Assembly: GCA_002633005.1 (NCBI GenBank)
Contig: NMRA01000159.1
Location: forward strand, 62,001 to 126,000
Direction of reading: 5' to 3'
Source of the DNA: Phoronis australis
Taxonomy: Eukaryota > Animalia > Phoronida
DNA length: 64,000 nucleotides
Shown here piece by piece: positions 1 to 64,000 of this stretch. The notes below the pieces were generated by a model, which was given only the letters and a program-made list of their open reading frames with translations, was not told the DNA's origin and ran no database searches. Made by a program: the position numbers and the translations under genes. Each line of letters starts with the position of its first letter. Position 1 is the stretch's first letter.

Positions 1-1653
1 AGTCACCCTGCGACTCAATGACATCGGCCTTACCGAGACAACTCTCGATTGTTTTTTAGCAAATGAGATCAACAAGTGCTAAATAAAACACGTTCTGCTT
101 TACTGTTTGCGTTAATTTCCTTAGTTACAATGAACACCTAGACCGTTACATCGCGTTTACTCTGGTAAATGAAATCTGATGACACACACGCGTGCTCGCT
201 CACTCACACAATATGCAGACGAACTTCAAAACAAACATCATGTGACAACAACGTGTGTTTGTCCAGAGATTTTTCTCGTGTTGTGGAGTACAATCTGACG
301 CAGATTTGGACTTAATGTGCTGTTAATCTCGACTCCACAGGAACTTAAAAATCTTAGGGGGGACTTCAGGTAATTTGTTAAATTGAAACATTTTTTTACT
401 CAAGAATTTATGTTGACTTATAGGTGATCGCGAGGCAGCGACGCATCAGTCGGAGAGTTTTCGGACTGGGATTTTCTAAAAAATGCTTGCAATTTAACAA
501 CAAAGTTTGATAGCAATGCACTGCAATTTTGTAGAAACTGTGTCGTAGGCTACAGATGAGTCACAGAGCGTAAATTTGATGAATTCTAGCTTACGATTTC
601 ACCTGTTTCAGAGACCGGGTTTCAACCTCTTCTGGGCTATAATTAGGCCTCCCCCTGCCTGAAGCGAATTTTCTAAACGTCCTAGGTGCTTATTAGGGTG
701 AATACGGTATTTCTATTTTTCATAAGCATTGTTACAAAAGCTCAAAATTTTACCAAATGTTATTGGTAACAGCTACACCATACAAACCATGCTAAAAGCA
801 ATTGAAAGTAAATTTTACCAAGTTATTTTTGTTGAGAAATTTTACAAAATGAAATTTCACCTGTCAGCCATATTGTGTCCCAAACTGAAGAGTTTTTACT
901 GTACGAGGCAAAAACATGACACTCAATTTGCACCATGTTTGAACTTTTGCTCTCTTAAGGAGAAGCCTGTCTTAAATGGACAATGCGGTCTCATCAGTGA
1001 ACGAATGCAATCATATTTTGAGGTGAACGAATAGCATAATCAATTCTGATCAGCACGTTACTCTCTTTGAAACCTGTGCAGACATCGCTGAGTGAAGATT
1101 AAAAAAAGACGCTTCTTCATGTCACTTTCGCCAACGTTTTTTTCAAGAGTCACACAGATGTAAAGGCACAACTTTTGCAACGATTATCTATTTTTTAATG
1201 AGTACAGCAATCTCATAACTAGACCACGGATTAAAGTTGGGAAAAAATCTTGTACCGTTTCAGTTCAGATCACTATGTTTGGGAAAACATTCAACTAAAA
1301 ATACTGCATCACTGCATCAGTTCCCAAGAAACCAAAGGGCAAAACCAGTTATGTTATATTTGGCCGTTTGTGGTGATTTTGGTGGTTTAAGTTGCTTTTA
1401 GTGGATAAATTCTCAATGGAGTTAATTTTCTACAGCGTCATAAGTAATGCTCTCCCACTTATGTTGTGTTCATTATGGCTGACTAGTGAATTACAGGTTT
1501 TGAGTCATCTTAGTTTTTTGTGCTGTAAGATATTTAAAACATTTGTTAAATGTTTTCATTGTTCACAAGCTGGCTATCTGTCTTGGAAGAATAGAAAATT
1601 GGCAGTTTTGGCAAATGAATCATTTTTTGTGAAATAGATGAAGAATTAACAAA

Positions 1654-2107
1654 CAGTGGAGCCCACTTAATATCATGATAATGGATAGTAGAATATCCCA
1701 GTTATTATCATGGAATGTCAAAAAATAAACCATTTCCTATTAAATCCATGTAAAATAACCCGCATAATATCACAATTTATTGCCATATTCCCAGACATTG
1801 TTATTACGAAATTACAAATTCAGCAAAGCTGATGCAAAACTGATTCTCGCCTGCTTATTAGCATGTGTACCTAGTAAACTAATTCAATTCAACTTAAATT
1901 CATTTTCCTAGTTATCAGATCTTGGCGGCTGCGGCAGTGGTAGAAATCAGACATTTCCTTTTCACCTGTCTTCCTCTCACACTTTCCACTTAACTGGAGT
2001 GGTTACGATCACCACCAAGCTGATACACGGTTAATGGAATATCCTGCCTATTATGTTATCGTGATTAATGTCGAAATCGAGGGTATGACATTAATCGGTT
2101 TCTACTG
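1654..2107. mobile_element. Tc1/mariner-pogo type MITE
   Basis: Imperfect 22-bp TIRs CAGTGGAGCCCACTTAATATCA and (reverse complement) CAGTAGAAACCGATTAATGTCA; TA follows the right end. Confidence 0.6.
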
Positions 2108-5100
2108 TATCTGCAGCAAGTGTAAAGGTATCACTTTTTAATGTGTAATGTACCCAGCTGGAGCGTTAAGTATACTTAACATTTGGTATTTGGTATATTC
2201 TATCGCTAATGCCTGATAGGTTACATTCTACAACGAAGTCTTTAACATTGTGAGAGCGCAAAAGCATCTTTCACTATGGCAGAATTTGTAAAGGGTGCCT
2301 AAGCCATGCCGAGTTGGCAGACTGGACAAACACACAACCTGTTCTTTCATTTCTCGGATACTTGTAAAGGTTGGACATTTTCGCGTAAATTATTTACACA
2401 TCCCACAATGCAACTGTGACAATTTGGCGGTATGACAGTCGCAAAGAATTCATACAAATACGCTGGGAAATATCCCACTGTCTTGAATCCAATACAAGAC
2501 TGCAATATGGTGTCCACCGGCCACTGTCTTGCCATCGAGTGATGAGGAATATTTCATCACGTTGCTTCTACACCAGAAAATGACTAATTAGCTAAAACAC
2601 CTCTTGTTGGTAAATATTCACAGGAAGTGGTGTTACTTAGCAGGCAATTTCATGGTGGTAAATAACGTAAACTAGTGGGTTAGCTCACGTGCCCATGTAA
2701 TTGCCCACCCCTGACTTTTGCCACATTTTGATGTAAACGCCCGTTGTTTGGGTCATTGTCGTTCCCTCACTTTGCGCAAATTTCAGCTTCTTGGGTAATC
2801 GCTCATCCCCAACTCGGCGGTAACAGAACTTGAGCTTGAAGTTGTGCTCTTGTTCGCAGCTTTGCCTCGGCCTCGGACTTCCGTGTTCATTGGAAACACG
2901 GCATGCTTACATACGATAGTCTTGAAAGGTGCGTCTTTTAGCTGGCATTTGTGGAGCATCTACCTTTTCTTAAACTTATCAACTGGTCTTTTTTTGAAAT
3001 TAATATAGTCCAACTTCGTAGATTTTTATAGAACTGGTGCTTTTATACTACGAGATTAGTCATCATTCAGGAATGATCTTGATCGGACTGTGAAGTTATT
3101 TGTGGGTATTGTTCAGTTTATCAAACTTCGCTCTCGGGTAACTTCAAATACGGAATATATACCGTGTAACGGGATAAAAAGATTTAGCAGAAAAACTGAA
3201 CTTAGAACCACCTTCAACTGCGTGGAAATTCGTTTACTTTGCATCCGAGGTCAGAGGTTACAGAGCTGTCGTTCAAATTGAACCACCATGGTTTCATTCA
3301 CCGAGATTAAGTTAACGAGATGTACATAGCTTGCAAAGATACCGCGGAAAAACAAAGACATAGCATATTTTTTATCCTAAGTGGGTTGCATGGCTGCGTA
3401 CATACTGCCATTGATAATGTTATGACAAATGCACCAAGTTGCTGCATGGCATCTGGCATGTCATGAACACAGCAAGTTGTGAACAAAGATAAATCCTCAC
3501 CCAAATTCGTTCATTTCACCGGTAATCTTTCGTTTCACTGTTTCGACCTTGCGGTCACAGCGCGCTTTAACCACACTCTATTTCTGTTGTACATTTCATA
3601 CTTGGTTTCTTTCAGTCTCCTAGGCGCCTGCTTCGGCATGTGTTGTTCACCACAATGTACTCTTGACCTATTTCAATAAGTCAAGAGGTTAACCCCTCTA
3701 ACCAAGTTTCACTCAATTCATTGTCAACCGACTTAACAACATTGGTGATAATTAAGTTAATTACGTGCTGCTAATTCAGTTGACAACACCAGTGAATGTT
3801 CAACTAGATAACAAGGTAATAGCATGTATAGGATATATATTGACCTAAAACAAGTTTTCACCGAATAATTAATCGGAAGCGTTCAGATTTTCTTAACTCG
3901 TAACATTTCCGGCTTTTTCTGGGATTTGGCAAATTGATTTGAATTGAACTTAAGAACAGGTCGGGAGTTCTCGAAAACGGCTTGGTGAATATCACAGAAA
4001 CTTTCCAATTTTAATACTTATTCACCGGTCTCAAAACGCTATTAGGATTCCTTTTAAACGCTTAATTTTTGTGTACCGTAAGACAGAAGATCAATACAAG
4101 TGCTATTTATTACAAAAAATACCTTAGATTTGTTAGTGAAATTGACTTAGAAACAAAACCAAATGAGTAATTCCTAACAACGTTTTTGAAGTAAATTGTG
4201 TGAATTGTACATTTAAAAAGGGTGTCATTAAAATCAACCAAGACGATATTTTGCTATGAACATACCGTCCTTAAAAATAAAATTTTGACTTAAAAGGTAG
4301 ATAACATAATAATTATGCCACATAAATATAAAACATATTTTTCTAATCCCTGATCTTTTTTCTGTCACAAAATATATACTTTAACTGGTTGACGTAACCC
4401 GTTTTTTGATAAATGATATTTAAGGAGCGTACTCTACGTCATTGGCGCAAATATAACTTCATTGACGCTCTACGATTGCTTAACTTAGATCGACAGGTCC
4501 ATTGAATTTTGAAGCGAAAAAGGGCAAAATTCTAACATTGCTCATAGGTCCTCCAAATTGTTAATGAAAAATTATATCTTTATCTGAATTATACGGTACC
4601 TTCTTTGATGTAGTGGACCCCCATTCATGCACGCATGGGGTCTAGAAATTTTGAGAATGTGGACCTTTTACTAAGATTCACGGGGTACATTCAGAGCTAT
4701 GAATTGTGCGTTCGCCAACTGTTGGTAGTTCCTACCTCTAGCTTACTGGCTTTCTACATTTCCGAAATTTTTTTTCTGAGACGGACCTTTTTGCCTACTC
4801 AAATGAGGGGCTCGTTTGAGCCCCCTGAGTCCCCTGGGTGCACTCGTGCCATTACTATAGAATAATCCACTCAGTGGTCATCCAATTACCCCAGTGTGAT
4901 GGTTTGATACGCTCCATATGTTGTGGCTTATTGCATTTAAGAATTAAATTTCCTTATGCTATTCTGAACATAATCCATTTCTTCAAAGAGACTATAAACC
5001 CACCTTCAATCACACAAAGATACTCATGATTTAAACCACTACCCTTCTGAAATTCGTCTAAAATTGCACCTTAGTCAAAGGAAAGATGATTTCAGGCATC

Positions 5101-5562
5101 AAATGAACTATCTGTTGGTTAAAGCGTCATAGCAGACGCTGCAAGTTATCTTGACATGGTGTGTCGTGTTATCAGTTGAGCATTGTCTTAAAGAATTCCA
5201 ATTGTCAATTCTTTGCAAACCAGATCAGTGTTAGAGCGCTAAGTGGTCTATATCAAATTTTTGCCTCTTGGGCGGAATCCAAGTTCATAGCCACTTTGAA
5301 GTGAAAGCATTCTTAACATAGTGATGTCTGTCTTATCAGAAACAGCTTATTAATTCAAGAAAGTTACTTAAACTAGTAACTGTTATTAATATACTAAATT
5401 CGTCATTCTGTGACCACGGTTCCTTTATTGCTCTTTTTTAAGATTTAAAAATGTTAAGACTTAAAAAGACATATCAGCGCCGCATACAACCTGATACGTT
5501 TCACTGTACCGATCTCATGGTGTTGTAATTTTTCATACTTCTGCTGTTCTGTGCAAATATTT

Positions 5563-5699
5563 ACTAGGTGACACCTCTCACGTTGTAGCCCTTAAGAGTT
5601 GAGAAGTAGAGGTATCCTGCGACTGGTATTTATTGGGTGATGCCTCTCACATTGTAGCCCTTCAGAGTTGAGAAGTAAGGGTATTCTGTGACTAGTATC
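5563..5699. repeat. ~69-bp tandem duplication, 2 copies
   Basis: CCTCTCACRTTGTAGCCCTTMAGAGTTGAGAAGTA occurs twice in tandem. Confidence 0.8.
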
Positions 5700-7359
5700 A
5701 CACCAGCTAAACAAGGTCTCTCTCAAGTGTTTGTCGAATATGTAAATTTAGCAGTCAATGTAACCAGCCAGTCTTCAGTGTAATTGAACAGCTATTTTGA
5801 GTCGTATTGAACTGTAGTAATTAGCGCAACAGCACCCACACTGCTCCATAATTTTGTTGCCTGAACCAATACTAACAGCTCTTTAAGATCCCTAGGGTAT
5901 TGTACCCGCCTTGGAGCCTGGCTAATTTTCTTGTTTTAGTTGAAAACAACAGGTTATTAAATCAATGTTTTTCGTTAATGGGATTACCCAGTTTTTAAAG
6001 GACAGCGTTGATGAGGTAGGGCTAGAACGCGTGTTATTCCCTCGGGGATTAAACTGCTTCGTCGCCAATAGACTATTCCTATTGGTCGTCTGTTCATCAT
6101 TGCTTTTAGAGAAATTCATGTTATCGTGTATTGATGTTTGACAGTAATATGTTCTGATCGTATTCTGTATGATAATAATTACACTGCATTCCATTATGAT
6201 GTATTGTATTATATATTTACCGGTATGTTATATTTCCAATACCCTAATGAATTAAATTGGTGTTAAAAGTTGTTTTGTGCTCGTATGAAGCTTCCAATTA
6301 AGGTTATGTCAAACTTTGGAACATCATATCTTAGAGATGTTGGACTGTTTTCACTTGAAACTTGCTGATGCTGGAGTTTATGCATTGTTAGGAATTGTTT
6401 AAAAGTGTTGCCACGGATGAGAGGCTATCAAAAATAGTTGTGATGTCCATCAAAAAATCTTAAGTTGTACAAAACAAAAGCAAAACGATATTTTGAAAGC
6501 TTTACAAAATTTTTGAAATCTTATGCCGATCAATTCAGACAAAATTAAATAAATGATTTTGATACCATTGTTTCGCTATCAATGTACCTTTTCTCTTCTC
6601 TAGATTTCACGAAGAAGACATGATCACATCACTCAATCAATGGCAGATTGATAAAAAAGTAAAACATTAAATTTTCTGCAGGTTTTCTACTTCCTAAAAC
6701 ACGTACTTTGACTTTAAGTTAAAATCTATAGTTTTGATATTTGGCTTAGTAACACAGACATGTCAATAAGGTTCTACGTAACTTTTAAGAATTTAAAAAT
6801 AACACAATAACGAAGAAAGTTGTAAACCGCACCGTTTTGCTTTATTGGCCATCTTCGGTAGTTTGTTCAAGCAAAATAGTGAGTGTTTAGGCAGGAGGTC
6901 ATTTGAACCACAATGCACAAGGGAATAGAAACATCAGGTTACCATAGCTACGGGCTAATTTTCCTATCAGTGACAGAGTGCCGTCATTGTGGCATTGTTG
7001 ATTATAGGGAAAGTTTTTGATTTCAGAAAATTAGAACACAGTCACAAGATACATGGTTTGATCAGTTGTGAATTAATTGTATGAAAGCCAGTTTGTCGTT
7101 AAAATATTTTTGATTGCGTGAGATATTGTCAGTTTGTGTCTGGTTTCAGGCATTGGAAGGTGGAGAAAATGTGCATTCCTTTATTTGAAGCGGAATATTG
7201 AAATTTTCAATACAATATAGCTGAAAATATAAGTTGTGGTGAAAATTGTGATGGTAATAAGAAGAAAATCAACTATAATTCATTTCAAAGTGAATTTGAT
7301 TTTCACCGAGTGGTAGGTTCTTCAATAAGACATTGTCATTTTTGAATGCCTTTTGGATT

Positions 7360-8360
7360 TACCGTTTTGCTGCGTCTTTAGGCTCATGGGACTGTATCTG
7401 AACGTATGCCATTTTTCAAGGCCTAAGTGGTTCGCATGTTGGTGCATGCACCTAAGTTTTGAACATAAGCCCATGTAATGTCCCCTACCCAGGCCCATAC
7501 ATTAATTAGCATATGGGCGCACCTGTTTTGACTATCGCTGTGCCTCCTAATGGCAATTTTTTACGTTTGCCTCTGTATATTTGGAATTCCTTGGCTTATT
7601 TTCACGAAATTGGTAAATGGTTTTGTATTACCGTTTGCCTTGCCTTTAGGCCCATGGGACTATATCCCATTTAAAGCCTTTTTTCGCTGCTTTTTTATGC
7701 TCCCACATATTTAAATGTGGGTGCATATTGCTGTCATCTCTATCCAGGTGTCCGACGTCCGGAGCTGTATCTCCGAAATTCCTCACAGGATCGTGATGAG
7801 ATTTGGCGGATGTGTTCCTGTGAAGCTGATGACGGATGTCGGCAAATTTTGGACCTCTCGGAGTACCGATGTGCCCCCTAGTGGCAGTTCTAGTTAGTTA
7901 CGCTTACGTCTGTATATTCGGAGGTCCTCAATGGATTTTCATAAAATTAGGCAGTTAGTGAGATGAAGCTGCTTAACGGATGTTTATGAAATTTGATAAG
8001 TACTTTTCTATTAAAGTGATGACATGTTCCTATTTTCGGATGGATACGTCTTTTTTTGTGCCATCTAATGCCCATTTTTACTGTTTCCTGGTCTGTTTTT
8101 GCCACCCGCCCTCTGTCAACCAAACCGCTCTAAGGATGATTGTGAAAATTGGCATATATGTTCTTAGTATGAAGAGGACGGTTGATGATTTTCCAACAAC
8201 TTCATTTACTATGGCACCTCCTAGTGGCAGTTATGTTTTGTTTTGCGACCATAAGCCTCCAAGCGGCAATTTCATATTTTCCATTTTCCTCGATTTCTCA
8301 GAAGTTCCTTGACAGATTTTTATGAAATTTGGAAAATAGCTTTGCCATGTAGTGGCCATT
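7360..8360. mobile_element. Degenerate Helentron-associated (HINE / pearl-like) interspersed repeat
   Basis: A T-run plus the inverted repeat ATGCTCCCACAT-ATTTAA-ATGTGGGTGCAT near 7697, followed by recurring core motifs CCYCCTAGTGGCA and TTYATGAAATTTGG. Confidence 0.45.
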
Positions 8361-8618
8361 TTTATGATTCAAATAAACACCCTTAGAAGCACAGCGTTAG
8401 CGGTGCATTCGTGGGTACATTTCAACGTTCTGCGTTGCTCTTGTTTTCCCCAAGTAATTCACAGGTTGGCGCATGTGCTTAATATGTTTCACATATAAGC
8501 ACAGTTTCACACAAACGCCCGCGGACCTAATGGCGCAGCAATTGTTTATTTCTGATCTTGTCTGGAAATGCACCATTTGAACAGCTTTGCAAAATTGTAT
8601 TCTTGTCATATTTTCCAG

Positions 8619-11600
8619 ACAAATTCTTGACGTCAAGTACGGACTCAAGCGGTGGCAAATTGGAGAGATTGCATCAAAAATCGGCCAGCTCTACTATCAC
8701 TACTAGTAAGTGTTATTAAATGTAGATGGATATAGGCCTAGACATATGGGCTCAACAGTAAGGCCTAGACATCTGGGCTCAAGAGTAAGGCCCAGACATA
8801 TGGGCTCAACAGTAAGGCCCAGATATATGGACTCAATAGTAAGGCCCAGGCATCTGGGCTCAACACTAAAGCCCAGACATCTGGGCTCAACAGTAAGACC
8901 CAGACATCTGGGCTCATCAATAAAGCCCAGACATCTGGGCTCAACAGTAAGGCCCAGACATCTGGGCTCAACAATAATGCCCAGGCATCTGGGCTCAACA
9001 GTAAGGCCCATACATCTTGGCTCAACAGTAAGGCCCAGACATCTGGGCACAACTGTACTCCAGAACATCAGCCATGCACTTGTGATGTGAAATCATCTCT
9101 TTTATAATGGAAATAGTGAATTCAATCCCATAATCCAACATTCCAACCTCACCGACCAATCACTTCAGTGGCTGCCATTTTACTAGGTTATGCTGGTAAG
9201 GTCTCTAAAATACTCGCAGAACCTTGGCCTCCGCTCCGCTGATTTAGTGTGGTCCTGCGTGATCTTGGTTTTTGGTGAGATTCTTGGGTCTATGGAAAAC
9301 ATCCTATTCTGTTGATTTGACAAATGCAAGATGTTACAACAATGTAACTGCAGTTTAAAATCTCCTATCCTATTAACTTCACATCTGTTTGGAACTGCGT
9401 TGCATTGTCCACTGTTGTGGAAAGTTTTCTTTTTTCCACCGTTTCAAAAATGCGATTTTGTAGACCCACAGTTTCTACCTAGTTAGGTATCTGGTGCAAG
9501 CACAAATCTATGTTCACAAGGAGTGTAGGCACACCCCTTTTGTCAGTGCACCCAGTCTCAACTGAATGAGAAAAATGGATTTTGCGATGAATGATTCCTA
9601 ACTCTATCAAAAATAAATTCTTGTTGCATTTAAGATTAATTCACCACACTGTTTGGATTTCCCTTTACCCATAATGCACTGGGCACGTCACCTGATCTTC
9701 CCCATCTTCCAATCATGTCACGGCTGTTTTATTGTATTTTCAGCTTACGTACGAGTGAAGCCAGTTACTTGAATGAATCTTTCTCATTCTACTCCGCCAT
9801 CCGAATGAGAGCGTATTATTCTAAAGCAAACAAGGAGGATCGGTAGCGTTACCTCTTGGATTCATATTATAATTACTCTTTTAGCGCCACCTTTTGGATT
9901 TGTATTATAGTTGCACTTTTGGTGCCACCTTTTGGATTTGTATTATAGTTGCACTTGCTATGTCAGGTGTTCAAAACATCCTGAAGATTGGTTCAATAAA
10001 CAACTCACAAATCTCAAGTCGCACTGTGACTAAACTCAAATTTCACACGATTTGATTGGTCAGTTTTCCAGTCGAGTCTTGACTAGTAAAAGCTGATGGC
10101 CAGGTGCCGTGGTTGTTTCATTGCTTTCATTTTTCACAGACCAATAAGCCTGGATTTAACGATTTGTTTTCTGCGCTAATTCCTTTTACTATTATTAGTG
10201 TTGTATACTCGTGTTGCAATAAAAAGTTTAAAAAATATTGTTCTGTGTTGTTACATTAGGGCTTTGTTTGCAGTAAACGTAAGCTATCTCTCAGGTTTGT
10301 GTGTGGTTTCTGTATTCAATTTGTTTCGAAGTTGTCGCATTGAACTTTACAGGACAGATCTCATGGTGAAGAAGTTGCGATACTATGCTCGTTTCATCGT
10401 TGTTTGCTTGCTGTTAAAGAAGATGAAATTAGTCAAAGATCTCGTAAAGGTGAGCATCCACCAGCGAACAGTTATGGTGGAAAATGGTAAAATGCAATCC
10501 GATTATTAGGCACTGTTGAAGACCTTCAAATAAATAAGCATGAATGTTTCCGGTAGATTTTTCTAATTTGGTATGAAAAAGTTAATAAGACATTAGCAGT
10601 TGAGTGAGGTGGAGCATATCAGGAATCAAGTGCTGAACTGATAAGCTATGATGTCACTCCCAGACGAGTCAAATATGGCGAACAGAGAAAATAGAGCTTT
10701 ACTGTTTCAGGAGTTGGCCAAACAGATCGATGACTACACGTCGACATATGAACCTGATGATCAACAGGAGTGGACACTGGTGTTAGGGGAAATCAGGGCC
10801 TTTATAGAGGTATGTTCATGTAATGTCAAGAAAAGTGACGTAAATGCGCTCCTCACAACTATTCCTGAATGATAATTAGATCTCATTTGAGCGAAAGTGC
10901 AAGGTCTCAGAGAATGTCACATAATTGCTAGTTAAAGCTATCTTGAAGGGTAACATCTGTAATTTTGATTCCTACATCGCTCTGAGCCTACTAGTGTCAT
11001 AAATTGTCAAATGTAGCAAACTGTTTAATTCAAACAGCTGTAAATAACACCCACATGCTTTAAACTTGGCTTCCATCTGAGAATTTTGATTTTCAGCACT
11101 TGTCCAATGGAATTGGCTTTGACTTGTTCATTTCTTTGATTATTCACTGTGATACCTGAGTTATGGAAAAACTGAGGGTAGTCCATAACTTGAAAGCAAA
11201 TTCGATCATTTGGCTTGCTGCAATCGCTTATTGAGCCCAGTGTCGAACATTTAGGAACCATTGGTTTCCTCCACGCTCATAACATAACTGTAGTACCTTG
11301 AAATGTGTTAAGTCACTTCTATACACAGACTTTACATTAGAGCTACTTGCACCACTTTGAGTGGATCGTCAATAACTAGGGTAAGGTGAAAGTTGTTGCT
11401 CTGTGCATGACAATGAACACCTAATGCGAATACAGCACACATGTAACAGCAGCAGATTAATTACTTCTGCCTCACCCCAGGTTTGCGGCCACACAGGAAT
11501 TTGAAGTGGCGCAAGTTACCGTAGAACAAGTTACCCTACTTCAATAAGGTGGAGTAAGTTGTCACAAGTGGGATAGGTTGCGCTAGTTTAAGTAACGTCC

Positions 11601-14600
11601 ACACAGCCTCCAAGCCTTGCAACAACTCGTTCCTGGAGTAACTTGTTCTAGGGTAAGACTGTGTTTGGACTGCACTTTAGAGACTGCGTTCCTCAAGCAA
11701 CTCTGTAATTTATTGTTAATACATGTAAGCTCTTTTGTATCCCAGTTACATTTTTATGACATGTTGTTGTCTTTGATAGGAAATATTGTCATGATTGACT
11801 TGGGCTTGTTTGCTTTGCATACCTCATTCTGTGTAAATCGAATGATTTCTCTGTCCTGTTCAGGCTGATAGTCCAGTCGATGTGATTGACTTGGATGGTC
11901 CACCTATCAACATCACCCATCGCCTCACGCCCCGCACCACGCCTCCACTGAGCCAGGGTATCCCAATTTACTTGTCGCTTCAGGAAATAGTCATTGTTGG
12001 CAATTGTTTTGAACAGGTAAGTGCTGGCAAAGTATTGATTATGAGTGAGGTCAGTTGATTAGTACTTGGTCAGAATTCAAGGACCTTGCTTTGACAATCG
12101 TATTTGGGTTTTGATGGGGTAACTCTTCCGCATAGTATTATTGTAAATCAGGGGTGTCGTTGACACACAACAGGGCTTTTGAAATTGAAATGCAAGGTCA
12201 ATGAAAAGAGATTTTGTGAACCCTGCTCTTGGTCATACAACTCCAATTGGACTGGGTACTGTCTAAAGGAATTTAACAAAGGGCTTTTGGTCCTGGCTGA
12301 GAAGACAATTCTTTCATTACACCCTTTGGATTCTGAATAGCAGAGCCCAGAATGGCAAATACATGTGTTAAGTTAGCTGGTGATTTTAATGCCAGAATGT
12401 GGTCTGTGGCGGCTTTAAGAGGGATGTTACTGTTCTTGTTACAGATAAAATTTAGTGAACTCACCATAGACATGTTCCGCATGTTACAAACATTAGAGAA
12501 AGAGCCACAGGAAGACCTGACCTCCAACCACCTTCAGGACGAATCACCGGCTCCGGGCAGATCACCGTTTGTAAGTGTTACATGATCGGTGCAAAAATGC
12601 ACCAGTCAAATTTGGTAAATTGGAGCACTTGAGTCTAGGAAAAGGTGTTGCTGCCGTGGTGAATTATTTGAACAACGCGATTCCAAATGCTGTTTCTGCA
12701 CTCCGCATTTCTATTGAGAAAATTATCATGTTCATTTTGTTACAAGATTTCTAAATTGACATCGTGTAAATTCAGGTTGACATGCAAGGCAAACTAAATT
12801 GCAAATATCGCCACTGAGTAGGTGGGCACTAAGCCGGGCGTGGGCATTTAAAAGCCAAGATTTTGAGAAGTGGGTTTTGACCTTTTACTGGAACCACCAA
12901 TGAGTAAACAATGAGGGTATTCCATTGATGGTAGCATAGTGGGCTGTTCCTTTGTATAGAAGTTCTGGGAACATCAACATAGCCTCTTCACAAAGGTTTT
13001 TATTGATGAAAATCCTGAAAAATGCCGACAGTTTTGTAAAACAAATTATTATAAGTTCAAGTTCAACTTGGTATTTGGGAAAATATTGTGCTTTAAAAAT
13101 CCTGTAGCCTTGACTGCTTAGGGTAGGTGGGCAAACAAGCATGGGCGTTTAAATGTGACGATTTGAGCGGGTTTTTAGTTCAACATGGGTGTCTTGTTTT
13201 TGTGAGAACCAGTTGATAAATGTTGTGATTTTAGTGCGTGCAAAATAAGGTGTATGTGCAAATTAAGTGGAGAATTACGGTAACCGTAATGTGAATCTGT
13301 AAGTTGCAGGTTTTGTACTCAGTTAATGCATGGTTCATCTTCTATTCATACACAGCTGTGGGTTATACAGAAAGTGTCAGGCAAATTTTTTGAGATTTTC
13401 AATCGTAAATCCGTAAGTTTCTGGCTAGCGAATGGGGTTCAATATATTAAGTGCAATCCCTTGTTTTCCCTTGCATGAAAATCATCTTGAGAAGGTGTTG
13501 TTTCTGTGCAACTGAGTTGAGCATGTTTCGTTTCACACCATGCGAATTTCATGGGCCAGGATGTGAACGGATATAATGTAATGCAAACGGAATGAAGTCA
13601 ATTGGAAAAATAGGTGACTGGTTTTTGTTAATGTATAACAGATTGGGGCAATGTCTCACAGTCAACTGCATTACTTCCAATGCAGGCTCTTGACTATTTC
13701 CTGTAAAACACTCGCTGTCATGCCACGTCCATTGTTTGATTTTTATTAATTATATTATTGCAATGAAAAACTGTTTTATTGCTAGAATTCTCGACTTCCG
13801 CATTGATCCTCCCATTCCTATATGAAATTGAGAGTTATCATGTGTAACTGAACTGAAATATGTGCGTGACAAGATGAAATACACATTTTGGTTGTTCAAT
13901 GTACATTGTCTGAAACCTGTCGCTAGCGAAGTGCCCGACACATACAGTCGCGCCCGCATGCCCACTTAACAAAGGCGCTCTGAGACGCAACAAGGACATT
14001 TAGCATAAAAATAAATGAACTATTATAACTAAAAAAGATTGACAATAAGCGTACAATTACTAACGTCCCATCACATACTTGTCCCAGATATTGATCCCAA
14101 GTGACTGAGCTAAGGACTCCAAACGGACTGTTGCTGGTCTGGTCTTACTCATTGCTGACAAAAATTTATGGCCTGTGCTGTAACATGTCTTCTAATCATC
14201 ATTGCGGCTAATGTGAGACACGTACGTATTCTTGTTTTTCTGGACACAAAGACTAAAAACTGCAGGTTAACAGTGGTGGGCGAAACGTGTCTATTGTTTG
14301 CATTCTAAGCAAGAGCTTTCTTAGAAATTGAATGTCTCACAGCATTCATCTGTCGATTTACTCCATCCTTGNATATGAAATTGAGAGTTATCATGTGTAG
14401 CTGAACTGCAATATGTGCGTGACAAGATGAAATACACATTTTGGGTGTTCAATGTACATTGTCCGAAGCCTGTCGCTAGCGAAGTGCCCAACACATACAG
14501 TCGCGCCCACATGCCCACATAACAAAGGCGTACTGAGACGCAACAAGGACATTAGCATAAAAATAAATGAACTATTATAACTAAAAAAGATTGACAATAA

Positions 14601-17600
14601 GCGTACAATTACTAACGTCCCATCACATACTTGTCCCAGATATTGATCCCAAGTGACTGAGCTAAGGACTCCAAACGGACTGTTGCTGGTCTGGTCTTAC
14701 TCATTGCTGACAAAAATTTATGGCCTGTGCTGTAACATGTCTTCTAATCATCATTGCGGCTAATGTGAGACACGTACGTATTCTTGTTTTTCTGGACACA
14801 AAGACTAAAAACTGCAGGTTAACAGTGGTGGGCGAAACGTGTCTATTGTTTGCATTCTAAGCAAGAGCTTTCTTAGAAATTGAATGTCTCACAGCATTCA
14901 TCTGTCGATTTACTCCATCCTTGCGAAAGGATGAGGGAGTTAATAATAATGTCTCATGATTAATGCGAAGATATTTTTAAGAAGTATCAAACCGCACTTC
15001 AGTCCAACTTTCAATTTGAGATTTTATATGCTTCGGAAACAACATTACTGTTAATGATTTCTAATCTTGAGTTCGGCCAAAACATAGCGAGTGCTTGTTA
15101 AGATTCAACACCACGAACTTTTATTTACACCACCAGCGACAAGAATTATAAATTATGGCCGCTTCAGTTTGTTCCGGAACTTTATTCATTTATTTATTTA
15201 AAATTCTTTAAAAGACTGGGTGACCACTTCAGTGAATACACTGATTTTCAAGTGGGCCCAGTCAGAAATAATCACATAGTGATTCACTCTGCTATTAGCG
15301 ACACTTTTCTTTTGAAATGTAAATCTTTTAAATGTAAAGACAGGTTCATTTTGCTGTAGCTATAAATAATTTGTTTGTATATTTGCGGCCTTCTTGAAAG
15401 TTTGTTTATTTCGTTCCCCTCGTCTTACCGTCATCCCTGTGATATGGGTAGGTTGCTAAGCAACATAAAATTCATTCTAACCACTCTTTATTGTCAGTAC
15501 AAACGTGTTTCACTTAAATATTGTTTTTCTGAGTCACACAATGTATTTTACCGCCAGATCACATGAGGGGAAACAAACTCAGTTTTATGTTACGTTTGAT
15601 GCAGTTTTGTTTCAGCATGTCCTTCAATCTGTTTAATGGTTTCGTCACCCAGCCGTTCATTGACTGCAAATTGCGTAGCACTCACACCGTGTATGTACAT
15701 TTCAGTGGAATGTTGTGGGGGCTTCCGCTTTTTCTTTTTGTTTGTGGATATCGTTTTCCTTTTCCTTTTGTGGGTAAAAGATTTGGTGGAGGGATTTGAA
15801 ATTGATAATATATGCTGTTTGCTTGCATGGTTAAGTAATTTGTAATTTAAGGATTTGAGTGTCTAGGATCAAGGCTTCTTGTTACTCTCAAAAATATTTC
15901 AGAATGAATGTAATTTAGGGTAATTGCTTTTGCGACAGGATGGTCTCTCTAACAAATGGTTTCCATGACTACAAGTTTCACACGTCAGAATGTGTGACCT
16001 TGTATTTGTTGGACTCACATGAAGGTTTTTGAAAGGTTTTACGCTTGATTGGGTTTCGGATGTGCTTTATTAAATGAGACAACATTGTCACAAATTTTAG
16101 TGGTTTTGGAGTTCTGGTGGATTGACCAGAGGTAGTGTCTTGTGGTGGTGTGGTCTATATGGTTTTGTCTCTTTTTTGTCGTATTGGGAATAAAATATTG
16201 ATGAAGAAGTTAGTAAGCACAGTCTGTTTGGGACTTGGTCATTCAAATGTTTTAGAACACATCTATTGTTACGGCACTCACTACTGGAACAGCAGACACG
16301 TGAAATTTTAATGTTTTGTCAAAAGTTCTCATCCAAGGTAATCTTCAGAAATATGACTATCCTTAGCGTGATTTGCAATGAACAGTTCTTGTCAAACCAA
16401 AACTTGAAGAATTTTTAGCATTCTTGGTACTATATCAATGTAGAAGTTAGTATAATTGAAAATTGTAATTTCAGCAAATTATTTTTGTGTGAAGTAGAAG
16501 AGATTGCTGTACTTTATGTTACAAAACAGTAACTTCCATCCATGGTTATAAAACAGTCATTGTGTTTGCCTGTAATGTGATATGTAATTTTTGCTCATGA
16601 TTGCAATATTTTGTTAACTTTTGTTACACATAATTGCAATATGTTAACTTTAATTTATTACACATGTAATATAACTTTTATTGCACGTGATTACAAGAAC
16701 TCCCATTGTTGTTGTTAAGTAAAGTGTTATATTCTACCAACCACGCATTCATTGTCTTATCTTAGGAACATGCTGACAAGGGCCCCAAGAACCGTGAGAA
16801 CCCCCACAAGTACCTGCTATACAAGCCCACATTCTCTCAACTCAACACCTTCCTGGCGTCTGGTATGAAGGAGTTACCCCCCAGTAGTGCCATGTTGTTG
16901 TATCTGTCCTCAGATGGGTCACCCCCGACACAGCCACAGGCAGAAGATGGTAAGTTGTGGCAGCCTTAAGGTGCTCAATGTATTCCCTGTAGCAAAATAA
17001 AGGTGACAAAAGATTGCAGGGGGCGGGGGTTGGGGGGGGGCAACCCTGGTCTCCCACTTTGGGTTTACCTGAATACCTACAGGTTATTAATAGGAGGGGT
17101 CTGAAGGNACCTGAACACCTACAGGTTATTAATAGGAGGGGTCTGAAGAAACCTGGATCTGCACTTTGGGTCAGTACCTGAATTATTAATGGGAGGGGGT
17201 CTGAAGAACCCTGGATCCTCACTCAGGATCACTTGACGAGGCCTTTATTTCACTTATCTCTAGAACCCAAGTGAATTCCTCCAAACCAAAGCCCTGTGAA
17301 AGATGTAGGTGAGGGAAATGACGGCCGAACCCATTAATTATAATCCCAAATAATTAGCGATAAACCCACCAACAAATCTAGCTGGCTTTCTTCACTTACT
17401 CATTCCTGGAACGTTCCTATTTTCATTGGACAGTGTACTTTGTGAGTACGATATTAAATTCTGTTTCAGTATAGCATAGATCTACACTGTATATTGTTCT
17501 TAGTCAAAGTGGTTTTACATCATGATGAAAGCTGTATGATTTTTAGAATTTAACGAAATAAATGTGATTTGGGGAAAATATTTTCATTTCTCGCAACATT

Positions 17601-20600
17601 GGGTCTGTAACTAAGTTCATAAATCACGCGATTATTGTAATTAGTCATATCAGAATTCACAATAGATGGCGCCACCTGGTGCCAAGCTCTGCACTGTGAA
17701 TTTCGAAACCCGCAGCATCTCATCATGTTTACCAGCCACCTTGTTACTATGGTAATATTCTACATATGCCAACATTTCTTTGCATAGGGACTTTGCAGTG
17801 TGCTTCCTCAAATATGAATGGACGTTGGCTATTACTTTGAATGTTGGCATGTTTGAATAGCTGCCCTTTCTAAATATTCAACTACACTCGGAATATGGGA
17901 ATTACATTTATTTTTTGCGTTGAAATATAAAGTAGGATTACAGTAAATGGGTTAATTTTTGTGTTATTTTGCAGGAAGTCATCAATGGCTTTATGATCCT
18001 GTTACTGTGGTTTGAATGTCGTTGCTAGATCACTCCTCAAGAATTGTTTTGAGTAGACTTGTAATATTGCAATAATGGGAGATGTAATTTCATGTAATCT
18101 GATGGTAAACAAAGAATCCAACCACTTAACTTGTTCAGACTTACTAGTGACAGTCTCTTCAATGTAGAGTTCTGAAATTTACCTGAACCAATTAATTTTT
18201 TGGCTATGTTTGACTTGGTAGCATTATTTTCTGATAAAGAAATCAGTTTCCACTGCCATTCATTTACCTAATGGATGGTACTTGAATGTGAAATTTGTCA
18301 ATGTTTACAAACATTGTAAGTTGTGTTGTGTGTCGCATCTTGCCATTCTTTCAGTGGCCTATGATCACGGAGGGGTATGCACCAACAATCGCCGTGACGA
18401 CGCTGGTCAGATAAAAATGCCAAACAAGAGGCCGCCTCTTACAAAAGATATCAATTGGTAGGTGTATGTTTGAACCAATGATATTTCATGCTGGTGGTTG
18501 CTTAATGCTTGTTTAAACAACGCGTTGCTTGTTGCTAGTGATTCGGGTTTATTTTATTTATTTGTTATTTAATGAAGCACTTGTACCATTTATGTCTTAT
18601 ATCAGTCTTCTAATCGTATCAAATGTATTGTATAGTATGTATTATAATATTGCTGTCACGTTGTTTCTATTCATCTCTTGTTTTATGTTGTATTCAAGTG
18701 TGTTGTACAGTGGCCCTCAATGTACAGTGGCCCTCAATGTACAGTGGCCCTCAATGAAGCGTCTTTTGTCTTTGAGGATCTCCGGCTTACATATCCCAAT
18801 GTGTTTTTTTGTTGTATTTCACTAATTGTTATTTTATATATAAGTTAATATTAAATGTATTACATCTCTCCCCCTCCCTCCCTCGCTCTGTCCTCGTGAG
18901 TTTTCGTAACGTTTGAAGTTTTTGCTTTAATTATTACTTGTGTCGGTATCTGTATGAAATACTGTGGCTGGGCTTGTTAATCCAGGAACCATTAGAAATG
19001 AATTTTTGCTCACCCTATAAAATCACTTTCTCATTATGAATTTCTTAGCAGATATGAATATAAGTATGTCTCAACCTTTTCATTCAGTCAATTGTGTATC
19101 AAATAAATCGTTCTAGCTTACACCCCGGCGACCTCTATCCATACCTACGGAAACCGCTCTTCCTCATAGTTGACAGTGACAACTCGATGGCGTTTAGTGT
19201 AAGTGCATTGTTTGACTGCTGTACAGATCTTACGGCTCAGATATAAAAATGGATCTTCCAGATGAACTCGACTTACTGTGGACTTTCAAGTTCAATTGAT
19301 GCTCACATTGTAATGAAAATGTGTCTGTCACAGTCACGTCATTAACACTGTCCTGTCATTACTTACAGCTGCTTAGTATCAGCCTTCATTCAAAATTCGA
19401 TGATTTAGATGTTGTACCATTGGCTATAATTGAGCTGGTGTCGACTTGTTACTCATTCAGGTTTTGGAAGAAATGGCCACTTTGTGTACTATTCAGTTGC
19501 GTTAGCATGGCTAGTCACTTTATGTATCTAATATGACCTTGAACTATAACGAACTACTAGTTCTCCTCAAGTTCAAAAATCAATTAACCAGTTTTTCAAT
19601 GTTATGACGACTGATCAAAATCAAATCGGATATTTTGGGAGTGCCGATTCATTGCATCTTTAATAATGCACGCATGTGACATTTTACATAAGGATTAAAT
19701 TTGCTCTTTGATCTCATGATGGGTATGGTAGTCCTAGATTTGATGACAGGGCAGGTAGCCCCAGACTTGATCCCAGGACAGGTAGCCCCAGATTTGATCC
19801 CAGGACAGGTAATCCCAGACGAGATCCCTGGACAGGTAGTCCCAGATTTGATCCCAGGACAGGTAGTCCCAGACTTGATCCCTGGACAGGTAGTCCCAGA
19901 CTTGATCCCTGGACAGGTAGCCCCAGACTTGATCCCAGGACAGGTAATCCCAGACTTGATCCCAGGACAGGTAGTCCCAGACTTGATCCCAGAACCAGTA
20001 GTCCCAGACTTGATCCCAGGACAGGTAGCCCCAGATTTATCCCAAGACAGGTAGTCCTAGACATGTTCCCTGGACAGGTAGTCCAAGACTTGATCCCAGG
20101 ACAGGTAGTCCTAGACTTGATCCCTTGCCAGGTAGACTTGATCCCTGGACAGGTAGTCCCATACTTGATTCCAGGACAAATAATCCCAGACTTGATCCCT
20201 GGACAGGTAGTCCCATACTTGATCCGAAGACAGGTAGTCCTAGACTTGTTCCTTGGACAGGTAGTCTCAGACTTGATCCCAAGACAGGTAGTCCTAGACT
20301 TGTTCCCTGGACAGGTAGTCCCAGACTTGATTCCAGGACAGGTAGTCCCAGACTTGATCCTTGGACAGGTAGTCCCATACTTGATCCCAAGACAGGTAGT
20401 CCTAGACTTGTTCCCTGGACAGGTAGTCCCAGACTTGATCCCAGGACAGGTAGTCCCAGACTTGATCCCTGGACAGGTAGTCCAAGACTTGATCCCAGCA
20501 CATGTATTCTTAACCTTTATACCTACCCTTCTTTCTTGTAGAGTTTACCCAACTTATTCAGTCAACCGTTGGTTTGCTTGTTGTCTCCAGAGGTCACTCC

Positions 20601-23569
20601 TGCACCTATACTAGGTGAGTGGGCCACTGTCAGTATGTGTAACAGTTGTCAGCTTACGTGAAGTCCTCTCACTTGCCTGTAGCAGCTACCACATCGGAGT
20701 CAGCATGGTTATAGGAGACGTGATAGTAATTATTGACTTGTGATCAGAGCCATCTATTGGGATTATTGACTGATGATCAGAGCCATCTGTTGGGATTAGA
20801 AACAAGAGTCAGTGGTATCATACATGTCACCTCAGCCTAATAGATGTATGGTCTGAGATATTACCTGAACACTTATGCTTTTCTGATCTGTCTGTAGTCA
20901 ACACAATGTACATTTACTTTCTGTCTCCTCAGTGAACGAAACGTCTGACTACAAACCCTACAATTCCAAATCAGTTGTTCGTAATCGAGTATCATGATTG
21001 TGAAAGTGTTTGGTTTGAACATGGATTTAAAACGGAAATATTTCTACGTATTTGTATGTTTTACAGTAAGTTATTCTGTGTTTTCTTGTTTGCCTTTTTG
21101 GCAAAAACTTTACAAGAAATGTCTCAACTTAGCGAGGTCCACTACATTCATGAAGAATGTGTTGTATAAAGTTTCATACTGTAGCTGTAATCATCATCAG
21201 TTTTATATTGACTGCTGAATAGTTAATTCATGAGTGTTTTATAATGTGTTTGTTACTTTGTTAGGTTATTGATAAGATTTCATGATTGACAAAAATGTTT
21301 TTGCAGTTGAAACTTGTACTTTCAAATTGTTTTTTTTTTATGTTTTTGGCAATGTGTTGCTGTCAATAGCAGTCTTCACACAATTAGGCCTACAACATAA
21401 GATTGTCAAAATGGGTTGTAAATGCTAAAAATACGGTAAACATTCTCCAATTTGGGACAGTCTCTAAAATTTGTGACAACGAAATTCAAGCTGAAGTCAT
21501 TTTTTGATACTGACATTCATCATGTTTCTCAAATATTTTGTTTTGAATCAGCAGAGTCTGAAAATAGACTTGGCAGTTCATAAAATTGTTGAAAGTAGCG
21601 TCCGATGCAACATTTTCGTGCATCCCCATGGTACATAACATCCAAGTGAATGGTTGTTTGTAAGTTGATCATCATTTTTGTCTATTTCTAAAATTTAGTA
21701 CAAGTTATGACCTTGACCAATATGATTAATTTTCACCTTTCCCAAACTGAGGAATTTTTACGGTAACTGAAATTCTATGGTGAAAGTTACTCTATGTTAA
21801 TACTTTATGACTACCTTCAGATCAGCGTCACCGTGGCAACATGTTCACTCTGTTCCTGTACAGCCCCCTGGAGGGAGTCTGCTTAACTAGTAATATTGTT
21901 GACATCTCCTCAAGAAACTGGGAGTCATGCCAAGGGATCATTGACAAGTTTATAGGAGAGGCAAGCCGTATGTTTACCAAAGCAAGAGATTTAGGTAATC
22001 ATGCTTTTCCCTTCAGTTATCGCTTGCTGAAAAATAATCTGTTGAGATTCTTGTGTTTAGTGGCTGGTTGAGGGAACTCATTTAAGTTTCACCGTTTGTC
22101 GTTTGTGTCGAAATGCGGCCAAGCTTTTCCTTCTTCTTGAAACCTCTACATAAGAGTACCAGCATAGTATGCATAAAGATGAGCTTTGATTCGATATCTT
22201 AGTTGTAATTTTTGTCTAGCAGATCAACAGCGTTTCTGCATGTTCAAGTGATCGCTGTTGTCAATGTAATTTTGATGCAGCCATTCTTGCATGTGAAATT
22301 GACCAAAAACACATGTTTGCAAAGGATCAGAGCCCAGGGTCTAATCTTTTCACTGAAGATAGAACTCAAAATTATTTTTGGCATCTTTCATTCTGTTTTT
22401 GGGAACTCAAGATGAATGTCCATATTTTATAATCGAGTACTTAATGCCTTATGTGGATGACAGTCTTATCCTAGTTTGCATTGAATGACCCCACCATTAA
22501 GGCTAAAAGCTCAAGTTTTTACTCGAAATCCTTATTTACTCGAGCACAGAATATAGACATTTATCTCAAATTCTAACAAAAGCAGAATGGGAAAGGTCAA
22601 AATTAATAACTTCTATTTGGAGTAGGATTAGATCTTGGCCCTTGTTTACAAGAAATGTCCTAATATGTACAGGTGCTATGTTTGTAGACATGGTATATAT
22701 GCAGTTCCTAGGCGATGACTTTCTTCGTCTGCTTCTCCTACGGTTCGTCTTCTGCTACACAGTCCTGCGGGCTCACAGGGGTTTCAAGGTGAGCGTGCAG
22801 CTGACTGGACGACCTTGGTGTTTTTAAGAAATTCTTCATGTTTTCAATGTGTAAATCTTGCAAAATTTCTCTCTCCAAGTCATTTACTGTACACGCGAAT
22901 AGGGTTAAAAAGTGACCCGGAATTCACCGGGGGAATCCAAATTCAGAGTAGCCTGCCGTCATGAATGAAGTGGAGTTGGCGATATTCGCTTACAGGGGTC
23001 CCAGATTTGGAAAACGAATTTGATGCCCATTATTCAGTGGAGAAAACAGCTTACATTAAAATGTAATAGCAGTGTAAGGGACCATTATTGGGAAATTAAC
23101 AGGAAAGTTAGCAAGGTGGCTAAGCCGTACTACATCTAAGCATTTTCTGTCCTATTAGCCATAGCCAGTCATTTTCGCTGCTTATAACAGAATTACGGAA
23201 TACAGTGTTTTGTTTGTTGATCATTTTGCATCACTGCCATGCCAAAGGACACAAGTGTTTTGAAAATTACTCGGCATCTGCTTTGAAAATTGCCGATGTT
23301 TTATGAGATTTCGTTAATTTTGAATACTATTGTATGATGCTGTGTTGTTAAACAAAAAGGTTACCTTCAATTTGAACTTCCATTAAATATGAACCAGTTG
23401 TGATGTTGTGACATTTTTGCAGGGCCAAACATATTACCCAGTGTCCTATCCTGCCCTGCCGACAGAAGATTTACTCCATCATCCTGCTCTACACAAAATA
23501 GTCCTTGAGCTAGTCACCTTGCTTGACGTACGCGGTCTGTATTTGGAGGCGGCTGAACTTCAGCAGTGA
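8619..23569 (+). CDS. SCAI: Protein SCAI (suppressor of cancer cell invasion), 5'-partial, 13 coding exons in window
   Basis: Phase-consistent AG/GT exons: 8619-8705, 9744-9842, 10353-10449, 10711-10809, 11864-12016, 12445-12570, 16766-16949, 18355-18457, 19117-19198, 20542-20614, 21821-21994, 22688-22788, 23423-23569 (TGA). The peptides YGLKRWQIGEIASKIGQLYYHYYLRTSE, KKLRYYARFIVVCLLL, KFSELTIDMFRMLQTLE, RENPHKYLLYKPTFSQL, CLHPGDLYP and FLGDDFLRLLLLRF match SCAI as I recall it. Exons for the N-terminus were not found in 1-8618 and presumably lie upstream. Confidence 0.95.
8734..9057. repeat. 27-bp minisatellite, 12 copies (AGGCCCAGACATCTGGGCTCAACAGTA)
   Basis: Visible tandem array starting about 28 nt after a SCAI donor; each unit contains the inverted repeat GCCCAGA-CA-TCTGGGC. 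Confidence 0.95.
9843..9956. repeat. 38-bp tandem repeat, about 3 copies, starting at a SCAI donor
   Basis: GCCACCTTTTGGATTTGTATTATAGTTGCACT at 9886 and 9924, plus a diverged first copy overlapping the GT at 9843. Confidence 0.75.
13820..14923. repeat. ~550 bp direct duplication either side of an N (probable contig-overlap artefact)
   Basis: 13820-14371 and 14373-14923 are near identical, and the single N at 14372 sits exactly at the junction. Confidence 0.9.
17067..17218. repeat. ~42-bp repeat array interrupted by an N (probably collapsed)
   Basis: ACCTGAAYACCTACAGGTTATTAATAGGAGGGGTCTGAAG on both sides of the N at 17108, plus a third diverged unit. Confidence 0.75.
18704..18756. repeat. 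17-bp tandem repeat, 3 copies (TGTACAGTGGCCCTCAA)
   Basis: Three consecutive exact copies. Confidence 0.9.
19726..20499. repeat. 27-bp minisatellite, about 28 copies (GGACAGGTAGTCCCAGACTTGATCCCW)
   Basis: Tandem array ending about 40 nt before the SCAI acceptor at 20541; it explains the DLIPGQVVP-type ORFs. Confidence 0.95.
21434..21763. mobile_element. TA-flanked MITE, family A
   Basis: TA|CGGTAAACATTCTCCAATTTGGGA ... TCCCAAACTGAGGAATTTTTACGG|TA; related ends at 37032-37319, ~57114-57326 and ~874-901. Confidence 0.7.
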
Positions 23570-26500
23570 TTTTCATCAGAGAGACCATCAACACATTTCG
23601 TCTTACCAGTGTTCGGTGTTAAATTGAAGCCTTAGAGCGATATATCAAACTCTAGAGATTATAACTTCCTTCAAGGACTTTAGACCTGTTTAAGAGTTTA
23701 ACAGTTAGTAATTTACGAAAAATAACTGCCGCTGGTTCACGACACTACTGTGTATTTCTTAGAAATTTTTGCGACCGTTGTCGGGTGAACTGTTGACAAG
23801 ATTCGAAGCGCAAATTATTGTAATTTTAAACTACGTACTAGTAAGTAATTGTTTATTAATGATTTCTGTCATAAGTGCATGGGCTTACATATTTTACTTT
23901 GTAATACTTTTGTTTTTATTTAATATTAACTGTATTGCGTTAAATGTGTGTCAGTAGAGCACGTCATTATCGAGAGTTTGTTATGTTGATTTATATTTCA
24001 TCGTGGCCAAACGGTTGTGAAGATATCGAATCTCACATTGTGTTAGTGATTTTTAAGAAGTCGTGTATCTGTGCCAGTCAGAGTATACTGATTGAAGGTA
24101 AATACTACCTTCATACCAAGGGTCATAATTTTTGTATACATTTACCTAGTACCCTACTAAATTGTATTTTCTAATCTTTGACAATTAGTGTCATTCGTGT
24201 AATATGATTTTGTGATTATCAGGAATTTGAAAACAGTTTCATGTTGGGTTAAGAGAACCTTCTTTTAAATTGCTTTTTGAGAAACATTTCCTTTGGAGGT
24301 GAATGTATACCTACTGTACCTTATCATCAATATATAAAATCATTATGTTGTGTCAAGGCAGCTGGATCACTTTTTTCAATCGTTATGTAATTTTATTGAA
24401 AGCGTCACATTCCACAAACTTAAATTAATTTTGAACAGGGTTTTCAACGTTTCCAGTTTTGTTGAACTAATTTCTATTTGTCGATTTAATTCCGAGTTAA
24501 CAAATGATGTCTGAACAGTGCTCAATGCTTTTATTCCACGTTTCTGACGGAATAAATTTGAATATCTTTGTGTCAAGCACTCTGCGTTTCTGTTCGCCCA
24601 CCGTAAATGCAACTGACACCTTATTCCTTAGAACGAGGCTCAAGAAGTTGGTAGATCTGGCAGGTCATTTTACACACAAAGCGTGCATGGCATGAACCAA
24701 TAATGCATAGCTGTCCCTCACACTGAAACCACTTCTTAGCCAGAAAGCTTGTTGGATCACTGCGTGCCGCTAGGTGGTCAGTAGCCAGCACGCAGGTATC
24801 ACTCAATTTTCCTCGGGAAATTTTTTTGCACCCACATTTCTGATTGGCTAGTCGAATTCTCAACAGGTAGCGCTGTACGCAAACAAACTGGCATGACTAT
24901 GAAGTGTAAATGTAGTCTGGTGTGAATGCAGTCTGTTGTACAGACAAATCGGTGCTTAAAATTTATGTTCAGGAAATGTGAATCCTAGAAATTGTGGTTG
25001 CGCCTTTTTGGAGGGCATCTTTCTGGTGTCAAGACTTTTGTTTACAATACTGTCCTGTATTCTTACAGTATGAATAACGCACCGGTTAAATCGGCCAGAT
25101 ATGTGTTTATTGTACATGTATATGCTTTAAGCACGCGGACATTAAACATCACTGCAGAAACGAAATAGTTGCTGCAACACCACTTGCATAAGGCTAAAAA
25201 TCATTCACAGTCCGCCATTTTTTCAGGGTGTTGTAAAGTTAACCAATGACTGCTGAGGTTACATCAACCAATGCTAAAGCGCGTGACATTGCGTGATACC
25301 TGCGTGCTGGCTAGGCACGTAGGGAACCAGCAAGAGCCAGAAAGTTGTTACGCTGACAGTCCTAAATCAACAGTCTGTATTTCCATAGCAGCTTTGTAAA
25401 ATTAACTTTAAATGCAGTGCGATGCTCCCATTTTCAGTTCATGCAGATGGTACAACTCCACTTACATGTACAACCACTAGGTGGTGTTGGATGACAGATA
25501 TGCTTATTACCATCAATTCAATCTTTTGGTGCAAGTGGAGTTGTCTCCCCTCCAGGCTTGAAGTGGACCTGCCACAATGTAAATATTGCTCTCCGAATGA
25601 AGCAGAAAACACTGTTCAACCATTCGAGACGAATTTAAAATGAACACAGTCAGTCATTTACAAAATTACTTAAAAGTGGCTACAAACCAGTATTCCATCC
25701 CAGAAGGGACCATTTGATTAAACCACAATAAAATTGGTCTCTACTCGTGTTCATTTACACAAGCGAGACTTAAGAGTTTGAAAATTCGTGATGACAGGTC
25801 AGCTTGTAGATCACTAACTGTAGATTCTGTCAAAACAGTATTATCTCTTAATTTGATTAAAGATCAATACAAGACCAATTTCATAATGATACCTGGGTCT
25901 AAATCATGTCGCTTTTCGTGATGGAGGGCGGGGCTTATTGCTACTTTTAAGATTTGAATGACAATTCAGTTAAAACAGTATACAATAAAACAATATTTCA
26001 AGTCGAAATAAAATAGATCTTGTTTTACTTGGTCTATATATTAAAATAGTGAAAACCACTAATGCATAGAAAAGTACATCCAGTCTGTGAGTACACATGT
26101 TCACTAAGAACACTGCGTCTACTTGGCTTGTGTGACAAAACAGCAAATGAAAAACCAAAATGTAAGGATGCAAATTCCAGAGGTTTGTACAAATCGGATG
26201 TGGTCATCAAACAAGGCCGTCCAGGGTGTGCAAGCCATTTGTTGCCAGAACGAAGCAATTTGTCTGCCAAACATCTCGTTAGATTGAACTATTCTCAACT
26301 CCTTTATTACACACAGGAATCTGTCGTTGAAAAACTTCGGAAAAGTAAACGTCATGGTACAACAAGGTAGTAATCAGTACATCGCTGGCCTTCTTACATC
26401 TTCATGAAATGGTCTAATGACACGTGGAAACTGGCAAAACACAATTCCGTCCCATGATTTTTCCTCGCTCTCAAACTACGTAGGCGAGACAGGGCCTTTG

Positions 26501-26737
26501 GGTGTGACCAAGCAAGTTGTTGTTAAACTCGGGAGAATGGCTTCAACTAATTGCAATCTGCAAATAGTCAGATCACAAGGTTCAACCCTCCAGCCTTCAC
26601 CGACTCTTGGACTTATTCCACAGTCTCCAGCAGTGTAATGAAAAAAATTAAACACCGAGGCTGGCTACTCCATGCACATGTAAACACCAGCACAGATAGT
26701 ATACACCAAGATGGTTAAAAAGAATTAAAGTATAATT

Positions 26738-26748
26738 TTTATTTTATT
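26738..26748 (-). terminator. Candidate BAG6 polyadenylation signal
   Basis: Overlapping AATAAAATAAA on the minus strand, about 320 nt after the stop codon. Confidence 0.4.
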
Positions 26749-27067
26749 AGCACATAACAATACAGGCTTGAATCGAGCGGTCTACCTTCGCGTTGAAGCC
26801 ACCTCACTTGTTTGTGAGTCAATGCTCAGTAAGGAGATAAACCTTAACTGTAGGTGGCAAACTCCAACAGCATCTGACGGCACCACTCATCAATAAATAA
26901 TAACATTCAACAGTTCTGAGGCTACTGCACTTGTATCCAAGCATAAAATTGTCTTCAAAACTCTCAAGGCAATCACATTTATCTCAACCATTAAAATATG
27001 TCGCCATACAGGCCCATGACAACAACAGGCCATCGGACTCTCCCAGTGCCTGTCATGACTAAGCTGT

Positions 27068-30000
27068 TCACTTCTTGCTGGATTTAAAGTATTCATCAGA
27101 TTTTTCAAACCTCGACGGCGTAAAGTCTGGGTCGTTAGTTAGACGTTCTTGTATCCCCTGCTGTACGTGTTGCTGAAACGCCGCCTGTAGCGAATGATCA
27201 GAAGTAACATCGCTGCCCAGATCATCGAGGCTTGTGATTGGTTGAGCGCTGGATGAGGAGATGGCAGCACGTAGCGTATCCGTGACAACCGATGATGCTT
27301 CCTCCATATTTTGAGGCTTTTTGTCGGACATAAGCTGAAAGAGCAAAAAGGTGCGAAATTTCAAATTAGTTACGACCGCAAGTTGCAGTGAAACCCCCTG
27401 TGGGATGAACCAAATATTCTAATATACGGACATAAGAAAGACGAGAGATTATGTTTTGGAGCCATAAAAATAAAGCACGCTCACTGTATCATTCATTGGC
27501 GAGAAATAAACACTTAAAGGTAGCCCAGCCTGTTGAAGGGTGTACTTGTCCAGCAAGCGACAGTTAAAGAGCCTCTGGAGTGTACTGAATGAGCCAAGAG
27601 TTGTCGCATGCTCTCCTTGTAGTGGCAGTTCTGACAACAGTCAGCAGGGAACAGAAACGTCCAGAGCCTAAATGTCTTGTGAGTAGAGCAGCTCTGTGAA
27701 TGGTCACCTTTCATGTCTGTGTTCAAACTCAAACCGCACAGCCAGACGATTCGGATTGATCATATGGATCATATCAACTATTCGTACAAATTCACCTGAA
27801 TTGTACGATATGACACATTAAATACCAATTCAAATTAACTGTTAACCACTAACCGTTGTAATTAATACAATTTCTTATCACTGAGCCAAGATAGTCCATC
27901 TAAACATGTTTTCCATCCATGATGGTCAGACTGACACTAATTTATCATCAAACTGAAACTATCTTCTATCAACCAATAAGAAGATGTACCTTCCTTCTCT
28001 TGGGTGCGCTGCCCATCAGATAAGCATCACTAAAGGGCCTCTGCGGCGCCTGCGATCTCATCTTCTCAACGTCCTGGCTCATCACAGGTATCCACTCCTG
28101 CAAGAGCAAGTTCAAAATATCACAAAACGACTGCCATTAGTACACGTGTATTTTCCAAGTACACCAACAAATACCTATTTCAGAATTCAAACTTTTTTAA
28201 CAATGGAGTATCATGTCTGGAATTTTGATACGGGAAGCAACTTGGACATAAGATAAATGTGGACTATAAATGCCTCCAGGAAAATACCAAGGAAAATACT
28301 CTTAAGTATGACAGCACACTGTATTACACAGATCGTACTAAAGCCAACCTTGAATGGTAATGCACATGAATTTGACTCTTACAATATGTTTTGACAACCA
28401 CTAAAAGAATACCAAAGCCATAAATTACCACTTGTAATGAATGCTTAGGCTTACTGACTTTATTTCGTCTACGTCACCGAGCAAATCCTTACATGATGTT
28501 CTATTCAAACCAGAATTTTGTCATCTCTTCAGTATTCTCGCGATGACATGGCATGAAAAGGCAAGACAAGCCTACATTTGAATGATTAAAATAGGGTTTT
28601 CTTAATACATTCCTAAAGCATAGCTGGGACTATCTGAACAGCCCAGCAAATCTAAAATAACAGAAACGTCTTGAAGGAAGGCTTTGAGCGGCATCTTGAA
28701 CACAAATAGTCAAATAATAATTCCCTCTTCCAACACTACTGACTGCTGCTTTTACAACTCACTGCACACACACACGCACACAGCAATAGGGATTACATGA
28801 CGGCAAACCTCTCCTTTGTATTAGAGATAAGAAAGTGAATGGCCTCGTTTTGGAAATCAGGCAATTTTCACAGATCGTGTCTGAAACCAGGGAGGGGCTG
28901 TGGAAATATTCCCGATTTCAGCTGTTTAAAAGTACTGGAATTGAACGGGTATCTTCAAGAAAGGGAATTCTGCCTCTTCTGTTCAAAATTAATTCCACGA
29001 ATTTGTTAGACCCACTTGCTGCGCACTTACTCGTCTCTCATTGATGTCGGGAAGGCGAAGAACTTGACATAACACTTCCAAGGGTATTTAAAATTCCAGT
29101 TATCAAACTTTATTATGTCAGTGTTGCCGCTCCCAACGCATGAGTAAAACTTTGTCAGCATTGGAAGGATGCATCAAGTAATGCCGCCGAGAAAAAATTG
29201 CAAAGAATCAGATAACAACAAATAACACGTGGAATTCCAATGACACGAAAACAAGGCAGCAAATGCACCCGACGGATGTTTGCAGCATTGAGGGTAAATA
29301 CAGCGAGATTTGAGCGTCGCCATGTAATCTGTCACCATACTATTATTATTATTATTAAGTATCTATGAGGTATTATTACTGGATGGTTCCTTCTTCTACT
29401 CACAGGGGGCACCTCTTGTCTCCAATCATCTTCACTACTGGTGTCCATGGTCTGTAATTTCAAAGAACACAATTTTAAATGATGGCAAAATCACAGCAGC
29501 ATTTAACTGAGCTCGAAATGACATCATCGACTAGTCACCACATGCACAAATTGAAAACAAGGTGTTGCGTCCAAACTACAATCATGGTTCTGCATGTTTG
29601 TAGCACACATGTTTTCACGTTACATGCTAAAACAAGGCATTGTGTACAAAACAACAATGCACAACAATCATTTTAGCAGCACTAAAAAGTGTGCAAGTAA
29701 TGAATTGTTCAAAAGTTTGTGAACAGAGCACATTTTATGTCCAGCGTCAGCAAAACGGTCAACATATGGAATAACACTGATCTCATTTTTAACAGATCAA
29801 TCAATAAACCAAAAAATCAATAACAATAGATCAATACTGAAAGACACACAGTGTTTTCCTCGCAAAGCTCATTAATATTCGTGTAGCATATGAAACTGAG
29901 GCTAAGTACGCCAACGTAATGACTACCTCGACTTTGAGTACAGGTGATCTGTCATTAGTACCTGATTTAATTTTAGGTTTTGTTGCGAAGTTTGTCAAAA

Positions 30001-33000
30001 ACTTCAGTAGCCACGCCAATGGAGCATTGAGTGAATACAGAAACGTTCAATCATGGTGTAGTAAATGAATATCGTATCGGCGTAAGCAGCTTAAGTTTGG
30101 GCTTCGGGTATTTTGTGGTCTCATTTAACGTAAACCGGTGAAGGTTTAATTTTACTTGGATGCATATAAACAAAGAATAATCAATACCAAATTACCCATT
30201 CGACTAGTGCTGTTTAATGCAAATTTATCGAATGAAATCAAAAAGTGGTAAATTCAAAGAATTATAAACTGCTAATAGAAGCCAGTTTTCCAATAGAAGC
30301 CAGGAGATACTACAGGTTCGATGAAATTCAATTGTCAGGTATTTTTGTAATTACACTAATTTTGGATTAAGTAATTAATAAACATTAGGCCTCTGAAAAA
30401 TGGTGGTCTTAGACTGCGGCCAAGTCAGTGAAGCACAAAATAATTAATTTAAATAAACATTTGGCTGCAAGCTTTTCGATTAAAGCAAAAATGTTAGTTG
30501 TATTGAGGACAGATTAATCTTTTCAAAGAATGAACATTTTCAATACGACATGATTTACAGTCTAGTGGATACTTAAAGCGCTAAACTAAAGCTGACAAGG
30601 AATTTTCACGACTTTGTTCATCATCAGTGATCGGAATAGTTAGCGTACGCCTACCAAGGCCTCGTTTTCACTTTGTCAATGATTGCACGAATAACGTTTG
30701 AGATCGGTCTATAGCCTTCAAACGTGACCACAGGTGTTTCTACTAAAAGCAGCTACAAACCTACATCACAGCAAATATTTGATTTAGACCCCTTCCTGCG
30801 ATGAAATTGGCCTGTTATTCCTTAGTTAAATTATACGCGAATTCAGGGTTTCGAATGAACTGATATTTCATTATTGCTTGGGACCAGGCTTGTCACAGCA
30901 TGTCAATTTATGCGCCACGCGTAACAAACTGCCACCTTCTTAAAAACTTACAACGCACTTCTTACTTCACTAAGGTACAAGTTGAAATAATTTTATGTCC
31001 AGTAAATTGCTTAAGGTTATCTAGGTCCTTTATAAATGATCTCAACTCTAAGTCAAATATCGAAACAACTATGGTTTGTCAACCATTAAAAATTTGTATT
31101 TTCTAAAAGGAGAAAGAAAGAAGATTCTAAAAATATGCTTCTTATTACTAAGTCTTTACAGTGTTTCTGAGACATAACATAATTTTTTCATAAAAAAGTT
31201 TTAGTAAAATTGGATGGGGGTTATTTTGCTATGAATGTACCTTTCTTGCACACGAAAATTTAACATAAAAAACGTGGTCAAGAGACAATAATAGACTCAG
31301 TAGTAAGAAGCATATTTTTAGAATCCTCAATATTTTCCCCTTTCAGAAATATATATATACTTTTAACGATTGACAAAGCATAGTTTTTGACATTTGACTA
31401 AGACTTGAGGTCGTTTATTAAGATCCCAGACAACCTTAAATAAAAGTTCACTCCATGGACGAAACACAGGTTTGCAGCCACATTGATTGGTCAAGACTAA
31501 TTTAGGTCTCATCTCAGACTGGAATACACACACTGAACAGTTCACATCAGCTCTAATACCAAGACACACCTCAGGCACAGAGGGGTCCGTCCTCACGTCT
31601 GAGTCGGCACTGTGGAACGACCCGTGGTCTGAATCGTCCTCATCTAGTCCATCCATGGAACCGTTCCCAGCACTGTGTGACCTCGGTCGTTTGGCGGGGC
31701 CATCTGCCTGCGGTTTTGTGGACTTGAACACTATGTACTGCTGTACGTCCTGATCTGTGACGGTGATGTTCGGCACCATCTCTCGTATCTGTGTCACAGT
31801 CGTCTCTGTCATCCATGATTGCACGCCCGAACTGGCCTGATTACTTAAAGCCGTCTATTGCAAACAGAAAGAACGCATCGCCTTCAAATAAAAACTACAG
31901 CCGATCTTCATACTTAAATAATAACAAATTAATATAATTATTGAACGGTTCACTCTTTTTGCAGAATGAGATATTGCTGAAATTATTGTATTCTTTGAAA
32001 AAAGGACATCCAAAAGCAAATAATTTTCAGTTATTTAGAGAATTATGGAACAATTTTCAGAAAATCCGCCAACTTTTTTAGTGCCTCGTAGTCTGCAAGA
32101 CAGCAAAAACATATTTCAACAAAGACTAAGATCTGTACCATGAGCTACAACATGTGACAAATCCATTAAACAAGAAGACTTTCTAAAAACACTTTGAGGT
32201 GGTGACGTAATAACAACATCACTAAAATATATTGGTCTGTTTACAACCACCTCTAGCCTAGTATATGGTACGGTATTGACCCTCAATGACCACCATGTGT
32301 GCACCATACACCCGTGCTCGTTTTTCTAAGAACACAGTAAAACCTGAAGTTGGTCAGAGAAATGAAAACGCTATGCCAATATAAATAAGCAAGACTTTAG
32401 TGTAAGTAAATACACCAATGTAAAAAGGCTAAAACTTTGTGTAAATCGGCCAATAGATTTTAGAAATGAAGAAGAATTCAGACGTCAGTGTCTCGTATTC
32501 GACTGTTCATCAATTGATTACGTCAAATTCGATGCGTCAAACTTTTAAAAAGTCCTATTACAACAAAATATAGTTAGAAGCCAGTGATAGCATTTATTGA
32601 CCTACCATTCTATTCCTAATGAGACCGAAGAAACCGTCAAGACCCGAGTCCAGACAATAGCGAGTCAGAACAACTATTTCACCAAACAACGTACGGACCG
32701 CACTATAAACAGTGCTTGAAAACACAGCGTCAGAGTCTGAAATGACAAAAAATACATTAACCGTAACCACAATTATCAGAACTATACCAGCACAATTCAA
32801 GCTAATGGATCACAGAAAAAAGTCTTGAAACATAAGACAAAATGCTGTCTCCCTGTCGAGACCAGTTACGACCGGAACTTTAATCAAACTTTAAATTCCG
32901 TTTAGTACATAAAAAGAATTCAGAGTCATTATGTCCTACATATTTTGTCATGACTTCACAAGGCTTGTGAAAAAGTTCACTCTGACTTGTTGAATTTCCA

Positions 33001-36000
33001 ATACGTAACATGACGTCACTGACTTCTTTCGTCACCTTATACTGCTTAACCCATGCAAGGATGGTGATATTTCTTTTTGTAACTATAGAAACTGAGAAGC
33101 CTCTCACCTGTATTGTTGAGAATGTAGTTTATGTTCGTCCTCAGGAAATGTCGGATAGCATTGCCTATACTAGCTGGAAAGTCTATGTTGTTTCTAGTTG
33201 TCTCCGTAAACTGAAAGGACGATTGAAGGCAACACAATGAATAGTATTCATTTAGTTCAAAGAAAGATTTCACCAGCTGATGGCTGCATGTAACTAGCAT
33301 AAAGACGAAAACCGCACAGCCTGCATCCTGGTGCCAAGATAACGAACATCATTGTTAATCCATTATTTAGAGCAAGGCACATAGATCTCATATTGCGTGG
33401 CAAACAAAGTCAGTGAAAACATACTCAAACAACATCACAAACTAAGTCCGTAGCAGTTAAGTCAAGACACGTATTTGTAAAAGCCACATAGCTAGTCATT
33501 GATTGCTATTGAGTTGTGATCCGTGTTCAGGGAATTCATATGTCAATAGGACTAAGTTACGAAGTACTCGCTTCTATTCGTTTAATAATAAACATTAATT
33601 AACCAATTTTTTCTTCAGTGTCACCAAACAAGTGAGTTCTTACATTTTCGTCGAACATTTCCGTAGTTATCTCCCCCACCAGTCGATCCACCGCGTCATT
33701 GATGTTGGTATTTGTTGGCATGGCATCACGCAGGATGTTGTTACGAATGAACTGCTGCAGAGGGCGCCGCATGCGGCCAATGCAGTCTGATTGGCCAACA
33801 AACAATGCCAACACGTCAGGAAACGTAAGATGTGAAGAAATCATGGTGATGAGCTCGTTAATAAATCCTGAAAATGACAAGCATCTCTCAGAACTTCTCA
33901 TCAACCTACAGATGGCGCTACCGTACATTAGTCAGACTTCACCAAGCTATGATGTGCAGTTTTAAAATTACTCTGAATATTTGAGTGATACGATGATGGA
34001 ATTTAATCCACAATTATCCTGCCTTCTAGCATACAGGCAGAAACTAATGAGACACAATGAAAGACAGAGCAGATTTTGCAGAGACTTGAAAAGACATCAC
34101 AAGTGAACTATGCTATGCTAGGCATACTTACTCACTACTGCTTGATATTAAAAACGCAACAAGTGCAAAATGTCTGCAGATCGTCATTTTGAATTTTGCA
34201 AATTACACCCTTGATAAAAATTTTGCAATGTGCAAGGAAATACCAACAAAGTAAGGATAGATGCTACTTGGACCAACAGAGCATAGTTGCAGTTGCTCCT
34301 GGTTTGTACCTCGACTTATTTTGAAACCTGTGCCCACTGCTTCTTAAGAAAAAAACATTGCAAATTTTTGAGAAACCTCACAAATGCACGCAAGTAAGGT
34401 AATAAATGCCATTGTGTGTCCAGTTAGGCAGAAGCATTCCATAAAGGACACATTAACTCGCATGCACGAGTGTTCTCCCCTAGAAAAACTGGGCAACTGA
34501 AAAAATACCACCTCATTTAACGTATAAATTGCGAAGACAACGAGAACAAATTATGCTTTTTGGCCTGATCTGCAAACCAAAAGTTTCTAGTTCGTGTCAT
34601 CTAAAGCAAATTTTCAAAGTCAACACAAAAGCTAAACTTCAAAATACAGAGACAGTAAGTCCAGCAGTTCATGAGCAGACAACATTAAAGGAGCTTGACC
34701 CCAGTTGACCTAAGCTTCCTACCATCTCCTTGAACAAACATCTCAGCACCACCTGGTGTCTGGTCGCGGAACTGATTCAGGAACTGACCAAGAGTAGGCC
34801 CACTTCCACTGGTCATCGTCTGCTGGACTGTGGAGCCAATACTCTGTATCATCTGAGCAAACACCTGGTCAGTCATCTGCGTTTGTACATCTGGTTGCTA
34901 TGGAAACGAAGGTGAGAACCCGCATTAAGTCCAGCAAAAGCTTACAATGAAAAAAATTGATGAAATTTCGACGATGCAGAAAGTCAGCGCACATCAATTT
35001 CACATTCCAGCACCAGTACCAGCCATCAGCTACCAGCTATTGTGCTAGTTATACGTGGTTTATATTGTTATTTAATAGCAGCAGTCTTGTGCTGTGACAG
35101 GCAGTACCACTCATAATGACCATAACACAATGGCTCAGCCAGCTGTAACAAACACTGCCGGTGAACAGACAGTCGCCTGTTTGTCTGAAGGAATCCAACG
35201 CTAGCTACGCTTTGGTACAAATAACGAGGATTTGGCATGAAGCAGACTCATTTCATTTATTGCTGATTCACCGATTGCATATCATAAAAGACAATCTACA
35301 GCCCACCAACCCATTTGGCACATAACTTCTAAACTTGAGGTTCAACGGTCATATCCACTTGTTACCAACATTTTTATGAACATTTTTAAATTTCAACCAA
35401 ATCACACCGCTGTAGTGCGCATAGGTCTCCACCAAATCTCAATATCTTGTAGTTTTGTGATCCATATTCATCTGATGTTCTCAGAGCATGCTAAGCCAGT
35501 AAAGTGCGTATTCCATTGGTCAGGCAGTCACATACTAACTTCAACCAACCAATCACAAAAAGGAAGTCTAATATGCAAATTGCATCTAATACACTACTAC
35601 TAAGGAAATATTCTATTGGTTAGACTTTGTGCTACTATTTCCTTCGTTTACCAGGTGTTTCTACCCCCAAGGTTGCCGAACTCGTTTCAAAATGCCAACA
35701 ATTTTTAGCAATTTTTCCTTTAAGCTTTAAAGAGCAACAAATGTTCAAACTCTGTTTTAAAGCTTTGTACCTGTGACAGAACGTTAGAAACTGTATGCTT
35801 ATTGTTACGCTTATTTAGTTATAATTGTTCATTTATTCTTATGCTAATGTTTTTTGTTGCGTCAGTGCGCCTTTGTTATGAGGGCACGTCAGCGCGACTG
35901 TATGTGTTGGGCACTTCGCTAGCGACAGGCTTCGGAGAAGGATACGTTTCCTTCTTTCTGTGGCAACTATGGATTGAGCGTATGTAATTTCGAAGTGAAC

Positions 36001-39000
36001 TGTACTGTACATGTATGTGTAAGGTGAAACACACACTTTAGTGTTCGATTTGTCAAATACCGAACAATTTTTCATGCCCTAAATGTTTGTAGAATACAGG
36101 CACATTCATGACAGCATGCAGCCCTGTAGTGAAAATGATCATTCTCAGCTACAAGGCTTGTACTGAAGGCCTACTGTTGTATGCAAGATCTGGGGTAGCT
36201 CCGTCATCGATCTACTCTGCAAACACCACTCACATTGCCTCCTGGTCCAGTTATAGTACTGGTCGTTTGTGTGGACGTGGCCGTCGACACTGTCCCTGGG
36301 GCGTGGGTGCGCACCGACATGGTAGGCATCGGGCCAAACGATCCTGGTGGCAAGAAAGAGAAACCAGATGGTGTCGCGCCAACACTCGTGTTGTTTGTTG
36401 AGGCTGAACCAACTCCTGAAAAGTTTCGCTCGATCAGCAATGACAATTCACCAAGTGACGACCATTTACCTAATAGTATGTTGGAAAATGGTGTCTACTT
36501 TGTTAGTTATGAAAATAAGACTGTAAACAAGTGAGAAATGTATCACAATCGCCAGCATTTGCATAAATTCGTTAAAAATGTAAAAAGCTGTAGAACTGCA
36601 TGAATGCTGACATAAACTGAGACAGTGTAACACTCAAAGAATTGTGTAATAGTTGCATAGAACACATACAGGCTGAAAAGCCTTGACCTTCACCTTGAGA
36701 AAGAGCAGTGCCCGAAATGTAGGCTTTAAATACAGTTTCATCAACATTCGTCATATTATATTTTGTACGGCATTTGTGTACAAATTATCAGGTCAAAATT
36801 TGCCCCTTTTACATAGAGCCATTGAACAGCCCATGTACTCTGTCACAAATACCGTAATACCTGAACATGTGACTTACTCTGACCAATAATCTGTTCCATC
36901 ATTCCACTGATGATGGTTGATGGGGTCTGAAACATCGTAAAACAAATCCGTATTAGAGATGTTACCTGCCAGTCACTGTGCTTACAAAACAAGCAATAAA
37001 AATACTTCAGATTTAAACTAAATTAAAATTACGGAAAAAATTCTCCAATTTAGGATAGTCGCTAGAATTTGGGACAAAGAAACTCCTGAATGAATTTTCT
37101 TGATTCTGGAATTAGGGAAAAGAGCAATTTTGGCGTTCACCACATTACTTAAATTTCTGGCAACGTCTTTTCAATCTGCATAGTGTGTAACTTTGCTGTC
37201 TTTCCGGTGATTCTTGAATTTGGGACGGCCAATAGTCTCCATTTCTAGAATTTGGTACTAGCTCTGATCTTAGCGAAATAATTAATTTTTCACTGTCCCA
37301 AATCGGAGAATTTTTACCATAATACTGAACCTAGATTAACCTTCTCTTACTCTTTGGCTAACACTCCTGTGAAAGATGTATATAATAACAAATTTCTCTC
37401 GAAGTTAATGGTTGACTGGGTGATACTGTAATTTAAGTACTTGACTAACAATCTAAAGGTCCCTAGTTAAAAAAGTGCTCATCACTGACCACCATGAGTG
37501 TACCATGCATGTGTTTTCATTTTTCTAAGCACGCTGCAACGCCTGAAGATTACCGGAGAAATGACCGACCGTAACATCATGCCAATATAAATAGAGGTTG
37601 GTGTAAATAGACCAACAGATTATAGAAATGATGTCACTACCTCAACACCTCAAACCGGTTTTAAGAAGACATTGAAGGTACCAAATAACAGCTAATGATG
37701 ATAGGATAAAAAATCCAAGAATTTACACAAATTTTCTTCTAGTTTCTTTCAGGGTTTTAAACAGAACTTCAGTCAAAGAAGCTAGTCCATTTTAAGCAGA
37801 AATTCAACCAAGCTAGTCAAATTTCAGCAAAATCCATAAAGTTAATTAATGAAACTATCATCCTGTAAACCTGTTACAACTACCAACAAACCCAAGACTT
37901 ATCAATACCTGATTGGTTGCATTAATCTGTGTTGTGGGTGTTCCATTGGCTGCTGCCGTAGCCCTCTGGGTTAGCCAGTGCCTTGATTGACAGGGAAGGT
38001 AGGGGTCAACTGCAGGAGGAGGCGGAGTCAAACCAGGAATTCCTGCTGGCAGTCCTGTAAAAGTCACAGTTGGTTAATCAAAAATATAGGAATATTATGG
38101 AGACTAGAAACCACAAAAGACACTAATACAAGGCCTTTCATGAGTTTTTAAGGAACTAAAACTTTCATTAATCATGAATTATTTTACCCACAAGAAAACA
38201 TTTCTAATCTTGTTTCTTCAGTGAGATTTTGCCCCTTTTAGTTCTCAATGAGTTGCCCTTGCATGTAAACCATCCTAATTTATCAAGTTTTCCCTGAGAT
38301 CCAAGGAATTAGCGTTTTTTCAGAAAAACTCAGATATTAAATTTTCTTGACCGATCAAATGCAACATGTAGTAAAACACATTTATATGAGAAACAAAGTG
38401 AACATAAAAATTCCAAACCTGGAATTCCGGGGAACATCATGGGTATGGGCCCTCCACCTGGAGGTTGGTTACTACCTCCGCCACTAGGTGGTGTCACCGT
38501 GGTAGTAGCTGTGGATGTCCTATCAGTTGAAGGTGTCCTGGTGACAGTTGCAGTGGGAACAGGGGTGGGCGTGGGCTGGGGCGTGGCAGTTGGTGCTACG
38601 TTGGGTGATGATATCGGAGAAAAACCTTCAAAAAAATAAACAAGTCATGGATTTTTCAAGTGTATCATACATAGATACACGATGCAAGTATTAGACAAAC
38701 CAAGGTAATCCCTCACATTCGTCCTTGTTCACGGTACAATGGCTATTCACAAATTCACCTGGTTCCAAAGAAGTGATATGTAGCATGCAGACAAAAGACA
38801 TAAACCTTAAGTTTACAGAACTGTTCCAAACAATGCTAGCAACATTTTGAACAGTAGAGACCTTGTTGACACAGCCCGAATATTTCCCACTCAAACTTTT
38901 CTTACTCTCCATTAATTTTTATGTTTCCTCTGATCATGTGAAATTTCAACAACTTACTATGCAAAGCCACTCAAATTATAGCTAAGCCCGATAACGGCAC

Positions 39001-42000
39001 ATTAAACTCGCGACTGCATTTCGACAACAACACTACTTTACACAAAAGTTCCACTTAACTACCAAAAAATTGACAAGAAGTTCACCATAGTTGTGACAGA
39101 TCTGTCCAAGAACATACAGTTTATTTCAAACATTGTAACTAATACAATACCCACCAGCGGCCGCAGCTCTTTGAACACTAGATGCAATACCCTGTACAAT
39201 GTTCTGTATGTAATCACTGGTGACTCCAGACTGAGGGGCTCCTGGTGGGGGCATCATTTGGCCACCTGCAACAGCCAACAGGGGGAGCAGTGAGAGAAGG
39301 GTGAAGCAAGAGGGAGCCACTTGACCACAGAGCAACAAAGAGGTGTGGATACCGAAAATCTCTCAACATCTGAGCTAGAAAGTTCAAGAGTCATCCCAAA
39401 TTACGTCACCATGAATCTCGTCAATAATTACCCACTATACCTCACATCTGCCTGACGTGGTCATCCTATGACGTCCTACGATTCACACACGTTTTGCTTG
39501 TTGTGCATACTCATTCTCTTGATAATACAGCCCAGTGGAAGTTGTGAAATGTTGAATACTTGTGAAAAAGATGGAATACTATGAAAACTTGATCTTCAAC
39601 CTTGTCTCCATTCAGTCGATGGTGATGTAGTGTGTTACTACAAACTTAATACCTTGTATGAAGGGACTATAACAAAGGCCTTCACCTCAACCACAATGGT
39701 TTTCAAGGAAGGCCGTGTGTGGCTTTCAAATGACAATACACTACGCTGCCTTCCTTCTGTAGCTCGTTATCTCACCTGGTGCTGATGGGCGCGAGTCCAC
39801 TGTAGAATTTCCTGTCATGGTCCTCATACTAGCAATGGACACAGATGATGGACCGACTTCAACAAACACCAACGGGTTAGGGCCAGAAGATGGCGAGGTC
39901 GTGCTGGCTGTGGTACTACTGGGTGTGCTTGTTGACACTGGCGTCATCTGTCAATTAGAATTAGAAGACCTGGCCATTAGTAGAGGAACAACGGAGAACA
40001 ATGACAAACCAGGGTCAGATCAACAGGGAGTTCTCGGTGTTTAATCACTCGCCTGCATAATGACTCCTGTGGTAAAAACTTTTTTATCCTGTTGTCATTT
40101 CGCCACGAGGAACACTGGCTGACTTAGAATGTCTCCAGGGGCCACTCTAAAGCAATTTTAATAGATGGCAAAATAAGGAGTTCTCTATAGATTTACTGGA
40201 GCCTGATGTCTGTGTCTTTAGAAGGGAGGGCTATATCAATACAAGGAGGGCCTATTGTCCAGAGATGAGTGAAGAGCAAAATAAAAACAGAGGAGTCCTT
40301 TCACATAATAAATCTTAAGACAGTACATGCCTTGATGGTTAAAGAATGAAGCATCAGTATCACAATTTCATGTGGGTCATAACAAGTTTTTGATGACTAT
40401 TGTCACTTTTCTGATATTGCAATATTGCGATGACTGTAAGACATGCAAAGAGAATGAGTCGTACACTAACTGTAGGTGGCGTTGGAGCTGGGGCGCTCTG
40501 TGGCACCATCTGACGTCTGCCAAGTTGTGGACTTCCAGATGGTGTACCTCTGGGAGTTGCTATAGCGATGTTAGCCTGCGTAAGAAATACAGAAAACTGA
40601 AGATTTCCATAAGTCTTATAGTGAATTCTCTCTCACAACGCTATGTTAGACATTCAAATCTTAATCATAGTACTGTCATTGTCAAAAGGCAATTCACAAA
40701 TTTCCATCGACACATTACCAGTTAATGAATAAAGCTTTGCCAAGCCAAAAATACATGCCCCAATATATATGGATTTGGTTTTGAAAATGCTTTGGGCAGG
40801 CTGACAGTAACCTAGGGTAACTAGGAACAAGTCCTTGTGTATCATTTTTTGCACTCTGGTCTTCAAGTCTGTACACCTACTCCATGAGAGACCATCCCAT
40901 TGCTTATTTTCATGCATTTACTCACATAGAGAAGTTCCTCCTACCGTTCCATCAGTCTCCCTAGTTTTCATCCACAAATACAAAGAAAAATGAGAAATGC
41001 ACTAAAGACCTACCCGAACAGGTATTGTCTGCTGTATGACCGCAGTTGGGTGAGGGGCGGGAGCAGGCGGTGCCCTCAGCTCCCTTGGGGGTGGTTGACT
41101 CATGTCAATCATTACATCACTCACACTGTGGTAGGCGTGGCTTATATTGTGTAGTATCCTAGAGACCTGACTGCAAAGCTGCTCAGCTTCTGTCCGCTCA
41201 CTCTGCAAACAAGGAGTCAAAAATATATAGTTGCATAAAAACTCTTCACTGAAATGTTTGTCATGAAATGTTTGTCATTCACAACAAACTATTCCGCTGT
41301 AGTAGCACACTAACTGACAAGAGACGTCAAGACGTCGTTCGGTCTTGCACGCCAAAGGTCCACCATATTGCTGGTGACATGGCCCGATGTTAATATCGAC
41401 ACTGTCAGCAATAGCAAAACACTAGACAAAGTTGATTTTTCGTCAGTGACCAATGTGGACTTCGCTCTTACTAACTTCGAACAAATGCGGATAATTGATA
41501 TAGAAAAGAAATAAATTCAGAGAAAAAAAATTAAAAATTTGCCCAGTTTAGCTGTCAATGTTGAATTTTTAAGCAAAGTGCTTTGGAGGTTATAAACATT
41601 ACCACTCTCATTCTATCTTGAACTGCTGTTGATAAGCCAGCAACTCAAGTTGCAAGCAATGCGTACATGTGCCATTTTCGAATTTGGACAATTTGAGGGT
41701 AGATCAACCCTAATAAATGTTACAAATTAAAATAAATGACAACCACTAATAACTGAAAGCATTTGATCGGTACTTCAAATATCCTTCCAATATCTTTGCA
41801 ATCTCAGCTGCTCAATGTGAATGAATAACAAGTGTTTTTCAGTCTGTATTTAACACAAGGGAAAAAGGCAAACTACAGAAGTGTCAATGTGAAAATTCCG
41901 TTTCTAAACACCTCACCTCATCCGTGAGTGGAGGGTCACCCCTCAATAGTTGTTCATACTGTTCAAGGTAAGGCTGGAAGTCACGGTTGAGATCAAGCAC

Positions 42001-45000
42001 CTCCTGTAGGATATCGGCCAAAGCTGTCGCTCTTGGTTGTCTGAAAGGACGACAGCAATGAATTACATTAATCAGTGGCTGATTTAGAGGGGGGCCAAGG
42101 GGACCATGGCCCACCTAAAATTTCCCCAGATTCCATTTGGCAGTTCGGGGGTGCAATTATCTGACGGACAAAACCCTGGCTAATACTCTGCCCTGGCCCC
42201 ACTAACTCAAAATCCTGGATCCGCCCCTGCTAATGATGACGCTGACCTTTGTAGTGATTATTTTAAACAAGATTATCAGTTCTGCTGGCTATACACCGCA
42301 AGTGTGTCTACTAATCCCCAAACTTTAATTAAAGGCTAATCATCCAAGTCTTCTTTTCCAAAGTTAGCTTTAAAACTGGCCACAGAACACCTTGCCCTCA
42401 AGGCAACATAACAGTGGTCAAATAAACAACGTCGCTGCCAACGTTACATACTGTGGTTGGCTGTTGCCATTTGGTGTCTGTGTGTCTGAAGAAGAGTTTG
42501 CCTGACTATCACCACCAGATGGAGCTCTGGCAGACTGAGAATCAGGGGAGGTTGAAGTAGCTGGAGACTCTTCTGAAATGAAGTTCACATGATCACTACT
42601 GGCTGCACAGACATATTAAAAAGAGACAACAAACAATGTGTTTGGAAAAAGAGTTAGAAATTCCGTAACCCTTTTCTACAAAAACCCGATTTTCTGCAAA
42701 AACACGATTTTCTACAAAAACGTGATTTTCTGCAAAAACACGATTTTCTGCAAAAACATGACTTTCTACAAAAACATAATTTTCCATATGATAAAGTAAA
42801 CAACAGCTGTGGTAAAGTTTACGGTCAAAATGGTCAAACGTGAAATTGGTCAAATCAGACTTTGACCAGGCTCAGTTTCCACAGCCCTAAAAACCGGAAA
42901 AAATGAAGAAATCTACAACAGGATTGTCCTTTACTCTCCCAAAGAAGCTCAAAGTAACAGCAAGATTACTTTGAAAGTAACTTTATGTGCCGATAAACTT
43001 CACCATGTTTCTTTGGTACCATATCAAGCACTCATAGAACGTCACAAAAGTAACCAGATAAAATACCGATTCCCCATCATGACGATTAATTCTGTAGACA
43101 GCAAAAATGTTAAAACTATTAGGGCAGCGAAATTCCAATTACAAAATGGCTTTAATAGCCACCTTCCTAACCCTCCTTTTAATTAGCTTTCATTCTTGGT
43201 CGTGACAGGACACTGCTCAGACGATGAATTCAGCATCTGCGTGACGGAGAATTCCAGATCGTTTTGTCTGAGTACATTTGGCTTGTATTGTATAGATGGG
43301 TCCCTACCAGTACACACCTGGTGTATAGATGGGTCCCTACCAGTACACACCTGGTGTATAGATGGGTCCCTACCAGTACACACCTGGTGTATAGATGGGT
43401 CCCTACCAGTACACACCTGGTGTATAGATGGGTCCCTACCAGTACACACCTGGTGTATAGATGGGTCCCTACCAGTACACACCTGGTGTATAGATGGGTC
43501 CCTACCAGTACACACCTGGTGTATAGATGGGTCCCTACCAGTACACACCTGGTGTATAGATGGGTCCCTACCAGTACACACCTGGTGTATAGATGGGTCC
43601 CTACCAGTACACACCTGGTGTATAGATGGGTCCCTACCAGTACACACCTGGTGTATAGATGGGTCCCTACCAGTACACACCTGGTGTATAGATGGGTCCC
43701 TACCAGTACACACCTGGTGTATAGATGGGTCCCTACCAGTACACACCTGGTGTATAGATGGGTCCCTACCAGTACACACCTGGTGTATAGATGGGTCCCT
43801 ACCAGTACACACCTGGTGTATAGATGGGTCCCTACCAGTACACACCTGGTGTATAGATGGGTCCCTACCAGTACACACCTGGTGTATAGATGGGTCCCTA
43901 CCAGTACACACCTGGTGTATAGATGGGTCCCTACCAGTACACACCTGGTGTATAGATGGGTCCCTACCAGTACACACCTGGTGTATAGATGGGTCCCTAC
44001 CAGTACACACCTGGTGTATAGATGGGTCCCTACCAGTACACACCTGGTGTAGTAGATTCCGCCTCAGCTGCGGTGGGATTCTGAAGCGTGTTCAACTTGC
44101 GTCGTGCCGCCTCGATCATGCGACGGGCGTTGTTGATTCGATTCTGTGACTGACTCTCCGTACGGGCAGGACCTATTTCAACACTGCCCAGGTTTATATG
44201 AACATCCATTTGGTTTCCATCACTCTACAAAACAGCACATAGCATACAACCAGTTCATTCATACCAAAACAGCACATTGCATACAACCAGTTCATTCATA
44301 CCAAAACAGTATCAATTACACGACCGAGTTTCGTTTAATTATTTTGTTCAAATTGAAATCTCAAAAATGATGTTACAGTCTTCTAAAACATAATTTTGTT
44401 TTGGTTGTACGCAACTTCCGAAAGAAAGGGTGACTCTCACGTGTAGTAGAGAAGCAACGGCTGACCTAATTACAGAGTATCCGTTGCATATGTTTGCCAT
44501 ATGCTACATCTTTTGCAGATGTCTGCATACCATTGATCAAACACAAACTATAGGAACATTGAATAGTTTTTCTATTAAATTACCTTTCCGTTAAATTAAC
44601 CCTCACCACAAACAACTTTTACAACAGTTAACCCATTTTACACCTTTCATAGCATGAGATTCCATTTGCGCTCATTTGTCATAACGGAGAATAACGGATC
44701 AATTTGTCTTGTATTGTATGTGCTCGGACATTCTCACCATACCACAGCAAAGTGTTTGGCAGAACAAAAAACATAATTCTGAAGCCCCCTTCCAATACTG
44801 CTACATGGTGCAAACAGCACATATAACTAACATTGGCTATGAGAATATTCTAAATAGACTTACTGTCGTATGGGTCCTTGTAGTCACCCGGGCATTCCGT
44901 CCAAGGTCGCCAAAGTTTCCCAGAGCTTGTTGAACAATATTCTGTAATTGGCAATCGACACAGACGTAACATTACAGATAAAAAATTTCCAAGAGCGCTG

Positions 45001-47159
45001 GAAAGTTGCTCACAAAACGATGACTGGGTGCTGGAAAACTCCATCCACAGGTTGACTGATGTATAGTAGAGTGATCCAATTTTCGATTGGTGAGCACGAA
45101 CACACTGGTTAGGATTACTCCCTTACGTACTTTTGTCTTCTTTTTACAACCAGTTTGCATGATGGTGAAGTTTCCTGTATTTTAGTCATAATTTTTGCAC
45201 AAAGTTTGACAAATTTTAATTTGTAATTTTTATCTCATTACCTTTCAGTCTAAAACTAAACTTTTAATAAAACAGAGTGAGACCGTTTTGACATTGGTTG
45301 AGTGAAAACTGTGAACTACAGGCGACTATCGCCTAAATGATCAACATACCTGCAGGCCATCGGGGGATACGGAGTCTGACGGCACCGAGAAAGACCCCAT
45401 GACAAAGTCGTGGTGGTGATGGGGGCCAGTGGATGAGGTCGAGGTGGTTGTACGTCCTGTGGTGTTGGGTCCATCATCCAGGGTACTCCCAGGGAGTCTT
45501 TGCACAACATGAATCACCTTGCCACCAACATCTGTTTAACATAATACTAGAGCTCAGTATGTTAAGCACCTTGCAAGCAACCTCCATTTAAGCTGCCTAT
45601 AAATCCGAATCTGGCAAAAAGCAACTTTTCACTTTGAGTGTTGTGAAATTATAAATATCCCCTCACTCATACTAGAATCGATTCCTGGACTTGGAACGAA
45701 TTGACAGCTTGTTACTGCTGAGACGTGTCATGGCATTTAGTACAAAAATACCTATGTAACCATTACACTGACAACCATATAAACATTACACTGTCAACTC
45801 TGTAACCATTACAATGTCAACTATCTAACCATTACACAATCAACCATGTATTCAATCATTGCAGTTGTCAACTATGTAATCATTACCGTCAATGATGTAA
45901 CTGTTACACTGTCAACCACGTAATCATTACACTGTCAATTTTGTAATCATTACTTAGTCAACCATGTAACCATTGCAATGTTAACTACATAACCATTACA
46001 CAATGATTCCCTTACCATGTTGGCTAAGCTTGGTAGTATCCTGCAACACCCGTCCTCGGAATATCAATCTCTGTTGATCAGCAGCTATGTTCTAGATAAA
46101 TAAAACACAGCACGATGAATGCAATTGGAAATGCATTCTGCTACGTAACAGTTATGTTGTAAGTCTTAGTAAATAGTCACTTCTCCAGCATACCTAGCAC
46201 TTTGTATACACATAGACAAGGGTTATTTGCACGTACCAGTCTGACAGGAAACTTTTCAACAAAAGTGATAAGTTAATCCGACAAAAATGCAGACAAAGGA
46301 ATAAAATTTGACATTCAAATTATCTACTTACAATTGATTCAGCTATTTTATCCTTGAATGCCCTGACCGTCATCTGAAGAAAACAGAAATTACATTTAAT
46401 GACACCAGTTATACGTGAAACAGTAATAACGAACCAGTTCCATCCAGAACATATATTCAAATGTATAACGGCCACTCATTGGGCACAACCATGTGGTAAG
46501 AGGTACCAGAACATTTCACTCCCTTCTTTTTCTGTTGCAAAGGGGAAAGGTGGCCTGTCCACTTTTTTTGACAAACAATTGTGGCGCCCCCTATAGGTTT
46601 TCTTACTTCCTGTTACAGTACTATTTTGCTTGGATGTGTTTGTGGCAACTCTGCGGTGACTAGGATTTTTTACAAGGCTGTCAAACAAAATCTAAGGCAG
46701 CATTGCTGACCTGCAGGTCTTAACCAAAGCGCTTTGGGATTTAAAGACAATACGTTGCTCATCTGAATCAGATCTGAAATCACTGACAGATGAGAAGACA
46801 AATCAAATCACAGGCAGTGTGTTCATGCCCCATCTTATAATTTGCAAGTTTAAGAGTTGATCAACCGCAATAAACTGTGAAGCATTTTCTAGAGTCTCCA
46901 ATCATTACAAAGTTCTTGTTACCGATGCAAATAAAATCCTATTGTGGTAAAGAATGTTATGAGCATAAAAAGCCCAACTCAGTTTTCACTTCTTTAGATG
47001 ACTAAAGCAGAGTGAAATGATGCTTAAAGTTTAAATTTTATGTACTTTATCATTGACGGTATTTTGAGTCTCAGAGTTTAATCACTCACTCACCTCCTCA
47101 TCCACGGAAAATGACCTGTTCTGTCCATCCAGAGTCTTCACTGATACTTCAATTGTCAT
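27068..47159 (-). CDS. BAG6: Large proline-rich protein BAG6 (BAT3/Scythe), 24 coding exons, about 1123 aa
   Basis: Minus-strand exons in order: 47159-47094, 46373-46332, 46091-46016, 45531-45350, 44941-44864, 44224-44044, 42572-42452, 42040-41917, 41202-41014, 40575-40471, 39947-39776, 39265-39155, 38625-38419, 38054-37909, 36926-36878, 36415-36234, 34897-34723, 33867-33644, 33210-33108, 32736-32606, 31854-31570, 29451-29404, 28097-27990, 27334-27068; total 3372 nt, phases consistent. It has an N-terminal UBL domain (IEVSVKTLDGQ...QRLIFRGRVLQD...VGGKVIHVVQR), a DVHINL motif, a Pro/Thr-rich middle, an NLS-region motif (EWIPV...PQRPFSDAYL...PKRRK) and a C-terminal BAG-similar domain (IQERLTNDPDFTPSRF). 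Extra symmetric exons could have been missed. Confidence 0.93.
32285..32470. repeat. Dispersed repeat shared with ~37485-37632
   Basis: Collinear motifs CCACCATGWGTGYACCAT, TTTTTCTAAG, CCTGAAG, GAGAAATGA, ATGCCAATATAAATA and GTGTAAAT..CCAA.AGATT.TAGAAATGA occur at both loci. Confidence 0.65.
35781..35936. repeat. Dispersed repeat, inverted relative to copies at ~13912-14067 and ~14463-14618
   Basis: GCGCGACTGTATGTGTTGGGCACTTCGCTAGCGACAGGCTTCGGA is the reverse complement of sequence in the SCAI intron. Confidence 0.85.
37032..37319. mobile_element. TA-flanked MITE, family A
   Basis: TA|CGGAAAAAATTCTCCAATTTAGGATAG ... CTGTCCCAAATCGGAGAATTTTTACCA|TA. Confidence 0.7.
42073..42229. mobile_element. 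Small hAT-like MITE
   Basis: Ends CAGTGGCTGATTTAG and CTGGATCCGCCCCTG are imperfect TIRs around G/C tracts; no clean target-site duplication. Confidence 0.6.
42672..42779. repeat. 18-bp minisatellite, 6 copies (TTTTCTRCAAAAACACGA)
   Basis: Tandem array about 100 nt upstream (minus sense) of the BAG6 acceptor at 42573. Confidence 0.9.
43289..44047. repeat. 33-bp minisatellite, 23 identical copies (TGTATAGATGGGTCCCTACCAGTACACACCTGG)
   Basis: 759 bp = 23 x 33; the last unit overlaps the BAG6 exon/intron boundary at 44044/44043. Confidence 0.97.
44228..44309. repeat. 37-bp tandem duplication adjoining a BAG6 acceptor
   Basis: CAAAACAGCACATWGCATACAACCAGTTCATTCATAC twice, next to the AG at 44226-44225. 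Confidence 0.85.
45753..46003. repeat. Degenerate ~23-bp minisatellite, about 11 copies (TGTAACCATTACACTGTCAACCA)
   Basis: Diverged tandem array beginning about 12 nt from the BAG6 donor at 46015. Confidence 0.85.
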
Positions 47160-47715
47160 TGTTAAGCAGAAGCTACAAAAAGAATGACATAATTTTTCAA
47201 GCTGCGGAGCTTACGAAAAAATTAGTACACGGGCAGTAAGCTGATTATGTAAGTGGGCAGCCTCGTTTCGACACTTTTCGGCACCCGTTCGATGCCAGTC
47301 TTTACTTTAGATCAAAACTTCGTCAGAAATGCTACCGATCACAATTAAGTTTTAAAGTTGGATGTTGGAAATTCCAATGCACATAGCAGGTGCCAAAGCA
47401 CAAAACACAGAACATGTTTTTCTCGTGCCCACATTTTGCAAATAAGAAAGCCATTCATTGCAATAGCTAATTTATGACACTGTGCAACAACTACCAACCA
47501 CGAGGCTGATGACTCATATTGCCACCTAGCTGAATCAAGACGTACTACTACTTCGCAATCAATGGCATGGGGAACAGTTTGGTAATTGCACTGCATGTGA
47601 TTAGATGTGATGTGTTTTAAACAAGTTATAAACTGCATCCTCATCCTCTAGAGGCCACTGGCAACTGGTCAAACGCGATCAGTCGTCACGTTGCTATTTG
47701 AAAGACTCCTATTAC

Positions 47716-48316
47716 CTGTGATCAACAGGGACCTCACTGACAGACATGTAATTTACAAGATCTTATCTCCTTAATGATGTCTGTCACGCACCATGTACTT
47801 CAACTTCAGTGGATGCCTGTGATCAACAGGGACCTCACTGACAGACATGTAATTTACAAGATCTTATCTCCTTAATGTCTGTCACACACCATGTACTTCA
47901 ACTTCAGTGGATGACTGTGATCAACAGGGACCTCACTGATAGACATGTAATTTACAAGATCTTATCTCCTTAATGAGGTCTGTCACACACCATGTACTTC
48001 AACTTCAGTGGATGACTGTGATCAACAGGGACCTCACTGATAGACATGTAATTTACAAGATCTTATCTCCTTAATGATGTCTGTCACGCACCATGTACTT
48101 CAACTTCAGTGGATGCCTGTGATCAACAGGGACCCCACTGATAGACACGTAATTTATAGGATCTTATCTCCTTAATGATGTCTGTCACGCACCATGTACT
48201 TCAACTTCAGTGGATGACTGTGATCAACAGGGACCTCACTGATAGACATGTAATTTACAAGATCTTATCTCCTTAATGATGTCTGTCATACACCGTGTGT
48301 TTCAGTTTCATTGGAC
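47716..48316. repeat. 101-bp tandem repeat, 6 copies
   Basis: Units start at 47716, 47817, 47915, 48016, 48117 and 48218 with CTGTGATCAACAGGGAC; internal inverted repeat TGAYAGACAT/ATGTCTGTCA. Confidence 0.95.
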
Positions 48317-50470
48317 ATTCACTACTACGTGCGAGACGGATCAAAATGTTCCCATACCAGTCTTGCCACTAGATGAGCTCAACAGTGGCTAAATACAGTA
48401 CAAGACAAAAGTAATTTGACAAAATAACATTTGCCCCGACATGATGGTTAATTTAGGTAACTGCAAAGAGACAGGAAATCAGCAGCAAAATTCTACTACT
48501 CTGACTCAACTTCTGCCCAGCTGGTAGGGAATTCTGGGTAATTTTGTCTCAATACACTTAGTGTTTACTGTGCCCATTCAGTGGTCTGAAACTGAAAGTG
48601 GCTTTCTTGTACATTGACTAAGCAGGAGGTGGGAGGTGAGAACCCTAAGTTTCAGTCAACCAGCCTGACTTATCATTTTAATCAATACTGTGATAAACTT
48701 GTATTCCATCCAAGAAGCCAACCTTTGACCAATACCATTTACTTATGATGAGAAGTGATATCTGAGTTTGCAAAAGAACTAGCAGTTCATTATTTCTCTA
48801 GACCATGCTCCGGACACAAAATGCCGCACTGTGACAAGCCAACTTGTAAAGCCTGGTCTCAAATAATTAAGTACTGTCATTTCTTTTGAAATCCTGAAAT
48901 TACTTCCAAGTTCACTAAGGAACAGTGTGACACCAAATTCATAATCATAAGTGATCCAAATCAAAAGTTGTTTTTGGGATGGGAGGTGAGCTGGAGGTGG
49001 GTATTTGTGACCATTTGGCTAACTTCTGAACATTTTATCTCAGTTCTAAATGGCTGATCAGATTTAAATGAAACTTTAAAATTCCTTTCACCTATATATA
49101 TATATATATCCCCAACTCTAAAACGCTGATAAGGAATGTATTTAAAGTGTTAACTTCCCTTTTTATAAGGGGCTATGAGAATAGGACATCAAACTCAGCC
49201 ATCCTCTTACCCGTAGCGGGAACATATACAAAGTTTCATAATCATCCTTAGTACGGTTTGGCCAATAGAGAGGCAGACCCCAAAAAACAGACAAGACAAC
49301 AGCAAAAGTGGCCAATAGATGGTGCAGAATAAGTTGAATCCATCAAAAAACTTAAGGTGGCATCACCTCAACTATGAAAATTCATCGCAGAATTACAAAG
49401 ACACATGTTTCAAATAGAAAAAATAAAACTGCCACTAGGGGACAGTCGGGTCATCAGATCCGTTTAAAAATTTGCTCATGCTGTCCCATTCACGATAGAA
49501 ATACATACGCAAATTTTTCCAGCCTTCATCCAGGGGTTTGAGGCGATACAGCACTGGATGCTGGACAGACATATGAACGGACACGGGTGATGGCATCATG
49601 CACTCACGTATAAACACGTGGCTACATAAACAAGAACACTTGGATACTTATTAATTTACGATGATTAGTTTTGGAGTTGCCTATCCGACTATTACTGTAT
49701 TAGTATTGGAGAATGACCCAAGGTTACATCTTGATTTTGATTCATGAAATTAAAACATTTAACAAAAGCATGGTTTTAGCTTGCCCCATAGTTCTACACA
49801 GGTATGAGACCAGTTATCAAATTGCAAATACCGAGTTATAAAAAATTTGTGACAGACGGAAAATACCTAACTACTGTTGTCCTGACCAGGCAGAACTTTC
49901 AAGAACCCAGGGCGGGTATTGAAGTGAAATAAATTTTAAACCACATAAAGTGTAAGTATTCGTCACACAGAATGGGAGACACGCACTTACTCACCAAGTT
50001 ACAACTAAAAATAAAGAGACTAATCACGTGAAAGGGTTTCTCAGTTAAAATTTTGGGAACCACTTTTGGTTCCCAGAAACTGTAAAACTGAATCGGAAGT
50101 AGGTTGTTGAGGATGTAACGAGAATTACAATCATAAAATGTTTCAAAATTCAATATAAAACAAAAATAACATATATAATATACACTATTATATGTGAATA
50201 ATATTTTATAGCATTTATATTTGAATTTTTAAATTATTTAAAATCGTCTTTTATTTTTAAATATAATTTTAATTTGAATAGCTTCTAGTTTTGATTTACT
50301 TTCTTTTACCTACCCTATGAGCCGCCGCCATATTTGTTTTGATCTTGCACAACGAGTAGAGTGAAGAAGTACAGATTCACCTTGAAAATCATTGCCTGAG
50401 CAATTGAAATCTGTTAAAAACTTTATAAACTATCATTTATCACACATACAAATACACAAAAGAAACGACA

Positions 50471-50548
50471 ATGGCCGATTCAGACTGGGATCAAGTGACA
50501 TATTTGAGGAAAAAAGCTCCGAAATCTGGACACTTGAAATCTGATCAG
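50471..50548 (+). other. Second copy of EDF1 coding exon 1 (within the duplicated block, probably the alternative haplotype)
   Basis: Identical 78-nt exon ATGGCCGATTCAGAC...GATCAG|GTTTGG, 1504 bp upstream of the copy at 51975. Confidence 0.85.
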
Positions 50549-50739
50549 GTTTGGAATTAGTGCTGTATACTTTTCTGCGTTTGATTGTTATTTTCTAGTT
50601 TGGCTCTGGTCGGAAATGGTTGCGGTCATTGTCTTTGAGATTCAAGCTTCTAGTACCTGCTGTTGTACTTGAGCTTTCCTCTCTGCAGTCTGCTATGGCT
50701 GTTAATGTTGGTGCTGATCCACCGATTCAGCCCCCCCCN

Positions 50740-51297
50740 CTGAACGTTGAATGCGTAGGACAAGTAAGGTATCCAACAGACACTTCGTCCGCTCTGATGG
50801 GGGGGTCGGCTCCACCTGCAGCTCTCTGCAGTTCTTCTGACCGTTGAGTGCCAGGGATGTGAAGAGCATCTGAAAGGCACCACGTCCGCTCCGCCACAAA
50901 AAGCTAGTATTTTACAGGACAAGGTAGTAAGTCTTGAGCCCAACCAATGAAGGGTGCTATTTGCCCATAGCTGGGAGTTAGGTTAGTGAACGCCAGAGCA
51001 TATCCATACACCGATGGGTCATGCACGTTGCACCTTTAAGAGCCTAACCTCTTCCGAGATCCCTAGCAAAATTTAGCCTGGGGCCGTAAGGTGCCCAGTT
51101 ACCATGGTGTACCACGAGGAGGTACTGCAAGAGTCTAGATTAGAGGTAGTTAAAGGCCACCAAGGCGGGTCTTACATATGCCTTCCTAAATAATTCGTCT
51201 CAGAGGACTAGGTGGTCGTAGAAGCTGAAAGCTAGAAAGTGCAAGCACTAACTACACTAACTACACATCTAACCCTGTGTCTAAGACACCACACCAC
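50740..51297 (-). mobile_element. 5' end of an RTE-like non-LTR retrotransposon, truncated by the assembly gap
   Basis: This sequence is absent from the matching position of copy A (junction at ACACAGGTA). It begins with an HDV-like ribozyme. The following open frame has LGSRLTTLSCK (resembling the GLGxxLTTxxxK leader of RTE-type elements) and ends at the N with AFNVQ (resembling the TFNVR start of an APE endonuclease). Confidence 0.65.
51061..51297 (-). ncRNA. HDV-like self-cleaving ribozyme with long J1/2
   Basis: Minus strand: P1 GTGGTGT (51297-51291) / ACACCAT (51110-51104) with a G-U first pair; P3-L3 ACC-TCCTCGT-GGT (51123-51111); P1.1 GG (51103-51102); P4 CTGGG/CCCAG; J4/2 GCTAA with C at 51076; P2 CTCTTGCAG (51133-51125) / TTGCTAGGG (51069-51061). 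Confidence 0.75.
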
Positions 51298-51811
51298 ACA
51301 GGTACAAGACCAGTATCAATGAAATTGCAAATAGCGAGTTATAAAAAATTTGTGACAGAAGGAAAATACCTAACAACTGTTGTCCCTGACCAGGCAGAAC
51401 TTTCAAGAACAACCCAGGGCGGGTATTGAAGTGAAATAAATTTTAAACCACATAAAGTGTAAGTAATCGTCACACAGATTGGGGGACACGCACTTACTCA
51501 CCAAGTTACAACTAAAAATAAAGAGACTAATCACGTGAAAGGGTTTCTCAGTTAAAATTTTGGGAACCACTCTTGGTTCCCAGAAACTGTAAAACTGAAT
51601 CGGAAGTAGGTTGTTGAGGATGTAACTAGAATTACAATCATAAAATGTCTCAAAATTCAATAGAAAACAAAAATGACATATATAATGATATAATATTATA
51701 CACAATATCTTATAACATGTATATTTGAATCTTTAAATGATTTAAAATCGTTTTTTATTTTTAAATATAATTTTAATTTGAATAGTTTCTAGTTTTTGTT
51801 TACTTTCTTTT

Positions 51812-51974
51812 ACCTACCCTATGAGCCGCCGCCATATTTGTTTTGATCTTGCACAACGAGTAGAGTGACGAAGTACAGATTCTCCTTGAAAATCATTGCG
51901 TGAGCAATTGAAATCTGTTAAAAACTTTATAAACTATCATTTATCACACATACACATACACAAAAGAAACGACA
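51812..51974. promoter_or_regulatory. Putative bidirectional promoter and leader region of BAG6 (-) and EDF1 (+)
   Basis: Minus strand reads AAATATGGCGGCGG (YY1-like, typical of housekeeping start regions) followed by donors AGG|GTAGGT and TAG|GTAAAA. The BAG6 ATG exon starts after an acceptor (ttttgtag| at 47172), so it needs an upstream leader exon. The EDF1 ATG is 140 nt away on the other strand. Confidence 0.6.
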
Positions 51975-54900
51975 ATGGCCGATTCAGACTGGGATCAAGT
52001 GACATATTTGAGGAAAAAAGCTCCGAAATCTGGACACTTGAAATCTGATCAGGTTTGGAATTAGTGCTGTATACTTTTCTGCGTTTGATTGTTATTTTCT
52101 AGTTTGGCTCTGGTCGGAAATGGTTGCGGTCATTGTCTTTGAGATTCAAGCTTGTAGTACCTGCTGTTGTAGTGTTGTACTTGAGCTTTCCTCTCTGCAG
52201 TCTGCTATGGCTGTTAATGTTAGTGCTGATCCACCGATTCAGCCCCCCCCTGGCTCTGTACTCGGCTCTGTAGTGGTATGGCCATATTGGTACTTTGCCA
52301 ACCGATAGTTATTTATAGCAGCTGGTGACACTTGAAAATATTGTAGCCAGTGAAAAATTTAATTATAAGAGACAGTTGTATTTCTGTCGTGCCTCGTGGT
52401 GGAACAGGTTTGACCTATTACAGTGTTAGAGTAATTCCAGAGAGTACTCACATTACGACGTCCACACTGGACGGTGGTGAACTCCAACATAGAGACGCCA
52501 CAGCTGAAACGCCACAGCTGAGATTGACATCGACATTTACTACAAGGCAAAGAAATTGTAGTTTACAAGCAGCAGTGGCTGTGCCATTCAACAAATATAG
52601 TCCGGATATCTATCGTCGTCAGGCTCCAAAGGTCATCCGCCATCTTCTTTCGCATGCAGCGCAGCCACGCGGAACTTAGCGTTCCAATTTGGAGTGCTCG
52701 TCTGCACGTTAGGTACTAATCTCTCGGGAGAAACATGCATGGAAGAACTGAGACTAAAATCAATGCATTTACCGACTGTTTTTTGAGACCCCTTAAAAAC
52801 TTGTAGATTTTACTAATGCACTTTTTTGTTCATTTTCAGACGATATTTTCAAAATTAAATTTTCTTCAGACGGAACAAAAAACAACTTAGGGATTGTTTA
52901 TGCAATGTATGTATTTGTCCCAGGCACTAACCGACACCTGTTAGGCCAAAGGAAAAACGCAGCTGACAAATGGAACACACTGGGTGCTTAACAGTTTCGG
53001 CCCACGCCTTGGTCATCAAAATATTGTCCACTTGTTTTTTATTGCAAAGCAAAGTACTGAGCTCAGCATTCATGTTGAAAGTTTTGGTTAAAGCATTGTG
53101 AATTTATTTGAAGAAAATTAAAATACTTGAATTGATAGAGAATGGCCACCAACAAAGTAAAACATTGACTTTATTTCACTATATTGCATTGTTACATACA
53201 ACACAGCATGACATAATCAAAATAAAAGAAGAGATTGAGCAATAAAATGCAAATGCAACTTGGGTATTTATTTGTATTTATAATTGTAGAAGCCTGTTAA
53301 AGGTGAGAAAAATCAAACAATACGAGATTGGGTAATTAATTAGAACAATTGTATCGAGGTTCAATGATCAACTTGCGCAGACAAAGTCTCAAAGGGTTGC
53401 AGTTCTGTTTTGGCTGACAAGGTGTTAACAGAGATTGAAGGAAAACTGAAAAGAAGAAGAAAGACAGCAGAGATAAGTGGTGTTAAGAACAACAAGAGCA
53501 AAAAGTCAAATAAAGATGTCACAAACACAAAATAAGTAAGGTCTATTTGGAATATAACAATTGCGATTTATTTTCCAGAACTGAAATTCTAAATCAATTT
53601 TAATCGATTTAAAAATCGATATCATGCTAGTAAAACAGTTTGTGATTGAAGTAGAATTGCTGTAAACCACTTTCCACTATTTTCTTGGCCTTACTCTGTG
53701 TGGTTTTCTGTTCTTTTAAAAGGTGGCAGCATATGACGACCATAAAATGGCTGCCGAAAAGCAATGCACAGTTGAACAACAAGGCATAAGTAAAAGAAAA
53801 CGTTTGAATACTATATATTTGTGAGAGATAAATCAAATCCTATTTAGAGCATAACTTTGAAGTGGAATAATTGTGAGAACGACAACAACCCGGTTTTATG
53901 CTTAGGCAGACGACCATTGGGTTCCCGAGTATATAAACTGATCCTTCATGCATATCGGGTCTTGACTTTTAGATCTTGCCAGAGTAATGCCCTATCTCAT
54001 TCCACACGACTCGATATCTGACACTATTTGTGAGTTCATCACCTGAATTGGTGCCAAAGTTGAGAACCATTAATGTTGACTTAAAACGTGTTATACATTT
54101 TGACATGAATTAATGTTCACTCCTGTATCTGTCCTTAATCGAGGTCTAGCCCTTGTCGGCAGTCCCTGATCTCTAAACAAGACGTTCGTTGAATACCATT
54201 CAGTTGCTCAGTAGATTGAACTGGTGCTCAGCAACATGAATCAGCAAGAGAGACTATTTCTCTGTTTGACAGATTGGTTGAACCCTGGTCAAGAGATAGG
54301 AACATTTTCATTGCTCGAATTGAATCTATACGGAATCTGTCCTTATAAGCACCCTCTGTGAATTTGCCCTGTTCATTGGAAAATGTGGAAAACTTCAAAT
54401 GATGGATAGCAGTAAGTGTCAATTGAAATATATAGTTCGGGTGTGTAACAGTTTCTCTGCTTTCCTTTCAGGCTATAAGAGCTGCCCAAAAGCAGGGTCT
54501 GTCTATTGAAACCAACAAAAAATGTGAGTATCTGGGAAGTAGATGTTTCCATAATAACTACGTGTAGATGAGTCGCATTTACCCCGCATGTAGAAGCAGC
54601 GTGGCAATAGACCCTTTTGGTAATCCCTGAAGTTGAAAGTGAGGCAATCACGGAATAATACCTGTTATTTATTACGTAAAACGGGTACGTATACGATGCC
54701 GTGAAATGTTCATTTCAAAAAAACCTGGCGCATAATGCAACTCGCTTGTATTCCTGCATGTACTTTGCTCAGTCATATAAACATGGGCATGTGATCGTGA
54801 ATGTTACGTTGTTCACTTCATAATCTAAAAAACAAATGTTTTGTCTGTAAAACCAAATTCTTTGTTTTTAATGTCAGTACATTGCAATTTCATTTTATCC

Positions 54901-57489
54901 ATTATTTCCGTGGAGATTTTTGTCAAGCAATATTTTGTTAACTTTGGCAGCGTCTGTAATTGTCGTCTTGCATGAATGACAGACAACAGTAGAAAAAAAA
55001 GACTGGCCTTATAAAAAAGACTGGCCTTATATTCGAAGAAACTTTGTGTCCTTTTTATCTCATAACACATGCCCATGGTCTTAATGTTTCTTATCAGCCC
55101 AGGAATTATATTTGAAATGGCACCATGGAAAGTCGAGTGACTTTGTTGCTTTCAGACTCAGCTGGTCAAAACAAACAACACTCGGCTCACAAAGACACGG
55201 CGATCCTGGATCGAGAGACGGAGGAGCTTCGTCATGAGCACGTGGACCGCAGTGTGGCTCAGATTATACAACAGGCCAGACAGAAGGTCAATATGACTCA
55301 AAAGGATTTGAGCACGGTGAGTGAAACTCAGAACTGATTATTGACCTTTGAGAGATCAAAGTTTTTATTATGGCTCGAAAGTAAACGGCCATGAGACTTA
55401 GTTTGAATTGAACTTTGTGGGATCAAGATCTTTTATCATTGCTCAGAAGTTCTTTCCTATTTGAGTTTAACTCAGAGCGGAGTGAGTTTTGTGATATCGT
55501 GGCTTATTGCCATTGCTCAGAAGTAACTGAGCAGTGGGATTGTAAGTTGGAACGTGAGTTTTGTAACTTCATGCCATTGGTTTCTTAAAAGAATGAAAAC
55601 AGACCCACCCTCATATTTGATGTTTGAACTCATGAGGTTCTCTTCAAGGGCATTTCTGTAGGTTTTTCAAACTAGAAAACATTAATAAGTCTAGTGTACA
55701 CACGCAAACATTAATAAGTCTAGTGTACGCACCACTTGTTTGCCACATCATGTTACCTAATGAATATAAGTCTGAAAAGATTTCAGCCCCAACCAGGGCA
55801 ATGTGAATTAGGCTATAAACGTGTCTTCCATCACATAAATAATTTCTGTTTTAGGGTACTTTCATAGGAGATTGTTTTTGTTAGTAAAAGTAGACCGAGG
55901 TGGTTTTAAGGCTTCCCACTGCTAGAGGCCAGGCTCTACAGTTTGGCTTGTCACAGCATGCCATTTTTGTGCAAGGCATGGTCTTAAGGATTAACAAGCT
56001 GCCTTTTTTTTGCAGACCTAGAAGTCCATTCACATCTTACTAAGGAACAATTTTATATAACAGTAGTTAGTGGCATGATCAGAAATTCACTTCAAGGACG
56101 GAACGCTTTAACCATTTTTCTTGGAGCCAGCTGATTATAATTTTGTTTACGAAATGAATAGAAAAATCCCGGCCATTTTATGTTCTATTCCTAAGCACCG
56201 TCTTTTTACAAAAATCTGACATCTAACTTCCTCTCGTTTCAGAAAATAAACGAGAAACCTCAAGTGATAATGGAGTACGAGGCCGGACGTGCAATACCCA
56301 ACCAGCAGGTGTTGGGCAAGCTGGAGCGTGCCCTAGGTAAGATGGCCCTGGCAACAGGAACACCGTCAGGAATGTGGAGGCCTTGTGATGGAACTGTCTA
56401 CATCTAGCTACATTTTGAGAACCAGTTTGATGCCTGTTATTCAGTGAAGAATACTGGTTCTCAAAATGTGGGCACATTATATCCGACTATTGCTTGGAAA
56501 CTGTAAAGCTAACATGAACGTAAACTTAAAAACATCTGGCACACGTTGTCGTAAATGAATTTTCCAGTTGTTTGCTTTATTTGCCTGGAAGGTCTCGTTT
56601 ACGTGGTTACACGGGTATATTTTCCAACTCGAGAAGTCTCGTTGATGAAACGTTAGGCTCAACACGGAGATTGTATGGAGTCTGTTACAAGTGTTGTGGA
56701 AAATTTCCTCCCGGGGACTATTTTTATTGCTATTTGAAAACTGGGTTGTTCTGTTGCTATGGCTTAAATAACCGACAATGATGGACACGTTGTGCTTGTT
56801 TTTACATAGCTTGACCGATACAGTAAAGTGTCCACACGCTTTGATGGAATGCCTCCGTTTCCACGTGTTGCAAATTGTAGGAATCCTACGTTATTGTTAA
56901 GACTGGTCATGGAGATGTTCTATCAACGTGCCATTAACTGCAGTTGGTCACAGGGGGTCATGTTCAGTTACAGAAATGGATTAATCTTGGGACATTAAGT
57001 GTTTGTAATTCAGAATTTATGTGTTTGTTTAGTGACTCGGTATAACAACATTAGGGGAAGGTTTTATGTGGCGCACTGTATCTTTAAAGAGTTGTCTGCA
57101 TATACATTAAAATGCATAAAATTTTTCGTTTTGGGACAGTCGAAAGTAATTGCTAAAATTTCCCATTTTTCAAGTGCTGTAAAACCTCAAATTCATCCTT
57201 TTTGATGTTGAATGATTGGTGTGCCATATAAACCATGATAGCAAAGTCAAATTTCCTTAGAAATTATTTTTGTAGAGAAATTTGACAATAAAACTTTACT
57301 GGTCCCAAACTGAAGAATTTTGCCTGTAGATCTAATTTTCACGATTTAATTTGGCAGCCCACTTTTACACCCTTTACAGGTGGCTGATGTTATTGCGTCT
57401 ACTGATCACCACATCTCTTGGTATCTCTTGTAGGGGTGAAGCTTCGTGGCAAAGACAAAGGTCAACCACTGACCTTTAAAAAGAAGTGA
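51975..57489 (+). CDS. EDF1: Endothelial differentiation-related factor 1 / multiprotein bridging factor 1 (MBF1), 5 exons, 146 aa
   Basis: Exons 51975-52052, 54472-54523, 55156-55316, 56243-56336, 57434-57489 (441 nt, in frame). The protein [15 protein letters not shown]...AGQNKQH...LDRETEEL...[46 protein letters not shown] has the MBF1 N-terminus and HTH domain. Confidence 0.96.
57114..57326. mobile_element. Degenerate MITE, family A
   Basis: TTTTGGGACAGTC near the left end and GTCCCAAACTGAAGAATTTTGCCTG|TA at the right end. Confidence 0.5.
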
Positions 57490-58290
57490 GAAAGGGGCTG
57501 TGAAGAACTCCCGCTGTGTCGTACTGTAAAGAGAATCTCACCACGTCATTCAATGCCTATTTGTCGCCATGTGGGTAACTTTTAGTTGGAGGATAAAACT
57601 GTGAGGCTTCTGCTTTGTGACAACAGGACAGTAAAATCTCACCAATTTTGGGCAGAAGACGGAGGACTTCTGATGACGTTTTTGTTTCAGATCCTCAATT
57701 TTTCTTAAAAGATAGCACCATGCTGATGCTTTATCGTTTTCATTTCAGGTATTTCATCTATAACGCTGCTGTCATTTTTCAAATGCATTGCAGGATGATG
57801 GTCGGTTTTTGAATATCCGGTCACATTTCAACTTCCTGATTTTTAATTTGCAATTTTGGTGATGATATTAAACTTCAGTGTGATCAGATGGCGTGCGCCA
57901 CAAGAATCTTTCGCATAAAGCATTCGCTTTGTGTGTATTAATTGGATGCATTGTGGGTCTCATTTGTTTTTGTACGATGGTTGCTCAGTGGGACTCGTAT
58001 CAAAATATATTTCACTGGACCCATGCTTTCCATTGTGTGTGTGACAAATGGTGTTTTGCAACATATTTTTTACGCATCAGGTGTTTATGATGTGGCAACC
58101 GTCCCACAATGCATTTGAAGAATGACGGCAGCGCTGCAGATGAAACCCCTCGAATTGTTGTACTAAAGACTCTGCCTTACAATTTTTTCGACTTGTCGTT
58201 AGTGTTAAAAACTGTTGAAATGTGATAAATAGGCAGCAACCATTGTTTTGCGGGCAATTGGTGAGATTTTACCTCTGAGATTTTACGGTG

Positions 58291-58373
58291 ATGAACATAC
58301 AGTGAACACACAGTGAACTTATAGTGAACATACAGTGAACATACAATGAACATACGGTGAACATACCGTGAAT
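58291..58373. repeat. 11-bp tandem repeat, about 7 copies (GTGAACATACA)
   Basis: Visible array downstream of the EDF1 stop codon. Confidence 0.85.
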
Positions 58374-59739
58374 AAGACGTTCCCCTAACTGCCAACCTCC
58401 TTGGGATCATTGAGGATGTGTGTGTAAGTCTTGCTACACTGTTAAAGTTGTTACGCGTACGTATATTTAGACGGGTTGTGAAGTCAACACGGCTGCTTAA
58501 TTACCCATGTGACATTCTTTGCTAAATTTCACCAAACCAGTTCATATTTTTTCCCAAGCTTGAATTCCCTTGCTCCCTTACTGTAGCTGAGTGTGCTTGA
58601 TAGACTGCCTATGAGTAAGTTTTATCAGGCTTGTCTATGAGTCACTAATAAGCTTATTTGTTCAGCCATGTTTTCTACACCGAGTTCTAAGCTTGAAAAA
58701 ATTGTTAACATGATAGTACAATCTTGATTAAGGTTGCTGGTCAGTAACGTAATTCAAGCTGACTCTCCTAAGTGTCGTAATCCAAGCCATCTGTGTTTTG
58801 CAAAATCACTCAACAGGCGAGGCTTGATTCCTTGCGGACTGGAGATCAATATAAGCGTAGACTTCACGCATGACAATGTAGCTCGCGTGGCACATAAAGT
58901 GTGCTTTCAAGGTTGTTTGAGCTTAGTGTGGAAACTTGAATATGGTTTGATTTAAAACTTAAATATCGACCGTGCTTGAATAACCTTGCGTATCTTCAAG
59001 CTCCAATAATATTGCACAGTGAGCACTATTTAAGCTTTTTTGCTGTACTCTGTGTATAACGAAACTTTTTCATCGATGTTTTGTTCTTGTGTTCTATCCC
59101 CGAAGGGATTTGAAATCTAGTTTATGGAATGCTTTGTGTGGAAAGATATTCACATCGAGGCTATCTAGTAGTTTTGGTGTTATTGCCGTACAGTGCATAG
59201 TTTGTAATGTATGTTGATGAGATTTAGACACAGGCAATTTGTAGGGAAAAAAGGACATATTTATCAGTTGCCTGTGATTGTGAGAGCTTGTCACTGACGT
59301 TTTTTGTGCATTGAACTGTTAGTGAGTTTTTTGTTTGTCAAATTTTCATTGACTCTGAGCAGCAGTAGAAACAGCTTAGATGAGGAAATATGAACTTTGA
59401 CTGTGAACAAAATTGTATTTAAGTATGAACGGTTTGTCTTCCAGTTACGTTGCTAAGAATGATTCTGAACCTCAGTCCCTATTAAAACCATCCCTCTCGT
59501 TTTATCTTGGAATGTTGTATCTAAGTTGATGGGATTCTTCAGTATGGCATAGGGGTAGTTTGTTTATGGCATTCACTTCAAAGTCATGAATTGAATGCAT
59601 ACTGCGCTGGATTAGTTGCAATTTATCACTTATTAAAATTCTATGCATGGAAGAGCTCGTGTTTACCGGGAGTGTACAGAGCGGCTCCTCGTGTTTAGGG
59701 ATTTATTCTTGTGTTAGGAGTGCACTCGTCTTGCTTATG

Positions 59740-59745
59740 AATAAA
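59740..59745 (+). terminator. Candidate EDF1 polyadenylation signal
   Basis: AATAAA followed by T/GT-rich sequence, about 2.25 kb after the stop codon. Confidence 0.35.
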
Positions 59746-59861
59746 CCTGTTTTAATGATTCACTGTGACTTGTGATTTCCAGTTATGCCCTTGGTTCATA
59801 GAGGAGTTTTGTGACACATATGATTAGATATATGGCAGTGAGAAGGTGCAATTGTGTCACC

Positions 59862-60057
59862 TAGTAGCGTGCAGAGCTTTGGTGATGGCTGGGGCGATTT
59901 TTATTGGATGCCCCACGCTCTACTCATATGCATGGACCCTAGTTATAAGGACGGTAAAATATGAACAATTTTAAAAAGTTCATTCATACTGACTGCATGA
60001 ATGCCCCGGATGTAGATGCCCTGGTCGTCGCCCCCTCTCCCCTTCTGCTGGCTACTG
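59862..60057. mobile_element. hAT-like MITE with 8-bp target-site duplication
   Basis: TIRs TAGTAGCGTGCAGAG and (reverse complement) CAGTAGCCAGCAGAA, flanked by GTGTCACC (59854-59861) and GTGTCGCC (60058-60065). Confidence 0.7.
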
Positions 60058-60629
60058 GTGTCGCCAGTATTGACTAACAAAAGGGCGTGGCAATAGCCAA
60101 TAGGAGTTGGAGGTAGAGACTGGAACTGTCCAAATTTTCACTCAAAGAATCTTATACCGTCGTACTTCAGGCGCATACACTTATTTATTTATTTATTTAT
60201 TTATTTATTATTGTGATATTTAAAATGAGGTTGGCCTCTTCAGTGATAGCACTGCTTTCCAAGATAGTGGTGTACAGAATAATTGCCTGGTGACCGTTTT
60301 TCTCGGCAAAAGTCTGCGAAATTTTATAGCTTAAATATCTTAATAATTTTTTAGTTATTTAGTGCTAATTTTAGGTAGTTTTACCTCTGCGTTGTCGACA
60401 TAGCCAGACTGGATTTGTTGGAATTTTTTAAACTTCGTATTTTGAATGTTTATTTCTCAGGAACTAATATTGGTCACGAGAAAGTTTCGTAATTAGTATT
60501 AGCACATGGGAAAAATGTGTTCATCAGAAAAATATTGTAGTACGCGGGATAAAAAGGCACACGTTATCAGAAATGAATTGGGGTTGTGTAAATGTCCTGT
60601 GGGTCGTGAGTAAAGGGAATTCCTATTAA

Positions 60630-60970
60630 AAATCGTCTTGTTTGGAGTCTGTGTTTCAAAATCTCAATAGATGTCGTATCGTGCTGTGCGTGATTACCGT
60701 GCTCAGTTCAAATCTTCTCGAGAAAAAGAGTGCGTCGTATAGGCCCCCACAAAACTGAGCGACATGCAAGAAAAATTTGAAAATTGATGTCACTAAATGG
60801 ACGTGTTTGTTACATTTAAAGTAAACATTTTGCTGCAGTTTAGTGGTGAAGGTTGATTTCTTAACCAAAACCCTTTGGGGTTCGATCTTGAGTGATTCAT
60901 TGCCGAGCCGACCAAAGGTACATCCTCCGTGAGAGCAAAAAATGGTTGAGCGTGAACGAACGCCTTGGGT
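60630..60970 (+). pseudogene. Possible decayed Tc1/mariner-type transposase N-terminal fragment
   Basis: Interrupted frames read SYRAVRDYRAQFK and APTKLSDMQEKFEN, reminiscent of the HTH region of mariner-like transposases; stops and frameshifts are present. Confidence 0.3.
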
Positions 60971-61449
60971 GTTTTTGGTAAAGATTGTTACCCGCAAATT
61001 GACCAAGATGAATGTTGGAAAAGAAATTTATATTTCAATACAGAAGAATTCAGAATAACATGAACTGATAAACTTGCATTTTACCGCTGCTCATCTGTCA
61101 ATGTTGAATGGTATCCTCTGACACAGCGCCACCTATACCTTTCGTAGCACTGTGAAAGAGTGTATGTTGAATGGTTGACCTTTGAGGTTTAAAACCACTA
61201 CCTCGCTCATCCATTCATGGAGACTAACTGAGCTAAGACAAATCTTAAATTCAGTCAACTTTAAGATAAAACTTAAAGTTTTCTCGTGTCCGTTTCAAGA
61301 AAGATCTCTTTCTTAAAAGTTTTGTTTTAATTTTTACTAACTTACCGGATGTGGAGGTTTCAAAGTTTGGAAGTTGAGACAATTAAATCAGCTTCTTGGA
61401 ACAGGTCACAGGCGCGTGCACGTGCTATTTCCCAATTCGTAATTTTAGA

Positions 61450-61591
61450 CATGGGCGGCGCAGCACTGAAAAAAGTGGGGGACTATAGCCCCCAGGTCCC
61501 TTGTGGTGCACCACCCATTAGACCATGGGCGGCGCGGCAGCACTGCAGGGGGGGACTACAGCCCCCAGCCCCCTATGGTGCACCGCCCATG
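61450..61591. mobile_element. Two tandem ~68-bp mini inverted-repeat elements
   Basis: CATGGGCGGCGC...GCACCACCCAT (61450-61518) and CATGGGCGGCGC...GCACCGCCCATG (61524-61591). Confidence 0.65.
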
Positions 61592-62090
61592 TAATAACCT
61601 GAAGCTCTTCCAAGAATCGTGGGTGGTTTCGGTGTTCTGAACGGAAGCAGAATCCTATCATGGTTATGAATATTATGAGACCGATTATATGAGAGCAAAA
61701 GACCTTGTTCGATTTCGTTTTCAATCCGCTAACTGTGACACAATGGAGATTTAATTGTAGTATAATAGTATAATAGTATAATAGTATATTATTCATAAGC
61801 GACAAACATTTATCTACGTAACAGTCGTCAAAAAATTATAGGACATCGGTAAACCCTTCAACCATTTTTGTGCGTCCGAAGGGCCGCACGTAAATATATG
61901 CAGTGAATGAGCAACGCCCGTCACCTTAGTTGTAGCAAATACGCGCTCAGATTTGGACTCTGAATATTATCATTTATTAGTTGAACTACGGTCTATTGTT
62001 CTCTCATCAAGGAGTATCCAGTGTGAAAATACACCCCTCGCTAGCTGTTTTAGTTACAAATTGCCGTGTAGGCGGTACCGTCTGTATATA

Positions 62091-62153
62091 CTTATTGGAT
62101 CAATGCTTATTGGACCAATGCTTATTGGACCATTGCTTATTGGACCAATGCTT
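62091..62153. repeat. 15-bp tandem repeat, 4 copies (CTTATTGGACCAATG)
   Basis: The unit contains the inverted pair ATTGG-A-CCAAT. Confidence 0.9.
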
Positions 62154-63076
62154 CCAGATAATTGGGGACAAAAATACGCCAGATCCAGAGGACGTGGATG
62201 TTTTGTGCGCATTTTCCTCGGGATCTCAAATAAGAACCAGCTAGCTGCGTGCTATTGCATATCGAGTGCATTACAAACTGCACCGGATCGACAACCTTTT
62301 CCGCCCATCAGGGTGAAGAAACGAACCACACTGCGACCTTATTACTATCGAAGCCTGTACACTTGTCTGTCTCAAACTGGAGTCTGAATTACTGCAGCTC
62401 ACTCATGCGTGATGAAAGCACTTACCTATCGTATGAGAGCCCCCACCATCCTAGATCTGCCCACCCTTGTAGTAGCTACTATCACAACCATTATGACTTG
62501 TATGGACCCGACACTTTCAATTCAATCACCCATTTTAAGAGTTATGTAGGACCGTATCGATAAGCCGGTGTATATAGCCAAGTGTCGCATATTTTTTGTT
62601 ACTATGTCTAAGCCGTACGTTTATTTCATTATTGGATTTTCGGGTGAAGTAAATCAGGCCCGTAGTCAGCATTGCGCAGGGGGTGGTTCGAATTTCTGGA
62701 ACGGTGGACCTTTGCGGATATTTTGCAAAGGTCGACACTGTAGAGTTTTCGGTAAGGCCCTTGACGCAGCTTCACTAGGGGGAAGGAAATCTATATACAC
62801 AACGACGACTCTCAGCTTTATGTTCCCAACTGATCAGAAGGAATTCGTAATACAGAAATGAGGATGCCCTGGCGGTTGCTCACAAAGAGCGGGACCCAAA
62901 TTCAGATGTAATGTGGTCCAGAAAAAGAATGTCACCGTATTACCCCCTGCCACACTTTCAAACCGGGCGTGCTTGAATGAGTTATATCTCATTACATAGT
63001 CGGTCTGAAATATTTAATCGAAGCATGATCGACTTGAATATTTTGATCTGGTTGTATTTTGCGTGTTACTTAACTT

Positions 63077-63896
63077 GTTCACATCGCCAGTATTTCAAAA
63101 GTTCACTACTTTGAAGGTTCACTGTTCCGAAGGTTCACTACTCCGAAAATATCTAAAATTTCGGACTTGGGTGTATCAGACATCCCCTTTTACCTGCAGA
63201 AATTAGATGCACTAAGTGGTGTCCCTATGCCCGCATGTCTTTCGAATACGGAAAATGAGTACGTACTTGAATTTTTAAAAGATTAAGAAGTATGAATATT
63301 GATGAATTATCAACCACGATACATTCATCAAATCCATGTAAGGTCTCATCATTTCACAGCGTGACTGAGCTAGTTTAGGGCTGATGCCCCTCAAAACTCA
63401 GAGCCACGCGCATGGTCAGGTCGAAACTAAATGTAGTTACAGTGAGCTACCCTGTCCTTGCCAGTCTTCACAAAGTCGGAGAGTCCCATTCAGTCGTCTT
63501 GAATTTAAAACCACCGCTATTGGTCGCTGAAGTCCTGACCCGATGTTGTCCTTGCTTGAGACTGAATGAGTCGTTAGTTAGATTGAAGATTCACGATTGC
63601 CAATGATTGGAACTGAGCTCGTTTGTAAACAATGTAATCAATGTTTTAAGAACTATTCAACTTTTTTACACCCTTTAAATAGTTACTAAATGGGCACAAA
63701 TACAATACTTTTCTCATGTCAGTTCCGACTCGTTAGCAGACAAGGTAGAGAAATCATGAACTGTCGGAGTTTTGGTTTCGGAATTGTGGACATTCGAAGT
63801 AGAGTGAACTTTCGAAGGTAACGAACCTTCGCAGTAACTTCCGGCGGAATAGTGGACTTTCGGAGTGATGAACATTCGGAATAGTGACATGTAACC
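63077..63896. mobile_element. Foldback-like element with modular inverted termini
   Basis: The left arm has tandem GAAGGTTCACTACTCC-like units. The right arm has the reverse-complement units (TTCGGARTAGTGRAC) and ends in TAGTGACATGTAACC. Confidence 0.6.
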
Positions 63897-64000
63897 TTGG
63901 AAATCTTTTCCATTAAGTTTTTTGCTCGTATTTAATTATCATAGGCGTGTACTGAATTTAAAAGAATGGAAACGCACACACGTGTATACGCATGCATGTC

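What the first reader, a model, noticed from the sequence alone, without database searches (positions are those of the whole stretch)
51061..51297. HDV-like ribozyme whose predicted cut site coincides with the 5' junction of a retrotransposon insertion
Seen on the minus strand, in HDV order: P1 GUGGUGU; a ~155-nt J1/2; P2 CUCUUGCAG; P3/L3 ACC-UCCUCGU-GGU (one base from the HDV antigenomic ACCUCCUCGCGGU); P1' ACACCAU, giving 6 Watson-Crick pairs plus the canonical G1-U wobble; GG for P1.1; a CUGGG/CCCAG P4 hairpin; GCUAA with the putative catalytic C (51076); and P2' UUGCUAGGG. The +1 G (51297, or 51292 in a second GUGGUGU register) lies within a few bases of where similarity to the insertion-free copy resumes. 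Established: HDV-like ribozymes, some with long J1/2, process the 5' ends of R2 and RTE non-LTR retrotransposons. Inference: this is a possibly active member from a lineage where it may be unreported. Caveats: P2 has one U-U mismatch and J4/2 is slightly long.
Basis: partly seen in the sequence, partly recalled or inferred. Interest (0 to 1): 0.82.

Follow-up and report, generated by a model that had tools for sequence, protein, structure and literature searches.

The report
Ribozyme-headed retrotransposon in BAG6 intron
This is the front end of a young jumping-gene family, likely of the RTE type, whose first 240 bases have the full layout of a hepatitis-delta-type RNA predicted to cut itself free; the kind is well known, and this copy likely sits on only one chromosome, facing forward in what is likely the first intron of the BAG6 gene.

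Summary
Confirmed. Every HDV-fold element is at the stated place on the minus strand; it is the only descriptor hit in the window, with 0 full hits in 200 simulated windows. Contigs of other copies end at 51294-51299 against unrelated flanks, so the element starts at the P1 strand. Corrections: the P2 U-U mismatch is private to this copy. The long J4/2 is shared by the young subfamily and is atypical. The 'insertion-free copy' is likely the other haplotype, joined across a single N. The contig ends 558 nt into the element, so no reverse transcriptase was seen; RTE is inferred. New here: a predicted P1.2-like helix favours cutting at 51297, and the copy lies in sense about 205 nt below a splice donor that is likely BAG6's first. 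No cleavage was shown and the host lineage was not identified. HDV-like ribozymes at RTE, R2, R4, Ingi and LOA 5' ends are established, and this scan noted 155 similar findings in at least 35 genomes. New member of a known kind.

The parts
50740..51297 (-). 5' 558 nt of a multi-copy element, cut off by the contig end at the N
   Evidence: Absent from the other copy; contig depth 376-770 over most of it against 15-25 in the flank in run X3; other copies end at 51294-51299
51291..51297 (-). P1 5' strand, register 1; predicted cut 5' of G51297
   Evidence: 7 of 7 pairs with P1'; 3.2-6.0 kcal/mol better than register 2 in 5 of 5 constrained folds
51286..51292 (-). Alternative P1 5' strand, register 2
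   Evidence: Same 7-mer; overlaps the hairpin 51289-51277
51277..51289 (-). Small J1/2 hairpin (5 bp)
   Evidence: Pair probabilities 0.97-0.99 in J1/2 folded alone
51137..51275 (-). Predicted P1.2-like domain: helix 51275-51258 with 51137-51152, closing a variable interior
   Evidence: Outer 8 pairs at probability 0.91-0.99; J1/2 as a whole is no more stable than shuffles (z 0.0); a diverged subfamily stops aligning at 51154
51124..51133 (-). P2 5' strand
51111..51123 (-). P3 and L3
   Evidence: the core aligns to drz-agam-2-2
51102..51110 (-). P1' (51110-51104) and the GG of P1.1
51078..51098 (-). P4 hairpin; loop positions 51087 and 51089 vary among copies
51070..51077 (-). J4/2 with putative catalytic C51076; longer than usual
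51061..51069 (-). P2 3' strand; U51065 is A in the other copies seen
50974..51051 (-). Block downstream of the ribozyme shared with further subfamilies
   Evidence: Depth 1440-2215 in X3, several times the rest of the element
50742..50903 (-). Open frame of 54 codons running into the contig end; possible N-terminal extension of the element's ORF
   Evidence: no Pfam hit and no related homolog
50739..50739 (.). Single N, likely a join of two overlapping contigs
   Evidence: All 3 Ns in the window are flanked by direct duplications
49796..50738 (.). Likely empty haplotype of the same locus; insertion point next to 49796
   Evidence: 94.4% identical to 51296-52250; carries a second copy of the EDF1 start and of the splice donor
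51502..51600 (-). Short non-coding exon, likely BAG6 exon 1 (upstream end approximate); GT donor at 51501-51500
   Evidence: Minus-strand RNA reads in 3 of 3 RNA runs; bin means fit a stop at 51502
47157..47159 (-). Likely BAG6 start codon, 13 nt after an AG acceptor at 47174-47173
   Evidence: Ubiquitin-like N-terminus found by a recalled motif; BAG6 Pfam exons at 41-42 kb
51854..52053 (+). EDF1/MBF1 exon 1 (ATG 51975), divergent from BAG6
   Evidence: RNA depth 33-118 over 51870-52049, loose ends at 52053; MBF1 and HTH Pfam hits at 55-56 kb

Best explanation
The stretch 51297-51061 has the full HDV nested double-pseudoknot layout and marks the 5' end of a young multi-copy element, likely an RTE-clade non-LTR retrotransposon, and it is predicted to cut itself just 5' of G51297. 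The element would be transcribed from a neighbouring host promoter. As the RNA emerges, a J1/2 helix would pinch P1 and P2 together, C51076 and Mg2+ would catalyse the cut, and the released 5'-OH RNA would be translated and copied by target-primed reverse transcription, so that full-length new copies begin at this G. The 2-5 nt shared with the empty site at the junction would be microhomology used for second-strand priming. This copy is likely a recent heterozygous insertion, in sense, about 205 nt inside BAG6 intron 1, and is likely a passenger there. Shown: fold elements, copy ends, multi-copy state, both versions of the locus in one sample, the upstream donor. Inferred: cleavage (about 0.8 for the family, 0.65 for this copy), register 1 (0.75), RTE clade (0.65-0.7), heterozygosity (0.85).
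For: Only descriptor hit; 0 full hits in 200 simulated windows. Of the 16 of 45 contig pieces shown, six reach the 5' end and stop at 51294, 51297, 51298 (2) and 51299 (2); X1 and X3 are one sample, so about 4 loci. Loose ends at 51298 agree only 0.56-0.58, as unrelated flanks would. At 51065 all covering contigs restore a U-A pair in P2 (3 in X1, 4 in X3). The same core motif found 81 metagenome loci; of 70 distinct cores including the window's, 45 have J4/2 plus P2 and 33 of these also have a P1 partner, with 29 different P1' sequences. L014 and L073 continue into endonuclease plus RT ORFs, L023 into an RT ORF with the endonuclease start motif, L032 into that motif, and L030 into a Myb-RT ORF beside 28S rRNA. 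In L014, L023, L032 and L073 the motif lies 207-803 nt after P3, in most behind basic residues; here, about 390-410 nt after P3, the loose ends past 50740 read by eye in the window's open frame as an arginine-rich stretch then hydrophobic residues. Literature: six LINE clades carry 5' ribozymes (PMC5786205, passages); RTE cleavage is at the 5' junction and R2 J1/2 loops span 216-498 nt (PMC3774820, passages); a P1.2 helix with extended P2 activates drz-Agam-2-1 (PMC4908430, Results and Discussion).
Against: No cleavage assay. No pile-up of RNA ends at 51297, though depth there was 4 or less. No RT or endonuclease sequence of this family was found. J4/2 has two spare bases before the P2 register, seen in 2 of 45 cores (the window's and one doubtful distant match) against 32 with one and 10 with none. 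The unconstrained minimum-energy fold is 9-11 kcal/mol below the register-1 fold, which omits P2 and P1.1, and the whole region is no more stable than shuffles (z +1.18). Upstream host sequence can pair with the P1 strand or J1/2 (G51297 paired at 0.93 when the flank to 51340 is included and P1' is not yet made). Several variants in diverged copies break pairs against the window's partner strand (9 of the 13 paired-position changes typed); their own partner strands were not visible, so no compensatory change was shown within the family.
Confidence: 0.72

Rival explanations
1. The fold is inherited but slow or dead in this copy or the whole young subfamily; the element spreads with little or no cleavage.
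For: Atypically long J4/2; private U-U in P2; competing folds and flank pairing; older transcribed copies show a broken P3 or a lost catalytic C (loose ends and variants).
Against: All core bases are intact here. The majority contig differs at only 5 letters, none in P1, P3, L3 or J4/2, and its 14 gap letters match two J1/2 indels. Copy ends cluster at the predicted site.
Confidence: 0.25
2. The ribozyme is real but heads another clade (Ingi/Vingi, LOA, R1, R4-like) or an internally deleted non-autonomous RTE derivative.
For: No ORF homology was found; these clades also carry 5' ribozymes and RTE makes bipartite derivatives (PMC5786205, passages).
Against: Closest Rfam ribozyme match is drz-agam-2-2 with large J1/2 and long P2. 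The insertion is not in rDNA and flanks differ, against R2. Contigs run at least 135-482 nt past 50740. A faint RT-like match just after the ribozyme failed its control (0.9 bits; 16 of 300 shuffled sets as good).
Confidence: 0.3
3. Cleavage uses register 2 (5' of G51292), or both registers.
For: Identical 7-mer; the deepest X1 contig leaves the window sequence at 51294, lacking most of register 1; PMC3774820 describes duplicated P1 strands as alternative cut sites (passage).
Against: Register 2 must melt a hairpin at probability 0.97-0.99 and is 3-6 kcal/mol worse; five of the six pieces shown reach 51297-51299.
Confidence: 0.2
4. The two copies of the flank are a real tandem duplication rather than two haplotypes, so the insertion could be fixed in one paralog.
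For: 94% identity with indels is low for alleles in many species.
Against: A single N separates them and all 3 Ns in the window have such duplications. The filled version has depth 2.1 in X1 against 3.3-7.2 for low-depth element contigs; the empty version 24.5 in X3 against 28-41 (the tool warns that depth is no copy number).
Confidence: 0.12
5. Chance resemblance.
For: Rfam score is below threshold.
Confidence: 0.01

Closest known systems
drz-Agam-2 large HDV-like ribozymes (Rfam RF01788; PMC4908430, abstract, Results and Discussion read)
   Same: Long structured J1/2 with a P1.2-type helix, extended P2, near-identical core and J4/2 letters.
   Different: P2 is 9 bp rather than 12; an extra 5-bp hairpin follows P1; J4/2 is longer; the P1 strand is tandemly repeated; short P4; score below gathering.
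5' HDV-like ribozymes of RTE, Baggins/LOA, R4, R1 and L1Tc/Ingi elements (Ruminski 2011, not held; seen through PMC6765202, PMC3774820, PMC5786205 passages)
   Same: Predicted cut at the element's 5' junction; conserved downstream and variable upstream sequence; position in an intron.
   Different: Family sequence matches none of the 81 loci nor earlier notes by sequence; clade unproven.
R2 ribozymes (PMC3774820, passages)
   Same: Long J1/2; duplicated P1 strand as possible alternative cut site.
   Different: Not in 28S rDNA; P1 is made mostly or wholly of element sequence.
CPEB3 intronic ribozyme (PMC10919898, abstract only)
   Same: HDV-like fold in sense in an intron, where cleavage can compete with splicing.
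   Different: CPEB3's is minimal, fixed and conserved; this one is a recent, likely polymorphic transposon head with no sign of host selection.

Membership tests
HDV-like ribozyme | P1 of 6-7 bp starting at G+1 with a G-U or G-C pair | tested here: met
HDV-like ribozyme | P3 of 3 bp with 7-nt L3, and P1.1 | tested here: met
HDV-like ribozyme | P2 crossing P1 (pseudoknot) | tested here: met
   8 of 9 pairs in this copy; the mismatch is a pair in the other copies seen
HDV-like ribozyme | P4 followed by J4/2 with the catalytic C and conserved purines | tested here: met
   linker longer than in 42 of 45 cores
HDV-like ribozyme | Covariation of helices among copies | tested here: inconclusive
   One pair-restoring and one pair-keeping single change; partners of diverged copies not visible. 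The motif class shows 29 different P1 sequences.
HDV-like ribozyme | Mg2+-dependent self-cleavage needing the C | not testable with these tools
   RNA depth too low to see ends
Rfam drz-agam-2-2 (RF01788) | Score at or above gathering (38 bits) | tested here: not met
   13.6 bits; not filed under this family
RTE-clade non-LTR retrotransposon | Dispersed copies with a common 5' end and unrelated flanks | tested here: met
RTE-clade non-LTR retrotransposon | Single ORF with AP endonuclease and RT, RTE by RT phylogeny | tested here: inconclusive
   Contig ends before the domain; searches blank; only an arginine-rich lead-in read by eye
RTE-clade non-LTR retrotransposon | Target-site duplication and 3' microsatellite or poly-A tail | not testable with these tools
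   3' junction is not in the window; no genome held
R2 | Insertion in 28S rDNA | tested here: not met
   No Rfam rRNA match in the window; flank holds EDF1 and BAG6 exons

The most novel reading that the evidence does not exclude
An active ribozyme with a longer-than-usual J4/2 has just landed 205 nt below BAG6's first splice donor on one chromosome only, cuts the nascent pre-mRNA long before the next exon is made, and lowers that allele's output while the BAG6 promoter feeds the element: a natural filled-versus-empty allele pair for watching how a CPEB3-like intronic regulator is born or purged.
Probability: 0.2. Interest if true: 0.52.

Novelty: new member of a known kind. Interest (0 to 1): 0.3.

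Why it matters
It adds one more large, Agam-2-type ribozyme to a known class, so the class itself is no surprise. Two details are useful. The young subfamily seems to spread with a J4/2 longer than in 42 of 45 cores, which tests how much slack the catalytic strand allows. The likely heterozygous sense insertion near the start of a housekeeping gene offers an allele-matched test of whether a transposon's ribozyme harms host transcription; an engineered intronic ribozyme does lower host mRNA (PMC12069562, passages).

Tried and rejected
No whole genome is held, so full copies, the 3' end and target-site duplication could not be read. The 54-residue frame gave 0 hits among 19 candidates and 4 weak hits among 1.84 billion representatives, none with a retroelement domain. 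A weak tblastn match of the post-ribozyme region to the RT of L023 (E 0.009; 1 of 60 shuffled sets) failed against a 4-sequence RT profile and Pfam: rejected. Family-specific patterns found nothing in genome contigs or viral contigs. None of the 81 loci resembles the element at DNA level. [quoted passage not shown] No RNA holder was listed. Other Rfam matches (CLRN1-AS1, Giardia U2, Hovlinc) are sub-threshold and unstructured or partial; treated as chance. In one search my P4 constraint was off by one; one search corrects it and its energies are the ones used. Webb 2009 and Ruminski 2011 were not held; no supplements were read, and these papers' lists may already include this lineage.

Full report
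Observation. A descriptor written for the HDV order found this site as the only core and only full match on both strands of the window. In 200 Markov-simulated windows it found 0.05 cores per window and no full match. Rfam gives only a sub-threshold match to drz-agam-2-2, but aligned over P3, L3, P1.1 and J4/2. As a control, none of 10 metagenome loci with the same core, one an R2-like element beside 28S rRNA, reached a ribozyme gathering score, so the low score says little.

The element. Positions 51295-50740 are missing from a second copy of the flank (49796-50738 against 51296-52250, 94.4%). In two DNA runs of one sample, contig depth over the element is 15- to 30-fold that of the flank, a rough sign of some tens of copies (the tool warns depth is no copy number). 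Of 16 of 45 pieces shown, six reach the 5' end and stop at 51294-51299; they are about four loci. Loose ends there agree only 0.56-0.58, as unrelated flanks would. So the family begins at the P1 strand. The majority contig is about 98% identical to this copy, so the subfamily is young; older subfamilies are also present, one with a different J1/2 interior beyond 51154. A run labelled organism B holds a decayed piece at low depth.

The 'insertion-free copy'. A single N separates the two copies, and all three Ns of the window are flanked by direct duplications. Both copies contain the EDF1 start and the same splice donor. The filled version appears in X1 and the empty version in X3, each at lower depth than most single-locus contigs. 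I infer two haplotypes joined by the scaffolder, hence a heterozygous, recent insertion. The contig ends 558 nt into the element, so its body and 3' junction are not available, and no genome is held.

The two caveats. The P2 U-U mismatch is private: at 51065 every covering contig (3 in X1, 4 in X3) has the letter that restores U-A. The long J4/2 is not private: the majority contig's 14 gap letters equal a 4-nt deletion plus a 10-nt insertion in J1/2, leaving none for the U run. Loose ends from older transcribed copies show a P2' directly after J4/2. Among 70 distinct cores (81 metagenome loci plus the window), 45 have J4/2 and P2; the spare bases before the P2 register number 0 in 10, 1 in 32, 2 in 2 (the window and a doubtful distant match) and 3 in 1. 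This is the main reason to doubt fast cleavage.

Cut site. With P3 and P4 fixed, register 1 (G51297) is 3.2-6.0 kcal/mol better than register 2 in 5 of 5 flank lengths, because register 2 must open a 5-bp hairpin. J1/2 is predicted to close with a helix, 51275-51258 with 51137-51152, whose outer pairs have probability 0.91-0.99, three bases from P2. This resembles the P1.2 'pinch' that speeds drz-Agam-2-1 by up to three orders of magnitude (PMC4908430, Results and Discussion read). Against: J1/2 is no more stable than shuffles, the unconstrained fold is lower in energy, and host flank can pair with the P1 strand. The base before G51297 is U, the commonest among 26 short-J1/2 cores (16 of 26).

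Clade. No protein of this family was found. The same core heads endonuclease-RT ORFs in L014 and L073, an RT ORF with the endonuclease start motif in L023, that motif in L032, and a Myb-RT ORF in L030; these are other families and show only that the arrangement is common. Here the open frame 50903-50742 continues, in the loose ends of X3 and X10 read by eye, into an arginine-rich then hydrophobic stretch about 400 nt after P3, like the lead-in to the endonuclease in those loci (207-803 nt). RTE is therefore likely but unproven; Ingi/Vingi, LOA or a deleted derivative remain possible (PMC5786205, passages). A faint RT-like match right after the ribozyme failed its controls.

Host context. The window is animal DNA with SCAI, BAG6 and EDF1/MBF1. 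RNA reads define EDF1 exon 1 on the plus strand (about 51854-52053) and, in the opposite orientation, a short exon near 51600-51502 at depth 8, 8 and 2. Its bin means fit all reads stopping at the GT donor at 51501 (the acceptor side was not among the rows shown). BAG6's likely start codon is at 47159, 13 nt after an AG. The element thus likely lies in sense, about 205 nt inside BAG6 intron 1. This matches the described route for RTE and Baggins elements, transcribed from host introns and freed by the ribozyme (PMC6765202, passages). An intronic ribozyme can lower host mRNA (PMC12069562, passages; PMC10919898, abstract). There is no evidence of that here: no RNA read covers 51330-51449, the reads on the ribozyme carry other copies' variants and come in both orientations, no pile-up of ends lies at 51297, and the RNA runs are other samples whose genotype at the site is unknown.

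Novelty. [quoted passage not shown] This scan holds 155 notes on HDV ribozymes with RTE elements in at least 35 genomes and 10 on intronic sense copies; none matches this sequence. The host group was not identified, so the 'unreported lineage' claim is untested. Verdict: new member of a known kind, interest 0.3.

Noticed in passing
window 14372, 17108, 50739: Each of the three Ns is flanked by a direct duplication (552, 40 and about 950 nt; 94-98% identity), likely haplotype overlaps left by scaffolding.
   Followed up: partly
window 51502-52053: Head-to-head EDF1 and likely BAG6 first exons only about 250 nt apart, suggesting a compact bidirectional promoter.
   Followed up: partly
window 51510-52049, run X11: About half of X11's EDF1 exon-1 reads match the filled haplotype at 51883 and 51900, and its BAG6-exon depth is low (2 against 118 for EDF1; 8 against 75 and 53 in X9, X10). 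Both covering reads at 51572 have the empty-type letter. Too few reads, and tissue may differ; not evidence.
   Followed up: partly
window 50974-51051: Block just downstream of the ribozyme with several-fold higher depth than the rest of the element; folds as a long hairpin; may be a conserved translation or protein-binding signal.
   Followed up: partly
window 52595-52800: A repeat abundant in RNA of both orientations with many different flanks; also in the organism B run. Not classified.
   Followed up: no
window 51270-51248: J1/2 holds short tandem repeats; the majority contig has one more 10-nt unit than this copy.
   Followed up: partly
L002, L005, L010, L011, L021 and further loci of the same marine assembly: A dispersed repeat family with the HDV core, J4/2 and P2 but no P1 partner found within 400 nt in most copies; possibly a very long J1/2 or a non-standard P1.
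   Followed up: no
L009, L035, L038, L046, L067, L068: Compact HDV-like fold about 250 nt upstream of a long ORF in gut-type contigs; L009 also has group II intron matches.
   Followed up: no
window 8680-9111, 19592-20640, 43157-44182, 47676-48379: Minisatellite arrays of 27, 27, 33 and 101 nt; the 33-nt array is 100% identical over many units.
   Followed up: no
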